Of a stretch of 64,000 nucleotides of DNA, positions 1-64,000 are shown in pieces. Both the position numbers and the translations under genes were made by a program. How positions within the stretch are numbered: the stretch's first letter is position 1; every line of letters begins with the position of its first letter. Source of the DNA: an uncultured Gammaproteobacteria bacterium (GTDB lineage Bacteria; Pseudomonadota; Gammaproteobacteria; UBA9214); the NCBI GenBank assembly GCA_963827755.1, contig CAWHCQ010000021.1:1-64000 (forward strand), read 5' to 3'. The notes under the pieces are model-generated. The model made no database searches, had not been told where the DNA came from, and worked only from the letters and a program-made list of their open reading frames with translations.

Positions 1-77
1 CTGCGAAACGACTGCTTTACCCCCGAACTCGGAAGTTCCGGGGAAAACAGCGTTAATTCAGCCTATACTCAAATCCC

Positions 78-2688
78 GTGATTACCATGCCCCCGACGAT
101 ACCTGGCCTGGCTACCCTGCCCGTCCTGCCAATCAGTGAGGTACTGCCGAAACTGCAACAATCATTGGCTCAACATCATGAACTCGTGCTCGAGGCTCCA
201 CCCGGCGCGGGTAAAACCACCCTGGTACCACTGGCACTTTTATCTGAATCATGGCTGACCGGCCAACGCATTATTATGCTGGAACCCCGGCGCATGGCAG
301 CCCGCGCTGCCGCCCAACGAATGGCATCACTTTTAAATGAAGAAGCAGGCCAGACTGTCGGCTATCGTATTCGGCAAGAAAGCCGCATTAGCGCGCACAC
401 CCGTATCGAGGTCATCACCGAAGGTATCCTCACACGCATGCTGGTAGATGATCCCTCACTGGAAGGGGTCGCGCTGTTAATTTTTGATGAGTTCCACGAG
501 CGCAGTATGGACGCCGATTTTGGCCTCGCCCTTGCCCTGCAAAGCCGGGAGTTATTTCGCGACGCCAGTAAGCCTTTGCGACTGCTGGTGATGTCGGCCA
601 CCCTGGATGGCGATGCCGTCGCGAGCTTATTAGGCGATGCCCCGCTTATCCGCAGTGCCGGTAAAATGTTCCCGGTCACCGTGCACTATGGCCAGGCCAA
701 ACGCCTGGATGACAACATTGTCGAGCGTGTGCTCAACGCACTACCGGGAATTATCCGTAAGCACAGCGGTAGCCTGCTGGTGTTCCTGCCCGGCCAGGGT
801 GAAATCAATAAAGTCATGCAACATCTTGGCGGTCGACTGTCTCCAGAGGAATTACAGGAGATCGATATTCAACCTCTCTATGGCGCCCTGCCGCTACGCG
901 AGCAACAACGCGCCATTGAATCAATGACGGCTAAACGAAAAGTTGTACTGGCCACCGACATCGCCGAAACCAGCCTCACCATCGAGGGTATTACTGTCGT
1001 GGTTGATGCCGGCCTCTGCCGTGAACCGCGCTTTGATCCCGCCACTGGCATGACCCGCCTGCAGACTCGGCGCATAAGTCAAGGACTCAAGTGTCCAGCG
1101 TATGGGTCGCGCCGGGCGGTTGGCCGCTGGTCATTGCTACCGACTGTGGAGCGAGCAGCAACAGGATCAATTAGCGCAGCATTCAATGCCGCAAATACTG
1201 CAGGCGGATCTCGCCCCGCTGGTATTGCAATTAATTGCCTGGGGCGTTGATGACATTAAGGAATTGCGCTGGCTGGACCCACCACCATCTGGCCCCATGA
1301 GCCAGGCGCTGGACTTGTTGCTGCGACTGGGTGCTATCAAAAGTGAACACCCGGGCCAGTCGTCGCCTACCCTGGGCAGCTGCTCACTCAGCCCCCATGG
1401 AGAATTAATGGCCAGGATGCCTGCCCACCCGCGCCTGGCACATATGTTAATTACCGGCGCCGCCCGGCAACAAAGTAAATACGCCGCCGCGCTTGCGGCT
1501 TTACTGGCAGATCGAAGCCCATTGGCACGCGACCATGGCGCCGATCTGTCCGGTCAGATTGCTGTGCTCCTGGGAGAACAAGCCTGTCACAGCCAATACA
1601 AAGGCTGGCTTAAACGCACGCAGCAGCAGGCAAGAACCTATGAACGATTAGTGCAAACCAGACAGACTGAACAGGGCACAACAGACAATCCGCTAAACCC
1701 GGATAACGCAATCGGCTTCCTGTTAGCCTGCGCCTACCCCGACCGCATTGCCCACCGTAAACCTGACCGCCAGAACCACTACCTGCTAAGCAACGGACGT
1801 ACCGCCACACTCGCTCAAGGCGATGCCCTGGGTAATAGTGAGTGGCTGGCAGTGGCCGAACTTGGCGGCACTCTAAACAGGGACGGCAAAGGGAGTAACG
1901 ACCGGATTTTTTCGGCCTGCGCACTGGATCCTGCACTGTTTGAAAATCAACTCAGTGAATTAATCGAAGAAAAAGACACCCTGCACTGGGACGAACAAAC
2001 CGATCGCTTTAATGCTGAACATATTCGCACTATCGGAAAACTGGTTATCCATCGACAGCGGATTGAAAAGATACCGGTCGAGGCCAGGCGTGATGCACTG
2101 ATTGAACTCCTTAAAAAACGTGGCTTGAACTTACTGCCCTGGAATCCCTCAATCCGCCAATGGCAGTCACGGGTGATGTTATTGAACAAGCTCGGGCCGG
2201 GGCTGTGGCCCGATGTCTCGGACCAATACTTGCTAGGGACTATTGAAACCTGGCTGGCTCCCTTCCTGGATTCCATCAACAAGCTCAGTGACTTCCAGCG
2301 ACTCGACCTGCAAAGCATACTGTCAGGCTTACTACCCTGGCCTTTGCCAAAGCAGTTAGAGGAACTTGCACCCAACACAATGACAGTACCTTCGGGCTCC
2401 AGCATCAAAATCGACTACACACAATCGCCCCCGGTACTTAGTGTCAAGCTACAGGAAATGTTTGGTTGCCTGGATACTCCCACCATCGCCAACGGCAAGA
2501 TCAAACTCATGCTGCACTTGCTCTCCCCCGCCCAACGCCCACTGCAAGTCACCCAGGATTTAGCCGGGTTTTGGAAGAGCAGTTATAGTGAGGTTAAAAA
2601 AGAAATGAAGGGGCGCTATCCCAGGCATCCCTGGCCGGACAGTCCGGAGCAGGCATTGCCGACGAAATATACCAAGCGGCGTTCGTGA
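78..2688 (+). CDS. hrpB: ATP-dependent RNA helicase HrpB, split by one +1 frameshift at ~1083
   Basis: APPGAGKTT, DEFHER, MSAT and ATDIAETSLTI are in ORF 78..1250. Removing one G from aaggac (1081-1086) gives RISQDSSVQRMGRAGR and joins ORF 1102..2688, which ends with the HrpB tail LLSPAQRPLQVTQDL...GRYPRHPWP. Confidence 0.93.
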
Positions 2689-2866
2689 GGAATTTCTGAA
2701 GCCCCACGCACGCCGGGCCCCAGGAAGAAAACACATCGGTGTTGATTTGTGCACTTGTTTGACCCGGATTTGCATTTCTATGTGAACCTCCTCAAATTCC
2801 GAGTTACGTCGTATATTCAGGCAGGTAGAAATAATGAGTGGGTCAGATTTCAGTGTAAATTAACAT

Positions 2867-3352
2867 TCAGGGCTTCCTACCAACCACCAGTTCTTTGGGT
2901 ATCCGGTCTGCGATAGCACCACCCAACTGCTCCAGATCGGCATAGCCCTCCAGGCGTATACCCCGACCATTCCTCAATTTCAGTTGAATGTGCTCAACCC
3001 GTCCTTTCCTGCGATAAAAAGTCAGTGCAACAATTTCTTTAGTGTCCAGCACGGATTTATCGGTTCCGGTAAAAAATGAAACTTCATCGTCGCCAATTTC
3101 AATCCGATGATCTTCGACTAGACGCAGGTAACGGCGATAACGGTAATAATTGACAAGATTGCCAACGACCATCAGGATAATGACGGACCAAAGAACCATG
3201 TTATTGTAGATTTCCGGGTATTGAAGGTGTCCGGCGGTAATAACGGCAACTAATATCAGAGCCAACAGTGCGCCCAGGAAAATGTTTTTCTTGCGGGTTT
3301 GAAGTGACGTTTCACTGATGGAGTAGCGCATAGAATATTTCGGTGGTTTCAT
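2867..3352 (-). CDS. Hypothetical membrane protein with two predicted TM helices and a soluble C-terminal domain
   Basis: Hydrophobic segments IFLGALLALILVAVITAG and MVLWSVIILMVVGNLV; start uncertain. Confidence 0.65.
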   Translation of the reverse strand: MKPPKYSMRYSISETSLQTRKKNIFLGALLALILVAVITAGHLQYPEIYNNMVLWSVIILMVVGNLVNYYRYRRYLRLVEDHRIEIGDDEVSFFTGTDKSVLDTKEIVALTFYRRKGRVEHIQLKLRNGRGIRLEGYADLEQLGGAIADRIPKELVVGRKP

Positions 3353-3949
3353 TAACAAATTGCCTGACACTAATCGAGACGAGTACAGGAAGCATCATAA
3401 CCCACGCATCTCGAGAGTATCCACACAGAAAAGGTTGTACTGAGCACAACCTCACGGCAGCATAATCGATTCTCCTCGCGCCCCGGGTCGGTCCCTGGGT
3501 TGTAGTACGGCTACAAAACGACATTCCCGGTGTTCCCGCAAAGGTCTCAGATGCAGCAACTGTTGTCGTTCCCGCCCTCTAATCTGTACTCACACTTTCG
3601 GAGTACCCATTCAACAGTTCAGTGCTCGCTGAGTTTCCACGGTCAGGGAACGGCAAATCTGTTGCGAAACCGGACATACAGGTATCACCTGGCACATGCA
3701 CCGTCCACTCATGCCCGGGACAAAATTCAATGGGGTGGTTATGGCGAGATGCGGATTTCTGCTGGTCTTTCCCGTTCTTTCTTTGATCCATATCAAGGTT
3801 CTATGGCGCAAATATTCATAGTGTATGAGGCCATAAGCCATCTGCCTGAGATATCAGGAAATAGTGGAACAGTTGCAGCCATTACCATAAATGGCCACAT
3901 GGCAAATGGAAACGTTGATTCAGCCTGTTCAACATGTCCGGAGGGGACC

Positions 3950-4485
3950 ATGGAAACAAAAGTTACACGCGAAAGACTGATTACCTTTCTTCTTGAAACT
4001 CCGATGTTCGAGAAGCTCGATCCATCGGAAATCATGGAAATCATTCATATTGTTGAAGATAGAGCAGTATCAGGCAGGAGATATTGTATTCAGTGAGGGT
4101 GATCCGGGTGACGCCTGGTTTGTGTTGTACAGGGGTGCAGTAGATGTCCTCAAGCATGGAGCAACGGGCGAGAAAAAGATAACCGAGCTTGGGCCGCAGG
4201 CCTGCTTTGGCGAGATATCGATCCTGGATGGCTTCGCCACGTTCTGCAACGATCCGGGTCACCGAAGATTCCGTTGTGTTTCGCGTGCCGCGCGATGCCT
4301 TTACTGAGCTGATCGCAAGTGATCACCTGGTGGCCTATAAGCTCCTCCACCATATGGCGATCCTGCTCGCGGAACGGCAACGCAACACGACCTTGAGGCT
4401 GTCGGAACTCCTGAACGCAACCGAGATCACGGAAGTCCATAATGGAATCATGAGCATTGTCGGCGAATCATCGGTCAGGGAGTAG
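3950..4485 (+). CDS. Stand-alone cyclic-nucleotide-binding domain protein with two +1 frameshifts (~4058, ~4233)
   Basis: RBS gagggg precedes ATG 3950. The rejoined sequence reads METKVTRERL...VEIEQYQAGDIVFSEGDPGDAWFVLYRGAVDV...CFGEISILDGSPRSATIR, a canonical phosphate-binding cassette (FGE...RSAT). No HTH follows. Confidence 0.85.
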
Positions 4486-4712
4486 TCGTCCGCACACGGA
4501 CAAACAGGGCTGGAAATCTGCCGATCTGCAAGTATCTTCGACCGGCTCTGGTCATTCCTGGGGCAAGTAGCCGGATTTAAAACTAAACGGCAACTCATGA
4601 CCTGAGCGATATTTGCATTACAACTGGTAGCGAGTGTCACTCTCCTTCATTATGAATCGACTTTCGCAGGGTTTTGTCCAACAACTGCATGAATTCATAC
4701 AGGGGTTTATCT

Positions 4713-4944
4713 ATGACAATACGCCGCACACTTGAGTCTGCGTTCACCTGGCTAATGTTGTTTGCTTGTTCCGGTGCAGTCACAAGCGAGCCAGCTGACA
4801 GCAATTGTTGCGACTGGATCATATGCATATGGCCCGGCCGAACGCCAGCACGATGCTTACTGCGTCAAGGGAGATGATTGGATTTTGTTTATCGCATTCG
4901 AGGCTCCGCTTGACGCGTATCCGATAGCCACTCGAGAAGAATAG
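4713..4944 (+). pseudogene. Remnant of a secreted cupin-fold (DUF4437-like) gene
   Basis: A signal-peptide-like start (MTIRRTLESAFTWLMLFACSGA) is followed, in another frame, by GSYAYGPAERQHDAYCVKGDDWILFIAFEAPLDA, which resembles cupin motif 2 (Y-x-PA-x3-H). Motif 1 is missing. Confidence 0.4.
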
Positions 4945-5152
4945 TTTTCTGGTTTCCGAAAGATAACTATCTGGATCGAACAGACTGTGAAGTCCGCTTA
5001 TGGCAGATATCGGTCATACACTTATAATGAGCTCAGGCTATCAAGTATGTATAAGTCAGACCCTATTTATTACAAATCAGTAAAGCAGGTATAGCGACAA
5101 TGAAGTATTTAATTATTGTGTTTTTTATTCTTGAGAGCCGTACCTCATATAT

Positions 5153-5680
5153 ATGAACAAAATTGTTATTATTTATTCAACTACTGACGGGCATACCAGA
5201 GATATTTGTTATCGTCTGCTTAAAATAATTGAAGAAAATAACAATGTAGTAACATTGATCCCCATTGAGGATGCAAACAAATTAGATCTGAATGCATTTG
5301 ACAAAATAGTCATTGGAGCCAGTATTCGCTATGGAAAGCACAGTGCTGAAGTTTATGAATTTATTAAAATAAACGAGCTGATTCTGGATAAAAAGCCCAA
5401 TGCATTTTTCTCGGTCAACGTTGTTGCACGCAAGCCAGATAAAAACAAACCTGAGACGAATCCGTATTTGAAAAAGTTCCTGTCGCAAATATCATGGAAG
5501 CCAAAGGAGTTGGCCGTCTTTGCAGGAAAAATTGACTACCAAAAATACAAAATTTGGGATCGTTTAATGATAAGAATGATTATGTGGATTACCAAAGGTC
5601 CAACTGATCCAAAAACAAATATTGAATTCACAGACTGGGACCAGGTAAATAATTTCGGGAAACTAATCAGTAAAATGTAA
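5153..5680 (+). CDS. hemG: Menaquinone-dependent protoporphyrinogen IX dehydrogenase (flavodoxin-like)
   Basis: YSTTDGHT, IGASIRYG, FFSVNVVARKPDK..PETNPY, FAGKIDY and MWITKGPTD...EFTDW. Strongly AT-rich (about one third GC in lines counted by hand). Confidence 0.92.
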   Translation: MNKIVIIYSTTDGHTRDICYRLLKIIEENNNVVTLIPIEDANKLDLNAFDKIVIGASIRYGKHSAEVYEFIKINELILDKKPNAFFSVNVVARKPDKNKPETNPYLKKFLSQISWKPKELAVFAGKIDYQKYKIWDRLMIRMIMWITKGPTDPKTNIEFTDWDQVNNFGKLISKM

Positions 5681-5700
5681 CTACAGTTAAATTAAAAACA

Positions 5701-5775
5701 CATTACAAGGCGCTGCACCGGATGGCAATTCCGTTCGCTCCACTGCCTCCGGCCGAAAGTATGCGCTTACCGTTT
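5701..5775 (+). mobile_element. Degenerate integron attC-like site
   Basis: catTACAAGGCGCtgcaCCGGATGGCA...TGCC-TCCGG...GCGCTTaccGTT forms an imperfect hairpin with an unpaired base, 20 nt after the hemG stop. The left core reads TAC rather than AAC. Confidence 0.42.
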
Positions 5776-5984
5776 CCGTCAGCAACAAGGATTCAAGAAA
5801 CAGGAAACAGCAAGTGTCTGGTCCAAACAGGACGCTTGCTGAAGGATAATGGACTGAGGATGGTCAGTTGGCGGTACGTACAGGGATTCAGCCGTGGGCA
5901 GATGCGCGCGACGTTTGTGTTCCGGCTGGATTGTCTTAAATGCGTGCGTTATGCTTCCTGTATGCACGGAGGCATTAATGTAGC

Positions 5985-6009
5985 GCAGGAGCACCTTGCA
6001 GGCGCGATA
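5985..6009 (+). repeat. REP-like palindrome (CAGGAGC...GCGA family)
   Basis: caggagcaccttgcaggcgcgat is nearly identical to caggagcgccttgcaggcgcgat at ~48590. Confidence 0.55.
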
Positions 6010-6112
6010 CAGGTGTATGAGTAACGAATATTAATAGTATCAGCGCACATGCGCACCTGCTCATACCAGAGTTAAATATACGCTAATACTCTTGAGCGGA
6101 AGCGGGGGTCCC

Positions 6113-7240
6113 ATGTTCCGAATCCTCTATTGTCTGCTGCTGACCCTGTGTCTCGCTATCAGCGCCTCGGCCGCAGGGCCCGATGCGGCAACGACGCAGT
6201 TGCTGAAAGACATGGGCCTTCGCGAGGCCAGTGCACCGATCAGCACGGCCAGCGAGTGGCAAAAACCCGGACGCATCGTGGTGACCATGCTTGAACGGCA
6301 GAAGACATCCAGGCCCGATGCGATTGCGTGGCTGAAACAGGTGGCAGGCGATGCCGAGATCGTGGTCGCAAGCTCGCGCGAAGTGCCGGCGGCATTGCTC
6401 GAAGGCGCCGACGTGCTGCTTGGCTATTGCACCCACGAGAATCTCAAAAACGGCAAGGCGCTGCGTTATATCCTCAACTATTCCGCAGGGGTCGACAAGT
6501 GCGCAAGCTCCCCCCTGGCGCAGACGCGCGAGATCCTGGTGACCAATATGCAGCGCATTTACGGACCCGGCATCGCCGAGCACGTCATCGGCATGATGTA
6601 CTCACTGACACGCAAGCTGTATCTGTTCCGTGATCAGCAGCGGGCGCAGTACTGGGACCGTACGACGGTCGAGCGCACCTCGATGCAGGAAGTTCAGGGC
6701 CGCACCATGCTGGTGGTGGGCCTGGGCGGCATCGGCACCGAGATTGCCCGCCGCGCTCACGGCCTCGGTATGCGCGTGGTTGCAACGCGCAACTCTTCGC
6801 GCGAGGGCCCGGTGTTTGTCGACCATGTCGGGCTGCCCGATGAACTGCACACACTCGCCGCGCAAGCGGACGTGGTAGTCAACGCCACCCCGCTTACACT
6901 CGAGACCACGGGCCTGTTCGATCAACGCTTCTTTGGCACCATGAAACCGGGCGCCTATTTCATCAACGTCGGTCGCGGCAAGAGTGTCGTCACCGCGGAC
7001 CTCATCGAGGCCCTGAACACTGAACACCTTGGCGGCGCAGCACTGGACGTAACCGATCCCGAACCGCTGCCGCCGGATCACCCGCTGTGGAAAGCGAAGA
7101 ACATCATCATCACTCCGCACATCAGTGCCAGTTCCGATGAACAGATGGGGCGCTACTGGCTGGTGGTGCGCGAGAACCTGCGCCGCTACGTTAATGGCGA
7201 GCGCATGCTGAGCGTGGTGGATTTGAAGCGTGGCTATTGA
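6113..7240 (+). CDS. D-isomer-specific 2-hydroxyacid dehydrogenase with an N-terminal signal peptide
   Basis: GLGGIG Rossmann motif; catalytic R (NVGRG), E (DPEP) and H (TPHIS); N-terminus MFRILYCLLLTLCLAISASA. Confidence 0.9.
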   Translation: MFRILYCLLLTLCLAISASAAGPDAATTQLLKDMGLREASAPISTASEWQKPGRIVVTMLERQKTSRPDAIAWLKQVAGDAEIVVASSREVPAALLEGADVLLGYCTHENLKNGKALRYILNYSAGVDKCASSPLAQTREILVTNMQRIYGPGIAEHVIGMMYSLTRKLYLFRDQQRAQYWDRTTVERTSMQEVQGRTMLVVGLGGIGTEIARRAHGLGMRVVATRNSSREGPVFVDHVGLPDELHTLAAQADVVVNATPLTLETTGLFDQRFFGTMKPGAYFINVGRGKSVVTADLIEALNTEHLGGAALDVTDPEPLPPDHPLWKAKNIIITPHISASSDEQMGRYWLVVRENLRRYVNGERMLSVVDLKRGY

Positions 7241-7292
7241 TAACGGCTAAATGTTCTGGCAGGTTACGTCTTAGTGACAGAGTCTTTTTTCT

Positions 7293-7317
7293 GCAGGAGC
7301 GAGCGATAGCTCGCGAA
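7293..7317 (+). repeat. REP-like palindrome
   Basis: gcaggagcgagcgatagctcgcgaa between convergent genes; matches the GTAGGAGCGAGC..GCTCGCGAA REP pattern. Confidence 0.6.
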
Positions 7318-7362
7318 ACTTTCTGCAACCCATAAACCCTTCGCCAGATGCCGGCAGGTGGT

Positions 7363-8178
7363 TCAGTCGGCATCATGGAAAATTCCGTAGTGGTAGGCGC
7401 CCTCAATGACACCGCTGGTATAGAAACCGTTCAGGCCCTTGAAGCCGCCTTTCGCAAAGTAAATGTCAAGTTCAGGGTGCGCATCAGCCTCCTGCTTGAC
7501 ACTGGTGACGAGCTGGTCGTCTGCATTTCGCACGAGTACGCCGGAAAAGCCCGCCGTGAGCGGAAAGATATCGTTACCGCTATCGCCACAGAAAACGACG
7601 TCTGATTTTTTGGCGCCAAGTTCGTCGGCGATGTATTCGAGCGCGGTCTGTTTGGTTGCACTTTGCGGGAGCAAGTCGAGCAGGCCCTTGCCGGATTGGG
7701 AGTCGAAGCTGTAAACAATGACCTCGTCGAACTTGCCTTTGACCAGTTCATCGACTGCCTTCAGAACGGCCTCGTTCCTGTCATGGTCAACGTAGTAGCT
7801 TTGCTTGAACGGGCCGCAATGCTCTCTCTCCTGCTCGGTCAGTCCATCCACCCCGGCTACGGCACTACGTACCGCGTCCGCGTCCCACCCGGGACTGGTC
7901 TGCCTCACATGGGTATCCCAGCCGCCATGGGACTTCCAGCCATCTTGCCCGTACTTCCGTATCGAGGTGCCGACGTCGCCGATGAGTACATGGGGATAAC
8001 GGATGCCGAACTCCCTGATTGCATTCTCGGTCAGGTCAAGATTCCTTCCGGTCACGTAGACGACCAGCACGTCATGTCTTTGCGTGAGTTCATTGAAGAG
8101 GTCAATGGCGCCGGGATCCGGTGGCCAGCTACCGTTCGGGAGTAATGTCCGGTCCAGGTCAGTCGCAAGGATTCTCAT
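7363..8178 (-). CDS. HAD-IIB hydrolase, sucrose-phosphate phosphatase (S6PP)-like
   Basis: ATDLDRTLL, YVTGR, DVGTSI, FKQSYY, LLDLLPQSATK and CGDSGND; RBS GGAG before ATG 8178. Confidence 0.88.
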   Translation of the reverse strand: MRILATDLDRTLLPNGSWPPDPGAIDLFNELTQRHDVLVVYVTGRNLDLTENAIREFGIRYPHVLIGDVGTSIRKYGQDGWKSHGGWDTHVRQTSPGWDADAVRSAVAGVDGLTEQEREHCGPFKQSYYVDHDRNEAVLKAVDELVKGKFDEVIVYSFDSQSGKGLLDLLPQSATKQTALEYIADELGAKKSDVVFCGDSGNDIFPLTAGFSGVLVRNADDQLVTSVKQEADAHPELDIYFAKGGFKGLNGFYTSGVIEGAYHYGIFHDAD

Positions 8179-8210
8179 TTTCGCGCTCCATAGCAATTAT
8201 TGTCGGAATT

Positions 8211-9993
8211 TTACCGGGATTGACCGCCAGGGTCCTGAGACTTGAAGGACATCAAAACTTCTTCATCCGTACCGTCGCCATGGTATACCGTGAAACTGAG
8301 CGTGCGCAGATTGGCCTTCAGGGTTGCGGTTGCTTCGCGGATGCTGCCAGGTGATGTGCAACCGATGGGGCTCGGTCTCGATAATCTCCATATTGCCCTC
8401 GAACGCCGGTGAGCTGTTACGCAGACGGATCAGCTCGATCTGGTCCAGCACGATGGGGCGTTTTAGCCCGGACTCGATGTCAATTGTTGTTAAAGTAGTG
8501 CGGTTAATCTCCTTGTGTCCCGCGGTAGACTCCCGTTCCGCCGCTGCGTAGTCATTTGTGCCGGCAAACAGATCCAGGTACCACACCTGCGGAACACCAG
8601 GCATGAACATCTGGATGGCACGGGCCAGGCGCAGCTTGCGCTCATCTTCCCCCAGGGCGCTGAAGAAAGTCGCGTTGATCTGGTAGTAGTCGATCTTCTT
8701 GCCGTCAGCGTCGTACAGGTTCTTGGTCAGCCCCCCCCTGTCCATAATGCGCTCGATGGTGGCGTCGATATGTTCGTCGCTCAGCAGGCCCCGACGGTAG
8801 GTACCGTTCACCTGCTTGCCGCGCAGGTCGAGCACCGGGATGCCGTCATGACATCCGAGCATGTTAATCGTCTGCAGCCCCTTCGCCTGGATATCCTTTA
8901 TCCATCGCAACAGGGCCTTGTTACGCCCCCGCTCCAGTGCGTCTATTACGAGTCCGGGAAAGAAGAAATCGTATATGGGGTAGCCTTCCTGTGCTATTTC
9001 CTCGTGGATACCCGCACCGTATTCAGCATGTATTTCGGGGAAGATGGTCAGGTCATATTTTTGCGCAATGCCCTGCAACCGCTGCAGATAGTCCCAGGTG
9101 CCGGGCCGGTTGAAGAAATTCGGCTGACCTGGCTCCTTGTGCAAGTACGCGAAAGCGTCGAGGCGGATAATCCTGGCCCCGTATTCGCTGAGTTTACGCA
9201 GTACCTCGTCGTAGAATTCCCAGACCAGTTCGGAACGGGCGTTGAGATCCATCTGCCCCAGGTACTCACTCTTACTACAGACAGCCGATATAATTTCGTG
9301 CTTGGGGTGGGGGAGGTGCTCCAGGTCCGCGGTTTCCAGATATCCCTTGTCCTGAATGACGATCTTGACGTGGTCCGCGATGGCTTGTGCTTCTTTCGAA
9401 TCGATCCCTTCTATGTGGGCAAGGTCCCGGGCCGTTATCTCATCGAACTCCACTTTCTGGTAGAAGGTGTTCCAGTACTTCTTGAGGGTGCCATCCGGAA
9501 AGCGCACCCTCAGTACCGGCAGGCCGGGCTTTCTCATGAAGAGCTTTTCCAGATGCTCTTTGTCCGGTATGACCTGTCCCTCCGATCCGACGGTACCATA
9601 TCCATGCCAGAACTCGTCCCAGTCGATGAAGAAGTCCCGGTAGGCCGAATCCTTACCGTTTTTCAACAGGTCCTGGAACTGCGGCGAGCGTACGGACAGA
9701 TGATTAAGCACCAGGTCGAGCTTGACCTGGATACCAAGCTTGTTGAGCTCATCCAGGTCCAGGGGACTTACCAGCTCCTCGTTGATGTCGTAATTGATGA
9801 TGGAAAAGCCGCGATCCAGATCGCTGTTGAAAAAGGTTGGAAGGATATAGAACAGCGAAAAGGCATCCTTGAGCTCGGGCCTTTGGAGTAATTCCACCGC
9901 ATCTGCCAGCCTTTTACCAATACTATCAGGGTAGGCGTTCAGCATTACCCCTCTGGGCAAAGTTTGTGCATTGGACTCCGGGTCGTTATTCAT
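8211..9993 (-). CDS. GH13_18 glycoside phosphorylase (sucrose/sucrose-6F-phosphate phosphorylase family), with a +1 frameshift at ~8337 near the C-terminus
   Basis: MLNAYPDS, DRGFS, LDLVLNHLS, RLDAFAY (nucleophile), FPEIH (acid/base), GCHDGIP, KIDYYQINATFFSAL and PGVPQVWY. Removing one base gives the tail HPEATATLKANLRTLSFTVYH, ending at TAA 8211. Confidence 0.9.
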
Positions 9994-10209
9994 GGTGTAT
10001 CCTGGTTTGTTAATAGTCGTCAAACCGCACCAGCTTGCGCACGGCAAACCCGGTACTGACCTGGCGCTCCCTGAGTTCGGCATCCATGTCGAAACGCGCG
10101 GCTGCAAGTGCCAGCGTCGCTTTGCAGCAGGCTTTTCCAGCCGGCTGTTGGAGACCGGCTCCTTATCTCATTAGCGGCCATGCCTTTCGCATATTTAGGG
10201 CAGCTGGCG

Positions 10210-10470
10210 GTCAGGATATCATCCTCGAGGAAGAGGATGGACTCAAAGCTGCCCGGGTCACCCTGGCGGGCGCAACGCCGTCAAAGCTGGCGGTCGATGC
10301 GGCGCGATTCATTGCGCTACACGGCGATCACGTGCAGGCCACCCGGTGCCTCGACGCCGGGACCGAGGGGTATGTCGGTGCCGCGTCCGGCCATGTTGGT
10401 GGCAACGGTGATGCTGCCCCGTTTGCCGGCGTTACTGATCAGTTCGGCCTCTTCCTTGTTCAGGATGGCC
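10210..10470 (-). pseudogene. SecA-like translocase fragment (NBD2 motifs) with two in-frame stops
   Basis: The minus strand reads [81 protein letters not shown]. Confidence 0.88.
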
Positions 10471-10786
10471 CACAATTCGTATATAAATCATATGCTTTAT
10501 TGCACAAGGGCCGGGGAACCGGAATCCCTTGGTGCATCCCGTAGCCGGGTGAATGGACGTGGAATTCCGGGTGGGCGTTCGACGAGGGCGGGGAAAGGCA
10601 AGCTGAATTTTCAGCTAAAAGGTGACTATCCCAAACTGGACAGTCAGGATAGTAATGTTGGACGGCTAGTGGTTAGCCGCAAATAAAAGAGTTGTGTGTG
10701 GGTCAGCAGAAGCCTTTTTCCCGGTTAGCACCCAACCATGCCGCTGGATCTTCACAGGGCAATATCAATAATTCGCGAAGCACAAC

Positions 10787-11212
10787 TTAATCATCGCTTT
10801 CCCCTGACCAGTCGGCAAGAATGATCGACATTGCATTGGAAAAGTCGTCGAAAGAATGCGGCTTGACGATGTAGTCATCTACCTCGTATTTGAAGGCGGC
10901 GGCCCGGTCGCTCGGTTCATTGGAGGATGTCAGGACAATGACAGGCAAGGTCCCCAGCATCGGATCAGCACGCAGCTCCTTCAGAAATTCAATACCTCCC
11001 ATTTTAGGGAGATTCAGGTCCAGCAGAATCAGCGACGGCATGGGCTCGATTTTGGGGAATGCATCACCACGCAACATACCCAGCGCTTCAACACCGGTAC
11101 GTGCAACATAGAGAGGGTTGCTGACATCGATTTTCTTCAATGCCCGTTGCACGGTCATAATGTCGACCCGGTCATCTTCCACGAGCAATATTACAGCATC
11201 ATCCTTAGGCAT
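10787..11212 (-). CDS. Single-domain response regulator (Rcp1-like)
   Basis: LLVEDD, LILLDLNLPKMGGIEFL, VIVLTSS and YIVKP; RBS GGGGAG. Confidence 0.92.
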   Translation of the reverse strand: MPKDDAVILLVEDDRVDIMTVQRALKKIDVSNPLYVARTGVEALGMLRGDAFPKIEPMPSLILLDLNLPKMGGIEFLKELRADPMLGTLPVIVLTSSNEPSDRAAAFKYEVDDYIVKPHSFDDFSNAMSIILADWSGESDD

Positions 11213-11286
11213 AACTCCCCCCGTTAGCACGCAGTATACAGCGGTATTCAGCGGTATTCAGCGCATCCGACCGGATTGATTGCGAT

Positions 11287-13266
11287 TCATCCATGCTTTG
11301 GCCAGGTAAACCGGAACGTGGCACCGCTGCCTTCCCCTGATTCCAATGCTATCGAACCACCATGCTCCTGCACAAGCTTCTTTACCAGCGCCAGGCCAAT
11401 GCCGGTATTGCTGCCGTAATCATTTACCGCGAGCGTCTGAAACATCATGAATACCTTGTCATGGTATTCCGGCGCGATGCCGGGACCATCATCGGCTACT
11501 GTGAATTCATAATATTCATCCCGATCATGCACCGTAATTTCTGCATGACCCTGCTCGCCCTTGCTGTGCTTGATGCTGTTACTGATCAGGTTGGAGAACA
11601 CCTGCTGCAGATGTAAACGGTCCGTGTACAGAATGGGCATGTTCGCATCTACTTCGACAAAGAATCCGTCCGGTGGCGACAGGGAGTCGATGACCTCGGC
11701 CAGCAGTTCGCCGGTATCGACGCTTGTCATGGAGCTGTCTACCTGGCCAATTCGCGAGTATTCCAGCAGCCCTTCGATCAATGCATTCATGCGCTGCACA
11801 CGGTCACGCATCAGCCTCAGTTGTTCGCGGGTAGCTTCGGTCAGTTTTTCCCTCAGATCTTCTTCCAGCCAGGTGGCCAGGTTTGCGATACCTCGCAGCG
11901 GTGCTTTCAGATCATGCGAAGTAACATAGGCAAACTGTTCCAGTTCTTTCACATGCCGTTCTGCTTCGGCAGTGCGTATAGCTACACGTTGTTCCAGGGT
12001 TTCATTCAGTCTCTGCAGTTCCTGCTCGGCATTACGACGCACATTGATTTCGATGTTAAGCGCTTCATTGACCTCCACCAGTTGCGCTGTGCGCCTGGTC
12101 ACGAGACGCTTTATCTTTGCTGCGCGTCCCACCAGTGTGGAAAGGTATATCGTAAGCAAGGCCGTAAATGGCAATCCACCCGCAAGTGTGACCCATCCAC
12201 TCCAGGGGTTTGGCTGGAAATACCCGGGAATCGAGGTGCACAACACTTCCCACTGGCGATTCATGACGCTTATAGTCTGGGTGAGTTTCCTGTTTTCCGG
12301 TGAATCTCCGTCCCCGGGATTGCGCCGGGCTGTGTCAGCAGGACGTTTTCTGGAAAAATGCTGGTACAGCATGTATCTTTCGTCCTCGTCTGATACATCG
12401 TAGACGACCATGTCGATGCCGCTCGGGCTGAGATTCTGCAGGGCACTTTCGACTATCTCGCCGATGCGGAAAACCCCTGCTGCAAAGCCGCGCAACTGCA
12501 GTTGCTGCGTATCCTGTGTGTCCAGGTTTGCATTTTCCTCTTCACCCTCCGCTTCAGCCCCGTCCGGAGCTGCCTTGTTATAGACCGGCAGCCATGCCGT
12601 AAAGCCGTATTCGATACGGCCCTCGCGCTGCAGGGGAATACGCGCTGATGTCTGCATTCGTCCGGCTTCCCGTGCTTGCTGCAACGCATCAAGAACCGTC
12701 GGGTCTGCCGCCAGGTCGAGACCCAGTACTTTCTTGTTGAGCTGATAGGGCTGCACATAGAGAACGGGAAAATGCACCGGACGCTGTTCAGCCCTGACCA
12801 GATCACCTGCCTGGTTGCTTTCGTTCATGCGGAACTTTGCGAAGCTGTCACGGGCATCTTCTTCAAACCAGGCACGCTCTGCAGCGGTCACGCGGGGGAT
12901 CCATTGCAGAGCCGCTATGCTCGCATAACGCTTCACTGAGGGTCCCACGAACTTGCGAAAATCCCGTCGACTCACCCACGCCGATGTATCGAAGAAGCTG
13001 CCAATGTCCTGGACCACGCCAAGGTTTTGTTCGATCTCGCGCCGTACCATCAGGACGCGGTCGCTGGCGGCCTCATGAAATACCTGCTCTACCAGCGCGC
13101 GCTCCCAGCCGGAGACCGCATTGAATGTATACCAGGTAACCATCACGCCAATCAGTGCGACAAGCGCAATCGGAACATAGGCCGACCACGGGTGCATGTT
13201 CATGGCACGCGCATTGCCAGGACCCGCGTGCACAGGTTCTGGCGGAGTAAAGTTGCGCTCCATCAT
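11287..13266 (-). CDS. CHASE-domain sensor histidine kinase (Cph1-like HisKA/HATPase)
   Basis: TM, then CHASE (ALQWIPRV, FPVLYVQP, VLGLDL), TM, coiled coil, H-box SHDLKAPLRGI, NLISNSIKH, DDGPGI and GIGLALVKK. Start uncertain. Confidence 0.9.
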   Translation of the reverse strand: MMERNFTPPEPVHAGPGNARAMNMHPWSAYVPIALVALIGVMVTWYTFNAVSGWERALVEQVFHEAASDRVLMVRREIEQNLGVVQDIGSFFDTSAWVSRRDFRKFVGPSVKRYASIAALQWIPRVTAAERAWFEEDARDSFAKFRMNESNQAGDLVRAEQRPVHFPVLYVQPYQLNKKVLGLDLAADPTVLDALQQAREAGRMQTSARIPLQREGRIEYGFTAWLPVYNKAAPDGAEAEGEEENANLDTQDTQQLQLRGFAAGVFRIGEIVESALQNLSPSGIDMVVYDVSDEDERYMLYQHFSRKRPADTARRNPGDGDSPENRKLTQTISVMNRQWEVLCTSIPGYFQPNPWSGWVTLAGGLPFTALLTIYLSTLVGRAAKIKRLVTRRTAQLVEVNEALNIEINVRRNAEQELQRLNETLEQRVAIRTAEAERHVKELEQFAYVTSHDLKAPLRGIANLATWLEEDLREKLTEATREQLRLMRDRVQRMNALIEGLLEYSRIGQVDSSMTSVDTGELLAEVIDSLSPPDGFFVEVDANMPILYTDRLHLQQVFSNLISNSIKHSKGEQGHAEITVHDRDEYYEFTVADDGPGIAPEYHDKVFMMFQTLAVNDYGSNTGIGLALVKKLVQEHGGSIALESGEGSGATFRFTWPKHG

Positions 13267-13603
13267 CGCATACAGGCCCCGTAAAGCCTGAACCTGCGCT
13301 GTTGGCGGTGGGTAATGAGCATTCCTGCAGTCACTCGGAAAATCCCGGGGCTGGCGGGTAGTGTTCAATGATCCGGCGGTTCACTTCGAGCAGAACCTCA
13401 CGTACGGTATCCTCAATGGTCCAGTTGGCGATTATCCTTATTTGCGCCTTTTCTGCCAGGATAAGCAGAAAAGACTGCAACTCCCGGATTTACCCTTTGA
13501 TATTGTAGCGATTAAACATTCGCCGACCTCCGGCCATGGCAGCAAAATAAAGGGCTTCCAGAGGACATTGTATCCTGTCTTGGAATTCTACCACGGTGTA
13601 AAA

Positions 13604-13630
13604 TAAAGCCCCGGATCTGAAGGCCGATAA
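13604..13630 (+). promoter_or_regulatory. Sigma-28 (FliA) promoter
   Basis: TAAA-gccccggatctgaag(15 nt)-GCCGATAA, an exact consensus 60 nt upstream of ATG 13691. Confidence 0.8.
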
Positions 13631-13690
13631 ATACCAGGTTAGCGATTTGCCAGACAGGAATGGAACAACAGGAACTTGCCGAGGTGCACC

Positions 13691-14002
13691 ATGAAATCGA
13701 TTCTTAACGGCTTGATTTACTTATTGCTGTGTGCGGGGATATTTTATTCATCGACGGCACTGGCGTGCGATTCGGTAGTGGATGGCTGCCTGGGTTGCAG
13801 CGATGACGATCTCCCGGTTTGCCTGAACGAGCTTGTTCAGGACATCTGCAATGAAGGTGGCGGCGTTGAATCCTGCGACCGGAGACGTGTCTTCAAGGAT
13901 GCTGAAAGGCAGGTTACCCTGAGCACGGGCCGACACTTTTCGCGTGTACGCGCAATGTTCAGGGGCGCGCAGAAATATCAGGATCCATTCCGCAGACATT
14001 GA
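13691..14002 (+). CDS. Small secreted cysteine-rich hypothetical protein
   Basis: RBS GAGGTG; signal peptide MKSILNGLIYLLLCAGIFYSSTALA; six Cys in the mature part. Confidence 0.75.
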   Translation: MKSILNGLIYLLLCAGIFYSSTALACDSVVDGCLGCSDDDLPVCLNELVQDICNEGGGVESCDRRRVFKDAERQVTLSTGRHFSRVRAMFRGAQKYQDPFRRH

Positions 14003-14211
14003 TTCAGGCCACTCCAGAGAAACTTTCCGGGGCACCCTCTCCCGCCATCTCCACAGCACCGACGGTTTCACGGCCAGGAGCGCCCGCCTGCATAATTCAA
14101 TGGTTACTGGCCAATCAGCACGTAAGACAGTTCATCGTGCGCCCGGGCCTTGGCATGATTACCCTCAAGGAATCATTACAAGCGTTGTCGCCAGAACTGT
14201 CAGAAAGGCTA

Positions 14212-14505
14212 TTACCAGATCTTCCTTGAGATGCGATGGTCTGCGACATATTCCTCTCGCACCGTTGACGACGTCAGCCACCATTTGCGGCAGTCATAGT
14301 AATGGATCTCCTCTTCGAAGGACGGGTAGCGTCCGCAGTTGAAATAGCGCCAGTAAAAACTGTTGTAGCCAAGGCAAGCCAGCTGCTCGCTGTCGAGCAG
14401 GGGGCAGACATTTCCACCCGGCTTGCAGCAATTGAAACAGTCTCCACAGGAACTGCCATGGTTCCAGTCAGTGCGAAGCAGGGAGATTGACGTGGGATGA
14501 TTAAA
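14212..14505 (-). pseudogene. CxxCxxCC (YkgJ-like, Zn/Fe-S) cysteine-cluster frame lacking a clean start
   Basis: FNHPTSISLLRTDWNHGSSCGDCFNCCKPGGNVCPLLDSEQLACLGYNSFYWRYFNCGRYPSFEEEIHYYDCRKWW...RKIW*. An in-frame TAA lies at 14506-14508 and an in-frame ATG at 14592. Confidence 0.65.
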
Positions 14506-14593
14506 TTAAATAGTACAGCCAGGGGAAACAGAATCCTTGAGGAGATTTATATGCAGCGCAGCAAACAAAGCTGACCTTTTTAGTTCATACATT

Positions 14594-15133
14594 TCAATGC
14601 CGTATGACCTTGTCGGGAAGTGAATCGCCGGTTGAAGTGGCAGGCTCTGATACCGGCAGCCTGAGATCCAGGCCCCACTCCGCACGCTTGCTGGATTCAA
14701 TCAACATCTGCATGAAAGAATGCATCAGCCTGTCATCGAGGTTGATGGTAATACCATTGCCCTTCCCGGGACCGAGCGTCAGGGTATAGATACCTTCCTG
14801 TTTCCTGCCAACCTGTATATTGGAGACCAGGACACCTTCTTCACCCAGGGGAAAACTGTCGGCTGCTTCCTCGAAGGGCGTTTTAAAGTCCGCCTGCTCC
14901 AGCGCAGACTGGTGCTCGAAATTCAGAATCGCCTCGCGTTTGTCAGCGTTGATCGGCGTATCTTTCGCTGGCCCGGCTTCGATAATCTTCAGCAGGCCAG
15001 TCCATAATGACCTGATCACATGCCGGGTCAACCACAGCCGGAACTCGGCTTTGTCACGGGTGCTGATCCGCAACAGCATGCGGTCCTGCTCTAGCACAAA
15101 GGCCATCTGGAACTGATGAGGTTTGTCAGCCAT
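14594..15133 (-). CDS. Conserved hypothetical protein (EQDRMLLR...FRLWLTR motif)
   Basis: 179-aa ORF with an ATG start, natural composition and a motif-like N-terminus; function unknown. Confidence 0.75.
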   Translation of the reverse strand: MADKPHQFQMAFVLEQDRMLLRISTRDKAEFRLWLTRHVIRSLWTGLLKIIEAGPAKDTPINADKREAILNFEHQSALEQADFKTPFEEAADSFPLGEEGVLVSNIQVGRKQEGIYTLTLGPGKGNGITINLDDRLMHSFMQMLIESSKRAEWGLDLRLPVSEPATSTGDSLPDKVIRH

Positions 15134-15502
15134 CTTTCAGGATACCGGTACTGTCAGTAGTTAAAATTGTCCGGAAATGAAGCAATTCTAGCATCAGCAC
15201 CCGCATAAACCATGCTGACTCCATTCATGTCGGCATCCGCACGCCACTGCTCCGATGAATAACCCGCACCTGGAGGATAAAAGAGCAGCTCATGCAGAGA
15301 ATGGAAATCGGCGATTCACCTGGATCTGGCCCCGGGCTTTTTCAGCCGGTCCCTGATGCAACCCGCTCACGCTCCGGGCCGGCATCTCGCTCAACATCAC
15401 CACTAAAATCCTTAAGCCTATATATTTCATATAGATAGCTTACAGCCCCCGGAATAGTTAGCTAATCTACTGAATCAACAGAAAAAAAAGCCCGGGTCCC
15501 GT

Positions 15503-15529
15503 TAAAGTTTGGTGGCTATTGCCCGATGT
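15503..15529 (+). promoter_or_regulatory. Probable sigma-28 promoter
   Basis: TAAAGTTT-N11-CCCGATGT: full extended -35, correct spacing and a CCGAT core, upstream of the GGDEF-EAL gene. Confidence 0.55.
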
Positions 15530-15621
15530 CCTAAGGAAGACATGCAATCTGCTGCGGCCTCGTGCTGCTTGCCGCATTTAAATAATGCCGTTGAAAACAC
15601 AATCTCTCACACCTGACAGTT

Positions 15622-18600
15622 ATGAAAATTGACAAAAACGATAAACGGCAATCCGGTCTGGATAAAAGGGAACCGGTAAAGCCTGCAGCAAGTGAACAGC
15701 AGCAAGCCGACCGTCAAAATTCAGGGCCAGAAGGACCTGCGGAGTTTGGTGAGCTTCAACCTGCCATGGATAAGGAAGGTGCAGTCAACTCTGCAATCGG
15801 TGACAAACCACTGTCAGCCCTGGAGAAGGCGGGCCTGGTAGGTTCTGCAATGAAAGACCAGCAGCAAGCTGTGGCAAAAAGAGCCGGACCGGTAAAACCC
15901 GAAGAGAGTAACGAATCCGCATCGGCACTGGAAAAGGCAGGACTGGTAAATCCTGCTGATCATGAGGAAGAGGAAACCGGTGAAGGGGACGCGGGACTGG
16001 TCAGGTCAACCGTGCCGGAACTCGAGACGAACAAACGCCGTGGAAACATCGATCAGCAAAGGCTGCGTACAGACCAGGTCCGACTGATACAGCACCAGGC
16101 CAACACCGAGCTGGTGATCAGCATGCTGGTATGTGCGCTTGTTGCAATCGTTTTATGGGAAATCGCCTCGTCTGTTCTGCTGACAGGCTGGGCCACAGCG
16201 GTAATTCTCAGTGTCGGCAGCCGGTCATTGTTCATATCCGGCAGACAGTCAGAGAAATCTCATGATGAATTCAATGCCTGGGGCACGAAATACATAGTTG
16301 CCATCATATTATCCGGAAGCTGCTGGGGTGGTCTTGGAGTATTCTCGGTCTTCAATGCAGGCGTCATCCAGCAACTGTTTGTTCTGTTTGTGCTGGCGGG
16401 CATGTGCCTGACTGCATATATTTCATTGCAGTCGTCGATGAAAACAACAGCCGCATTTATTTTACCAGCCATGTTACCCATGGCTGCCTGCCTGATATAC
16501 GAAGGCCTGATCGTGCCAACGTCACTGAGCAGGGTAGCTACATTCACACAGGATAATGTTATTCAGCTCGCGCTCGGCATTTTGACCCTGACATTTGCCA
16601 TGGTTATGCAGTTTTCATCAAAAACCATGCAGACAATACTGGTTAAATCCGTGAAGCTCGGCTCACATAATACAGAGCTCATCAAGAAGCTGGTTGTTAC
16701 CGGAGAGGCGGCAGAAGCTGCCAAACTTCATTCTGAAAAGACCAATATCGAACTGCAGAAGCAGATGAAAGAGCTCGAACAGGCGGAAGAACGTATTCGC
16801 GTCTCTGAAAACAGAATGAGCGCAATACTGGATGGCATGCAGGACACTATCTACCAGACCGATTGCAATGGAACGATTCTCTGGACAACGCCATCCATAA
16901 AACAGCTCCTTGGCTATACCGTCGAGGAAGCAATGACAAAAAACATACTGGAACTCTACGTACATTCTGATGACCACGATCAACTGAAACACGGGCTGGA
17001 CGTAAACCAGGGTCGTCTGCAACATTTCGAAACACGCCTGCAGCACAAGGATGGTTCACAAATCTGGATCCTGGAAAACTCGCACTACAGGTATGACCAG
17101 GATGAAGAAATAATCGGAATAGAGGGCACTATTCGCGACATTACCGCCTTAAAGCAGGCGAAGGAAGAATTGCACCAGGAAAAAGAACGCGCCCACGTGA
17201 CGCTAGGGTCAATTGGTGACGGCGTAATCACCACGGACCTGGGTGGCGATATTGAATACATGAATTCTGTTGCTGAAGAGTCGACCGGCTGGAAACTGGA
17301 GGATGCGCGCGGCAGGCCCATCATGGAAGTATTCAGTATCGTTGATGAAAAAACCCAGGCATCTCCCCATAATCCAGCGGATCAATGCCTGAAGCAGGGC
17401 AGGAGCGTTATGCTCTCGGGTCACTTGCTGCTCATACACCGCCACCGCAAGGAACGCTTGTCTGTCGAGGTAAATGCATCACCGATACGCGACTCCAACG
17501 CCGCTATCATGGGCGTGGTACTTGTATTCCACGACGTAACTGAATTACGCGGCCTTGCCAGAAAAATGTCCTACCAGGCATCACATGACTCGCTAACAGG
17601 GCTGATTAACCGGCGTGAATTTGAAAAACGCGTTAACCAGATTGTTGAAAATAACCATATAGAGGAATCAAGGCATACCCTTTGCTACATGGACCTCGAT
17701 AACTTCAAGGTTGTCAATGACACCTGCGGGCATAGCGCGGGCGATGAACTGCTTAAGCAATTGACGATAAAACTACGCATGGAATTACGTGAAGCGGATA
17801 CGCTTGCCCGGCTTGGCGGTGATGAATTTGGTATTTTGTTCGATGGCTGCTCAATTGAAAATGCGATGGAACCGGCGGATACCATCAGAAAACTGGTCGA
17901 GGAATTTCGTTTTTCGCAGGACGACAAGATTTTCAGAATCGGTGCCAGCATAGGTCTGGCCTCCATTAACAAGGACAGTGGCTCTTTATCAGACGTGTTA
18001 AGTGCCGCCGATTCTGCCTGTTATATTGCAAAGGAACAGGGCAGAAACCGGATTCATGTCTACCAGGCCAACGATGAGGCACTGGTCGAACGCAGTGGCC
18101 AGATGCAATGGGTACAACGCTTGCAGGATACACTGGAACAAGACCGGTTCAGGCTCTTTTTCCAGCCAATACAAAAGCTCGATATATCTTCCGGCGACAC
18201 AGCAAGACTCCACGGTGAAGTGCTTGTGCGCATGCTCGACGAAGACAATCAGACTTGTCGGCCCCGGTTCATTTATTCCATCCGCCGAGCGCTATGGATT
18301 GATGCCCGCGATCGATCGCTGGGTCGTCTCGAACACATTCAGGATGATGGCTCAGGCACGCAAAGTTAAAAGCAATGAAATCAGCATCTGCAGCATAAAC
18401 CTGTCAGGACAATCAATGTCCGATGATCGCTTCATGGATTTTCTTGTCAAGGAAATCACATCAAGCGGTATCTCACCATCACAGCTGTGTTTCGAGATCA
18501 CGGAAACTGCTGTTATAGGCAACCTGTGCAATGCTTCAAAGCTGATTTCATCGCTGCGTGAAATGGGCTGCAAGTTTGCACTTGATGACTTCGGCGTTGG

Positions 18601-18937
18601 CCTGAGTTCCTTCAGCTATCTGAAAACCCTCGCCGTTGACTACCTTAAACTGGACGGCTATTTTGTGAAAAACATGGTGGCTGACACACTTGATCGCACC
18701 ATGGTTGAGGCAATCAACAAGATCGGCCACTCAATGGATATCGAAACGATTGCAGAATTTGTAGAGGATGAAAAAACCCTGGAGGCCGTACGCGAAGTAG
18801 GCATCGACTATGCACAGGGATATATTATCGGCAAGCCTGTGCCTTTTGAAATCAGCCTGCACCGGGATTCCGAAGAAACACCGGATCAGGCACATCCCGA
18901 TCCATGCGCATCTCTCAAGTCGGTCTCAGGAGAATAA
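15622..18937 (+). CDS. Membrane-bound PAS-PAS-GGDEF-EAL c-di-GMP enzyme, with a +1 frameshift at ~18252
   Basis: Low-complexity N-terminus, several TM helices, two PAS domains, HDSLTGLINRR, ARLGGDEF and EVLVRM. After removing one base it continues LVGPGSFIPSAERYGL...FEITET...DDFGVGLSSFSYL...AEFVE...YAQG. Confidence 0.92.
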
Positions 18938-18942
18938 GCGGC

Positions 18943-19803
18943 TCAGTCCTTCTCGCTCTCGTCAATACGATCCAGTTCTGCGTCCATCTCTGCCTCACTC
19001 AACGGTGTAAAGTCCTCCCTGGCACCAGTTCCGCCGTCATCGGCATCCTGCTGCTTCTGCCTGATAAACCAGCCTGAAAAGAAGATTCCTGCTTCAAACA
19101 ACAGCCATATCGGTATCGCCAGCAGCGTCTGCGAAATTATATCAGGTGGCGTCAGCAACATACCCAGCACGAATGCACCGACAATCACGTAGGGTCGCTT
19201 CTCGCGCAAGCTCTGTTGCGTGGCCATGCCGGTCCAGACCAGCAACACGGTAGCAATCGGCACCTCGAATGCTGCACCAAAAGCAAAAAACAGTGTCAGC
19301 ACAAAATCAAGGTAACGACTGATATCCGTCATTACTGCAACACCTTCCGGCGCTGTCGAGGTAAAGAATGCGAATACCAGCGGGAACACGACAAAATATG
19401 CAAAGGCAGCACCGGCATAGAACAGGAAGGTACTCGAGACCAGCAGTGGAAAAACCAGGCGGCGCTCATGCTTGTACAGTCCCGGTGCAATAAAGGCCCA
19501 CATCTGATAGAGAACCACGGGCATGGCCAGGAATATCGCCAGCACCAGCGTCAGCTTGAACGGGATCAGAAAGGGAGATGCCACCTCGATGGCGATCATA
19601 CTGCTGCCTTTTGGCAAATGAGCCGTCAGTGGACCGGATAGTGCCGTGAACAGGTAATTTGAAAACGGCATCAGCACCAGGAACAGGACTGCAACAACCA
19701 GTACAACACGCAGCAGGCGGTCACGCAGTTCAATCAGGTGGTAAATCAGCGGCTGCTCGACATCATCCCCTGAAGATGTGTGCTGCTTACTTTGTTTGAT
19801 CAT
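18943..19803 (-). CDS. tatC: Twin-arginine translocase subunit TatC
   Basis: [31 protein letters not shown] and LTPPDIISQ. Confidence 0.97.
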
Positions 19804-20143
19804 CCGGTGTCATGCCGGTTGCCGGGTCGGAAACATCACCTGCCACCTGTTTTTTTCTCGCACTGGCAGGTGCCGGATGCTCCCCTGCCTGCAGCGGCTC
19901 GCCGCTGACTTCATCCAGAAATTCTTCCAGCTCCGGTACCGCGGCCTGTTTTTCAAGTGTGGCCTTGAGCTCTTCCGCAGCCAGTTCGCGATCGATATCC
20001 TGCTTGACCGATGACACAAATCCACGCATCTTGCCCAGCCATAATCCGGCGCTACGGGCGATTCGCGGCATCCGTTCCGGGCCCACAACAAGCAGGGTGA
20101 TTACCGCGATAAATACCAACTCCCAGAAACCGACGTCAAACAT
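19787..20143 (-). CDS. tatB: Twin-arginine translocase subunit TatB
   Basis: MFDVGFWEL...VVGPERMP. Confidence 0.95.
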
Positions 20144-20176
20144 AATAATCCCGGAAGCTACTGGAAGCTGCTGGTG

Positions 20177-20410
20177 TTACTCAACCTTGTCCTTGTCTTT
20201 CCGGGTAACCTCTCCATCAATAACGCGCCCGCCATCCTTCTCATTCAGCTTGCTGTCGCTATCTGCTTCGTTTTCCCCTTCTTTCATGGATTGGCGAAAA
20301 CCCTTGATGGCACCACCGAGGTCAGAACCGATATTTTTGAGCCGCTTGGCGCCAAACAGCAGCAACACGATGGCAAGAATTATCAATAACTGCCAGATAC
20401 TAGGACCCAT
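20177..20410 (-). CDS. tatA: Twin-arginine translocase subunit TatA
   Basis: [35 protein letters not shown]. Confidence 0.96.
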
Positions 20411-20461
20411 AACGCTTTCTCCGGAATTTGATTGTCTGCAAGACTATAGCCTCATAATACT

Positions 20462-20779
20462 CTACTTGTTGCGCGAGGCCTTCTCATCATGGCCAGATAC
20501 GCCAAATCGCCGCTCCAGTTCAAGCAATACGTGCTCCGGGCCGAGCCCGCGTGCCGACAGCATTACAAGCGTGTGAAACCACAAATCCGCTGTTTCATGA
20601 ACCAGTTGCGCATCATCATCATTCTTTGCCGAGACAATCGTTTCAGCCGCCTCCTCGCCAACCTTCTTGAGGATGCTGTCCATACCCTTGTCAAGCAAAC
20701 CGGCAACATAGGAAGTAGCGGCACTTTGTGTCTTGCGCGACTCAATCACTTCGGCAAGTTTTTTCAGTATGTCACTCAT
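20462..20779 (-). CDS. hisE: Phosphoribosyl-ATP diphosphatase
   Basis: SYVAGL...[11 protein letters not shown]...ETADLWFH. Confidence 0.96.
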
Positions 20780-20804
20780 AGTCTGATTTCCCGGCCTGCG
20801 TGGA

Positions 20805-21197
20805 TCAGTGCTTCCCGTATATTGCATCAGGATCTTTCAAAACCGGCTCAACCGCTACCCATTGCTCGCCTTCAAGCCGCTGAAAGAAACAGCTGCGGCG
20901 GCCGGTATGGCAGGCAATACCACCCTGCTGCACTACCTGCAACACGATTACATCATTGTCGCAGTCCAGGCGAATCTCGCTGACAAGCTGCTGGTGACCG
21001 GACTCCTCGCCCTTGCGCCAGAGTTTTTGCCTGGAACGTGACCAGTATACAGCCTTGCCGTGCTCCGCAGTCAGCTGCAGGGCCTCCCGGTTCATCCAGG
21101 CAACCATCAATATCTTCCCGTCTCCGACATCCTGCGCAACTGCCGGCACAAGACCATCATCATTCCATTTGACCTCATTCAACCAGTCTTTGTTCAT
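20805..21197 (-). CDS. hisI: Phosphoribosyl-AMP cyclohydrolase
   Basis: [22 protein letters not shown] and [10 protein letters not shown]. Confidence 0.97.
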
Positions 21198-21248
21198 CGT
21201 GATCGTCCTGTTTGGCGGCGCCTTCGCAGCGAGGCATTTTAAGCGGAA

Positions 21249-22028
21249 CTATATATCCAGCCTTACCTCGATCCCGCGACCTGCCATGTACTGTTTCGCC
21301 TCCGCCACGGTGTATTCACCAAAATGGAAGATACTGGCGGCAAGCACCGCATCAGCCTTTCCTTCCAGCACTCCCTCGGCCAGGTGGTCCAGGTTACCGA
21401 CACCGCCGGATGCTATGACCGGGACTTCAACTGCCCCGGAAACAGCGCGTGTTAATGCAAGATCGAAACCGTCCCGTGTTCCGTCCCGGTCCATACTGGT
21501 CAACAGGATTTCCCCGGCGCCATAGGCGACCATGCGCTGCGCCCATTCGACCGCATCGATGCCGGTCGGCTTGCGCCCGCCATGGGTGAATATTTCCCAG
21601 CGCTGCGGCTCGCCCGCAGCACTCACCTGCTTGGCGTCAATGGCGACGACAATGCACTGCGAGCCAAATCTTTGTGCGGCTTCCTTTACAAATTCGGGAT
21701 TGAAGACAGCGGCGGTATTAATGCCTATCTTGTCGGCACCGGCGTTCAGCATACGCTGGATATCGGCAACCTCCCGAATACCCCCGCCTACCGTCAGTGG
21801 AATAAATACCTCGCCCGCCACCTGCTCAACCACGTGGACCATGGTTTCACGCTGGTCCGAACTTGCCGTGATATCCAGGAAGGTCAACTCGTCTGCGCCT
21901 TCCTCGTCATAACGCCGCGCAACCTCCACCGGGTCACCGGCATCGCGAATGTCAACAAACTGCACACCCTTGACCACACGTCCCGCATCTACATCGAGGC
22001 ATGGAATTATGCGCTTTGCGAGACCCAT
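21249..22028 (-). CDS. hisF: Imidazole glycerol phosphate synthase cyclase subunit
   Basis: [18 protein letters not shown] and [10 protein letters not shown]. Confidence 0.97.
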
Positions 22029-22035
22029 CCGGATT

Positions 22036-22785
22036 TTATTCCTGCGTGGTCGCGCACAATTCATCGGCAAGCTTCTGGCCCGCGGCCAGGTCAAGCGTAC
22101 CTTCATAGATTGCCCGCCCGGTTATCGCACCCATAATACCTTCTTCATGCACCATGCAGAGTGCACGAATATCATCGATACCGGTAATCCCGCCCGATGC
22201 AATGACCGGGATACGGATTGCCTGCGCGAGTTCAACGGTGGAATCAACATTGACGCCGCTCATCATCCCGTCGCGCCCGATATCCGTGAAGACCACGGCC
22301 TCCACGCCATCCTGCTCGAAGCGCAGCGCCAGTTCGACGACCGAGTGATGTGACAACTTGGACCAGCCATCGATGGCCACCTTGCCGTCTTTTGAATCCA
22401 GTCCGACGATAATATGGCCGGGAAATTCGACACAAAGATCGTTGATAAAATGCGGCGCGCTCACCGCCTTCGTGCCGATTATGACGTACTGCACACCGGC
22501 ATCCAGGTATGCCTGCACAGTATCCTCATCGCGAATACCGCCACCGACCTGTATAGGCAGGTCGGGAAAGGCCCGCGCAACCGCCTTGATCACACCTGCA
22601 TTCACCGGCTTCCCCGCAAATGCGCCGTTCAGGTCAACCATATGCAGCCGGCGTGCACCGGCCTTTACCCAGCGCTCGGCAACCGCCACCGGGTCATCAC
22701 CAAAAACCGTTTCATCTTCCATCTTCCCCTGGCGCAGGCGCACACACTTACCGTCCTTGAGATCAATAGCAGGTATCAGCAACAT
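22036..22785 (-). CDS. hisA: ProFAR isomerase
   Basis: [24 protein letters not shown] and TDIGRDGM. Confidence 0.97.
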
Positions 22786-22788
22786 TTT

Positions 22789-23436
22789 TCAGTCTTCTCC
22801 ACTCCAGCTAACAAAATTGGACAGCAATTGCAGGCCGGTATGCTGGCTTTTTTCCGGGTGAAACTGTACTGCAAATACATTATCACGCGCTATTACCGAA
22901 GCAAAATCCAGTCCGTAGGGCGTGGTTGCCGCAACATCATCTTTCTGTGCGGGCGCTGCGTAATAACTGTGGACAAAATAGAAGCGGCTGTCCATCGGGA
23001 TACCCTTCCACATGGAATGTTCGCCACGCTGATGCACCTGGTTCCAGCCCATGTGCGGAATCTTGAGTGTATTACCATCCGCGGGGTCCCGCATACCCCG
23101 GGGAAAGCGCACCACCTTGCCGGGTATCACAGCAAGGCAATCCACGCCCTCGTTCTCCTCGCTGACATCGAGCAATGCCTGCATGCCGAGGCACACTCCC
23201 AAAACAGGTTTTGTGCGGCACACTTCCGTGACCACCTCATCGAGACCCGAGCGCCGCAACTCGGCCATGCAATCCCGAATAGCACCAACGCCCGGGAACA
23301 CCACACGATCGGCCGCAACTATCATTTCCCGCACGCCGGTCACTATTACCCGGTTGCTGCCGGCAACGTGTTCCAGCGCCTTGGCAATGGAGTGCAGGTT
23401 CCCCATACCGTAGTCAATGATGGCAATAGAGGTCAT
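22789..23436 (-). CDS. hisH: Imidazole glycerol phosphate synthase glutaminase subunit
   Basis: DYGMGNL, PGVG, GVCLGMQ, PHMGWN and QFHPEKS. Confidence 0.97.
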   Translation of the reverse strand: MTSIAIIDYGMGNLHSIAKALEHVAGSNRVIVTGVREMIVAADRVVFPGVGAIRDCMAELRRSGLDEVVTEVCRTKPVLGVCLGMQALLDVSEENEGVDCLAVIPGKVVRFPRGMRDPADGNTLKIPHMGWNQVHQRGEHSMWKGIPMDSRFYFVHSYYAAPAQKDDVAATTPYGLDFASVIARDNVFAVQFHPEKSQHTGLQLLSNFVSWSGED

Positions 23437-23495
23437 ATCTGAATAAGCGAACTGTCAGTATCGATCTGCCGGCCTTCCCTGGCCTTCAGCCGGGT

Positions 23496-24089
23496 TTAAA
23501 GACTCCCCTTGGTAGAAGGCAGGCGGTCACCCATTGCCGTATCCACTTCAAGCGCCATGCGGACGGCACGACCAAATGCCTTGAAGATGGTTTCCGCAAT
23601 GTGGTGCGCGTTGTCACCGCGCAGGCTGTCAATGTGCAGCGTCACCAGGGCGTGATTACTGAAGCCCTGAAAGAACTCGTGAAACAGGTCCACATCAAAC
23701 TCACCTATGCGGGCACGCGGATAGACGACGTGATACTCCAGGCCCGGACGGCCCGAGAAGTCAATCACCACCCGCGACAAGGCCTCGTCCAGCGGCACAT
23801 AGGCGTGCCCGTAACGACGAATTCCGCGCTTGTCAGACAGTGCCCCGGCAAACGCCTGGCCGAGCGTAATACCGATATCCTCGACGGTGTGATGCGCGTC
23901 GATGTGCAAGTCACCCCTGGCGGTAATATCCATGTCAATCATGCCGTGGCGTGCCACCTGGTCCAGCATATGATCAAGAAACGGAATACCGGTTTCAAAC
24001 CGCGTCTTACCCGCTCCATCGAGATTCACCGTGACGCTGATTTGCGTTTCCAGTGTATTGCGATCGACTGTTGCTTTACGCTCCGCCAT
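23496..24089 (-). CDS. hisB: Imidazoleglycerol-phosphate dehydratase
   Basis: [21 protein letters not shown] and PSTKGSL. Confidence 0.97.
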
Positions 24090-24146
24090 AAAAAATACCA
24101 TTCATTTAACAAGGTTCAGGAATACAGAACCAATACTATCAGTTTA

Positions 24147-24593
24147 CTACGATGGATTGACCTCCAGCCAGAAAGTAACCGGGCCGTCATTGACCAGCGT
24201 AACCTGCATATCGGCCCCGAAGTGTCCGCATGCCACCGGTTCATGTGCCAGCCTCGCCTGCCTGACCAGCCCGGCAAACAGGCGCTCGCCCTCGGCAGGG
24301 CTGGCAGCCGTACTGAAGCCCGGGCGCATGCCGCTGCGGGTATCCGCTGCCAGGGTGAACTGTGGTACCAGCAATAATCCCCCGCCGGTATCTTTCAGGC
24401 TGAGATTCATCCTGCCGGCGGTATCGGCAAATACCCGGTAACCGAGCAGTCGTTCGAGCAGGCGTGCAGTTTCCCGGCTGCCGTCCCCCTGCTGCACACC
24501 GACCAGCACCAGCAGGCCCGCATGTATTTCAGCAATACGCTCGCCGCCGATCTCGACATGGGCACGGCGTACCCTTTGCAGCAGACCAATCAC
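24147..24593 (-). CDS. dtd: D-aminoacyl-tRNA deacylase
   Basis: GTG start overlapping the pip stop; LLQRV, PQFTL and NDGPVT. Confidence 0.94.
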   Translation of the reverse strand: MIGLLQRVRRAHVEIGGERIAEIHAGLLVLVGVQQGDGSRETARLLERLLGYRVFADTAGRMNLSLKDTGGGLLLVPQFTLAADTRSGMRPGFSTAASPAEGERLFAGLVRQARLAHEPVACGHFGADMQVTLVNDGPVTFWLEVNPS

Positions 24594-25540
24594 CGCAAAC
24601 GCGCTGCAAACTCGCAGGTGGCGGCGACCAGCGCAGCGACGATCCCGGGCTCGGTGGCCGAATGGCCGGCATCCTGGATGATCTGCAATTGCGATGCCGG
24701 CCATGCCTGGTGCAGGGCCCACGCCTGCTCCAGGGGACAGACGACGTCGTAACGGCCATGCACGATGACACCGGGAATGTTGTGCAGGCGATGCGCATCT
24801 TTCAGTATCTGGTCCGTTTCCAGGAAGCTGTCATTCATGAAATAGTGGCATTCAATCCGCGCCAGGCTCAGGGCCGTGTGCGCGTCGACAAAGTGATCAA
24901 CCACCTTCGCCTTCGGCAACAGCGTGGAGGCGCGTCCCTCCCACAGTGACCATGCCCTGGCGGCCGCCATACAGGCCAGCTCGTCACTGCCCGTCAGGCG
25001 CCGGTAGTAGGCACCCACCATGTCGCCCCGCTCGGACTCGGGGATGATGTTGCGGTAATCCTGCCAATGGTCCGGCAACAAAAAAGAAGCGCCATCCTGG
25101 TAGAACCAGTGTATGTCCCTTGGCCGGCACAGAAAGATACCGCGAAGCACAAGACCCAGTACCTTCTCCGCATGGGTTTGCGCATACACAAGCCCGAGCG
25201 TTGAACCCCATGACCCGCCAAATACCAGCCATTGATCAATACCCAGCGTGGTACGAATGGTTTCGATATCCGCAACCAGGTGTTGCGTCGTATTACTCTC
25301 CAGCACGGCGTGCGGGGTAGAGCGGCCGGTACCACGCTGGTCAAACAGGACGATCCGGTAGACATCCGGATCAAAAAACCGGCGGTGGTATGGCTCGCAA
25401 CCGGCACCGGGTCCACCATGCAGGAAGACCACCGGTACACCGTCAGCGCGGCCGCATTCCTCGACGTAGAGACGATGGCCTTGCGTTACAGTAATGGTAT
25501 GTGTCTGGTAGGGCTCAATCGGTGGAAACAGGGTTTTCAT
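24590..25540 (-). CDS. pip: Proline iminopeptidase
   Basis: HGGPG, FDQRG, GGSWG, GRYDVVCP and AGHS. Confidence 0.96.
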   Translation of the reverse strand: MKTLFPPIEPYQTHTITVTQGHRLYVEECGRADGVPVVFLHGGPGAGCEPYHRRFFDPDVYRIVLFDQRGTGRSTPHAVLESNTTQHLVADIETIRTTLGIDQWLVFGGSWGSTLGLVYAQTHAEKVLGLVLRGIFLCRPRDIHWFYQDGASFLLPDHWQDYRNIIPESERGDMVGAYYRRLTGSDELACMAAARAWSLWEGRASTLLPKAKVVDHFVDAHTALSLARIECHYFMNDSFLETDQILKDAHRLHNIPGVIVHGRYDVVCPLEQAWALHQAWPASQLQIIQDAGHSATEPGIVAALVAATCEFAARLR

Positions 25541-25577
25541 GTGAATAGCTTACATGGATTCTTTGCATGCGGGTCGT

Positions 25578-25663
25578 GTAGCCCGATGAAGCGCAGCGGA
25601 ATCCGGGAAACCCTTGCGCCGCTCAACCCGGATTTCGGCCCTGCGGGCCTGCATCCGGACTAC
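25578..25663. repeat. Inverted REP doublet (GTAG...CTAC, REPIN-like)
   Basis: gtagcccgatgaagcgcagcggaatccggg...cccggatttcggccctgcgggcctgcatccggactac. Confidence 0.75.
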
Positions 25664-25675
25664 GGAACTGCAGGC

Positions 25676-25713
25676 AAAAAAGAAGGGCGTGCAAGACACG
25701 CCCTTCTTTTTTT
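25676..25713. terminator. Bidirectional rho-independent terminator after the DsrE2 gene
   Basis: aaaaaagaagggcgtg-caaga-cacgcccttctttttt. Confidence 0.85.
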
Positions 25714-25748
25714 ACAACTGTAATCCGGGTTAGCGGATCTTGACAGGG

Positions 25749-26363
25749 TCAGATAAACAGGCAGACATCGGACTTCTGCGCGACCGGCAGGAACGATGTC
25801 GCACCGACGAAATCCGTCACCTCGGGAATAAACTCAGCGGCATCGAACCCGAAGACATCGACGGTCATCTGGCAGGCGACCATCTTCACATCGGCTTCAA
25901 GACACAGATCACGCAGTTCCTCGACCGTTGCCACACCCTTGTTCTTGAAGGTCTTCTTCATCAGGCCCGTGGCCACCTTCTCAAAACCCGGAACACCCGC
26001 CATCAGCAGGTTCGGCATCGGCCACTCGTAATCCTGAAACCACTTCGGACCAAACGGCATCTTCATCGGCATCGCCGGGTTACCCAGCGGGCTGATTTGA
26101 GCGGCAAGCTTCTTCTTCAGCAGCAACAGGCCGTAGAAGGTAAAAAAGATTTCCACTTCCCATCCAAGGGCGGCGGCTGTCGATGCCAGGATGAAGGGCG
26201 GGTAGGCCCAGTCAAGCGTGCCCTTGGTGGCGATGATGGACATGCTCGGTGTTTTGGACGCTGAAATTTCTTCAATCTTTTTCGGTAAAAGCTCATCCAG
26301 CTTTTTATCCAGCCACGCATCCAGTTGCGCATTTTCCTGAACATTCTCTGCTGTTGTTGACAT
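25749..26363 (-). CDS. dsrE2: DsrE2-type (DsrE/DsrF/DrsH-like) sulfur-relay protein
   Basis: TKGTLDWAYPPFILASTAAA, FFTFYGL, ACQMTVDVFG and a C-terminal LFI; RBS AAGGAG. Confidence 0.88.
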   Translation of the reverse strand: MSTTAENVQENAQLDAWLDKKLDELLPKKIEEISASKTPSMSIIATKGTLDWAYPPFILASTAAALGWEVEIFFTFYGLLLLKKKLAAQISPLGNPAMPMKMPFGPKWFQDYEWPMPNLLMAGVPGFEKVATGLMKKTFKNKGVATVEELRDLCLEADVKMVACQMTVDVFGFDAAEFIPEVTDFVGATSFLPVAQKSDVCLFI

Positions 26364-26579
26364 GCTGCTTCTCCTTACAAAAGACACCCCGCAACATCAA
26401 GTACGTCGAAGAATGCTTGGTTTAATGTATACACACGGAACAATATCCGTCGTAGTGTTCACACCTCGTCGTGCTGTTCTGAATATTATTCTGCTGCTGG
26501 CTACACAACACGGTGACGGGACAGCGGTTATATTCAATTTTCATTATATTCTCTGCCCTTAGGCGGGTCAATTTGCCCG

Positions 26580-27005
26580 CTAGCACTGCTCCCAGGGCAG
26601 GCCATGGAAGCGCCAGCCGCCGACCGTGCTGCGATGGTGCGTAGCGTCCAGCTCACCCTCGAATCCCTCGTCTATGTTGTACACTTCCGTAAATTCATTT
26701 TTAATCAATAATTTACCAGCCTCCAGAGAGCGCTTGCCACTGCGACAGATGAGGATTACGGGCGCGTCGCCCGAATGCACCCCGGCACCGATACCGCCAA
26801 GCATCACCTTGCGCACCTCGGTAATAAAATTCGCATTGACGGTCCAGTCCGGTGCATCGATCCAGGGGACATGAACGCTGCCCTGCGGGTGGCCGACAAA
26901 CAGGTACTCCATGCTTGAGCGCACATCAATTAATACAACCCTTTGATTTTTCTGTGCTAAATCCCATGCTTGTGTGGGTGTAACAGATTTTACCTCAACG
27001 GCCAT
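26580..27005 (-). CDS. Rhodanese-like sulfurtransferase
   Basis: LIDVRS..EY..VGHP, active loop CRSGKRS, GFEG and GWRFHGLPWEQC. Confidence 0.92.
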   Translation of the reverse strand: MAVEVKSVTPTQAWDLAQKNQRVVLIDVRSSMEYLFVGHPQGSVHVPWIDAPDWTVNANFITEVRKVMLGGIGAGVHSGDAPVILICRSGKRSLEAGKLLIKNEFTEVYNIDEGFEGELDATHHRSTVGGWRFHGLPWEQC

Positions 27006-27424
27006 ACCTTCCTCCTGTTAGTCCTCGAGGCGGTCACCTCAAGCCGACACCACGCCATTCTCATGCCAAGCGGCCCTTGAGGCAACCAGGCAATCGAACA
27101 ACGGACGGTGAAGTACCATGAACACGCTTGCCCCGACCGGTTAAACTGGAAGGTGTAGCGGATAGATGGAATCATGTGGCCGCTTTCGTACCACGACTAT
27201 TTGCAGGATTCTCAGCCGGGAGCTACCATCAGGTTTGATAAAAAAACCTAGATGAACTTGAAAATATCGCAAGGATCAGGCAAATAACCACACAAATATG
27301 GCAATATTAGCTCAATAATGTAAATTTTTTACCACTATCGATGTATTTATTTGTATGTGTTGAATAATTTCTTTATATGTACATATAAAAGACTTGAGTG
27401 GGAAATATTGACCGATTTAGCGCC

Positions 27425-28303
27425 ATGAAAATCATTGTTATAAAAATTTCCCTCTATATCAGTGCCTTCCTGCCCTTGCCGGTATCCCATGGCCTGGGGT
27501 ATCTGGCTGGCTGGGGTCTGTTCCTGTTTCCGAGCCACTCCCGGCGTATCATGCAAATCAACCTTGCCTTGTGCCTGCCGGCACTCAGCGCCGGTGAGCA
27601 GCGTAAACTGGTCCGCAAAAGCCTTATCGAGATGTGCAAAACCGTATTCGAGGTGGGCGCCCTGTGGCTGCGGCCCGGAAAAAAGACCCTGCGGCTGATA
27701 AAGAAAACGACGGGCAACGAACTGGTTGACGTGGCGCTGGCCGCAGGCAAGGGGGTTATTCTTGCATCACCCCACCAGGGAGCATGGGAGGCGGCGGGCC
27801 TTTACTGCGCCGCACACTATAACTATACGGTTCTTTACCGCCCGCTTAAAATGCAACAGCTCGATGCCCTGGTAACCCGGGCACGCAGCAGGATGGGTGG
27901 TCATCTTGTACCTGCAAATGCCGGCGGCATCCGCACTCTCAGCAAAACGCTCAAACAGGGAAGGGCTGTTGCCATGCTGCCCGATCAGGAGCCGCTTGCA
28001 GGCAGCGGTGTATTCGCACCGTATTTCGGCATACCGGCCTACAGCATGGTCTTTCTTGGCCGGCTGGCCGAAAAATCCGGGGCAGCGGTGATCTTTGTCT
28101 GGTGTGAACGCCTTGCATGGGGTCGCGGTTATCACCTGCATTTCCGGGAGGTGCCGGCAGGCGTGTACTCGGCAGACCCGGTTGTGTCGGCAACGGCCGT
28201 GAACCAGGTTGTCGAAGACTGTGCGCGCACCAACCTTGCGCAATACCAGTGGAGTTACCGGCGTTTTCGCAGACGCCCCGAGGGAGAGCAGGAATTCTAT
28301 TGA
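27425..28303 (+). CDS. Lipid A late acyltransferase (LpxL/HtrB family)
   Basis: PHQGAWE, LPDQEP and QYQWSYRRF. Confidence 0.88.
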   Translation: MKIIVIKISLYISAFLPLPVSHGLGYLAGWGLFLFPSHSRRIMQINLALCLPALSAGEQRKLVRKSLIEMCKTVFEVGALWLRPGKKTLRLIKKTTGNELVDVALAAGKGVILASPHQGAWEAAGLYCAAHYNYTVLYRPLKMQQLDALVTRARSRMGGHLVPANAGGIRTLSKTLKQGRAVAMLPDQEPLAGSGVFAPYFGIPAYSMVFLGRLAEKSGAAVIFVWCERLAWGRGYHLHFREVPAGVYSADPVVSATAVNQVVEDCARTNLAQYQWSYRRFRRRPEGEQEFY

Positions 28304-28306
28304 TTG

Positions 28307-28633
28307 CTAGCGGGCATCCAGCGCCTTCTGCACGCGCTTGAGAAAGACTTTCATCTCCTTTGCCGCCTGCACATCGCCGTGACGCTCTGCAGCGCTGATA
28401 CCGGACTCGAATGCAGCCTGCGCCTCGTCAAGATTCCCGAGTGCATGCAGGGCCCTGGCGTAGATTTTCCAGGCCGCCGAGTAATCCGGGTCGAGGCTTA
28501 CGGCCGTGCGCAAATGCGAGACCGCTTGCGCTGCATCACCTTGCTTGAAGAAGGCGCTGCCGAGTGTAAATCGCAGCAAGGCATTATCCTGCCCGGCCTC
28601 GAGCATCGCTTCCAGGTTTTCGATCATGGCCAT
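28307..28633 (-). CDS. Tetratricopeptide repeat protein
   Basis: DNALLRFTLG...DPDYSAAWK...GDVQAAKEMKVFLKR. Confidence 0.85.
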   Translation of the reverse strand: MAMIENLEAMLEAGQDNALLRFTLGSAFFKQGDAAQAVSHLRTAVSLDPDYSAAWKIYARALHALGNLDEAQAAFESGISAAERHGDVQAAKEMKVFLKRVQKALDAR

Positions 28634-28638
28634 GCTGA

Positions 28639-30090
28639 CTAGCGCCGCCAGAAAGCCCGGGTAAACATGACCAGTATGGTGAATACCTCCAGGCGCCCAA
28701 GCATCATGGCAAAGGATAGTGCCCACTTCGCAGGATCATTGATGTTGACATAATTGGCGCCCACATCGGCCAGGCCGGGCCCGAGATTGTTCATGCAGGC
28801 GGCCACTGCCGAGAATGCGGTGTCCTGATCAAGACCGGTCGCCATGAGAAACAGCATGATAACGACGAAACTGCCGACATAGGCCGCAAAAAATCCCCAC
28901 ACGGCATTGATCACGCGGTCCTGTACGGGCTTGGAGTCCACCTTGACCGGAATCTGGGCATTGGGGTGGATCAGGCGGATGGTTTCCCGGTGACCCTGTT
29001 TAACCAGCAGCAGGAAACGAATGACCTTCATGCCACCACCGGTAGAGCCTGCGCAACCACCGATAAAGCTGGCAAACAGCAACAGTACCGGGAGGAAACC
29101 CGGCCAGTCGAAATAGTCTGCCGTGGTAAACCCGGTAGTGGTGCCTATGGAAACGGCCTGGAACAATCCGGCATGCATGGCATCGCTGAAGAAAATAAAG
29201 GTATCCGTATAGTACAAATACCCGACGGTGACTGCCGTCACCAGGAACAAGATGACAATGTAGGCCCGGGCCTCGCTGTCAAACAGATAAGGCCTTAAGC
29301 TGAAACTGCGCCATGCAATAAAATGCAAAGCAAAATTCATCCCGGCCAGCAGCATGAACACGATGGCTATCTCCTCGATGGTGGAACTGTGGAAATACCC
29401 GATGCTGAGGTCGTGGGTCGAGAAACCGCCGATGGCAATGGTTGAAAAACTGTGGCCGATGGCATCGAAGGCGCTCATTCCAGCCATCCAGTAAGCCACC
29501 CCGCAGGCAACAGTCAGGCCCACGTAGATATACCAGAGTGCCTTGGCTGTTTCGGTGATACGCGGCGTCAGCTTGGCATCCTTGTGCGGTCCCGGCGCCT
29601 CGGCACGATACAGTTGCATACCGCCGATACCCAGCATTGGCATGATTGCAACTGCCAGCACGATGATACCCATGCCACCCAGCCACTGCAGTTGCTGACG
29701 GTAGTAAAGAATGGAATGCGGCAGGGCATCCAGACCGGTGATAACCGTTGCGCCCGTGGTAGTCAGCCCTGAAAAAGACTCGAAGACGGCATCGGTGACA
29801 GACAATACCGGGTGGTCTGCCAGCACGAAGGGCACTGCACCTGCGAGGCCCAGCACAAACCAGAACAGCACGACTATCAGGAAGCCGTCGCGTACCCGCA
29901 AGTCATCCCTGTAATTCATGGCGGGCAGCCACATCAGGAAACCCAGCAGCAGCACCATGAATGTCGCTGTCAAAAAAACCTGGATCTGGCCGTCCTGGTA
30001 TAACCAGGCTACCAGGACGGGTGGAAACAGGGTAAAGCTGAAAATCATCAGCAGGATACCGAGCAGCCGTTGTATGGAGAGTATGCGCAT
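28639..30090 (-). CDS. trkH: Trk potassium uptake membrane protein
   Basis: SGLTTTGAT, WLGGMG, GGFS, GGCAGSTGGG, NNLGPG and GRLE. Confidence 0.96.
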   Translation of the reverse strand: MRILSIQRLLGILLMIFSFTLFPPVLVAWLYQDGQIQVFLTATFMVLLLGFLMWLPAMNYRDDLRVRDGFLIVVLFWFVLGLAGAVPFVLADHPVLSVTDAVFESFSGLTTTGATVITGLDALPHSILYYRQQLQWLGGMGIIVLAVAIMPMLGIGGMQLYRAEAPGPHKDAKLTPRITETAKALWYIYVGLTVACGVAYWMAGMSAFDAIGHSFSTIAIGGFSTHDLSIGYFHSSTIEEIAIVFMLLAGMNFALHFIAWRSFSLRPYLFDSEARAYIVILFLVTAVTVGYLYYTDTFIFFSDAMHAGLFQAVSIGTTTGFTTADYFDWPGFLPVLLLFASFIGGCAGSTGGGMKVIRFLLLVKQGHRETIRLIHPNAQIPVKVDSKPVQDRVINAVWGFFAAYVGSFVVIMLFLMATGLDQDTAFSAVAACMNNLGPGLADVGANYVNINDPAKWALSFAMMLGRLEVFTILVMFTRAFWRR

Positions 30091-30134
30091 ATTTCAGGCG
30101 TGGCAGCCGGATACGGAGAGTCGCAGCACACGCA

Positions 30135-31508
30135 TCAGAAGAAGGTAACCCCGACCTGGAAAAGACGCTCGACTTCCTGGATGCATTTCTTGTTGGAAAG
30201 AAACAGGATGACATGGTCATCACTTTCTATCACCGTATCATGATGCGCGATGATTACCTCTTCACCGCGCACGATCGCACCGATCGTTGTCCCCCGGGGC
30301 AGCTTGATATCCTCTATTGCACGGCCAACCACCCTGGAACTGTCATGATCGCCATGCGCAACGGCTTCAATAGCCTCTGCTGCACCGCGCCGCAGCGAGT
30401 GGACCATAACCACATCGCCGCGGCGGATATGCGTCAGCAGGCTGCCAATCGTCGCCTGTTGCGGTGAAATCGCGACATCGATCGTTTCACTCTCGACCAG
30501 GTCCACGTAAGACGCCCGGTTGATCAATGACATCACCTTGCGTGCGCCGAGACGCTTGGCCAGCATGGCGGACAATATGTTGGCCTCCTCGTCATTGGTA
30601 AGCGCACAGAAAACATCCGTATTTTCGATATTCTCTTCCAGCAGCAGTTCCCTGTCCGCCGCATCACCGAGCAACACCATTGTCCTGTCGAGATTTTCCG
30701 ACAAACGCCGGGCATGCTCTGCATTACGCTCGATAATCTTGAGCTGATACTGATTCTCGATCGCGGCGGCGAGACGCATGCCGATATTGCCACCACCCGC
30801 CAGGATGACGCGCCTGACCGGTTTTTCCGTCTTGCGTATTTCACTCATTACAGCCCGGATATGCTCGCGCGCCGCGAGGAAAAATACCTCGTCATCAACC
30901 TCGATGATCGTCTTGCCTGTCGGTGTAATCGGCTTGCCCTTGCGAAAAATTGCTGCAACGCGGGCATCGATGCCAGGCATATGCTTCTTCATGTCGCTCA
31001 ATTCATGACCGACCAATGGACCGCCGTGATAGGCGCGCACCGCTACCAGCTGGACACGGCCTCCGGCAAAATCCAGCACCTGCAGGGCGCCGGGATGCTC
31101 GATCAGCCTTTCAATGTAGTCTGTCACCAGTTGTTCGGGACTGATGAGTACATCCACCGGCAGAGCTTCCTGCGCAAACAGGCGCAGATATTTCAGATAC
31201 TCGATCGAACGTACGCGGGCAATCTTGGTTGGTGTATGAAACAGTGTGTAGGCTACCTGGCAGGCGATCATGTTGGTTTCGTCATTGCGGGTCACCGCGA
31301 TGATCATGTCGGCATCCTCGCCGCCCGCACGCATCAAAGTATCAGGATGCGATGCATGACCTTTAAGAATGCGAATATCAAACCGGTCCTTCAAATCATC
31401 GAGAACGGTTTCATCTTCATCGATGACCGTTACATCATTCGCCTCGCTGGCCAGATTTTCGGCAACCGATGCACCGACCTGGCCGGCGCCAAGAATAATA
31501 ATCTTCAT
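30135..31508 (-). CDS. trkA: Trk potassium uptake NAD-binding subunit
   Basis: [12 protein letters not shown]; two RCK domains. Confidence 0.97.
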
Positions 31509-31566
31509 TTAGTAAAACACCATCAACGGGTCATTTATTTCCCGGTCAGGATCCAGGCCTGCACTG

Positions 31567-32937
31567 TTACTCGGCACCTTTCTTGTGATCGATGCCAAGC
31601 GCCCGTAATTTCCTGTAAAGATGTGTACGTTCCATGCCAACCCGCTTGGCAAGCTTGCCGACACTGCCGCCGACTTCTCGCAGCTGGTGCAGCAGGTAAT
31701 CATGCTCGAACTGCTCACGCGCTTCTCGCAATGGCAGATCATAGGAACTCTGCGAACTCTTCGCCGGCATGGCTGTGACCACATGCGTACTCAGGGCCTG
31801 CTCAATCTCGGGAACATCAATCTCGTCGCCCGAACCCAGGATCAGCAGGCGCTGCACCAGGTTCCTGAGCTCGCGGATGTTACCCGGCCACTCGTAGTTG
31901 CGTAAACGGTTCTGGGCGGCAACGTTGAAATGCCGGTAGGCCAGTCTTTCATGCGTAACCATCTGGTCGATAAAGAAATTCAGCAAATCGTGCACATCAT
32001 CGGCATGGTCCCGCAGGGCAGGGATATGCAGCGGAACCACGTTGAGATGATAGTACAGGTCATCGCGGAAACGTCCCGCGCTCACCTCTTCCTCCAGCTT
32101 GCCGTGGGTGGTAGCGATCACGCGCAAATCCACCTCAACCGCTTCTCTGCCCCCAAGACGCGTAAAGGAATGCGTCTGCAGCACGCTCAGCAGGCGCGTC
32201 TGCGTCTGCAGGTCCATGTCGGCAATATCACCGATACACAGGGTCCCGCCGTTGGCCTGCTCAAGCCTCCCGTAGTGTATGGTCTCACCGTTCTCGTGGC
32301 CGAACAGTTCGGCGGCGGAGTTCTCCTCGGAAATCGAACCGACTGCAATTTCCACAAAGGGTCCGTCGCGGCGCGGGCTTTGCTGGTGTATATAGCGTGC
32401 AAACGTTGCCTTACCGGCACCTGCCTCGCCACTGATCAATACCCAGCTGTTATGCTGCGCGATTTTACGTGCCTGCTCACGCAGCTCCTCCATAATTGCT
32501 GTCCGGCCGACGGGCTCTACAACCAGCTGCGTGTGCTCGCGCAAATCAACATTTTCCCGTTGCAGGCGGTCACTCTCAAACGCCCGCTCAACGGTCAGCA
32601 GCAGCTTGGCCAGCGAAATGGGTTTTTCGATAAAATCATAGGCGCCCAGGCGGGTAGCCTCGACGGCCGTTTCCACTGTCGCATGTCCCGACATCATCAC
32701 AATCGGGCAGGGCAGATCACCACCTTCAGACCACTCGCGCAGCAGGGAGATGCCATCCACATCTCCCATCCAGATGTCGAGCAGAACCAGATCCGGCCGC
32801 CGTGCACGCCTGGCATCGCGGGCGGCCTCGCCGGAATCAGCCGTGGTCACCGTGTAACCCTCATCCTCGAGGATCTCCTGTACCAGATTGCGGATATCCG
32901 GCTCGTCATCGACTACAAGAATGTGGCGACCTGACAT
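31567..32937 (-). CDS. ntrX: NtrX-like response regulator (REC-AAA+-Fis HTH)
   Basis: LDIWM, FRDDLYYHLNVVP, WPGNIREL and GMERTHLYRKL; GAFTGA absent; conserved rsmB-DUF4390-ntrYX-trkAH order. Confidence 0.85.
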   Translation of the reverse strand: MSGRHILVVDDEPDIRNLVQEILEDEGYTVTTADSGEAARDARRARRPDLVLLDIWMGDVDGISLLREWSEGGDLPCPIVMMSGHATVETAVEATRLGAYDFIEKPISLAKLLLTVERAFESDRLQRENVDLREHTQLVVEPVGRTAIMEELREQARKIAQHNSWVLISGEAGAGKATFARYIHQQSPRRDGPFVEIAVGSISEENSAAELFGHENGETIHYGRLEQANGGTLCIGDIADMDLQTQTRLLSVLQTHSFTRLGGREAVEVDLRVIATTHGKLEEEVSAGRFRDDLYYHLNVVPLHIPALRDHADDVHDLLNFFIDQMVTHERLAYRHFNVAAQNRLRNYEWPGNIRELRNLVQRLLILGSGDEIDVPEIEQALSTHVVTAMPAKSSQSSYDLPLREAREQFEHDYLLHQLREVGGSVGKLAKRVGMERTHLYRKLRALGIDHKKGAE

Positions 32938-33035
32938 ATTGTTTTTTTCCGTTATTAAACCAGCCCGTTGATCAGGATACTGCGACGCCCGGTCTCGAGT
33001 GTTCATTATAGCCCACCCTTGCCGGCAGTCTGCGT

Positions 33036-35258
33036 TTAACTGGACGTATGGCGCTCAAGGTTATCAACCATGACATCCTCATTCAGCATTTGCAGTCGAA
33101 TTTGAATCAGGGCACCACCGTGCTCCCCGTTTTCTACAGTGATGAAGCCGCCATGCTCTTCGACGATTTTCTTCACGATGGCAAGGCCCAGGCCGCTGCC
33201 TTTCGGCTTGGTTGAGATATAGGGTTCAAAAACGTTATCGAGCATACCCGCCGCAAACCCCGGACCATTATCACTCACAGTTAACTCAATATAACCCGCC
33301 CCGCCGGCCTGCACGGTACTGGTAGCAACGCTAACACGTGCATCCGGCTTGCCATTAACAGCTTCCAGCCCGTTTTTAACAAGGTTATGCAGCAATTGCC
33401 TGAGTCGCCCGGCATCACCTTCTATGCGGGCAGGATCCGCATGCAGTTGTTTTACTATCTTCGTGTTCAGGTCACTGCCGCTATACAGGTCCATGACTTC
33501 AGTGACGACGTCGTTCAGGTCGATCGGTTCCAGGCTCAGCTTCGGGGCGCGTGCATATTCACTGAATGCGTTGACCATTTTCTTCATCGCCTCAACCTGG
33601 CTGACGATGGTGCGCGTTGCCCGGTCAAGAAACTCGGAATCTTCCTTGTCCATATTTGCAAGATAACGGTGACGCAGGCGCTCTGCCGAGAGCTGTATTG
33701 GCGTCAGCGGATTCTTGATCTCATGGGCCAGCCGACGAGCCACCTCACCCCATGCAGCGTCACGTTCTGCCTGTATTAAAGCCGTAATATCGTCAAACAC
33801 GATGACCTGGTCTCCCTGCCGCTTGCCGTGAACCTGGAAATCGGTGCCGCGACACATAAGTACCTGGCGACCACCTGCACCAAACAGGGAAACCTCCTCC
33901 TGCCAGGTCTTGTCCTGTTTGCCACGATGGCGCAGAATAACGTCGATAAACGGCTTCAGGTACAAATGATCTTCCGCTATGCCCGGAAGCGCCTTGCCCA
34001 TATACCCCTTGAAGTCGACACCGAGACTTTGTCTCGCGGTGCGGTTCACCGCGCGCACGGCCATATCGGCATCAAGACTTATCACCCCCGATGACAGGTT
34101 TGCGAGGACCACCTCGAGGTAAGCACGCTGACCTTCAATCTGCTGCTGCCCGCGGCGCGCCTGGTTACGCGCCTTTTCGAGACGACGGGTCATATCATTG
34201 AACGAACGCACCAGGAACCCCAGTTCATCCTCACTGGCTACCGGCAAACGCTTGCTGTAATCACCCTCGGCCACAGCATGCGTCGCTTCTGCCAGGTCAC
34301 TGATCGGTGCCGCCAGGCGCCGGGCCGAGTGGAATGCCGCCCAGATCGCAGCCAGCAGACTCAGTACCAGCACGATAGACAGGGTCAGGGTATAGCTGAA
34401 CTTGAGTGGCATACGCAGGTATGCCAGTTCCTTGTAACGTGTCAGAGCAGTCTGCACACTATCTGCCAGCAAGCTGAAACGCTCTGAAACCGGGTACATT
34501 GCCTGCAGGGTATACACTCCGTGATCCTGCCGGGATGATGTTATAGGTATCAGCGCCCGCGCATATAATCCTGACTCACCAACCGGGTCCAGCCCGATAT
34601 AGTGCTGCCCCTTGCGCATGATCAACATCATTTCAGTTGTCGGCTGACTCGGTACTATATCCGTCAAGTCGGCACTGCTGTGAGCAATAGAACGCCCTTC
34701 ACCGTCAAACAGGGTCAGCTCCGAAGCGCCACTCCTGACCCTCTGATCATATAGATCGAGGGAAATCGTCGCAGCGGGTGATTTGGACAGTTCTTCCGCC
34801 ATACGCCAGGTTTGCTCGAGGACATCACTGAGACGCACATCCAGCGCAGCACGGCTGAGAACCAGCGCATCGTCCAGTCCCTGCTCGATACGCGCATCGA
34901 ACCAGCTGTCGATACCCCGGTGAAGAAACTGCAATGAAAAATAATAAACGACAGAAACCGGGACCACTGCCAGGATCACGAACATGATCACCAGGCGGGT
35001 CGTCATCATCGCACCCGGAGCCTTGTTTCGTTGCCGGCCTATCAGCCAGATGAGGTTGGCAACGACCAGTGCACCGAGGATTATCAGGGCGGCCGCATTA
35101 ATGAGCAGCAACCAGGAATACATCTGTCCAAAGCGCTCTGAATTGTGGGTGGCGTTACTCATGTAGAAGAGTGACACCAGCAGGAGCACAAACAGCACCA
35201 GCATCGGCAGCGTACCGCGCCCGGCCCGGCTCAACGGTCCAGAGACCATACGTACCAC
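33036..35258 (-). CDS. ntrY: NtrY-like sensor histidine kinase (HAMP-PAS-HisKA)
   Basis: GIDSWFD, AWGEVARRLAHEIKNPLTPIQLSAERL and GSGLGL. Confidence 0.87.
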   Translation of the reverse strand: MVRMVSGPLSRAGRGTLPMLVLFVLLLVSLFYMSNATHNSERFGQMYSWLLLINAAALIILGALVVANLIWLIGRQRNKAPGAMMTTRLVIMFVILAVVPVSVVYYFSLQFLHRGIDSWFDARIEQGLDDALVLSRAALDVRLSDVLEQTWRMAEELSKSPAATISLDLYDQRVRSGASELTLFDGEGRSIAHSSADLTDIVPSQPTTEMMLIMRKGQHYIGLDPVGESGLYARALIPITSSRQDHGVYTLQAMYPVSERFSLLADSVQTALTRYKELAYLRMPLKFSYTLTLSIVLVLSLLAAIWAAFHSARRLAAPISDLAEATHAVAEGDYSKRLPVASEDELGFLVRSFNDMTRRLEKARNQARRGQQQIEGQRAYLEVVLANLSSGVISLDADMAVRAVNRTARQSLGVDFKGYMGKALPGIAEDHLYLKPFIDVILRHRGKQDKTWQEEVSLFGAGGRQVLMCRGTDFQVHGKRQGDQVIVFDDITALIQAERDAAWGEVARRLAHEIKNPLTPIQLSAERLRHRYLANMDKEDSEFLDRATRTIVSQVEAMKKMVNAFSEYARAPKLSLEPIDLNDVVTEVMDLYSGSDLNTKIVKQLHADPARIEGDAGRLRQLLHNLVKNGLEAVNGKPDARVSVATSTVQAGGAGYIELTVSDNGPGFAAGMLDNVFEPYISTKPKGSGLGLAIVKKIVEEHGGFITVENGEHGGALIQIRLQMLNEDVMVDNLERHTSS

Positions 35259-35821
35259 TCGCTGCTCATGTCCCAGACAGAAGACACATAGGCAATCAGG
35301 CGCACGGGTGTGGGCAGTGACTCGATATCAAGACTGCCGCGCAAGCGTATTTTATAACTGGCTGCATCATCGATGAGCTGCCCATCGGACAGTAACAGGC
35401 CTTCGATTGCACCGGCCGCATCCATTGCATCCGAGAGTCTGCGGAAATTCCGCTGCGTACCTGCATTGATATCCTTCACAACATAGGTGCGGCTCAAATC
35501 GTGATACTGGATCTGGCGGACCTGTTTCAGCTCGACCTTGACCGTGTCCCAGAACCAGAGGTGCGCCCTGACCAGTTGCACCTGCAGGTCAAAGACGAGC
35601 GGAACACCGTTTTCCAGCGCCTCTTTCGCACCCGAACTCAGGGTAATGGAGAACTGGCCGTCAAGCAGAAACCCGTCGCCCGTATCGGGCTCGGTGACCT
35701 GTGCATACAGTGCCCGGAAGGCGCCCGCTTCGGCAGCATACGACTGGGGAATACAACAGAGGGTACTGGCGGCAAGCAGCACCGCAAGCAACTGTTTCAG
35801 TCGCGTGGTTAAAGCGGGCAT
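35231..35821 (-). CDS. DUF4390 family exported protein
   Basis: Signal peptide, EALENGVPL and LDIESLPTPVRL; lies between rsmB and ntrY. Confidence 0.82.
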   Translation of the reverse strand: MPALTTRLKQLLAVLLAASTLCCIPQSYAAEAGAFRALYAQVTEPDTGDGFLLDGQFSITLSSGAKEALENGVPLVFDLQVQLVRAHLWFWDTVKVELKQVRQIQYHDLSRTYVVKDINAGTQRNFRRLSDAMDAAGAIEGLLLSDGQLIDDAASYKIRLRGSLDIESLPTPVRLIAYVSSVWDMSSEWYVWSLDR

Positions 35822-35835
35822 GGCCGGGTCGCCGG

Positions 35836-37140
35836 CTATTCGGCCTTCTGCAAACATGCGAAATAAAATCCATCCATTTCATTGTCACCCGGCAGGATCT
35901 GCCTGCCATACCTGCAGGCATGCCCCCACGATGCATCGAGCGGTATTTCCGCGGCATCCGCCTGCTGTCCCAGGAAACGTTCAATCTGGTCACTGTTTTC
36001 TGCTGCCAGTACAGAACAAGTGCTGTACAGGAGCATACCGTCTGGAGAGAGCAAGGGCCACAAGGACTGCAGCAGCACCTGCTGCCTGGAAACCAGCGGC
36101 ATGACGTCACCCGGCTTGCGCAATAACTTGATATCCGGGTGCCGGCGGATGACGCCGGTCGCCGTACACGGGGCATCCAGCAGGATACGGTCGTAGCAAA
36201 CACCATCCCACCAGGTCGACGGCATGGCGGCATCCGCCGCAACAAGATCCGCTCTCAGCCCGAGACGCGAAAGGTTTTCCGCGACGCGTTCGAGACGCGA
36301 CCCGTCTATATCGATCGCAGTCAGCCCGGCGAGTTCAATGCCACTCTCGAGTATGTGTGCAGTCTTGCCGCCGGGCGCCGCGCAGGCATCGAGTACGCGC
36401 TGACCGGGTTTGGCTGCAAGCAACCCGGCTGCCAGCTGTGCGGCACCATCCTGTACCGAAACGAAACCCTCGGAAAAACCCGGCAGGGCCTCAACCGACA
36501 CCGGCTTGTCCAGCAAAATACCCTCGGGAGCAATCAATGGAGTCGCATCCAGCGACCGCCCGGAGAGGATCTCCAGGTATTCATCACGCGTTATGCGTTG
36601 CCGGTTGACCCGCAAACTGAAAGGAGGGCGCCTGTTGTTGGCAGCAAGAATCGCCGGCCAGTCATTCGGCCAGTCCGCTTGCAGGGCTTCTATCAACCAG
36701 CCGGGGTGTGCATGGCGGGCCTGCGGCTGTGTGCTGATCACAGACTCGATGTCCGCTGCCCGGCGCTGATAGTTGCGCATCACACCGTTGACCAGGCCAG
36801 TGGCCCAGGACTTGTCCAGTGCCCGGACAGCCTGCACGGTTTCGTGTACTGCAACCCGCTGCGGCATGGCAAGCTGGTCAAGCTGGTACAGCCCTGTTAA
36901 CAGCAAACAGTGCAAATCGGCATCACGTTGCTTCAGTGGCTTGCGCAGCAGCTGCAGCAGTATTGCATCGAGCCTGTAATACCAGCGCAATGTACCGTAT
37001 GCAAGTTCCTGCAGCAGCGCCCGCTGGCGGCCATCCGGCAGCGGCTCCAGACCCCCGGGCAGGGCATCGGCCAGTGAGCAGCCATCGGCAATAATCCGGG
37101 CAAGTACGCGTGCCGCCCGGGCGCGCACGTCCAGCGTCAT
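35836..37140 (-). CDS. rsmB: 16S rRNA m5C967 methyltransferase
   Basis: NusB-like N-terminus, DACAAPGGKT, DAPCTATG..RRHPD and YSTCS. Confidence 0.96.
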   Translation of the reverse strand: MTLDVRARAARVLARIIADGCSLADALPGGLEPLPDGRQRALLQELAYGTLRWYYRLDAILLQLLRKPLKQRDADLHCLLLTGLYQLDQLAMPQRVAVHETVQAVRALDKSWATGLVNGVMRNYQRRAADIESVISTQPQARHAHPGWLIEALQADWPNDWPAILAANNRRPPFSLRVNRQRITRDEYLEILSGRSLDATPLIAPEGILLDKPVSVEALPGFSEGFVSVQDGAAQLAAGLLAAKPGQRVLDACAAPGGKTAHILESGIELAGLTAIDIDGSRLERVAENLSRLGLRADLVAADAAMPSTWWDGVCYDRILLDAPCTATGVIRRHPDIKLLRKPGDVMPLVSRQQVLLQSLWPLLSPDGMLLYSTCSVLAAENSDQIERFLGQQADAAEIPLDASWGHACRYGRQILPGDNEMDGFYFACLQKAE

Positions 37141-37161
37141 ATGTCGATCACTGGTAGCAAT

Positions 37162-38094
37162 TCAGTCACCTCCAAGGTAATCGCCTTGCAGGGAATGTGC
37201 ATTGATAAAATCCCTGGCGGCCACGGGGCGGGCACCGGGCAACTGCACACTGAGCAGCCGCAAACAGCCCTTGCCGCAGGCCACGTCGATGCCGGATGGT
37301 GTCGCCAGGACAACCAGGCCCGGATCGGCATGCGGCTCGACATCCAGCGGCAAGGCCTCCCAGATACGCAACTGCCGGCCCCGGTAGCGGGTCTCGGCCA
37401 CCGGCCACGAATTAAAGGCACGCACCTGCAGCGCAAGTTCACTGGCGGGGCGCTTCCAGTCGATCAGGGCCTCGCTTTTCTCGAGCTTGCCGGCATAGGT
37501 GACCAGCCGCTCATCCTGTGCCTGCGGGACCAGCGCGGACTGCTCCAGGGCAGTGAGCTTGGCGCACAGCAGTTCTGCGCCCAGCTTCGCCAGCCTGTCA
37601 TGCAGGCGGCTGCCGGTGTCATCCGCTGTAATCGGGCAGCGTGCAGATGCAAGCAGCGGACCGCTGTCCAGGCCTTCCTCCATTTGCATCAGGCTCACGC
37701 CGGTCTCGCGGTCGCCGGCATAAATGGCACGCTGGATCGGCGCCGCACCGCGCCAGCGCGGCAGCAGGGAGGCATGCACGTTGACGCAGCCCAGCCGGGG
37801 CATTTCCAGCACGGCGGGCGGGAGAATCAAACCGTAGGCAACGACCACCATCAAATCGGCCTGCAGTGCCGCAAGCGCCGCCTGTGACTGCGCTGTCTTC
37901 AGGCTGGCCGGCTGAAACACCGGCACCTTGAATTTCATTGCCAGCTGCTTGACCGGGCTCTCGCTGGTGCGTCGGCCGCGGCCGGCCGGCCGGTCGGGCT
38001 GGGTGTACACCGCTACCAGCTGGTGCGGGCCGTCGAGCAGGCACTGCAGGGTCGGCAAGGAAAAATCAGGTGTCCCGGCAAAGACGATCTTCAT
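37162..38094 (-). CDS. fmt: Methionyl-tRNA formyltransferase
   Basis: [17 protein letters not shown] and [16 protein letters not shown]. Confidence 0.97.
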
Positions 38095-38172
38095 GGCTGC
38101 ATCCGCAGGGTAGGTGTACGGTTTTCAGGGACGGTGACGAAGGCAGGGCGTGGCAGCACGCCGGCAGGGGTG

Positions 38173-38730
38173 CTAAATGACCGGCTTGCCAGCCGGTTCA
38201 GGGCTGGCCAGCGGGGCCCGGTGCTGCACTTTCTCCAGTTTTTCCTCTTTTTCCAGTTTTTTGCGAATGCGTTTCTGCTTCAACTGCGACAAATAGTCGA
38301 CGAATAACTTGCCATCGAGGTGATCGATCTCATGCTGGATACAGACTGCCAGCAGGCCATCTGCCTGGAGTTCAAACAAGCGGCCCTCCCGGTCCAGGGC
38401 CTGCATTTTGACCCGGTCAGCACGCTGCACCATCTCGAACACGCCGGGCACCGAAAGGCAGCCCTCGTCCATTTCCTCGATACCCTCAAGTTCCGTAATT
38501 TCCGGATTAATCAGGTATAAAGGCTGGTTTCTTTCTTCCGATATATCAATTACGACCACACGCCTGTCGACATTGACCTGCGTGGCGGCGAGACCGATGC
38601 CGGGTGCCGCGTACATGGTTTCCAGCATATCATCAAGCAGCTGGCGCACCGTGTCATCCACCCGGTTTACCGGTTTGGCAATGGTGCGCAGGCGCGGGTC
38701 TGGATAATGCAGGATTTTCAGTATGGCCAT
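38173..38730 (-). CDS. def: Peptide deformylase
   Basis: [13 protein letters not shown] and QHEIDHLDG. Confidence 0.97.
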
Positions 38731-38935
38731 GTGATTGCTGTCACGAATCGGAAAAGTCGCTTGCCCGTACTCTAGCATAATCTGCAATATAGCGGTCGGC
38801 TGCGGGACAAAAGGTTTTGTTTTGCGTAGAATTTCCGCTAGACTCGCGCCTAGCCGGAATGATACGGCCGAAAGGTTTTGCAGCTATCGCAAACTTGACA
38901 GGGCTCGATACAAACTCGACGTAAAGGGACATCCA

Positions 38936-39961
38936 ATGCCAATCAAGAAATTGTTCGCAATGGTCTTTGCATTACTGCTCGCCGGCCAGATCCTTGCAAC
39001 CGATGTGGTACTCAACCCGGACCACCCGGATCACTATGTCGTGGTCAAGGGCGATACCCTCTGGGACATTTCTGCCATGTTTCTGCGCGATCCGTGGCTG
39101 TGGCCTGAAATCTGGTACGTCAACCCGCAGATCGCTAATCCGCATCTGATATATCCCGGCGATCTCCTGACACTGGTCTATGTCGACGGCAAACCACAGC
39201 TGCGCCTGACGCGAGGGGACCTGAAACTCAGCCCGCGCATCCGCGCTGAAAGCCTGGAAAGTGCCATCCCGACGATTCCGCTGGATGCCATCAAACAATT
39301 CCTCACCCGGACAATCGTGGTTGACAAGGATGAACTGGATAACGCGCCCTATGTTCTGCAGAGTGCCGACGAACATGTAATCAGCGGTGCGGGAGACCGT
39401 ATCTACGCGCGCGGCATCGAGGGCAGGGATTATGCCATGTTTGACATCTACGAAAAGGGTGATGCCTATATCGATCCGGATACCCTGGAGGAACTGGGTT
39501 ATGCGGCACTGTATATCGGCACCGGGCCGGTGCAGCGTTTTGGTGATCCGACCACACTGCTGCTGACTGAAACAACCCGTGAAGTTCGTGCAGGACACCG
39601 CCTGCGCCCCGCGGAAAGCGGCAATCCGGTCCTGTATTTCCAGCCGCACCCGACACCGCCCGGTACCGAGGGCCATATCATCGCGGTCATTGACGGCGTT
39701 ACCCAGATCGGCCAGTTCAATGTCGTCGCCCTCGACCTGGGCACCCGCGAAGGTATGGAAATCGGCCACGTGATGCGCGTCTTCCAGAAGGGTGACATCA
39801 TTCGTGACCGGTTCAGCGGCATACGCCTCGACAAGGTGAAATTGCCGGACGAGGAGGCAGGCCTGGTGATGATATTCCGCACCTTCGAAAAAGTCAGTTT
39901 CGGCCTGGTCATGAAGGCAACCAGGCCTATTCACATCAATGATTTTGTGCGTACCCCCTGA
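38936..39961 (+). CDS. LysM peptidoglycan-binding protein (TsaP-like)
   Basis: Signal peptide, YVVVKGDTLWDIS...WPEIW..NPQIANPHLIYPGD; lies between def and dprA. Confidence 0.9.
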   Translation: MPIKKLFAMVFALLLAGQILATDVVLNPDHPDHYVVVKGDTLWDISAMFLRDPWLWPEIWYVNPQIANPHLIYPGDLLTLVYVDGKPQLRLTRGDLKLSPRIRAESLESAIPTIPLDAIKQFLTRTIVVDKDELDNAPYVLQSADEHVISGAGDRIYARGIEGRDYAMFDIYEKGDAYIDPDTLEELGYAALYIGTGPVQRFGDPTTLLLTETTREVRAGHRLRPAESGNPVLYFQPHPTPPGTEGHIIAVIDGVTQIGQFNVVALDLGTREGMEIGHVMRVFQKGDIIRDRFSGIRLDKVKLPDEEAGLVMIFRTFEKVSFGLVMKATRPIHINDFVRTP

Positions 39962-40047
39962 CGGGCACACAGACACAAACCACACCAGGGAAGGTGAACA
40001 AGTGAGACATCAACCAGCCAATCAGGGATAACGGAGCGGCCAGCCGC

Positions 40048-41184
40048 ATGGCAGTCACTCCCGCATCCCCGCAATCCACGGACACCCTCACTGACTGGCT
40101 TGCCCTGTGCCAGGCACCCGGTGCAGGCAGCGCCACCATCCGGCGCCTGCTGGACAGCTTTGCCATACCGGCGGACGTGCTCAAGGCCAGTAGCGGACAA
40201 TTACGTCAGCTCGGCCTGAAACAAGCGGCGATCGATGCCCTGCGCAAGCCGGATGAACAATCGATTACCCGTGATCTGCAATGGGCTGAGAAAGCAGACA
40301 ATCACATCATCACCTGCCTTGATCCGGCCTATCCCGTCCTGTTACTGGAACTGCCCGACCCGCCGCCACTGCTCTATGTGCATGGCAGTGTCAGCCTGCT
40401 GAGTGAACCGCAACTGGCGATAGTCGGCAGTCGTAACCCGAGCAGTTCCGGCGAGCAAACGGCGATTGACTTCGCCCGTCACCTGGCTGCCGCCGGACTG
40501 ATCATTACCAGTGGACTGGCACTGGGTATCGATGCCGCCAGTCACCGGGGCGCACTTGATGTGAATGCGCCGACGATTGCAGTAATGGGCACCGGTCTCG
40601 ACCGGGTGTACCCGGCGCGCCACCGCGACCTGGCCCGGCAAATTGCCGAACAGGGCAGCCTGGTCTCCGAGTTCCCGACCGGCACTCCGCCAAAACCGGA
40701 AAATTTCCCGCAACGCAACCGCATTATCAGCGGGCTGAGCCTGGGGACACTGGTGGTTGAGGCGGCGATTCGCTCGGGTTCGTTGATCAGCGCCCGTTAT
40801 GCCATGGAACAGGGACGCGAGGTATTTGCCATCCCCGGCTCAATCCATAACCCGTTGGCAAGGGGCTGCCACCATCTGATTCGCCAGGGCGCAAAACTGG
40901 TCGAAACCGCCGAGGATGTCATTGATGAACTGGGTAGCCTGGCCGGCGCCTGTACGCCGCCGGGCTTGCCTGCGGAAACGGCCGGCAGCCCACAGCAACT
41001 TGGCGAGGAATACCAGCAACTGCTTGACGCAGTCGGTTTTGACCCGACATCCGTCGACCAGCTGGTGGAGCGCAGCCGATTGACGCCAGCCGAAGTTTCC
41101 TCCATGCTCCTGCAGCTGGAATTGAGCGGTTATATCGCTTCCAGCCAGGGCGGCCTCTATAACAGATTGAAAAACAAAGGTTAA
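40048..41184 (+). CDS. dprA: DNA-processing protein DprA
   Basis: AIVGSR, SGLALGID, FPQRNRIISG and SGSLISA. Confidence 0.96.
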   Translation: MAVTPASPQSTDTLTDWLALCQAPGAGSATIRRLLDSFAIPADVLKASSGQLRQLGLKQAAIDALRKPDEQSITRDLQWAEKADNHIITCLDPAYPVLLLELPDPPPLLYVHGSVSLLSEPQLAIVGSRNPSSSGEQTAIDFARHLAAAGLIITSGLALGIDAASHRGALDVNAPTIAVMGTGLDRVYPARHRDLARQIAEQGSLVSEFPTGTPPKPENFPQRNRIISGLSLGTLVVEAAIRSGSLISARYAMEQGREVFAIPGSIHNPLARGCHHLIRQGAKLVETAEDVIDELGSLAGACTPPGLPAETAGSPQQLGEEYQQLLDAVGFDPTSVDQLVERSRLTPAEVSSMLLQLELSGYIASSQGGLYNRLKNKG

Positions 41185-41186
41185 CC

Positions 41187-41660
41187 ATGAAAGAAAACGT
41201 CTTCGACGTCCTCATGTACCTGTTTGAAAACTACTACATGGACGATGACAATCCTGTCGTACCCGACCGTGATTCTGTCCAGCAGGAATTGAGCAAGGCC
41301 GGTTTCCCGCTAATGGAAATCGACCGTGCGTTCAACTGGATGGAGGGCCTGGCCACACTTCCGGCTGCACCCGCCATGCAGGCAAAACGCTCCATCCGCA
41401 TGTTTTCGGAGGCAGAGATGGGCTGGCTGGATACCGAGTGCCGCGGCTTCATCCTGTCCCTGGAGCAAATGGGTGTGTTGACACCCGCCAGCCGCGAACT
41501 GGCAATCGATCGTGCCATGGCACTGGAAAATGAATTTTTTGATATCGAGCAAATGAAATGGGTCATTCTCATGGTCCTGTTCAACCTGCCCGGAGAAGAG
41601 GCCGCCTATGCATGGGTGGAAGACCTGGTTTTTGACAACATGGTTAGCGGCCTGCATTAA
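41187..41660 (+). CDS. smg: Smg / DUF494 protein
   Basis: FDVLMYLFENY...KWVILMVLFN. Confidence 0.92.
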   Translation: MKENVFDVLMYLFENYYMDDDNPVVPDRDSVQQELSKAGFPLMEIDRAFNWMEGLATLPAAPAMQAKRSIRMFSEAEMGWLDTECRGFILSLEQMGVLTPASRELAIDRAMALENEFFDIEQMKWVILMVLFNLPGEEAAYAWVEDLVFDNMVSGLH

Positions 41661-41716
41661 AACTCCTTACATGATCAGCAGCCTGGCTGATCTGCCACAG
41701 TGTGTCTGACTGCCCT

Positions 41717-44029
41717 ATGAGCAAGAACCTCGTAATTGTTGAATCACCTGCCAAGTGCAAAACCATCAAGAAATACCTCGGCAAGGACTTTGAAGTCATG
41801 GCGTCCTATGGTCACGTACGCGACCTGGTACCCAAGGAAGGCGCCGTCGACCCCGAGAATGACTTCGCAATGCGTTACCAGCTGATCGAGCGGAATTCAA
41901 AACATGTAGACAGTATCGTCAGTGCGATGAAAAAATCAGACGCCCTGTACCTCGCAACTGACCCGGATCGCGAAGGTGAAGCCATCTCGTGGCACCTCTG
42001 CGAACTGCTCAAGGAACGCAAGATATTAAAAGATAAACCGGTGTACCGGGTTGCCTTCAACCAGATTACCAAGGGCGCCGTCAACGAGGCCATTGATCAT
42101 CCACGCAGCCTCTCCAGCGATCTGGTCAATGCCCAGCAGGCACGCCGCGCGCTCGACTACCTGGTGGGTTTCAACCTGTCGCCGCTGCTGTGGAAAAAGA
42201 TACGCCGCGGCCTCTCTGCAGGGCGCGTACAAAGCCCGGCCCTGTGCATGATCGTCGAGCGCGAAATCGCCATCGAGAATTTCAAACCACGCGAATACTG
42301 GACCCTGGAAGGCGACCTTGCAAAAGACAAGCAGAAATTCGTGGCACGGCTTACGCATTTACACGATGAAAAACTCAAACAGTTCTCCATTACCGACGAA
42401 ACCGCCGGCAACGCCGCAAAAAAGGAACTGTTAAAGGCCGCCAACGGCAAACTGGTTGTTGATGCAGTCGAGAAGAAAAAACGCAGGCGGAATCCTGCGG
42501 CACCGTTTACCACCTCTACCCTGCAGCAGGAGGCCTCACGCAAACTGGGCTTTACCGCCAGCCGCACCATGCGCATTGCCCAGCAGCTGTATGAAGGGAT
42601 GGAAATCGGCGGCGAGTCGGTCGGTCTTATTACCTACATGCGTACCGACTCGGTAAATCTTGCCGAGGAATCGCTCAAGGAACTGCGGGAATTCATAGGT
42701 GAACGCTTTGGCAAGGATGCCCTGCCCGGCGAGGCACGCACGTACAAGACCAAGGCAAAGAACGCACAGGAGGCGCATGAAGCCATTCGCCCGACAGATC
42801 CGCGCAACGTGCCTGAAGCGATCAAGAAATACCTGAGCGCCGAACAGCTCAAACTCTATGACCTGATCTGGAAACGCACAATTGCCTGCCAGATGATTCA
42901 CGCGTCCATCAACACTGTCAGCGTTGACTTCAACTGCGGTGATGGCAACCGCTTCCGCTCCACCGGCTCAACCATTGTCGACCCGGGTTTTATGGCCGTT
43001 TACATGGAAAGCGAGGATGACAAAAAGACGGACAGTGAAGAAAGCATGCTGCCACCCCTTGAGAAGGGTGACAGCTGCATACTGAATGACATCCGTGCAG
43101 ACCAGCATTTCACCGAGCCACCGCCACGCTTTTCCGAGGCAAGCCTGGTGAAGTCGCTGGAAGAATACGGCATCGGGCGACCATCGACCTATGCCACGAT
43201 CATTTCAACCCTGCAGGCGCGCGAATACGTGACGCTCGAAAAGAAGCGTTTTTACCCGACCGATGTAGGACGCGTGGTCAGCAAGTTCCTCACCGAGCAC
43301 TTCACCCAGTACGTGGATTACGACTTCACGGCAAAACTGGAAGACGAACTCGACGCGGTTGCACGCGGCGAAAAGGAATGGGTGCCACTGATGAAGGAAT
43401 TCTGGCAACCGTTCAAACACCAGGTCGACGACAAGGAGACCAGCGTCAAGCGCGAGGACGTCACCACCGAGGCAACGGATGAAAAATGTCCCAAGTGTGA
43501 AAAGCCCCTCAACATCCGGCTGGGCCGGCGCGGCCGCTTCATCGGCTGCAGCGGATACCCCGAGTGTGACTACACGCGCAACGTCGATGAAGAACACGGC
43601 AGTTCTGAACCGGAAGTTGTTGAAGGACGCAAATGTCCCGAGTGCGACTCGGACCTTATCATTCGTTCCGGGCGTTACGGAAAATTCATTGGCTGCAGCA
43701 GCTACCCGGACTGCAAATATATCGAGCCACTGGAAAAACCCGAAGACACCGGTGTGCAGTGCCCGCAGTGCAAGAAAGGCAATATCCTGAAACGCAAATC
43801 ACGCCGCGGGAAAATCTTCTTTTCCTGTGAACACTACCCGAAATGCGAATACGCCATCTGGAACATGCCGCTGGCACAGCCCTGCCCGATGTGTCACTGG
43901 CCGATCACGTCCATCAAGACCACCAAGCGCTCCGGTACCCAGCGCGTATGCCCGCAGCAGGAGTGTAAATTCGTGGAACCCTGGGATAAACCGATACCGG
44001 GCGCCGAGAAGGAATCCGGCGAGGCGTGA
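41717..44029 (+). CDS. topA: DNA topoisomerase I
   Basis: IVESPAK, ATDPDREGE, SAGRVQS, ITYMRTDS and C-terminal zinc ribbons. Confidence 0.97.
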   Translation: MSKNLVIVESPAKCKTIKKYLGKDFEVMASYGHVRDLVPKEGAVDPENDFAMRYQLIERNSKHVDSIVSAMKKSDALYLATDPDREGEAISWHLCELLKERKILKDKPVYRVAFNQITKGAVNEAIDHPRSLSSDLVNAQQARRALDYLVGFNLSPLLWKKIRRGLSAGRVQSPALCMIVEREIAIENFKPREYWTLEGDLAKDKQKFVARLTHLHDEKLKQFSITDETAGNAAKKELLKAANGKLVVDAVEKKKRRRNPAAPFTTSTLQQEASRKLGFTASRTMRIAQQLYEGMEIGGESVGLITYMRTDSVNLAEESLKELREFIGERFGKDALPGEARTYKTKAKNAQEAHEAIRPTDPRNVPEAIKKYLSAEQLKLYDLIWKRTIACQMIHASINTVSVDFNCGDGNRFRSTGSTIVDPGFMAVYMESEDDKKTDSEESMLPPLEKGDSCILNDIRADQHFTEPPPRFSEASLVKSLEEYGIGRPSTYATIISTLQAREYVTLEKKRFYPTDVGRVVSKFLTEHFTQYVDYDFTAKLEDELDAVARGEKEWVPLMKEFWQPFKHQVDDKETSVKREDVTTEATDEKCPKCEKPLNIRLGRRGRFIGCSGYPECDYTRNVDEEHGSSEPEVVEGRKCPECDSDLIIRSGRYGKFIGCSSYPDCKYIEPLEKPEDTGVQCPQCKKGNILKRKSRRGKIFFSCEHYPKCEYAIWNMPLAQPCPMCHWPITSIKTTKRSGTQRVCPQQECKFVEPWDKPIPGAEKESGEA

Positions 44030-44577
44030 GCTGGAAAATCCGCGAAGCGGTGCGCCGGCTTGAACACGGCGGAATAATCGCCTACCCCACGGAAACGGTA
44101 TACGGTCTCGGTTGTGATCCCTTCAATGCTGCAGCCGTGCTGCACCTGCTGGCACTGAAACAACGCAGTATCCGGCAAGGACTCGTCCTGGTTGCCAGTG
44201 ACCTTGCACAACTCAAGCCCCTGCTGCTGCCGCTGAGCCCTGCGACAAAATCCCGTGTTACAAAAACCGGGCCGGTTGCTACCACCTGGGTACTGCCGTG
44301 CCTGCCCGAAATACCTGCATGGCTGCGAGGCAGGCACGCAAGCCTTGCCGTTCGTATCACCACGCACCCGGTCGCTGCCGCACTTTGCAAACAATGGGGT
44401 GGCCCGCTGGTTTCAACCAGCGCCAACCTGCACGGCAGGCAACCGGCAACCGGTCCGCTCGCCGTACGCAAGGCGTTCAATGACCGGGTCGACTGCATCC
44501 TGCACGGCGAGCGCGGTAGCGGCCGGCCCAGCGAAATACGCGACGGAATATCCGGTAAAATCCTGCGCGGCAGCTAA
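44026..44577 (+). CDS. tsaC: L-threonylcarbamoyladenylate synthase
   Basis: AYPTETVYGLGCDP and STSAN. Confidence 0.94.
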   Translation: MSWKIREAVRRLEHGGIIAYPTETVYGLGCDPFNAAAVLHLLALKQRSIRQGLVLVASDLAQLKPLLLPLSPATKSRVTKTGPVATTWVLPCLPEIPAWLRGRHASLAVRITTHPVAAALCKQWGGPLVSTSANLHGRQPATGPLAVRKAFNDRVDCILHGERGSGRPSEIRDGISGKILRGS

Positions 44578-44591
44578 ACATGCAAAAAAAT

Positions 44592-44679
44592 TGCCACAGA
44601 GTGCATTGAGCACATAGAGGAAAAACCTTTCTCGCGCAAAGCCTTTTATTTATTATTTAACTCTGTGCCCTCTGTGGCA
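44592..44679. repeat. Intergenic inverted repeat of the CACAGAG/CTCTGTG type
   Basis: TGCCACAGAG (44592) and CTCTGTGGCA (44670), with additional cacatagag/ctctgtg units. Confidence 0.6.
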
Positions 44680-44686
44680 GCAATAG

Positions 44687-45649
<963 letters not shown>

Positions 45650-45959
45650 GTGCATTGCACAGCACGGAAAACACATTCCCGCCTGCCGGCATGAATCATG
45701 CAGACGGTTTGGAGCCCGGCAAGCGGGCCGGTGATCTCGTCCAGCTCAAGTCCCGGATTTCAGGCACCTGTGTACTGCGCAGCACAGCTTAAAATTAGAA
45801 TATAATTCGACACTTAACTACTATTCAGTCGCTTGCAAAGCTTTCTAGACAAAGTCTAGCCTGAGGTTTATGCTACGGAACAACGCAATACCCGAACAAA
45901 CGAACATTCAGCGATATTTGCAATTTTAAGTGAACTCACCGAGACACCATGTTTCTTGA

Positions 45960-48205
<2,246 letters not shown>

Positions 48206-48351
48206 TCCCTGTGGAAAAAGGTGCTCGAAAGCCTCTGAAACAAGGCTTGATTCGAGCGCCGGGTCAGGTCCTGAAATGAGCTTCGCAAGCTTTTCGTGAC
48301 TCATGTAAACACGAACGGCGGCGTGCAACCGGCGCCTGTAAAGCAGCAGGC

Positions 48352-48377
48352 AAAAAAAACCCGCCTTTCGGCGGGTT
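48352..48377 (-). terminator. Rho-independent terminator
   Basis: The minus strand reads AACCCGCC-GAAA-GGCGGG-TTTTTTTT. Confidence 0.85.
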
Positions 48378-48490
48378 GAAAACGCCTTTCGGCGTCGGAG
48401 GAGCCATTGAAACCGGTGTCTCTGCAATCCGGCCCGGGCTGTTGTGATACACCCGGACCCATTGCAGAACGCACCACATAGCGCTCTCTG
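48352..48490 (-). ncRNA. Candidate sigma-28-dependent small RNA (~140 nt)
   Basis: Exact sigma-28 promoter upstream, a long 5' hairpin, single-stranded CUCCUCC, two GAAA-tetraloop hairpins and a U8 tail. Confidence 0.6.
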
Positions 48491-48496
48491 CTCAGG

Positions 48497-48523
48497 TTAT
48501 CGGCGTGTACAGGAGTAACTTTA
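48497..48523 (-). promoter_or_regulatory. Sigma-28 (FliA) promoter
   Basis: The minus strand reads TAAA-gttactcctgtacac(15 nt)-GCCGATAA, with the extended TAAAGTT. Confidence 0.82.
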
Positions 48524-48694
48524 GAGGCTCGCAGCCGGAAAATCTGTAATATTATGTTTTATATGAATATTTAGTGTTTACAAGCGGCACAGGAGCGCCT
48601 TGCAGGCGCGATTCGATCCCCCGTACCGGCGCAAATACTTCTTGAATCGAAGAGCCACAGGGGAAACAAATGACACCCGGGACTTATTTATTAT

Positions 48695-49277
48695 CTAGCC
48701 GACGGTATCCCGGTGCGTATTTTCAGGGCGCCTGCCTGTGCCTGCCTGCAGGCGCTTTATAACCCTGGCTTCTGTTAACAGGGATTCCAGCTCAAGTGGC
48801 GCTGCAGGCACTGGATGATAACGGCAAGCAGGCGAGCAATTCATGCTGCCTGACCAGGTGAAAATAATCCGGGGTACCGAGATAATCGACCGCAAGCGAA
48901 AAGCCGTTGTCCAGGTGTTCCAGGGCATGCCGGTATTTACAACTGATCAACAACTGCCCGTACACCAGTTCCAGCAAGGCACGCTCACGGTCATTCCCGG
49001 TCGATGCTGCCAGTTGCCCGTAATCCGGCTCAATGCTGCGACCCATCCAGAAATTGCAGGCAAGCATTAGCACATGCAACTGGAAACAGTCCACGCCTTC
49101 ACACAAGCGTGAACGCAGCCCGTATTGTGCAATTGCCGCCAGCGCCTCTGCCAGGTCCTTGCCGACGGGATCGGCGTACCAGGCGGACAGTGAGACCGGC
49201 TGCCGGTCCAGCAGCCGGGTTACCGGTAACCCCGCATCGGCGGCATCCACAAGCTGTTTTGCCTGTTTCATTTCCAT
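48695..49277 (-). CDS. Hypothetical protein, probably one gene with a +1 frameshift at ~48813
   Basis: ORF 48792..49277 (...LELVYGQLLISCK...HELLACLPLS) continues after removing one base as VPAAPLELESLLTEARVIKRL...HRDTVG*. Confidence 0.6.
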
Positions 49278-49341
49278 TTTTTCAGCTTACACGCGGACAG
49301 ACCGCAATGGTACATTGCCGCCGGGCACGCACAGGAACTGA

Positions 49342-50421
<1,080 letters not shown>

Positions 50422-50428
50422 GCTGACT

Positions 50429-51238
50429 ATGGATCGCTATGCCGTCATGGGTAACCCGGTTGCCCACAGCAAGTCGCCACGCATTCACCGGATGTTTGCC
50501 GTACAAACCGGCCAGGAACTGGAATACAGCGCCATTCTTGTCGAACCCGGCAACTTCGCCGCTGCGGTTGCCGAATTCCAGTCACAGGGAGGCAATGGCC
50601 TGAACATCACCGTGCCGTTCAAGCAGGAGGCATGGGCCCTGTCCGACAGGCGCAGCGATCGCGCGGAACGTGCCGGCGCAGTCAATACACTGTTACTGGT
50701 CAAATCCGGCAGGCACTTCGGTGACAACACCGATGGCGCGGGACTGGTTCGCGACCTGACGTTCAATCACGGCGCAGCACTCGCCGGTAAAAGGCTGCTG
50801 CTGCTCGGTGCAGGCGGCGCCGCACGCGGTGTCATCGAACCCCTGCTGCATGAAAGACCGGCCCTGCTGGTCATAGCCAATCGCACGGCCGACAAGGCCG
50901 TGGCGCTGGCGCGCAGCTTTTGCGACCTGGGACATACAGAGGGCTGCGGCCTGGATGAACCGGAAGGGCAGCACTTCGACATCATCATCAATGCAACCGC
51001 CGCCAGCCTCTCGGGACAGGTACCTGCCCTGCCGGCGAGCGTGGTCACTCCCCAAAGCTGGTGCTATGACATGATGTACGCAAACGAACCGACCGCCTTC
51101 ATGAACTGGGCAAGTGAGCAGGGGGCGCTCAGGGTCATGGATGGCCTGGGCATGCTGGTGGAGCAGGCCGCCGAATCATTTTTCCTGTGGCGCGGAATAC
51201 GCCCGGACACGGCACCGGTTATTAACGCCTTGCGATAG
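50429..51238 (+). CDS. aroE: Shikimate dehydrogenase
   Basis: HSKSP, NITVPFK, GAVNT, NTDG, GAGGAA and GMLVEQA. Confidence 0.96.
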   Translation: MDRYAVMGNPVAHSKSPRIHRMFAVQTGQELEYSAILVEPGNFAAAVAEFQSQGGNGLNITVPFKQEAWALSDRRSDRAERAGAVNTLLLVKSGRHFGDNTDGAGLVRDLTFNHGAALAGKRLLLLGAGGAARGVIEPLLHERPALLVIANRTADKAVALARSFCDLGHTEGCGLDEPEGQHFDIIINATAASLSGQVPALPASVVTPQSWCYDMMYANEPTAFMNWASEQGALRVMDGLGMLVEQAAESFFLWRGIRPDTAPVINALR

Positions 51239-51248
51239 GTGGCTTCGG

Positions 51249-51782
51249 TCAGACACCGGCAAGGTGGCGGTTTTTCAGTTCGACGTAATGGCGGGCAGAA
51301 TAATCGAGAAAGGCCTGTTCCTCCTCGCTCAGCGGCCGCACCTTGCGTGCCGGTGAACCGACCCAGAGGAAACCGCCTTCCAGTTCGCGTCCGGGAGGTA
51401 CCAGGCTGCCCGCGCCGAGGATTGCACCGGAACGCAGCAGCGCACCATCCATGACCGTGGCAGCCATGCCGACAAGGCAACGGTCCTCGATGGTGCAACC
51501 GTGCAGAATGGCCTGGTGCCCGACGGTAATATCCGCCCCGATCGTCAGGGGAAATCCGCCCGGTGCAAATTCACTGTCATGACTGACGTGCAGGATAGTG
51601 CCATCCTGGATATTGGTGCGCGCCCCGATCTCGATACTGTTCACATCACCCCGGGCCACCACCTTGGGCCAGAGTGAAACATCCTCGGCAATCCTGACCG
51701 CCCCGATCACCAGTGCAGTTTCATCCACGAAGGCCGAAGCCGCAATCTGCGGCACATTTTTTTCAAACGTCCTGATCGTCAC
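51249..51782 (-). CDS. Gamma carbonic anhydrase family protein (YrdA-like)
   Basis: RGDVN, NIQDGTILH, VGH..ILHGC and hexapeptide repeats. Confidence 0.93.
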   Translation of the reverse strand: MTIRTFEKNVPQIAASAFVDETALVIGAVRIAEDVSLWPKVVARGDVNSIEIGARTNIQDGTILHVSHDSEFAPGGFPLTIGADITVGHQAILHGCTIEDRCLVGMAATVMDGALLRSGAILGAGSLVPPGRELEGGFLWVGSPARKVRPLSEEEQAFLDYSARHYVELKNRHLAGV

Positions 51783-51945
51783 AAGGCCACCTCTATCCGC
51801 AAGTCCGAAACACGCGCGGGAAAAATGCCCGCGCACGGCAAGCGGCAAAGTGTCAGGTATTCACCATGCGGTTGCAAGGCGCACATGCTAAAGTAGGAAT
51901 CTGCAAAATTCGTATTTAACCCTGTTAATCAAAGGTATTTCCAGC

Positions 51946-54027
51946 ATGACAAATCCGCTGCTTGAACTTACAGGACTGCCGCCGTTTTCCAGGATCAAGC
52001 CCGGGCATGTCGAACCGGCCATCGATCAATTACTGGATGAGGCGCGCAATCAGGTTGAAAAACTGCTTGCCGGTAATGCCGAATACAGCTGGGAAAACCT
52101 GGTTACTCCGCTGGAAGAAATGAACGACAGGATCAACCGCGCCTGGTCACCGGTGAGTCATATGAACTCGGTCGTCAACTCGAATGCACTGCGCGATGCC
52201 TACAATGCCTGCCTGCCGAAACTCAGTGAATATGCTACCGAAATGGGCCAGCACAAGGGCCTTTACCAGGCCTACCGGCAGATCGCCGACGGCGAAGAAT
52301 ACACGCGCCTGGATACCGCACAGAAAAAAATCATTGATAACGAACTGCGTGATTTCCGCCTGTCCGGCATCGAACTCGGCCAGGTCTCACAGGACCGCTA
52401 CAAGGCAGTCATGCAGGAACTCTCGAAACTCACCGCGCAATTCAGTGACAACGTGCTCGATGCCACCAATGCCTGGCACAAACAGATCAGCGATGAAGCC
52501 CTGCTGGAAGGCCTGCCGGAAAGCGCCCGCTCACTGGCGAAACAGACCGCCGAACAGCGCGACATGGACGGCTGGGTGTTCACCCTGGAGTTTCCCTCCT
52601 ACATCCCGGTCATGACCTATGCCGACAACCGCAAGTTACGTGAGGAGATGTACACGGCCTATGTGACGCGCGCATCCGACCAGGGACCGGAGAAGGTGAG
52701 ACCGGGAACCGGTCGAGAGGCTGGCCTGGGCCATGCCGGCAAGTGGGACAACACGCCGACCATGAACCGGATACTTGAATTGCGCCATGAAGCATCCATG
52801 TTGCTGGAGTTTGACAATTACGCAGAACGTTCACTGGCCACCAAGATGGCGGAATCGGTCGACCAGGTAAACGCCTTCCTGAATGACCTGGCGGCACGCT
52901 CGAAGGGCCCGGCAGCGAAGGAGCTGGATGAGGTGCGTACCTTTGCCGGCAACCAGTACGGTATCAGTAATCTGCAGGCATGGGACATCGGCTATTACTC
53001 GGAAAAATTGCGCCAGCGGAAATATGCAATCTCACAGGAAGAGCTGAAACCCTATTTCCCCGAACCCCGGGTAATAAACGGCCTGTTTGCAATCGTGCAG
53101 CGGCTCTACGGGCTGCAGATCAAGGCCGTTGAAGGCATCGACCGCTGGCATGACGATGTACATTTTTATCGCATCCATGATGCTGCCGGCGAACTGCGCG
53201 GCGAATTCTTCCTTGACCTGTATGCGCGCCAGCACAAGCGTGGCGGCGCATGGATGGATGAATGCATCAGTCGCCGGCGCACCGCAAGCGGCCTGCAAAC
53301 CCCGGTAGCCTACCTGACCTGCAACTTCTCGCCCCCCATCGGGGATGACCCGGCACTGTTCACCCATGACGAGGTAATCACCCTGTTCCACGAGTTCGGA
53401 CATGGCCTGCACCACATGCTGACACAGGTTGATTATGCCGGCGTTTCCGGCATCAGCGGCGTCGCCTGGGATGCCGTCGAACTGCCCAGCCAGTTCATGG
53501 AGAACTGGTGCTGGGAGCGCGAGGCGCTGGACCTGTTCGCCGCTCATTATGAAAGCGGCGCAAGGATTCCGGATGAACTGTACCAACGCATGATTGCAGC
53601 AAAAAACTTCCAGTCCGCCATGCAGATGCTGCGCCAGGTGGAGTTCGCCCTGTTTGATTTTCGCATGCACATGGAATACCAGCCGGGACAAAACAATGAT
53701 ATCCATGCGACCCTCAACGCGGTTCGCAAGCAGGTCGCCGTGATCCAGCCGCCCGCTTTCAACCGCTTTGAAAACGGCTTCACGCATATCTTCGGCGGTG
53801 GCTATGCCGCCGGTTACTACAGCTATAAGTGGGCAGAGGTGCTGTCGGCGGACGCCTTCTCCGCCTTCGAGGAAACCGGCATCTTCAACAGCGAAACCGG
53901 CAAGCGATTCCTCAACAGCATTCTTGAACAGGGCGGCTCCCGCGAGCCAATGGAACTGTTCATCGAATTCCGCGGCCGCGAACCGAGCATCGATGCACTG
54001 CTGCGCCACAGCGGCCTGGCAGCATAA
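51946..54027 (+). CDS. prlC: Oligopeptidase A
   Basis: MTNPLL, KRGGAWMD, HEFGH and GYAAGYYSYKWAE. Confidence 0.96.
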   Translation: MTNPLLELTGLPPFSRIKPGHVEPAIDQLLDEARNQVEKLLAGNAEYSWENLVTPLEEMNDRINRAWSPVSHMNSVVNSNALRDAYNACLPKLSEYATEMGQHKGLYQAYRQIADGEEYTRLDTAQKKIIDNELRDFRLSGIELGQVSQDRYKAVMQELSKLTAQFSDNVLDATNAWHKQISDEALLEGLPESARSLAKQTAEQRDMDGWVFTLEFPSYIPVMTYADNRKLREEMYTAYVTRASDQGPEKVRPGTGREAGLGHAGKWDNTPTMNRILELRHEASMLLEFDNYAERSLATKMAESVDQVNAFLNDLAARSKGPAAKELDEVRTFAGNQYGISNLQAWDIGYYSEKLRQRKYAISQEELKPYFPEPRVINGLFAIVQRLYGLQIKAVEGIDRWHDDVHFYRIHDAAGELRGEFFLDLYARQHKRGGAWMDECISRRRTASGLQTPVAYLTCNFSPPIGDDPALFTHDEVITLFHEFGHGLHHMLTQVDYAGVSGISGVAWDAVELPSQFMENWCWEREALDLFAAHYESGARIPDELYQRMIAAKNFQSAMQMLRQVEFALFDFRMHMEYQPGQNNDIHATLNAVRKQVAVIQPPAFNRFENGFTHIFGGGYAAGYYSYKWAEVLSADAFSAFEETGIFNSETGKRFLNSILEQGGSREPMELFIEFRGREPSIDALLRHSGLAA

Positions 54028-54035
54028 TCGTCCGG

Positions 54036-54144
54036 AAATTGCAGGAGCCAGCGCCAGCTGGCGAAGGGTTCTGATAAATTGCAGGAGCCAGCGCCAGCTG
54101 GCGAATAACTCGCCTGGTGTTCGCGAGCTTGCGCTCGCTCCTAC
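54036..54144. repeat. REP cluster: two 30-nt direct copies plus one inverted copy
   Basis: aaattgcaggagccagcgccagctggcgaa at 54036 and 54076, then ttcgcgagcttgcgctcgctcctac at 54120. Confidence 0.8.
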
Positions 54145-54177
54145 GTGATATAGACATACAAGCAGGACAGGAAAAAG

Positions 54178-54942
54178 ATGAAAATAGCCACCTGGAACGT
54201 CAACTCCCTCAAGGTACGCCTGCCCCACGTGCTCGACTGGCTGGCTGCTGCTGATCCGGACGTACTCTGCCTGCAGGAAACAAAACTGACCGACGAGAAT
54301 TTCCCGGCGGACGACATCGAGGCCGCCGGCTATCATGTCATCTATTCCGGGCAAAAAACCTACAACGGCGTGGCCATCATCAGTAAACAGGAAGCCAGCG
54401 ATATCATTACCGACGTGCCGGGGCTTGATGATCCGCAGCGGCGCATTCTCGGAGCAACCATTGACGGCATACGCATCCTCAACCTGTATGTTGTCAACGG
54501 CCAGGAAGTCGGTAGTGAAAAATTTGCCTACAAGCTGGAGTGGCTTTCAAAGATAGCGGACTACATCGAGATGCAGATGAAACAGCACGGGCTTTTCGTC
54601 ACCCTCGGCGACTTCAATATTGCGCCGGAAGATCGTGACGTGCATGACCCGGATGCCTGGAGAGAACGGATTCTCTGCAGCACACCGGAGCGCAATGCGC
54701 TGCAACATATTCTCGACCTGGGGCTGAAAGACACGTTCCGCTTGTTCGAGCAGGAAGAAAAGAGTTTCAGCTGGTGGGACTACCGCGCTGCCGCCTTCCG
54801 GCGCAACATGGGTTTGCGAATTGACCTGATCCTGGCCAGTAATGCACTCTGTGAAAAATGCAGTGCCTGCAATATTGACAGGGAACCCCGGCAACTTGAG
54901 CGTCCTTCAGATCACACGCCCGTGTATGCCGTGTTCAGCTAG
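54178..54942 (+). CDS. xth: Exodeoxyribonuclease III
   Basis: TWNVNS, LQETK, GDFN, WWDYR, RID and SDHTP. Confidence 0.96.
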   Translation: MKIATWNVNSLKVRLPHVLDWLAAADPDVLCLQETKLTDENFPADDIEAAGYHVIYSGQKTYNGVAIISKQEASDIITDVPGLDDPQRRILGATIDGIRILNLYVVNGQEVGSEKFAYKLEWLSKIADYIEMQMKQHGLFVTLGDFNIAPEDRDVHDPDAWRERILCSTPERNALQHILDLGLKDTFRLFEQEEKSFSWWDYRAAAFRRNMGLRIDLILASNALCEKCSACNIDREPRQLERPSDHTPVYAVFS

Positions 54943-55074
54943 CCTTGCCGTCGTCATGCATACGATCCCGGCCACGCCGCTCACGAACTCACCCGTCGAC
55001 AGAGATAATCCGGTTTATCTTCATCTTTAAATCAGCGACAATGCCCGGCCCTGTTACCGGGACGTATTTTCTGC

Positions 55075-56127
55075 ATGCCCTATCAAGTCACCATACAATC
55101 CAGCGGCCATCGCTTCATCGTTGAAGAACCGGAATCCGTGCTCGATGCCGCACTGCGGCAGGGCGTTATCATGCCTTACGGCTGCCGTAACGGTGCCTGC
55201 GGAAAATGCATGGGTACGGTGTTGTCGGGTAATGTCGCCTACAAGAATGGCCCGCCACCGGCACTCAGTGACAGGGATGCGGCAGACAACAAGGCACTGT
55301 TCTGCCAGGCGCAGCCATCCGCCGACCTGACTATCGATGTACGCGAAGTCGATGCCGCCCGCGACATCGAAATAAAAACGCTGCCGAGCCGCGCTGAAAA
55401 AATCGAACACCTCGCACATGACGTGATTCGCATCTACCTGAGAATGCCGGCCACCGAGCGGCTGCAATTTCTTGCCGGCCAGTACATCGATGTGCTGATC
55501 AAGGACCACGAACCGCGGTCGTTCTCGATTGCCAACGCCCCCCATGATGATGAATTTATCGAGCTGCATATCCGTTTCGTGGCAGGCGGCCTGTTTACCG
55601 ACCAGGTATTTCACCACATGAAAGAAAAGGTCATGCTGCGGATCAGGGGGCCGTTGGGCACTTTTTTCCTGCGCGAGGATACCCAGCGTCCCGTCATACT
55701 GATTGGTGGCGGTACCGGCTTTGCACCCCTCAAGGGAATTCTCGAGCATGCCTTTGAAATCGGCATTACCCGTCCGCTGCACCTTTTCCGGGGCGTACGC
55801 GCCAGGCGTGACCTGTATCTCGACGAGCTGCCGGGACAATGGCTGCAGGAGCACTCGAATTTCAGTTACACGCCGGTACTTTCCGAACCACGGGAAGAAG
55901 ATAACTGGATTGGTGAAACCGGCTTTGTTACAGACGTGGTTCTGAAGCAGTACCCGAGGCTCGAGGAATATGACGTCTACATGAGCGGCCCACCGGTCAT
56001 GGTCGAGACCGGGCACAAGCTGTTCAGGCAAAACGGTCTCGACGAATCACGCTTCTTCTCGGACTCCTTCGTCTATGCCGCCGTCGCAGAAAACATCAAG
56101 GGCCTGAAACGGGATCAGGCGGAATGA
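55075..56127 (+). CDS. 2Fe-2S ferredoxin-NAD(P)H reductase (CDP-6-deoxy-delta-3,4-glucoseen reductase family)
   Basis: CRNGACGKC...C, RSFSIAN, GGTGFAP and SGPP. Confidence 0.9.
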   Translation: MPYQVTIQSSGHRFIVEEPESVLDAALRQGVIMPYGCRNGACGKCMGTVLSGNVAYKNGPPPALSDRDAADNKALFCQAQPSADLTIDVREVDAARDIEIKTLPSRAEKIEHLAHDVIRIYLRMPATERLQFLAGQYIDVLIKDHEPRSFSIANAPHDDEFIELHIRFVAGGLFTDQVFHHMKEKVMLRIRGPLGTFFLREDTQRPVILIGGGTGFAPLKGILEHAFEIGITRPLHLFRGVRARRDLYLDELPGQWLQEHSNFSYTPVLSEPREEDNWIGETGFVTDVVLKQYPRLEEYDVYMSGPPVMVETGHKLFRQNGLDESRFFSDSFVYAAVAENIKGLKRDQAE

Positions 56128-56866
56128 TTTTTCCCAATACAGCCATCATCGCCTCGTCACTGGCATTGCCGGCAACAAGCGGTGTCCTGGTAAAACCGAG
56201 CTGTTCCGCCAGTTCGAGCTGGCGCTGGCCGGGTACCACCAGCAGCTTTTCGCGCAAACCGGGCTGGCCCTGCGGGCCGGCCATGACGAACAGGTTCTGC
56301 AGTGTCTCGTTGCTCGCGGCCGTCACGATATCCACGGTTTGCAGCAAGGCAATTACTGCCTGGAAGTCAATGACAGGGCAGGTGCGGCTGTATACCTCTG
56401 CATAAACGACCTCGGCACCCCGCGCCGTCAGGCTGTCATAGAGTTTCGAGCGGCCGCCGTTACCACGGAATATGACAACTTTTTTCTCCTGCATATCCTG
56501 CAGGCCGGCAACGGCCAGCAGGCCTTCGCTGCTGTACTCATGTAGCGGCACATAGTCGACGGACAGGCCGTAGCCTTCAAGGGCATGTGTCGATGTGGGG
56601 CCGACCGTGGCGAGTTTCACCTGTGCCGGCCATTTGCGCCGCGCAAGAATGTACGGCACGCCTGCATGGACGGCATTGACGCTGACAAACACCGCCAGCT
56701 GGAAGGTATCCAGTTCAGCCAGCAGGGATTCCAGCGGGCCTGTATCTTCGGGTGGGTGAACCTCAATGGCGGGCAGGCGCACCGCTTCAGCGCCCGCCGC
56801 CTCGATCAATGCACACAGGCGGTCCGCCTGGCCGGCAGGACGGGTAACGAGGACACGCTTATTCAC
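56096..56866 (-). CDS. hemD: Uroporphyrinogen-III synthase
   Basis: VLVTRP, FVSVNAV, SEGLL and RGNGGR; follows hemC. Confidence 0.93.
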
Positions 56867-57791
56867 TGCCCAGCAACGCCTCCAGTATCGGGCGGCCACC
56901 CCGTGCAAGCAGTTCTTCGGCAAGCTCCCGGCCCATGGATTCTGCATCTTCCGGTGGCCCGCTGATCGCGGCGCGGATGATTTCGCGCCCATCAGGCCAA
57001 CCCACCAGGCCGCGCAATCCGATCAGGCCGTCCTTCAGCTCGGAATAACCGGCAACCGGCGCCTGGCAACCACCCGCCAGCGCCGCATTCAGGGAACGCT
57101 CGGCGCGGGTACGCAGGCCGGTATCAGTGTGCGCCAGTGGCCCGATCAGCCCGGCAGCTTCATCGTCAGGAAGGCGGCATTCAATGCCGATGACGCCCTG
57201 GGCAATCGCCGGCAACATCTCGTCAGCCTCGATAGCACGGGTAATGCGTGCACCCATACCAAGCCGCTTCAGGCCTGCACACGCCAGCACGATGGCGTCG
57301 TAGTCCCCGCTGTCGAGCTTCGACAGGCGGGTACCGACGTTGCCACGCAGGTCCAGGATCCGCAGGTCCGGCCGGGCCGCGCGCAACTGGCACTGGCGGC
57401 GCAGGCTGGAAGTCCCGACAGTCGCACCCTGCGGCAGATCCCCGATTGAAGTAAATCGATTCGATACAAAAGCATCGCGCGGGTCTTCCCGCTGGAGGAT
57501 AGCGCCGATCCCCAGGCCCTGTGGCAGTTCGGCCGGCACGTCCTTCATGGAGTGCACGGCGATATCGGCGCGATCCTCCAGCAGCGCCTGTTCCAGCTCC
57601 TTGACGAACAGCCCCTTGCCGCCGATTTTTGCCAGCGGGCTGTCGAGCACCCGGTCGCCCTGAGTACTCATCGTGACGAGTTCGACCTGCAGTCCCGAAT
57701 GCGCTGCCTGCAAAAGTTCACGTACATGCTCCGCCTGCCACAGGGCCAGCGGGCTTTTTCGGGTCGCAATTCGCAACAGATCGGTTGACAT
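56859..57791 (-). CDS. hemC: Hydroxymethylbilane synthase
   Basis: [33 protein letters not shown] and GGCQAP. Confidence 0.97.
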
Positions 57792-57823
57792 CGGCTTGTT
57801 TCTACCGGATTAATAAAGGTTCA

Positions 57824-58354
57824 ATGAAACGATTATACAAGCCTGTTGTTTTCGGATGTGCATTATTCTGCCTGGCCACGGCTGCACCGCAGGCCGAGGT
57901 TGCCGTGCCGATTGCACAAGACCTGCATACCGATGGCCGGCTTGCGCAGCAAAAGCAATTGCCGATCCTGCTCGCCTTCACGGCAAATTACTGTAGCTAC
58001 TGTGACTTGCTGGAAGAGGATTTCCTGCAGCCAATGCTGCTGGGTGATGAGTACAGGGACAAAATCATCATGCGCAAGCTGGTGCTCGACAATGGCTCGC
58101 GGGTGGTGGATTTTTCCGGTCAGCGGGCCGCTGCCACCCGGCTGTCCGACCGCTACCGGGTATATGTCACCCCGACAATACTGTTCGTCGACGGCAACGG
58201 GACGGAGCTTGCACAACGCATGGTGGGCATCAATACGCCGGAATTGTTCGGTGGCTACCTCGATGACTGTATCGACACAGCCTGGCTGATGATCAGGAAC
58301 CCTGCGGGGCTGGCAAGGCTGCCGGGCTGCCGGCTGAACCCGCCGGCCCGGTGA
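57824..58354 (+). CDS. Exported thioredoxin-fold protein (SoxW-like)
   Basis: Signal peptide, CSYC active site and VTPTILF cis-Pro loop. Confidence 0.82.
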   Translation: MKRLYKPVVFGCALFCLATAAPQAEVAVPIAQDLHTDGRLAQQKQLPILLAFTANYCSYCDLLEEDFLQPMLLGDEYRDKIIMRKLVLDNGSRVVDFSGQRAAATRLSDRYRVYVTPTILFVDGNGTELAQRMVGINTPELFGGYLDDCIDTAWLMIRNPAGLARLPGCRLNPPAR

Positions 58355-58471
58355 GCGGGCCTGCAGGTCTGTGGCCTGTTGAACGCCTTCAGCACGGCGA
58401 CCCGCAGAAAACGCACATGGATGGCGGATTGGTTATACTGCCCAGCGACAGACTTTCCGGTTAGTGCCAAC

Positions 58472-59872
58472 ATGACGGACGACAGCTTATCAGGCAAACC
58501 CTGGGGCGGACGGTTCACTGAATCGACCGACGCCTTCGTTGAAGCCTTTACCGCCTCGATCGGCTTTGATCACAGGCTCTATCATTATGACATCGAGGGT
58601 TCGATTGCCCATGCGCGCATGCTTGCCCACGTCGACATTATTACCGGGGCGGAATGTGAAAAAATTATCGACGGCCTGGAAAAAATTCGCGCAGATATCG
58701 AGCGTGATGATTTTGCCTGGTCGATAGAACTCGAAGACATTCACATGAATATCGAGGCGCGCCTGATTGAACGCATCGGCGAGACCGGCAAAAAGCTGCA
58801 TACCGGCCGGTCGCGCAACGACCAGGTCGCAACCGACCTGCGCCTTTACCTGCGCGATGAAATCGACAGGCTTTGCGGCGCATTGACACGCCTGCAATCC
58901 GCACTGGTCAATATCGCGGATCACGAAGTCGATACCATCATGCCCGGCTTTACCCACCTGCAGGTTGCCATGCCGGTCAGTTTCGGTCACCACATGCTTG
59001 CCTGGGAGGCCATGCTGGAACGTGACCATCAGCGCCTGCAGGACTGCCGGAAAAGGGTCAACATAATGCCGCTGGGCGCAGCGGCCCTGGCCGGCACCAG
59101 CTTTCCGATCGACCGCGAGTACAGCGCCCGCCTGCTGGGCTTTGATGCCCCGGCCGGCAACTCGCTGGATGCGGTCAGCGACCGGGATTTCGTCATTGAA
59201 TTCTGTGCGGCGGCGTCCATTATCATGATGCACCTGTCACGGTTCTCGGAGGAGCTGATTCTCTGGTCATCAGCACAGTTCAATTTTATTGAACTGCCTG
59301 ATCGCTTCTGTACCGGCTCCAGCATCATGCCGCAAAAGAAAAACCCGGATGTGCCTGAACTGGTGCGCGGCAAGAGCGGCCGGGTGACGGGTCACCTGCT
59401 CAGCCTGCTGATGTTGATGAAGAGCCAGCCACTGGCCTACAACAAGGACAACCAGGAAGACAAGGAACCGTTGTTCGACACGGTTGATACCCTGTCGGGG
59501 TCATTGCGGGTGTTTGCAGACATGATGCCGGCCATCGAGGTACATCGCCAGCAGATGGCAGCTGCCGCGCAACAGGGTTTTTCAACTGCCACGGATCTGG
59601 CAGACTACCTGGTACGCAAGGGCATCGCCTTCAGGGATGCACACGAGATCGTCGGCCGGGCCGTGCGCCTCGGGATCGACACTCAAAGGGACCTGGCGGA
59701 GATGTCCCTGGAGGAATTGCAGGGCTTCTCGGCAGTCATCAGCGGGGACGTGTTTGCCGTGTTAACGCTGCAGGGTTCCATGGCGGCGCGCAACCACCAG
59801 GGTGGAACCGCGCCCGGGCAGGTGCGCACAGCGGTCGCGGCCGCCCGGAAACGGCTGCAAGGACGGCAATAA
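58472..59872 (+). CDS. argH: Argininosuccinate lyase
   Basis: [20 protein letters not shown] and [12 protein letters not shown]. Confidence 0.97.
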
Positions 59873-59955
59873 CCTCCCGATTCCAGGGGAAACAGGCATG
59901 GCTGCAGCTACAATCATTCTAAAGAGATGCGAGAACTTACCGCTATACAGGAATT

Positions 59956-60762
59956 ATGAAAGACTTGACATCAAATGAAGCATTGACCTTGCTGGATACC
60001 TGCCCGATGGCAATGCTGCTCATCGGCCAGGACAACATCATCCGTGGCTATAACCAGGCCTTCACGGCCCTCACCGGCATGATGACGGGTACCCTCGATA
60101 GCGCCATGCAACAGCAGCTGCTTGCACCCCTGCTTGGCGAGGGAACGGTTATCAACTGGGTCACACCGGACGGCGACGAGCACTGGCTGAGCCTTGAGAC
60201 CGTGACGCTTGGCAATACCGGCGTCAGCGCCCGTTTTTACCACGACATTACTGAAAATCTGCGGCTGAAAAAAGAACGTGACGCGCTTGCCGCCGAACTC
60301 AGCGAACAATCCCTCAATGACGGGCACTTGACCAGCCTGTTAAGCCGCCATGGAATACTGGTTTCCATGGGGCCGCTGGTCGCCCGCTCCCGGCGCTACA
60401 ACAGTCCCTTGTCCGTTATCGCCATGAGCGTCGATACTGCGCAGGAGCGTGACACGACACTTCACGGGCTGTCCCTGCTGCTGAAAGACCAGACCCGCTG
60501 GGCAGACCTTGTCGGCTGTAACAGCGAGGGTGATTTTATACTCGTCCTGCAGGAAGCCACCCGCGATTCCGCCTTGCAACTGGTGGAAAAACTCTCTGCC
60601 AGGCTGGAAACCATGAACGCTGACGCCAGCGACCCGGTCGTTGCCAGCTATGGCATTGCCGAGTGCGACAAGAGCGATGATGCCATCTCCCTGCTGGAGC
60701 GTGCCGAAGCTGCACTGACCGAGGCGCAAAACAGCGACAGCCATACCTCGATCGCCATGTAG
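59956..60762 (+). CDS. PAS-like plus degenerate GGDEF-domain protein
   Basis: LTSLLSR, RSRRYNSPLS, TRWADLVG, NSEGDF in place of GGDEF, ASYGIA and LLERAEAAL. Confidence 0.78.
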   Translation: MKDLTSNEALTLLDTCPMAMLLIGQDNIIRGYNQAFTALTGMMTGTLDSAMQQQLLAPLLGEGTVINWVTPDGDEHWLSLETVTLGNTGVSARFYHDITENLRLKKERDALAAELSEQSLNDGHLTSLLSRHGILVSMGPLVARSRRYNSPLSVIAMSVDTAQERDTTLHGLSLLLKDQTRWADLVGCNSEGDFILVLQEATRDSALQLVEKLSARLETMNADASDPVVASYGIAECDKSDDAISLLERAEAALTEAQNSDSHTSIAM

Positions 60763-60876
60763 GCAATCTATCCTGCTGAATTAAATAATATTTTATACCC
60801 GCCGGCCGGTCTGCAGGTCAGAGAAATCATTTTGTTAACCTTTTGCGCGAGAAATCACGGCATCTAAAAACCGGAA

Positions 60877-61557
60877 CTATCCGCCTGCCAGCACTTTAAC
60901 AATCCAGCTGCGAATATCTGCGATCTCATCGGTACAAACAGCATGCTGCATGGAATAGGTATGCCAATCGACCGCATAGCCCTGTTGCTGCAGTCTATCG
61001 CGCGAAAGCGACGCCAGCGCCAGCGGCACAACGGGGTCACTTGTTCCGTGCGCCATCATGATAGCTATGGAACGATTGGCCGGCGTTGCTTCCCGCTCCA
61101 GGGTATCGGCCAGCGGCAAATAGGCTGACAGGGCCATGATGCCCGCCAGCGGCTGCGGATAGCGCAGGCCGGTATGCAGCACAATGGCGCCGCCCTGGGA
61201 AAAACCGGCCAGCAGGATACGCCTGGAATCCATGCCGTTGGCGATTTCGCGCGCAATCAATGCGCGCAGCTGTCGCTCCGATGCGCGGATCCCCTCGCTG
61301 TCCTGCGCCTGTCCAAAATCGGCTGCCAGCAGGATGTCATACCAGGCCGGCATCATGGCGCCGTTGTTGACGGTCACCGCACGGTGCGGCGCATGGGGCA
61401 ACACCACGCGCACAGCATGCTCCTCGACAATCCCCAGCTGTGGAATCAGGGGCTCAAAATCATGGCCATCGGCACCCAGGCCATGCAGCCAGATAATGCA
61501 GGCTTGCGGTTTGCCGGGCGGGTTTATTTCGATTGCATCGAGCACTGTGCTGTCCAT
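60877..61557 (-). CDS. Carboxylesterase / phospholipase (alpha/beta hydrolase)
   Basis: WLHGLGADG, MPAWYD, GFSQGG, HGTSD and MQH. Confidence 0.93.
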   Translation of the reverse strand: MDSTVLDAIEINPPGKPQACIIWLHGLGADGHDFEPLIPQLGIVEEHAVRVVLPHAPHRAVTVNNGAMMPAWYDILLAADFGQAQDSEGIRASERQLRALIAREIANGMDSRRILLAGFSQGGAIVLHTGLRYPQPLAGIMALSAYLPLADTLEREATPANRSIAIMMAHGTSDPVVPLALASLSRDRLQQQGYAVDWHTYSMQHAVCTDEIADIRSWIVKVLAGG

Positions 61558-61660
61558 GCTGCCTAGTATGCCACCGAACCGGCGCCGATCCAGCAGCACG
61601 CCCGATGCTGGTGCAGACTGTGGGCTGACCGTATACTGGCGAACACACGGGACGAATGCC

Positions 61661-61792
61661 ATGAAGCACCGAATCACATCACCGCTGTTAGTGCTGCTCA
61701 TCACGCTTGCAGGCAGCTGCGCCCTGCTGGCTGGCTGCGGGCAAAAAGGTCCGCTGTATCTGCCGGAAGAAGCCGAGCAAACTGAAAACTGA
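61661..61792 (+). CDS. lptM: LptM/YifL-family small lipoprotein
   Basis: LAGCGQKGPLYLP immediately upstream of lysA-dapF. Confidence 0.88.
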   Translation: MKHRITSPLLVLLITLAGSCALLAGCGQKGPLYLPEEAEQTEN

Positions 61793-61822
61793 TTTGCGCC
61801 GAACGACCGGGACCGCTCTGTC

Positions 61823-63073
61823 ATGGACCACTTTAACTATCGGGACGGCCGCCTGCAGGCCGAGGGCGTGGATGTTGCTGCCATCGCCGCACAGCTGGGC
61901 ACCCCCTGCTACGTCTATTCTCGCGCTACGCTGGAGCGGCACTGGCGTGTCTTTGACGAAGCACTGGGCGCACACCCGCACCTTATCTGCTATGCCGTCA
62001 AGGCAAACTCCAGCCTTGCCGTGCTGCAGGTACTGGCGCAGCTCGGGTCCGGCTTCGATATCGTTTCACAAGGCGAGCTGGCGCGTGTCCTGCGTGCCGG
62101 CGGCGACCCGTCACGTATAGTCTTTTCCGGTGTCGGCAAACGCAGCGCCGAGATGCAGGCCGCCCTGCTTGCCGGCATCCGCTGCTTTAATGTGGAGTCG
62201 GAACCCGAGCTGCTGCGCCTTGACGAAGTGGCCGGCGAGTGCGGCAAGGTCGCACCGGTGTCGTTGCGGGTAAACCCGGATGTCGACGCCGGCACACACC
62301 CTTATATCTCGACCGGTCTGCGTGACAACAAGTTCGGCATCGATGTTGATACGGTACTCGATACCTACCGGCATGCGGCCGCGCTGCCCAATATTGATGT
62401 CACCGGTATCGATTGCCACATCGGCTCGCAACTCACCGAGATTACGCCGTTTGTCGATGCCCTTGAACGGGTGCTGCTGCTGGTTGACCGTTTGCAGGAA
62501 TACGGTATCACCCTGCGGCATATTGACCTCGGCGGGGGGCTCGGCATTCAGTACACGCAGACGGATACCCCGCCGCTGCCGGATGCCTACGCCCTCGAGC
62601 TGCTTGCCCACCTCGAGGGCCGCCCCCAGCAACTGCTGCTGGAACCGGGACGCGCCATTGCCGGCAATGCAGGCATCCTGCTGACACGGGTTGAATACCT
62701 GAAACACACGGCGCACAGGAATTTTGCCATCGTCGATGCCGCCATGAACGACCTGCAGCGACCGGCCCTGTACGATGCATGGCATGAAATCATTCCGGCA
62801 GAACCACGCAATTCCGACAGGACAAATTATGATGTTGTCGGGCCGGTGTGTGAAACCGGTGACTTTCTCGGCAGGGACCGTGAACTTGCACTTGAGCCGG
62901 GCGACCTGCTTGCGGTGCGCTCTGCCGGTGCCTACGGATTCACCATGAGTTCAAACTACAATTCACGCCCGCGCGCGGCAGAAGTCATGGTCGACGGTGA
63001 TCAACTGCATGTGATCCGCGAACGGGAATCGATCGAGGACCTGTACCGCGGTGAACGGCTATTGCCTGAATAG
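61823..63073 (+). CDS. lysA: Diaminopimelate decarboxylase
   Basis: YAVKAN, HIGSQ, EPGR, CETGD and SSNYN. Confidence 0.97.
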
Positions 63074-63096
63074 CCGGGACGGACCAGGCTGTAAAT

Positions 63097-63927
63097 ATGC
63101 AACTCGAATTCACAAAAATGCATGGCCTTGGCAATGACTTCGTGGTCATCGATGCCATCAACCAGTCCGTGTCGCTGACAGCGGAACAGGTCCGCCGGCT
63201 GGCAGACCGGCACTTCGGTATCGGCTGTGACCAGTTGCTGCTGGTTGAGCGGGCAACATCAGGCCAGGCAGACTTCCGCTACCGCATCTACAATGCCGAC
63301 GGCGGTGAAGTCGGGCAATGCGGCAACGGTGCCCGCTGCTTCATGCGTTTTGTCAACGAGCAGGGCCTGAGTGACAAAACCGAACTGACTGTGGAAACAG
63401 CCGGCGGACCACTGCGGCTGATTCGTGAGGAAGACGGCCAGATCACCGTCAATATGGGTATACCGCGACTGCAGCCCGATGAAATCCCCTTCGATGCCCC
63501 GGCCTGTGCAACACTCTACCCGTTGCGTGTGGAGGATCGTGAGCTGGAAATCGCCGCCCTTTCCATGGGCAATCCGCATGCTGTCATGCTGGTGGATGAG
63601 ATCGGACATGCGCCGCTTGCGCAGCTCGGTCCCGCCATAGAAAGCCACCCGCGTTTCCCGCAGCGCGTCAATGCCGGCTTCATGCAGATCGTGAATCGCG
63701 AATCCATTCATGTGCGCGTCTATGAACGCGGCGCCGGGGAGACGCTCGCCTGCGGCAGCGGCGCCTGTGCAGCCGTGGTGGCAGGACGCTTGTGGGGGCG
63801 CCTCGACAGCCGTGTAAAAGTATTCCTGAACGGTGGAGAACTTATGGTAAGCTGGCAAGGTGAAGGCGAGCCAGTGATGATGACCGGGCCGGCAACCACA
63901 GTCTACCAGGGACATATCGAGCTATGA
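63097..63927 (+). CDS. dapF: Diaminopimelate epimerase
   Basis: [20 protein letters not shown] and [13 protein letters not shown]. Confidence 0.97.
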
Positions 63928-64000
63928 CCACATCTCAGCAGACCCAGTCGGAAGCACTGCCTTTGGAAGAGAAAACCATTGCCGATTACCTGCGCAACAA
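63924..64000 (+). CDS. DUF484 family protein (5' part, truncated by the window edge)
   Basis: ATG overlaps the dapF stop; IADYLRN; usual dapF-DUF484-xerC order. Confidence 0.65.

Follow-up and report, generated by a model that had tools for sequence, protein, structure and literature searches.

A stand-alone small RNA gene with a sigma-28-type promoter and a probable anti-Shine-Dalgarno seed, conserved in a gammaproteobacterial genus and beyond

Positions 48352 to 48523 of the 64,000-nt stretch of DNA analysed here (the window) raise three linked questions: whether they hold a gene for a small RNA (sRNA), which sigma factor would drive it, and what the RNA would act on. The window belongs to a 2.85-Mb draft genome (completeness 92%, contamination 5.4%); the host is a sediment bacterium. 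The original prediction, made from the sequence alone, described a sigma-28-driven sRNA of the late flagellar class that blocks GGAGGAG ribosome-binding sites, with an antisense/peptide pair as the alternative. Of this interpretation, the stand-alone gene, the sigma-28-type promoter, the presence of fliA, the covarying stems and the lack of an Rfam family all stand, but the late flagellar class, the blocking of ribosome-binding sites as written and the antisense/peptide pair do not. We assign a probability of roughly 0.6 to the reading developed below, namely that this is a stand-alone, trans-acting sRNA gene, about 138 nt long and encoded on the minus strand, probably transcribed by FliA, whose CUCCUCC seed would lower translation via GGAGG-type sites, and which would have originated in a flagellar cascade in a lineage whose flagellum appears since to have been lost here.

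Every element that the original prediction had described was found in place on the minus strand when the sequence was re-read (Table 1). The source genome has a single copy of the gene. On the minus strand, the terminator is followed by the 3' end of a convergent katG gene, and in relatives by a convergent hemF; no co-oriented gene lies directly past the terminator, so the arrangement is not that of a cis-leader, attenuator or riboswitch, and no riboswitch family in Rfam matched the sRNA stretch. On the other side, orf161 separates the sRNA from hemB, to which it is not antisense. The downstream flanks also vary among relatives, which is in keeping with a gene that stands alone. Judged from its sequence and those of its relatives, the locus is a real, stand-alone sRNA gene.

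Table 1 Positions of the predicted sRNA gene, its parts and neighbouring features in the window
Feature	Position	Strand	Basis or remark
Predicted primary transcript of the sRNA	about 48489 to 48352	minus	~138 nt; starts at the conserved CA (7-8 nt past the -10 box) and runs through the U-tract; both ends predicted
-35 box CTAAAG of sigma-28 (FliA)-type promoter	48524-48519 (TAAAG 48523-48519)	minus	sequence and genus conservation
-10 box GCCGATAA of sigma-28-type promoter	48504-48497	minus	sequence; relatives have G[CT]CGATA(A/G/C)
5' structured domain, outer stem around long hairpin	48475-48415	minus	MFE and centroid folds
Outer stem of the 5' domain	48475-48471 with 48419-48415	minus	MFE/centroid folds
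Long hairpin UUCUGCAAU...AUUGCAGAG	48469-48420	minus	enclosed by the outer stem
Seed GGCUCCUCC	48405-48397 (CUCCUCC 48403-48397)	minus	complement of GGAGGAG Shine-Dalgarno
Hairpin GACGCC-GAAA-GGCGUU	48396-48381	minus	6 bp, GNRA loop; folds and alignment
U-rich spacer UUUUCA before the terminator	48382-48377	minus	ends shared with neighbouring stems
Intrinsic terminator AACCCGCC-GAAA-GGCGGGUU and U8	48377-48352	minus	sequence, terminator scan, fold
sigma-70-like site TAAACA-18-CATAAT	48580-48551	minus	promoter scan; weak, 9/12 matches
orf161	48792-49277	minus, same strand as the sRNA	268 nt upstream of the sRNA

The minus strand folds at -68 kcal/mol (z = -5.2), and none of 200 shuffles folds as well. 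With z = -5.3 the plus strand does no worse, so folding alone is indecisive; it is promoter, U-tract and GNRA loops that single out the minus strand. RNAalifold on a MAFFT alignment recovered only the two 3' hairpins; the 5' helices were instead taken from per-sequence folds and then counted. The counted structure has 88.4% of its cells paired, a share that falls to 34-52% when the partners are slid; both sides have changed in 18 of 35 pairs, and none of 500 shuffles reaches the covariation score. Counts of this kind on related sequences overstate the support, and the structure itself came from these same sequences. Helices 1-4, which make up the 5' domain, are paired in 76-88% of cells and have changed on both sides in 15 of 21 pairs; this domain is the variable part of the RNA family. 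In the GNRA hairpin the closing pair covaries between U-A and C-G (34 UA, 4 CG, 1 UG), and in distant families we see by eye a change of the second pair from A-U to G-C (GGCGC...GCGCU). The terminator arms covary across the family as well (ACCCGCC, CCCCACC, CCCCGCG and others). Among relatives the RNA is 131 to 162 nt long, and the lengths of the indels are not divisible by three.

The gene is found in 30 of the 37 genomes of the genus and in 18 of the 19 high-quality ones. A hemF / sRNA / orf161 / hemB neighbourhood recurs, with hemF, orf161 or hemB no more than 1.5 kb away in 28 of the 30 loci. Thiohalobacter/Thiogranum-like genomes share with this genus a 3' module consisting of the CU-rich seed, the small GNRA hairpin, the U-rich spacer and the terminator, as do at least four other gammaproteobacterial families. 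A pattern search returned 116 matches, 95 of them with the terminator, and a covariance model (R1) gave matches above 50 bits in four further families of 150 sampled. Some relatives have three copies of the sRNA, as against the one in the source genome. At the level of sequence, the comparison establishes an RNA family whose 3' module is shared across gammaproteobacterial families and whose 5' domain and promoters vary.

The seed is the natural starting point for considering what such an RNA might do. All 30 genus loci, a set gathered with BLAST rather than by motif, have CUCCUCC unchanged, and it is kept as (G/A)ACUCCUCC in the distant families reached with the covariance model. The exposure of this motif, as originally proposed, applies to the family at large, where its mean unpaired probability over 39 homologues is 0.64 (above 0.5 in 32 of them) compared to 0.40 for the whole RNA, but the motif is partly masked in the source copy, with a mean of 0.38 and with part of the seed paired to the 5' end in the MFE structure; in the closest relative (L008) the value is 0.06. 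The U8 tail, the UUUUCA spacer and an hfq gene in the genome (104 bits) are traits of Hfq-dependent sRNAs and suggest that the RNA may bind Hfq. The sRNA is probably an anti-Shine-Dalgarno repressor: its CUCCUCC seed would pair with GGAGG-type Shine-Dalgarno regions, probably aided by Hfq, and this pairing would lower the translation of a set of mRNAs.

Target searches gave no family-wide conserved target, and the blocking of GGAGGAG ribosome-binding sites that had been proposed accordingly keeps the rank of a prediction. Exact k-mers of the seed complement gave no extended match at a credible start in the source genome; 9-mer complements lie ahead of the [NiFe]-hydrogenase small subunit gene, a 74-aa ORF and recA. 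A duplex scan of the 14-nt seed against 13,215 candidate starts produced a flat list, mostly of internal starts, with no stand-out, and no notable pairing with the sRNA was seen for fleQ, fleN, fliA, the GGDEF/EAL gene, hfq or the genes behind the other sigma-28 boxes. The strongest match anywhere was an 11-nt complement at the flgH ribosome-binding site, which among the 16 genus genomes with flgH is exact in five and includes a G.U pair in one, all within one subclade; flgH was rejected as a family-wide target on account of this single subclade and the absence of the complement from five distant holders. Two further candidates were also rejected. A flagellin leader has GUCGGAGG at its predicted 5' end in three of four congeners, but distant holders do not share the pairing. 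For a 305-aa secreted protein, the ribosome-binding site contains a conserved GCGTTCTGGAGGA and the duplex reaches -21 kcal/mol in the source genome and the closest relative, yet most relatives reach only -12 to -16 kcal/mol.

The lack of a conserved mRNA target would also suit an RNA with no anti-Shine-Dalgarno action, whose CU-rich stretch and invariant hairpin might together serve as a sponge or protein-binding module, for instance by titrating an RNA-binding protein or another RNA, or which acts mainly at coding-sequence sites. The invariance spans some 30 nt of seed and hairpin, beyond what a seed needs. There is a precedent in E. coli, where MotR and FliX are described as pairing within coding sequences and FlgO is perhaps not a conventional base-pairing sRNA (PMC10578931), whereas the sRNA here has an anti-Shine-Dalgarno motif. 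We consider this reading rather unlikely. CUCCUCC is a perfect complement of GGAGGAG, and for the double-hairpin sRNAs of Burkholderia the prediction is that similar CU-rich unpaired motifs cover ribosome-binding sites (PMC5688073). Moreover, the stem of the invariant hairpin covaries, which indicates a structural rather than a sequence-specific role for it.

We now turn from the proposed repressor to its promoter. The canonical sigma-28 consensus is TAAAGTTT-N11-GCCGATAA. The minus strand upstream of the sRNA reads CTAAAG-N14-GCCGATAA, i.e. TAAA-N15-GCCGATAA, and fits that consensus in both halves and in spacing. The pattern TAAAG-N14-16-GCCGATAA has two matches in the window, compared to none in each of 100 shuffles, and four in the whole 2.85-Mb genome. 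The FliA promoter of the original prediction is borne out by conservation, since all 29 readable genus loci keep CTAAAG (or CTCAAG) a fixed number of bases away from G[CT]CGATA amid variable spacer and upstream sequences; a CA downstream of the -10 box is likewise conserved in these loci, at the expected start. The sigma factor is also there: a full-length FliA is encoded in the genome (TIGR02479, 274 bits against a cut-off of 189.6; sigma-70 regions r2, r3 and r4), and 35 of the 37 genus genomes have a FliA above the cut-off. In all four flagellated congeners examined, the flagellin genes carry, as read by eye, CTAAAG-N14-GACG(T/C)TA(A/T), with the same spacing as the sRNA box but with different -10 boxes (GACGTTAA against GCCGATAA). 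The sRNA is very probably sigma-28-driven, and FliA-RNA polymerase would be the enzyme that transcribes it.

Promoter boxes of flagellar type accompany the family more widely. In the 92 distinct loci that offer 300 nt or more of upstream sequence, a sigma-28-type box is present in 63 (one in the opposite-strand control) and a sigma-54 box (TGGC[AC][CT]-N5-[TC]TGC) in 47 (none in the control); 19 loci have both in tandem, with starts 45-59 nt apart. At the four covariance-model loci, the sigma-28-type regular expression matched in three and that for sigma-54 also in two; the boxes of the fourth locus, G153, and a sigma-54 box with one mismatch in G181 were read by eye. The flagellin genes of five distant holders also have the same bipartite box at the same spacing, found by regular expression in three and by eye in the remaining two, and the sigma-28-type boxes of the distant homologues resemble the flagellin boxes of the same lineages.

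It might still be that the sRNA is real and its box serves another sigma factor or purpose, the RNA being made independently of a FliA that is perhaps inactive where there are no flagella, and from the sigma-70-like promoter instead. That weak site does lie upstream, the flagellin -10 boxes of the genus are unlike that of the sRNA, and FlgM, for the control of FliA, was not found in the source genome. Against this, the box matches the canonical consensus and is kept in 29 of 29 loci, whereas conservation does not extend to the region of the sigma-70-like site; the boxes of distant homologues are matched to their lineages, and FliA is intact in nearly all of the genus. On balance, a promoter that works independently of FliA is distinctly unlikely.

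Highly improbable, in our view, is the processing of the sRNA from the 3' end of an orf161 transcript, with the promoter-like box as a secondary matter. orf161 is co-oriented and syntenic in many relatives, and UTR-derived sigma-28 sRNAs are described from E. coli (PMC10578931), but the fixed spacing of the box and the conserved CA at the expected start argue for initiation at the sRNA itself. In some relatives hairpin-like sequences, seen by eye, lie between orf161 and the box, and family members in other contexts carry sigma-54 or sigma-28 boxes of their own. Scarcely credible is a plus-strand feature, a peptide gene of 24 codons with a TTG start (48407-48481) and GGAGGAG for its ribosome-binding site, whether or not an antisense RNA goes with it, as in the antisense/peptide alternative raised earlier: the frame exists, GGAGGAG stands 3 nt ahead of its TTG and the two strands fold equally well, but start and frame lie within the least conserved, indel-rich 5' domain, the CAATGG that holds the plus-strand TTG becomes AAAGG or GAAGG in most relatives, conservation peaks in the would-be 5' untranslated region, and the T-tract and promoter make sense on the minus strand only.

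A stand-alone, probably FliA-transcribed sRNA can be set beside several known systems. Rfam in gathering mode gave no match on the sRNA stretch, in line with the original failure to recognise a known family, and in E-value mode all matches were below threshold: Gut-1 (25.4 bits, plus strand), RF02278 (24.3), isrK (19) and anti-hemB (16.8). RF02278 (Betaproteobacteria toxic small RNA), second-best overall and best on the minus strand, comprises the Burkholderia double-hairpin sRNAs (ncS03, ncS05, ncS27 and ncS62), described as 57-92 nt long and present in several copies in some genomes (PMC5688073). Its layout, a CU-rich unpaired motif and two hairpins of which the second is the terminator, recurs in the 3' module at 48405-48352, and both RNAs share a CU-rich unpaired stretch complementary to ribosome-binding sites. 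Membership was rejected at 24.3 bits (E = 0.015) against a gathering score of 50, and the sRNA here is longer, with an extra 5' domain, a single copy and flagellar-sigma-type promoters. Anti-hemB (RF02837, Burkholderia RNA 7) was rejected at 16.8 bits against 49.5; both RNAs lie near hemB, but the weak match covers only the terminator end (48351-48402), and here orf161 intervenes before hemB and no hemB antisense is formed.

In terms of regulation, the nearest parallels lie in flagellar cascades. The sRNAs of the E. coli FliA regulon are described as UTR-derived and Hfq-associated, adding a post-transcriptional layer to the flagellar cascade (PMC10578931, 2023). They are like the sRNA here in having a FliA-type promoter, but this one is intergenic and stand-alone, has no sequence or Rfam relation to them, and sits in a genome where no flagellar genes were found. 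In Campylobacter jejuni, CJnc230/FlmE is reported as RpoN-dependent and CJnc170/FlmR as FliA-dependent, with flgM and Cj1387c as targets (Konig et al. 2024, PMC11187230). Both systems are wired to the sigma-54 and sigma-28 flagellar tiers; C. jejuni uses two RNAs, one per tier, whereas here one family has both box types, often in tandem, in a different phylum and with no homology detected. Outside subscription journals and supplements, a literature search found no description of an sRNA of Thiohalobacter or Thiogranum, nor of a tandem sigma-54/sigma-28 sRNA in Gammaproteobacteria. In short, the RNA family is new and absent from Rfam, but its kind is familiar; it implies no new mechanism, and its function is one that we infer.

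What remains is the flagellar context itself. FlhA, flagellin, FlgM and FlgH were not found in the source genome, a result to be read as 'not found' rather than proven absence, given a draft assembly of 92% completeness and 5.4% contamination. FleQ, FleN and FliA are retained. The fliA locus runs FleQ, GGDEF/EAL, a FleN-like ATPase, FliA, three ORFs without a Pfam match and glycogen genes, and is stripped of flagellar genes. The source bacterium seems to have lost its flagellum while keeping FleQ, FleN, FliA and the sRNA. Elsewhere in the genus, the sRNA is present in 17 of 20 genomes without FlhA, and FliA and the sRNA persist together in all nine high-quality congeners without it; FlhA is present in all five distant holders tested. 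The late flagellar class named in the original prediction is a misfit here and has its link in the relatives; since flagellar genes were not found while FliA and the sRNA remain, the label describes ancestry and not present context.

The RNA family may have originated within the flagellar cascade that leads from sigma-54 to sigma-28, as one of its outputs, an origin suggested by the tandem promoters of flagellated lineages, and the sigma-54 promoter would then have been lost in the source genus. With the flagellum apparently lost yet the sRNA kept, the RNA should now act on non-flagellar targets. As a tentative extension, which we think possible but doubtful, sRNA and FliA might form a regulatory pair uncoupled from the flagellum: a family born of the FleQ/sigma-54 to FliA/sigma-28 cascade would, in repeated or ancient flagellum-less lineages of the genus, have left FleQ, FleN, FliA and the sRNA as a free-standing lifestyle circuit for non-flagellar genes, without FlgM or the hook-basal-body checkpoint. 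The other three exact sigma-28 boxes in the genome, one of them ahead of a pilin-like operon, mark candidate members of such an orphan FliA circuit.

In the literature consulted, sRNAs linked to sigma-28 or sigma-54 have so far been worked out in few models, E. coli and Campylobacter. The present family would add a widely conserved, stand-alone case from environmental, sulfur-oxidiser-like Gammaproteobacteria, and has a modular build in which one seed/terminator module is combined with exchangeable 5' domains and flagellar-sigma promoters. Thiohalobacter thiocyanaticus is in culture and has a homologue, at locus L043, that is accompanied by boxes of both sigma-54 and sigma-28 type, so the question is open to experiment. 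About half of the genus genomes searched are without FlhA, the flagellar export gate gene, yet FliA and the sRNA are kept, a natural experiment that separates the flagellar roles of FliA and the sRNA from their other roles. If the two do form an uncoupled pair, the sRNA would be a conserved core output of an 'orphaned' flagellar sigma factor.

We consider the predicted ~138-nt RNA (minus strand, about 48489 to 48352) to be a real, conserved, stand-alone sRNA gene, with a probability of about 0.9. The minus-strand elements of the original prediction at 48352..48523, namely promoter boxes, hairpins and terminator, are all present, and this terminator is the only one found by a terminator scan of 47800-49400. 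The RNA folds at -68 kcal/mol (z = -5.2) and the opposite strand is just as stable (z = -5.3), which leaves the strand to be assigned by other features: promoter, U-tract and GNRA loops all point to the minus strand. There is no co-oriented feature 3' of the terminator, the next feature being the 3' end of the convergent katG.

Sequence elements of the sRNA gene and its promoter (window coordinates)
Element	Position or length	Strand	Basis
-35 box CTAAAG	48524-48519	minus	sequence
Spacer between -35 and -10 boxes	14 nt	minus	sequence
-10 box GCCGATAA	48504-48497	minus	sequence
Conserved CA	48490-48489	minus	sequence
Outer stem, 5 bp	48475-48471 with 48419-48415	minus	sequence
Long hairpin UUCUGCAAU...AUUGCAGAG	48469-48420	minus	sequence
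Seed GGCUCCUCC	48405-48397	minus	sequence
GNRA hairpin GACGCC-GAAA-GGCGUU	48396-48381	minus	sequence
U-rich spacer UUUUCA	48382-48377	minus	sequence
Terminator AACCCGCC-GAAA-GGCGGGUU + U8	48377-48352	minus	sequence

The source genome is a 52-contig draft (91.8% complete, 5.4% contamination), with the window on contig C21. Searched by BLAST, the 191-nt stretch has strong matches in 29 further genomes of this genus, with 87-97% identity over the 3' 65 nt and far greater divergence in the 5' part. A covariance model, R1, was built on the 3' module (seed, small GNRA hairpin, U-rich spacer and terminator). With it the sRNA was detected in 30 of the 37 genomes of the genus; among the 19 that are ≥90% complete and ≤5% contaminated, 18 have it. 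All sRNA-bearing genomes except one have a single copy; the source genome has one match at 77.9 bits, with the runner-up at 29.7 bits. The conserved order is hemF, the convergent sRNA, orf161 on the sRNA strand, and hemB, and hemF, orf161 or hemB lies ≤1.5 kb from the sRNA in 28/30 loci. In the source genome katG lies between hemF and the sRNA; relatives have no katG at this place, and their hemF adjoins the sRNA.

Several features of this neighbourhood were recorded alongside. The upstream neighbour orf161 (48792-49277, minus), co-oriented with the sRNA, is conserved in the genus at 37-81% identity (tblastn) and has no Pfam match. katG (45978-48205, plus) spans three overlapping frames (45978-46697, 46483-47946 and 47909-48205); some sediment-metagenome contigs have one base fewer at 46589-46595 and at 47934, exactly at the frame changes, so either assembly error or strain variation may account for the two frameshifts. 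Directly 3' of the terminator, many species (e.g. at loci L019, L020, L022, L025, L030, L036, L060 and L080) have a ~40-nt element, GCCTACAGGGATGTAGGTACGTCGCGG...GCAGGGATGC, absent from the window, a candidate REP-like repeat or conserved flank. In four sediment metagenomes, summed contig depth peaks on the 3' module (48344-48437) relative to both flanks, at 128.6 vs 14.6 and 8.2 in one (X1) and 291.5 vs 0 and 4.6 in another (X2); this fits many related organisms having that module and, as these are DNA contigs, is no sign of expression.

There are two instances of the promoter expression TAAAG-N14-16-GCCGATAA in the window vs none in 100 shuffles, and four in the 2.85-Mb genome vs ~0.14 expected by a hand estimate from base composition. 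The 30 genus loci were gathered via the 3' module and not via the promoter, and one (L023) is truncated where its contig ends; all 29 others have a G[CT]CGATA-type -10 box 86-116 nt upstream of the seed. With these loci stacked gap-free on the -10 box, CTAAAG (or CTCAAG; CTCAGG and CTAAAT once each) stands at a constant distance, bearing out promoter conservation in relatives, and a CA is kept 7-8 nt downstream of the -10 box; the spacer and all DNA upstream of the -35 box show no conservation. Conservation of the -10 box is partly by construction because it was the anchor, while that of the -35 box and spacing is independent of the anchoring. The conserved CA suggests a predicted transcription start near 48489. 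At 20-45 nt 5' of the -35 box (about 48545-48570, minus) the DNA is AT-rich, reading ATATAAAACATAATATTACAG, and some relatives have a ATAAAACA-N-TAAGTTA-like counterpart. By eye this stretch resembles the IHF-site consensus, and it could be leftover sigma-54 promoter architecture or a UP-like element.

A loose promoter expression matched 49 sequences, which, minus 4 false matches and 6 of another subfamily, left 39 distinct sigma-28-type members. On their MAFFT alignment RNAalifold recovered only the two 3' hairpins; the 5' helices were added from per-sequence folds, and all 35 pairs were counted on the unrefined alignment. Stem covariation in relatives was found: paired cells amount to 88.4% vs 34-52% with partners slid by 1-3 columns, both-sided changes occur in 18 pairs vs 10.8 ± 1.9 in shuffles (18 being reached in 1/500), and the covariation score is 0.197 vs 0.113 in shuffles (0/500 as high) and ≤0.067 when slid, figures that the tool warns are inflated by relatedness and by a structure drawn from the same sequences. 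The two 3' hairpins are nearly invariant in the genus; the closing pair covaries (U-A / C-G), and across families so do the terminator arms and the small hairpin's second pair. The seed has a mean unpaired probability of 0.64 vs 0.40 for whole RNAs, and exceeds 0.5 in 32/39 members. The anti-Shine-Dalgarno motif had been described as exposed; the motif is there, but in this copy it partly pairs with the 5' end (unpaired probability 0.38), as it also does in the closest relative's copy (0.06). A block, GATTTTGTCATTGCAC, that other genus members have between long hairpin and seed is missing from the source genome and from its two closest relatives.

A module-core scan of one genome per species gave at least 116 stretches. 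Among those listed, 95 have the terminator, and the other 21 were set aside as chance matches in unrelated DNA with no terminator. The real matches listed come from MAGs titled Thiogranum, Thiohalobacter, Thiohalobacteraceae, Ectothiorhodospiraceae or only Gammaproteobacteria, some with three copies, and the isolate Thiohalobacter thiocyanaticus Hrh1 also carries the module. Common to the real matches listed is CUCCUCC-GACGC-UGAAAA-GCGUU-U(n)-terminator, and the 5' domain differs. Among the matches listed, 92 distinct loci have ≥300 nt upstream: 47 have a sigma-54-type box, TGGC[AC][CT]-N5-[TC]TGC (0 on the opposite strand as control), 63 a sigma-28-type box (1 on the opposite strand), and 19 have both, the two starts being 45-59 nt from each other. 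By eye, a degenerate CTAAAG-N14-(A/G)CCGCTAC that the expression missed is visible in many of the 28 loci scored as 'sigma-54 only'. Genus members have the sigma-28 box alone.

Applied to one genome each from 150 other families of the class, R1 gave 25 matches, >50 bits in 4 and 35-41 bits in 4 more, with the others weak and probably terminators. The seed region of these distant copies reads (G/A)ACUCCUCCG(A/G)CGC, and most have sigma-54- and/or sigma-28-type boxes upstream (by expressions, some by eye). FlhA is encoded in 5/5 distant holders tested, and distant holders' flagellin boxes, CTAAAG-N15-GCCGTTAA or GTCGTTAA, are like their own sRNA boxes; four flagellated congeners have CTAAAG-N14-GACG(T/C)TA(A/T) upstream of flagellin. 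FliA dependence is accepted mainly because the sRNA boxes resemble late flagellar promoters lineage by lineage, and the sRNA is likely driven by a sigma-28-type promoter. The flagellin mRNA leader itself has at its start, immediately 3' of the sigma-28 box, a hairpin of roughly GGAGCGGUGAAUA...UAUAUCCGCU, conserved across distant families (L154-L157, L210-L214).

The sRNA is like the E. coli sigma-28-dependent sRNAs (PMC10578931) and the C. jejuni RpoN/FliA-linked pair (PMC11187230) in working, but is stand-alone and has no detectable homology to either, and its 3' module resembles the Burkholderia CU-rich 'double-hairpin' sRNAs, RF02278 (PMC5688073). It misses the RF02278 threshold (24.3 vs 50 bits), and a sub-threshold anti-hemB match (16.8 vs 49.5 bits) covers the terminator only. 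A literature search found no account of the family. The sRNA belongs to a new family of an already known kind of RNA.

The seed's CUCCUCC is exactly complementary to GGAGGAG, the source genome encodes Hfq, and the U-rich spacer and U8 tail are in keeping with an Hfq-type sRNA. Exact and thermodynamic target scans of the source genome were uninformative. In a congener's flagellar region (G036), the flgH ribosome-binding site has GCGUCGGAGGA, an 11-nt perfect complement of UCCUCCGACGC, pairing at -25.2 kcal/mol vs -18.3 for the next-best ORF within 80 kb. Of 16 flgH-bearing genus genomes, only those of five close relatives keep the complement, and a sixth has it with a G.U pair; it is absent from 5/5 distant holders, and flgH may be a lineage-specific target. 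The flagellin leader and a conserved secreted-protein gene were rejected as targets, pairing being weak or unconserved. Because no target could be fixed, we infer the mechanism from the motif and by analogy, and we lean slightly towards translational repression via the anti-Shine-Dalgarno seed.

The genome has further exact sigma-28 boxes. One in the window (13604-13630, plus) lies ~85 nt upstream of a Cys-rich 108-aa ORF (13676-14002, plus) with a signal-peptide-like start and no Pfam match. Two lie outside it (G000:C21:165680, plus; G000:C44:58003, minus), one upstream of two pilin/pseudopilin-like genes (N_methyl; GspH-like) and the other upstream of a 207-aa ORF without Pfam match; these two may belong to a residual FliA regulon.

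The sRNA had been predicted to be of late flagellar class. The sigma-28-type promoter stands, and fliA is present and full-length in the source genome, but flagellin, FlgM, FlhA and FlgH were not found in this draft (91.8% complete). In polar flagellates fliA is typically flanked by flagellar and chemotaxis genes. Here the locus (G000:C12:134001-153900) runs FleQ, GGDEF/EAL, FleN-like ATPase, FliA, three ORFs without Pfam match (184, 267 and 91 aa) and glycogen-metabolism genes, without flagellar structural or chemotaxis genes. Across the genus, FliA scores above cut-off in 35/37 genomes and FlhA is encoded in 17/37 (in pieces in three, G008, G017 and G018). We see the sRNA in 13 of the 17 genomes with FlhA and in 17 of the 20 where FlhA was not found; in high-quality genomes of the latter kind both the sRNA and FliA are kept in 9/9, and the promoter box is intact in FlhA-less genomes. 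From these counts, both the sRNA and its sigma factor are kept in genomes that lack the gene for the flagellar export gate; absence from a draft genome means 'not found' and does not prove loss. The most interesting aspect is evolutionary: an sRNA of the flagellar cascade, together with its sigma factor, has been retained in lineages whose flagellum was apparently lost.
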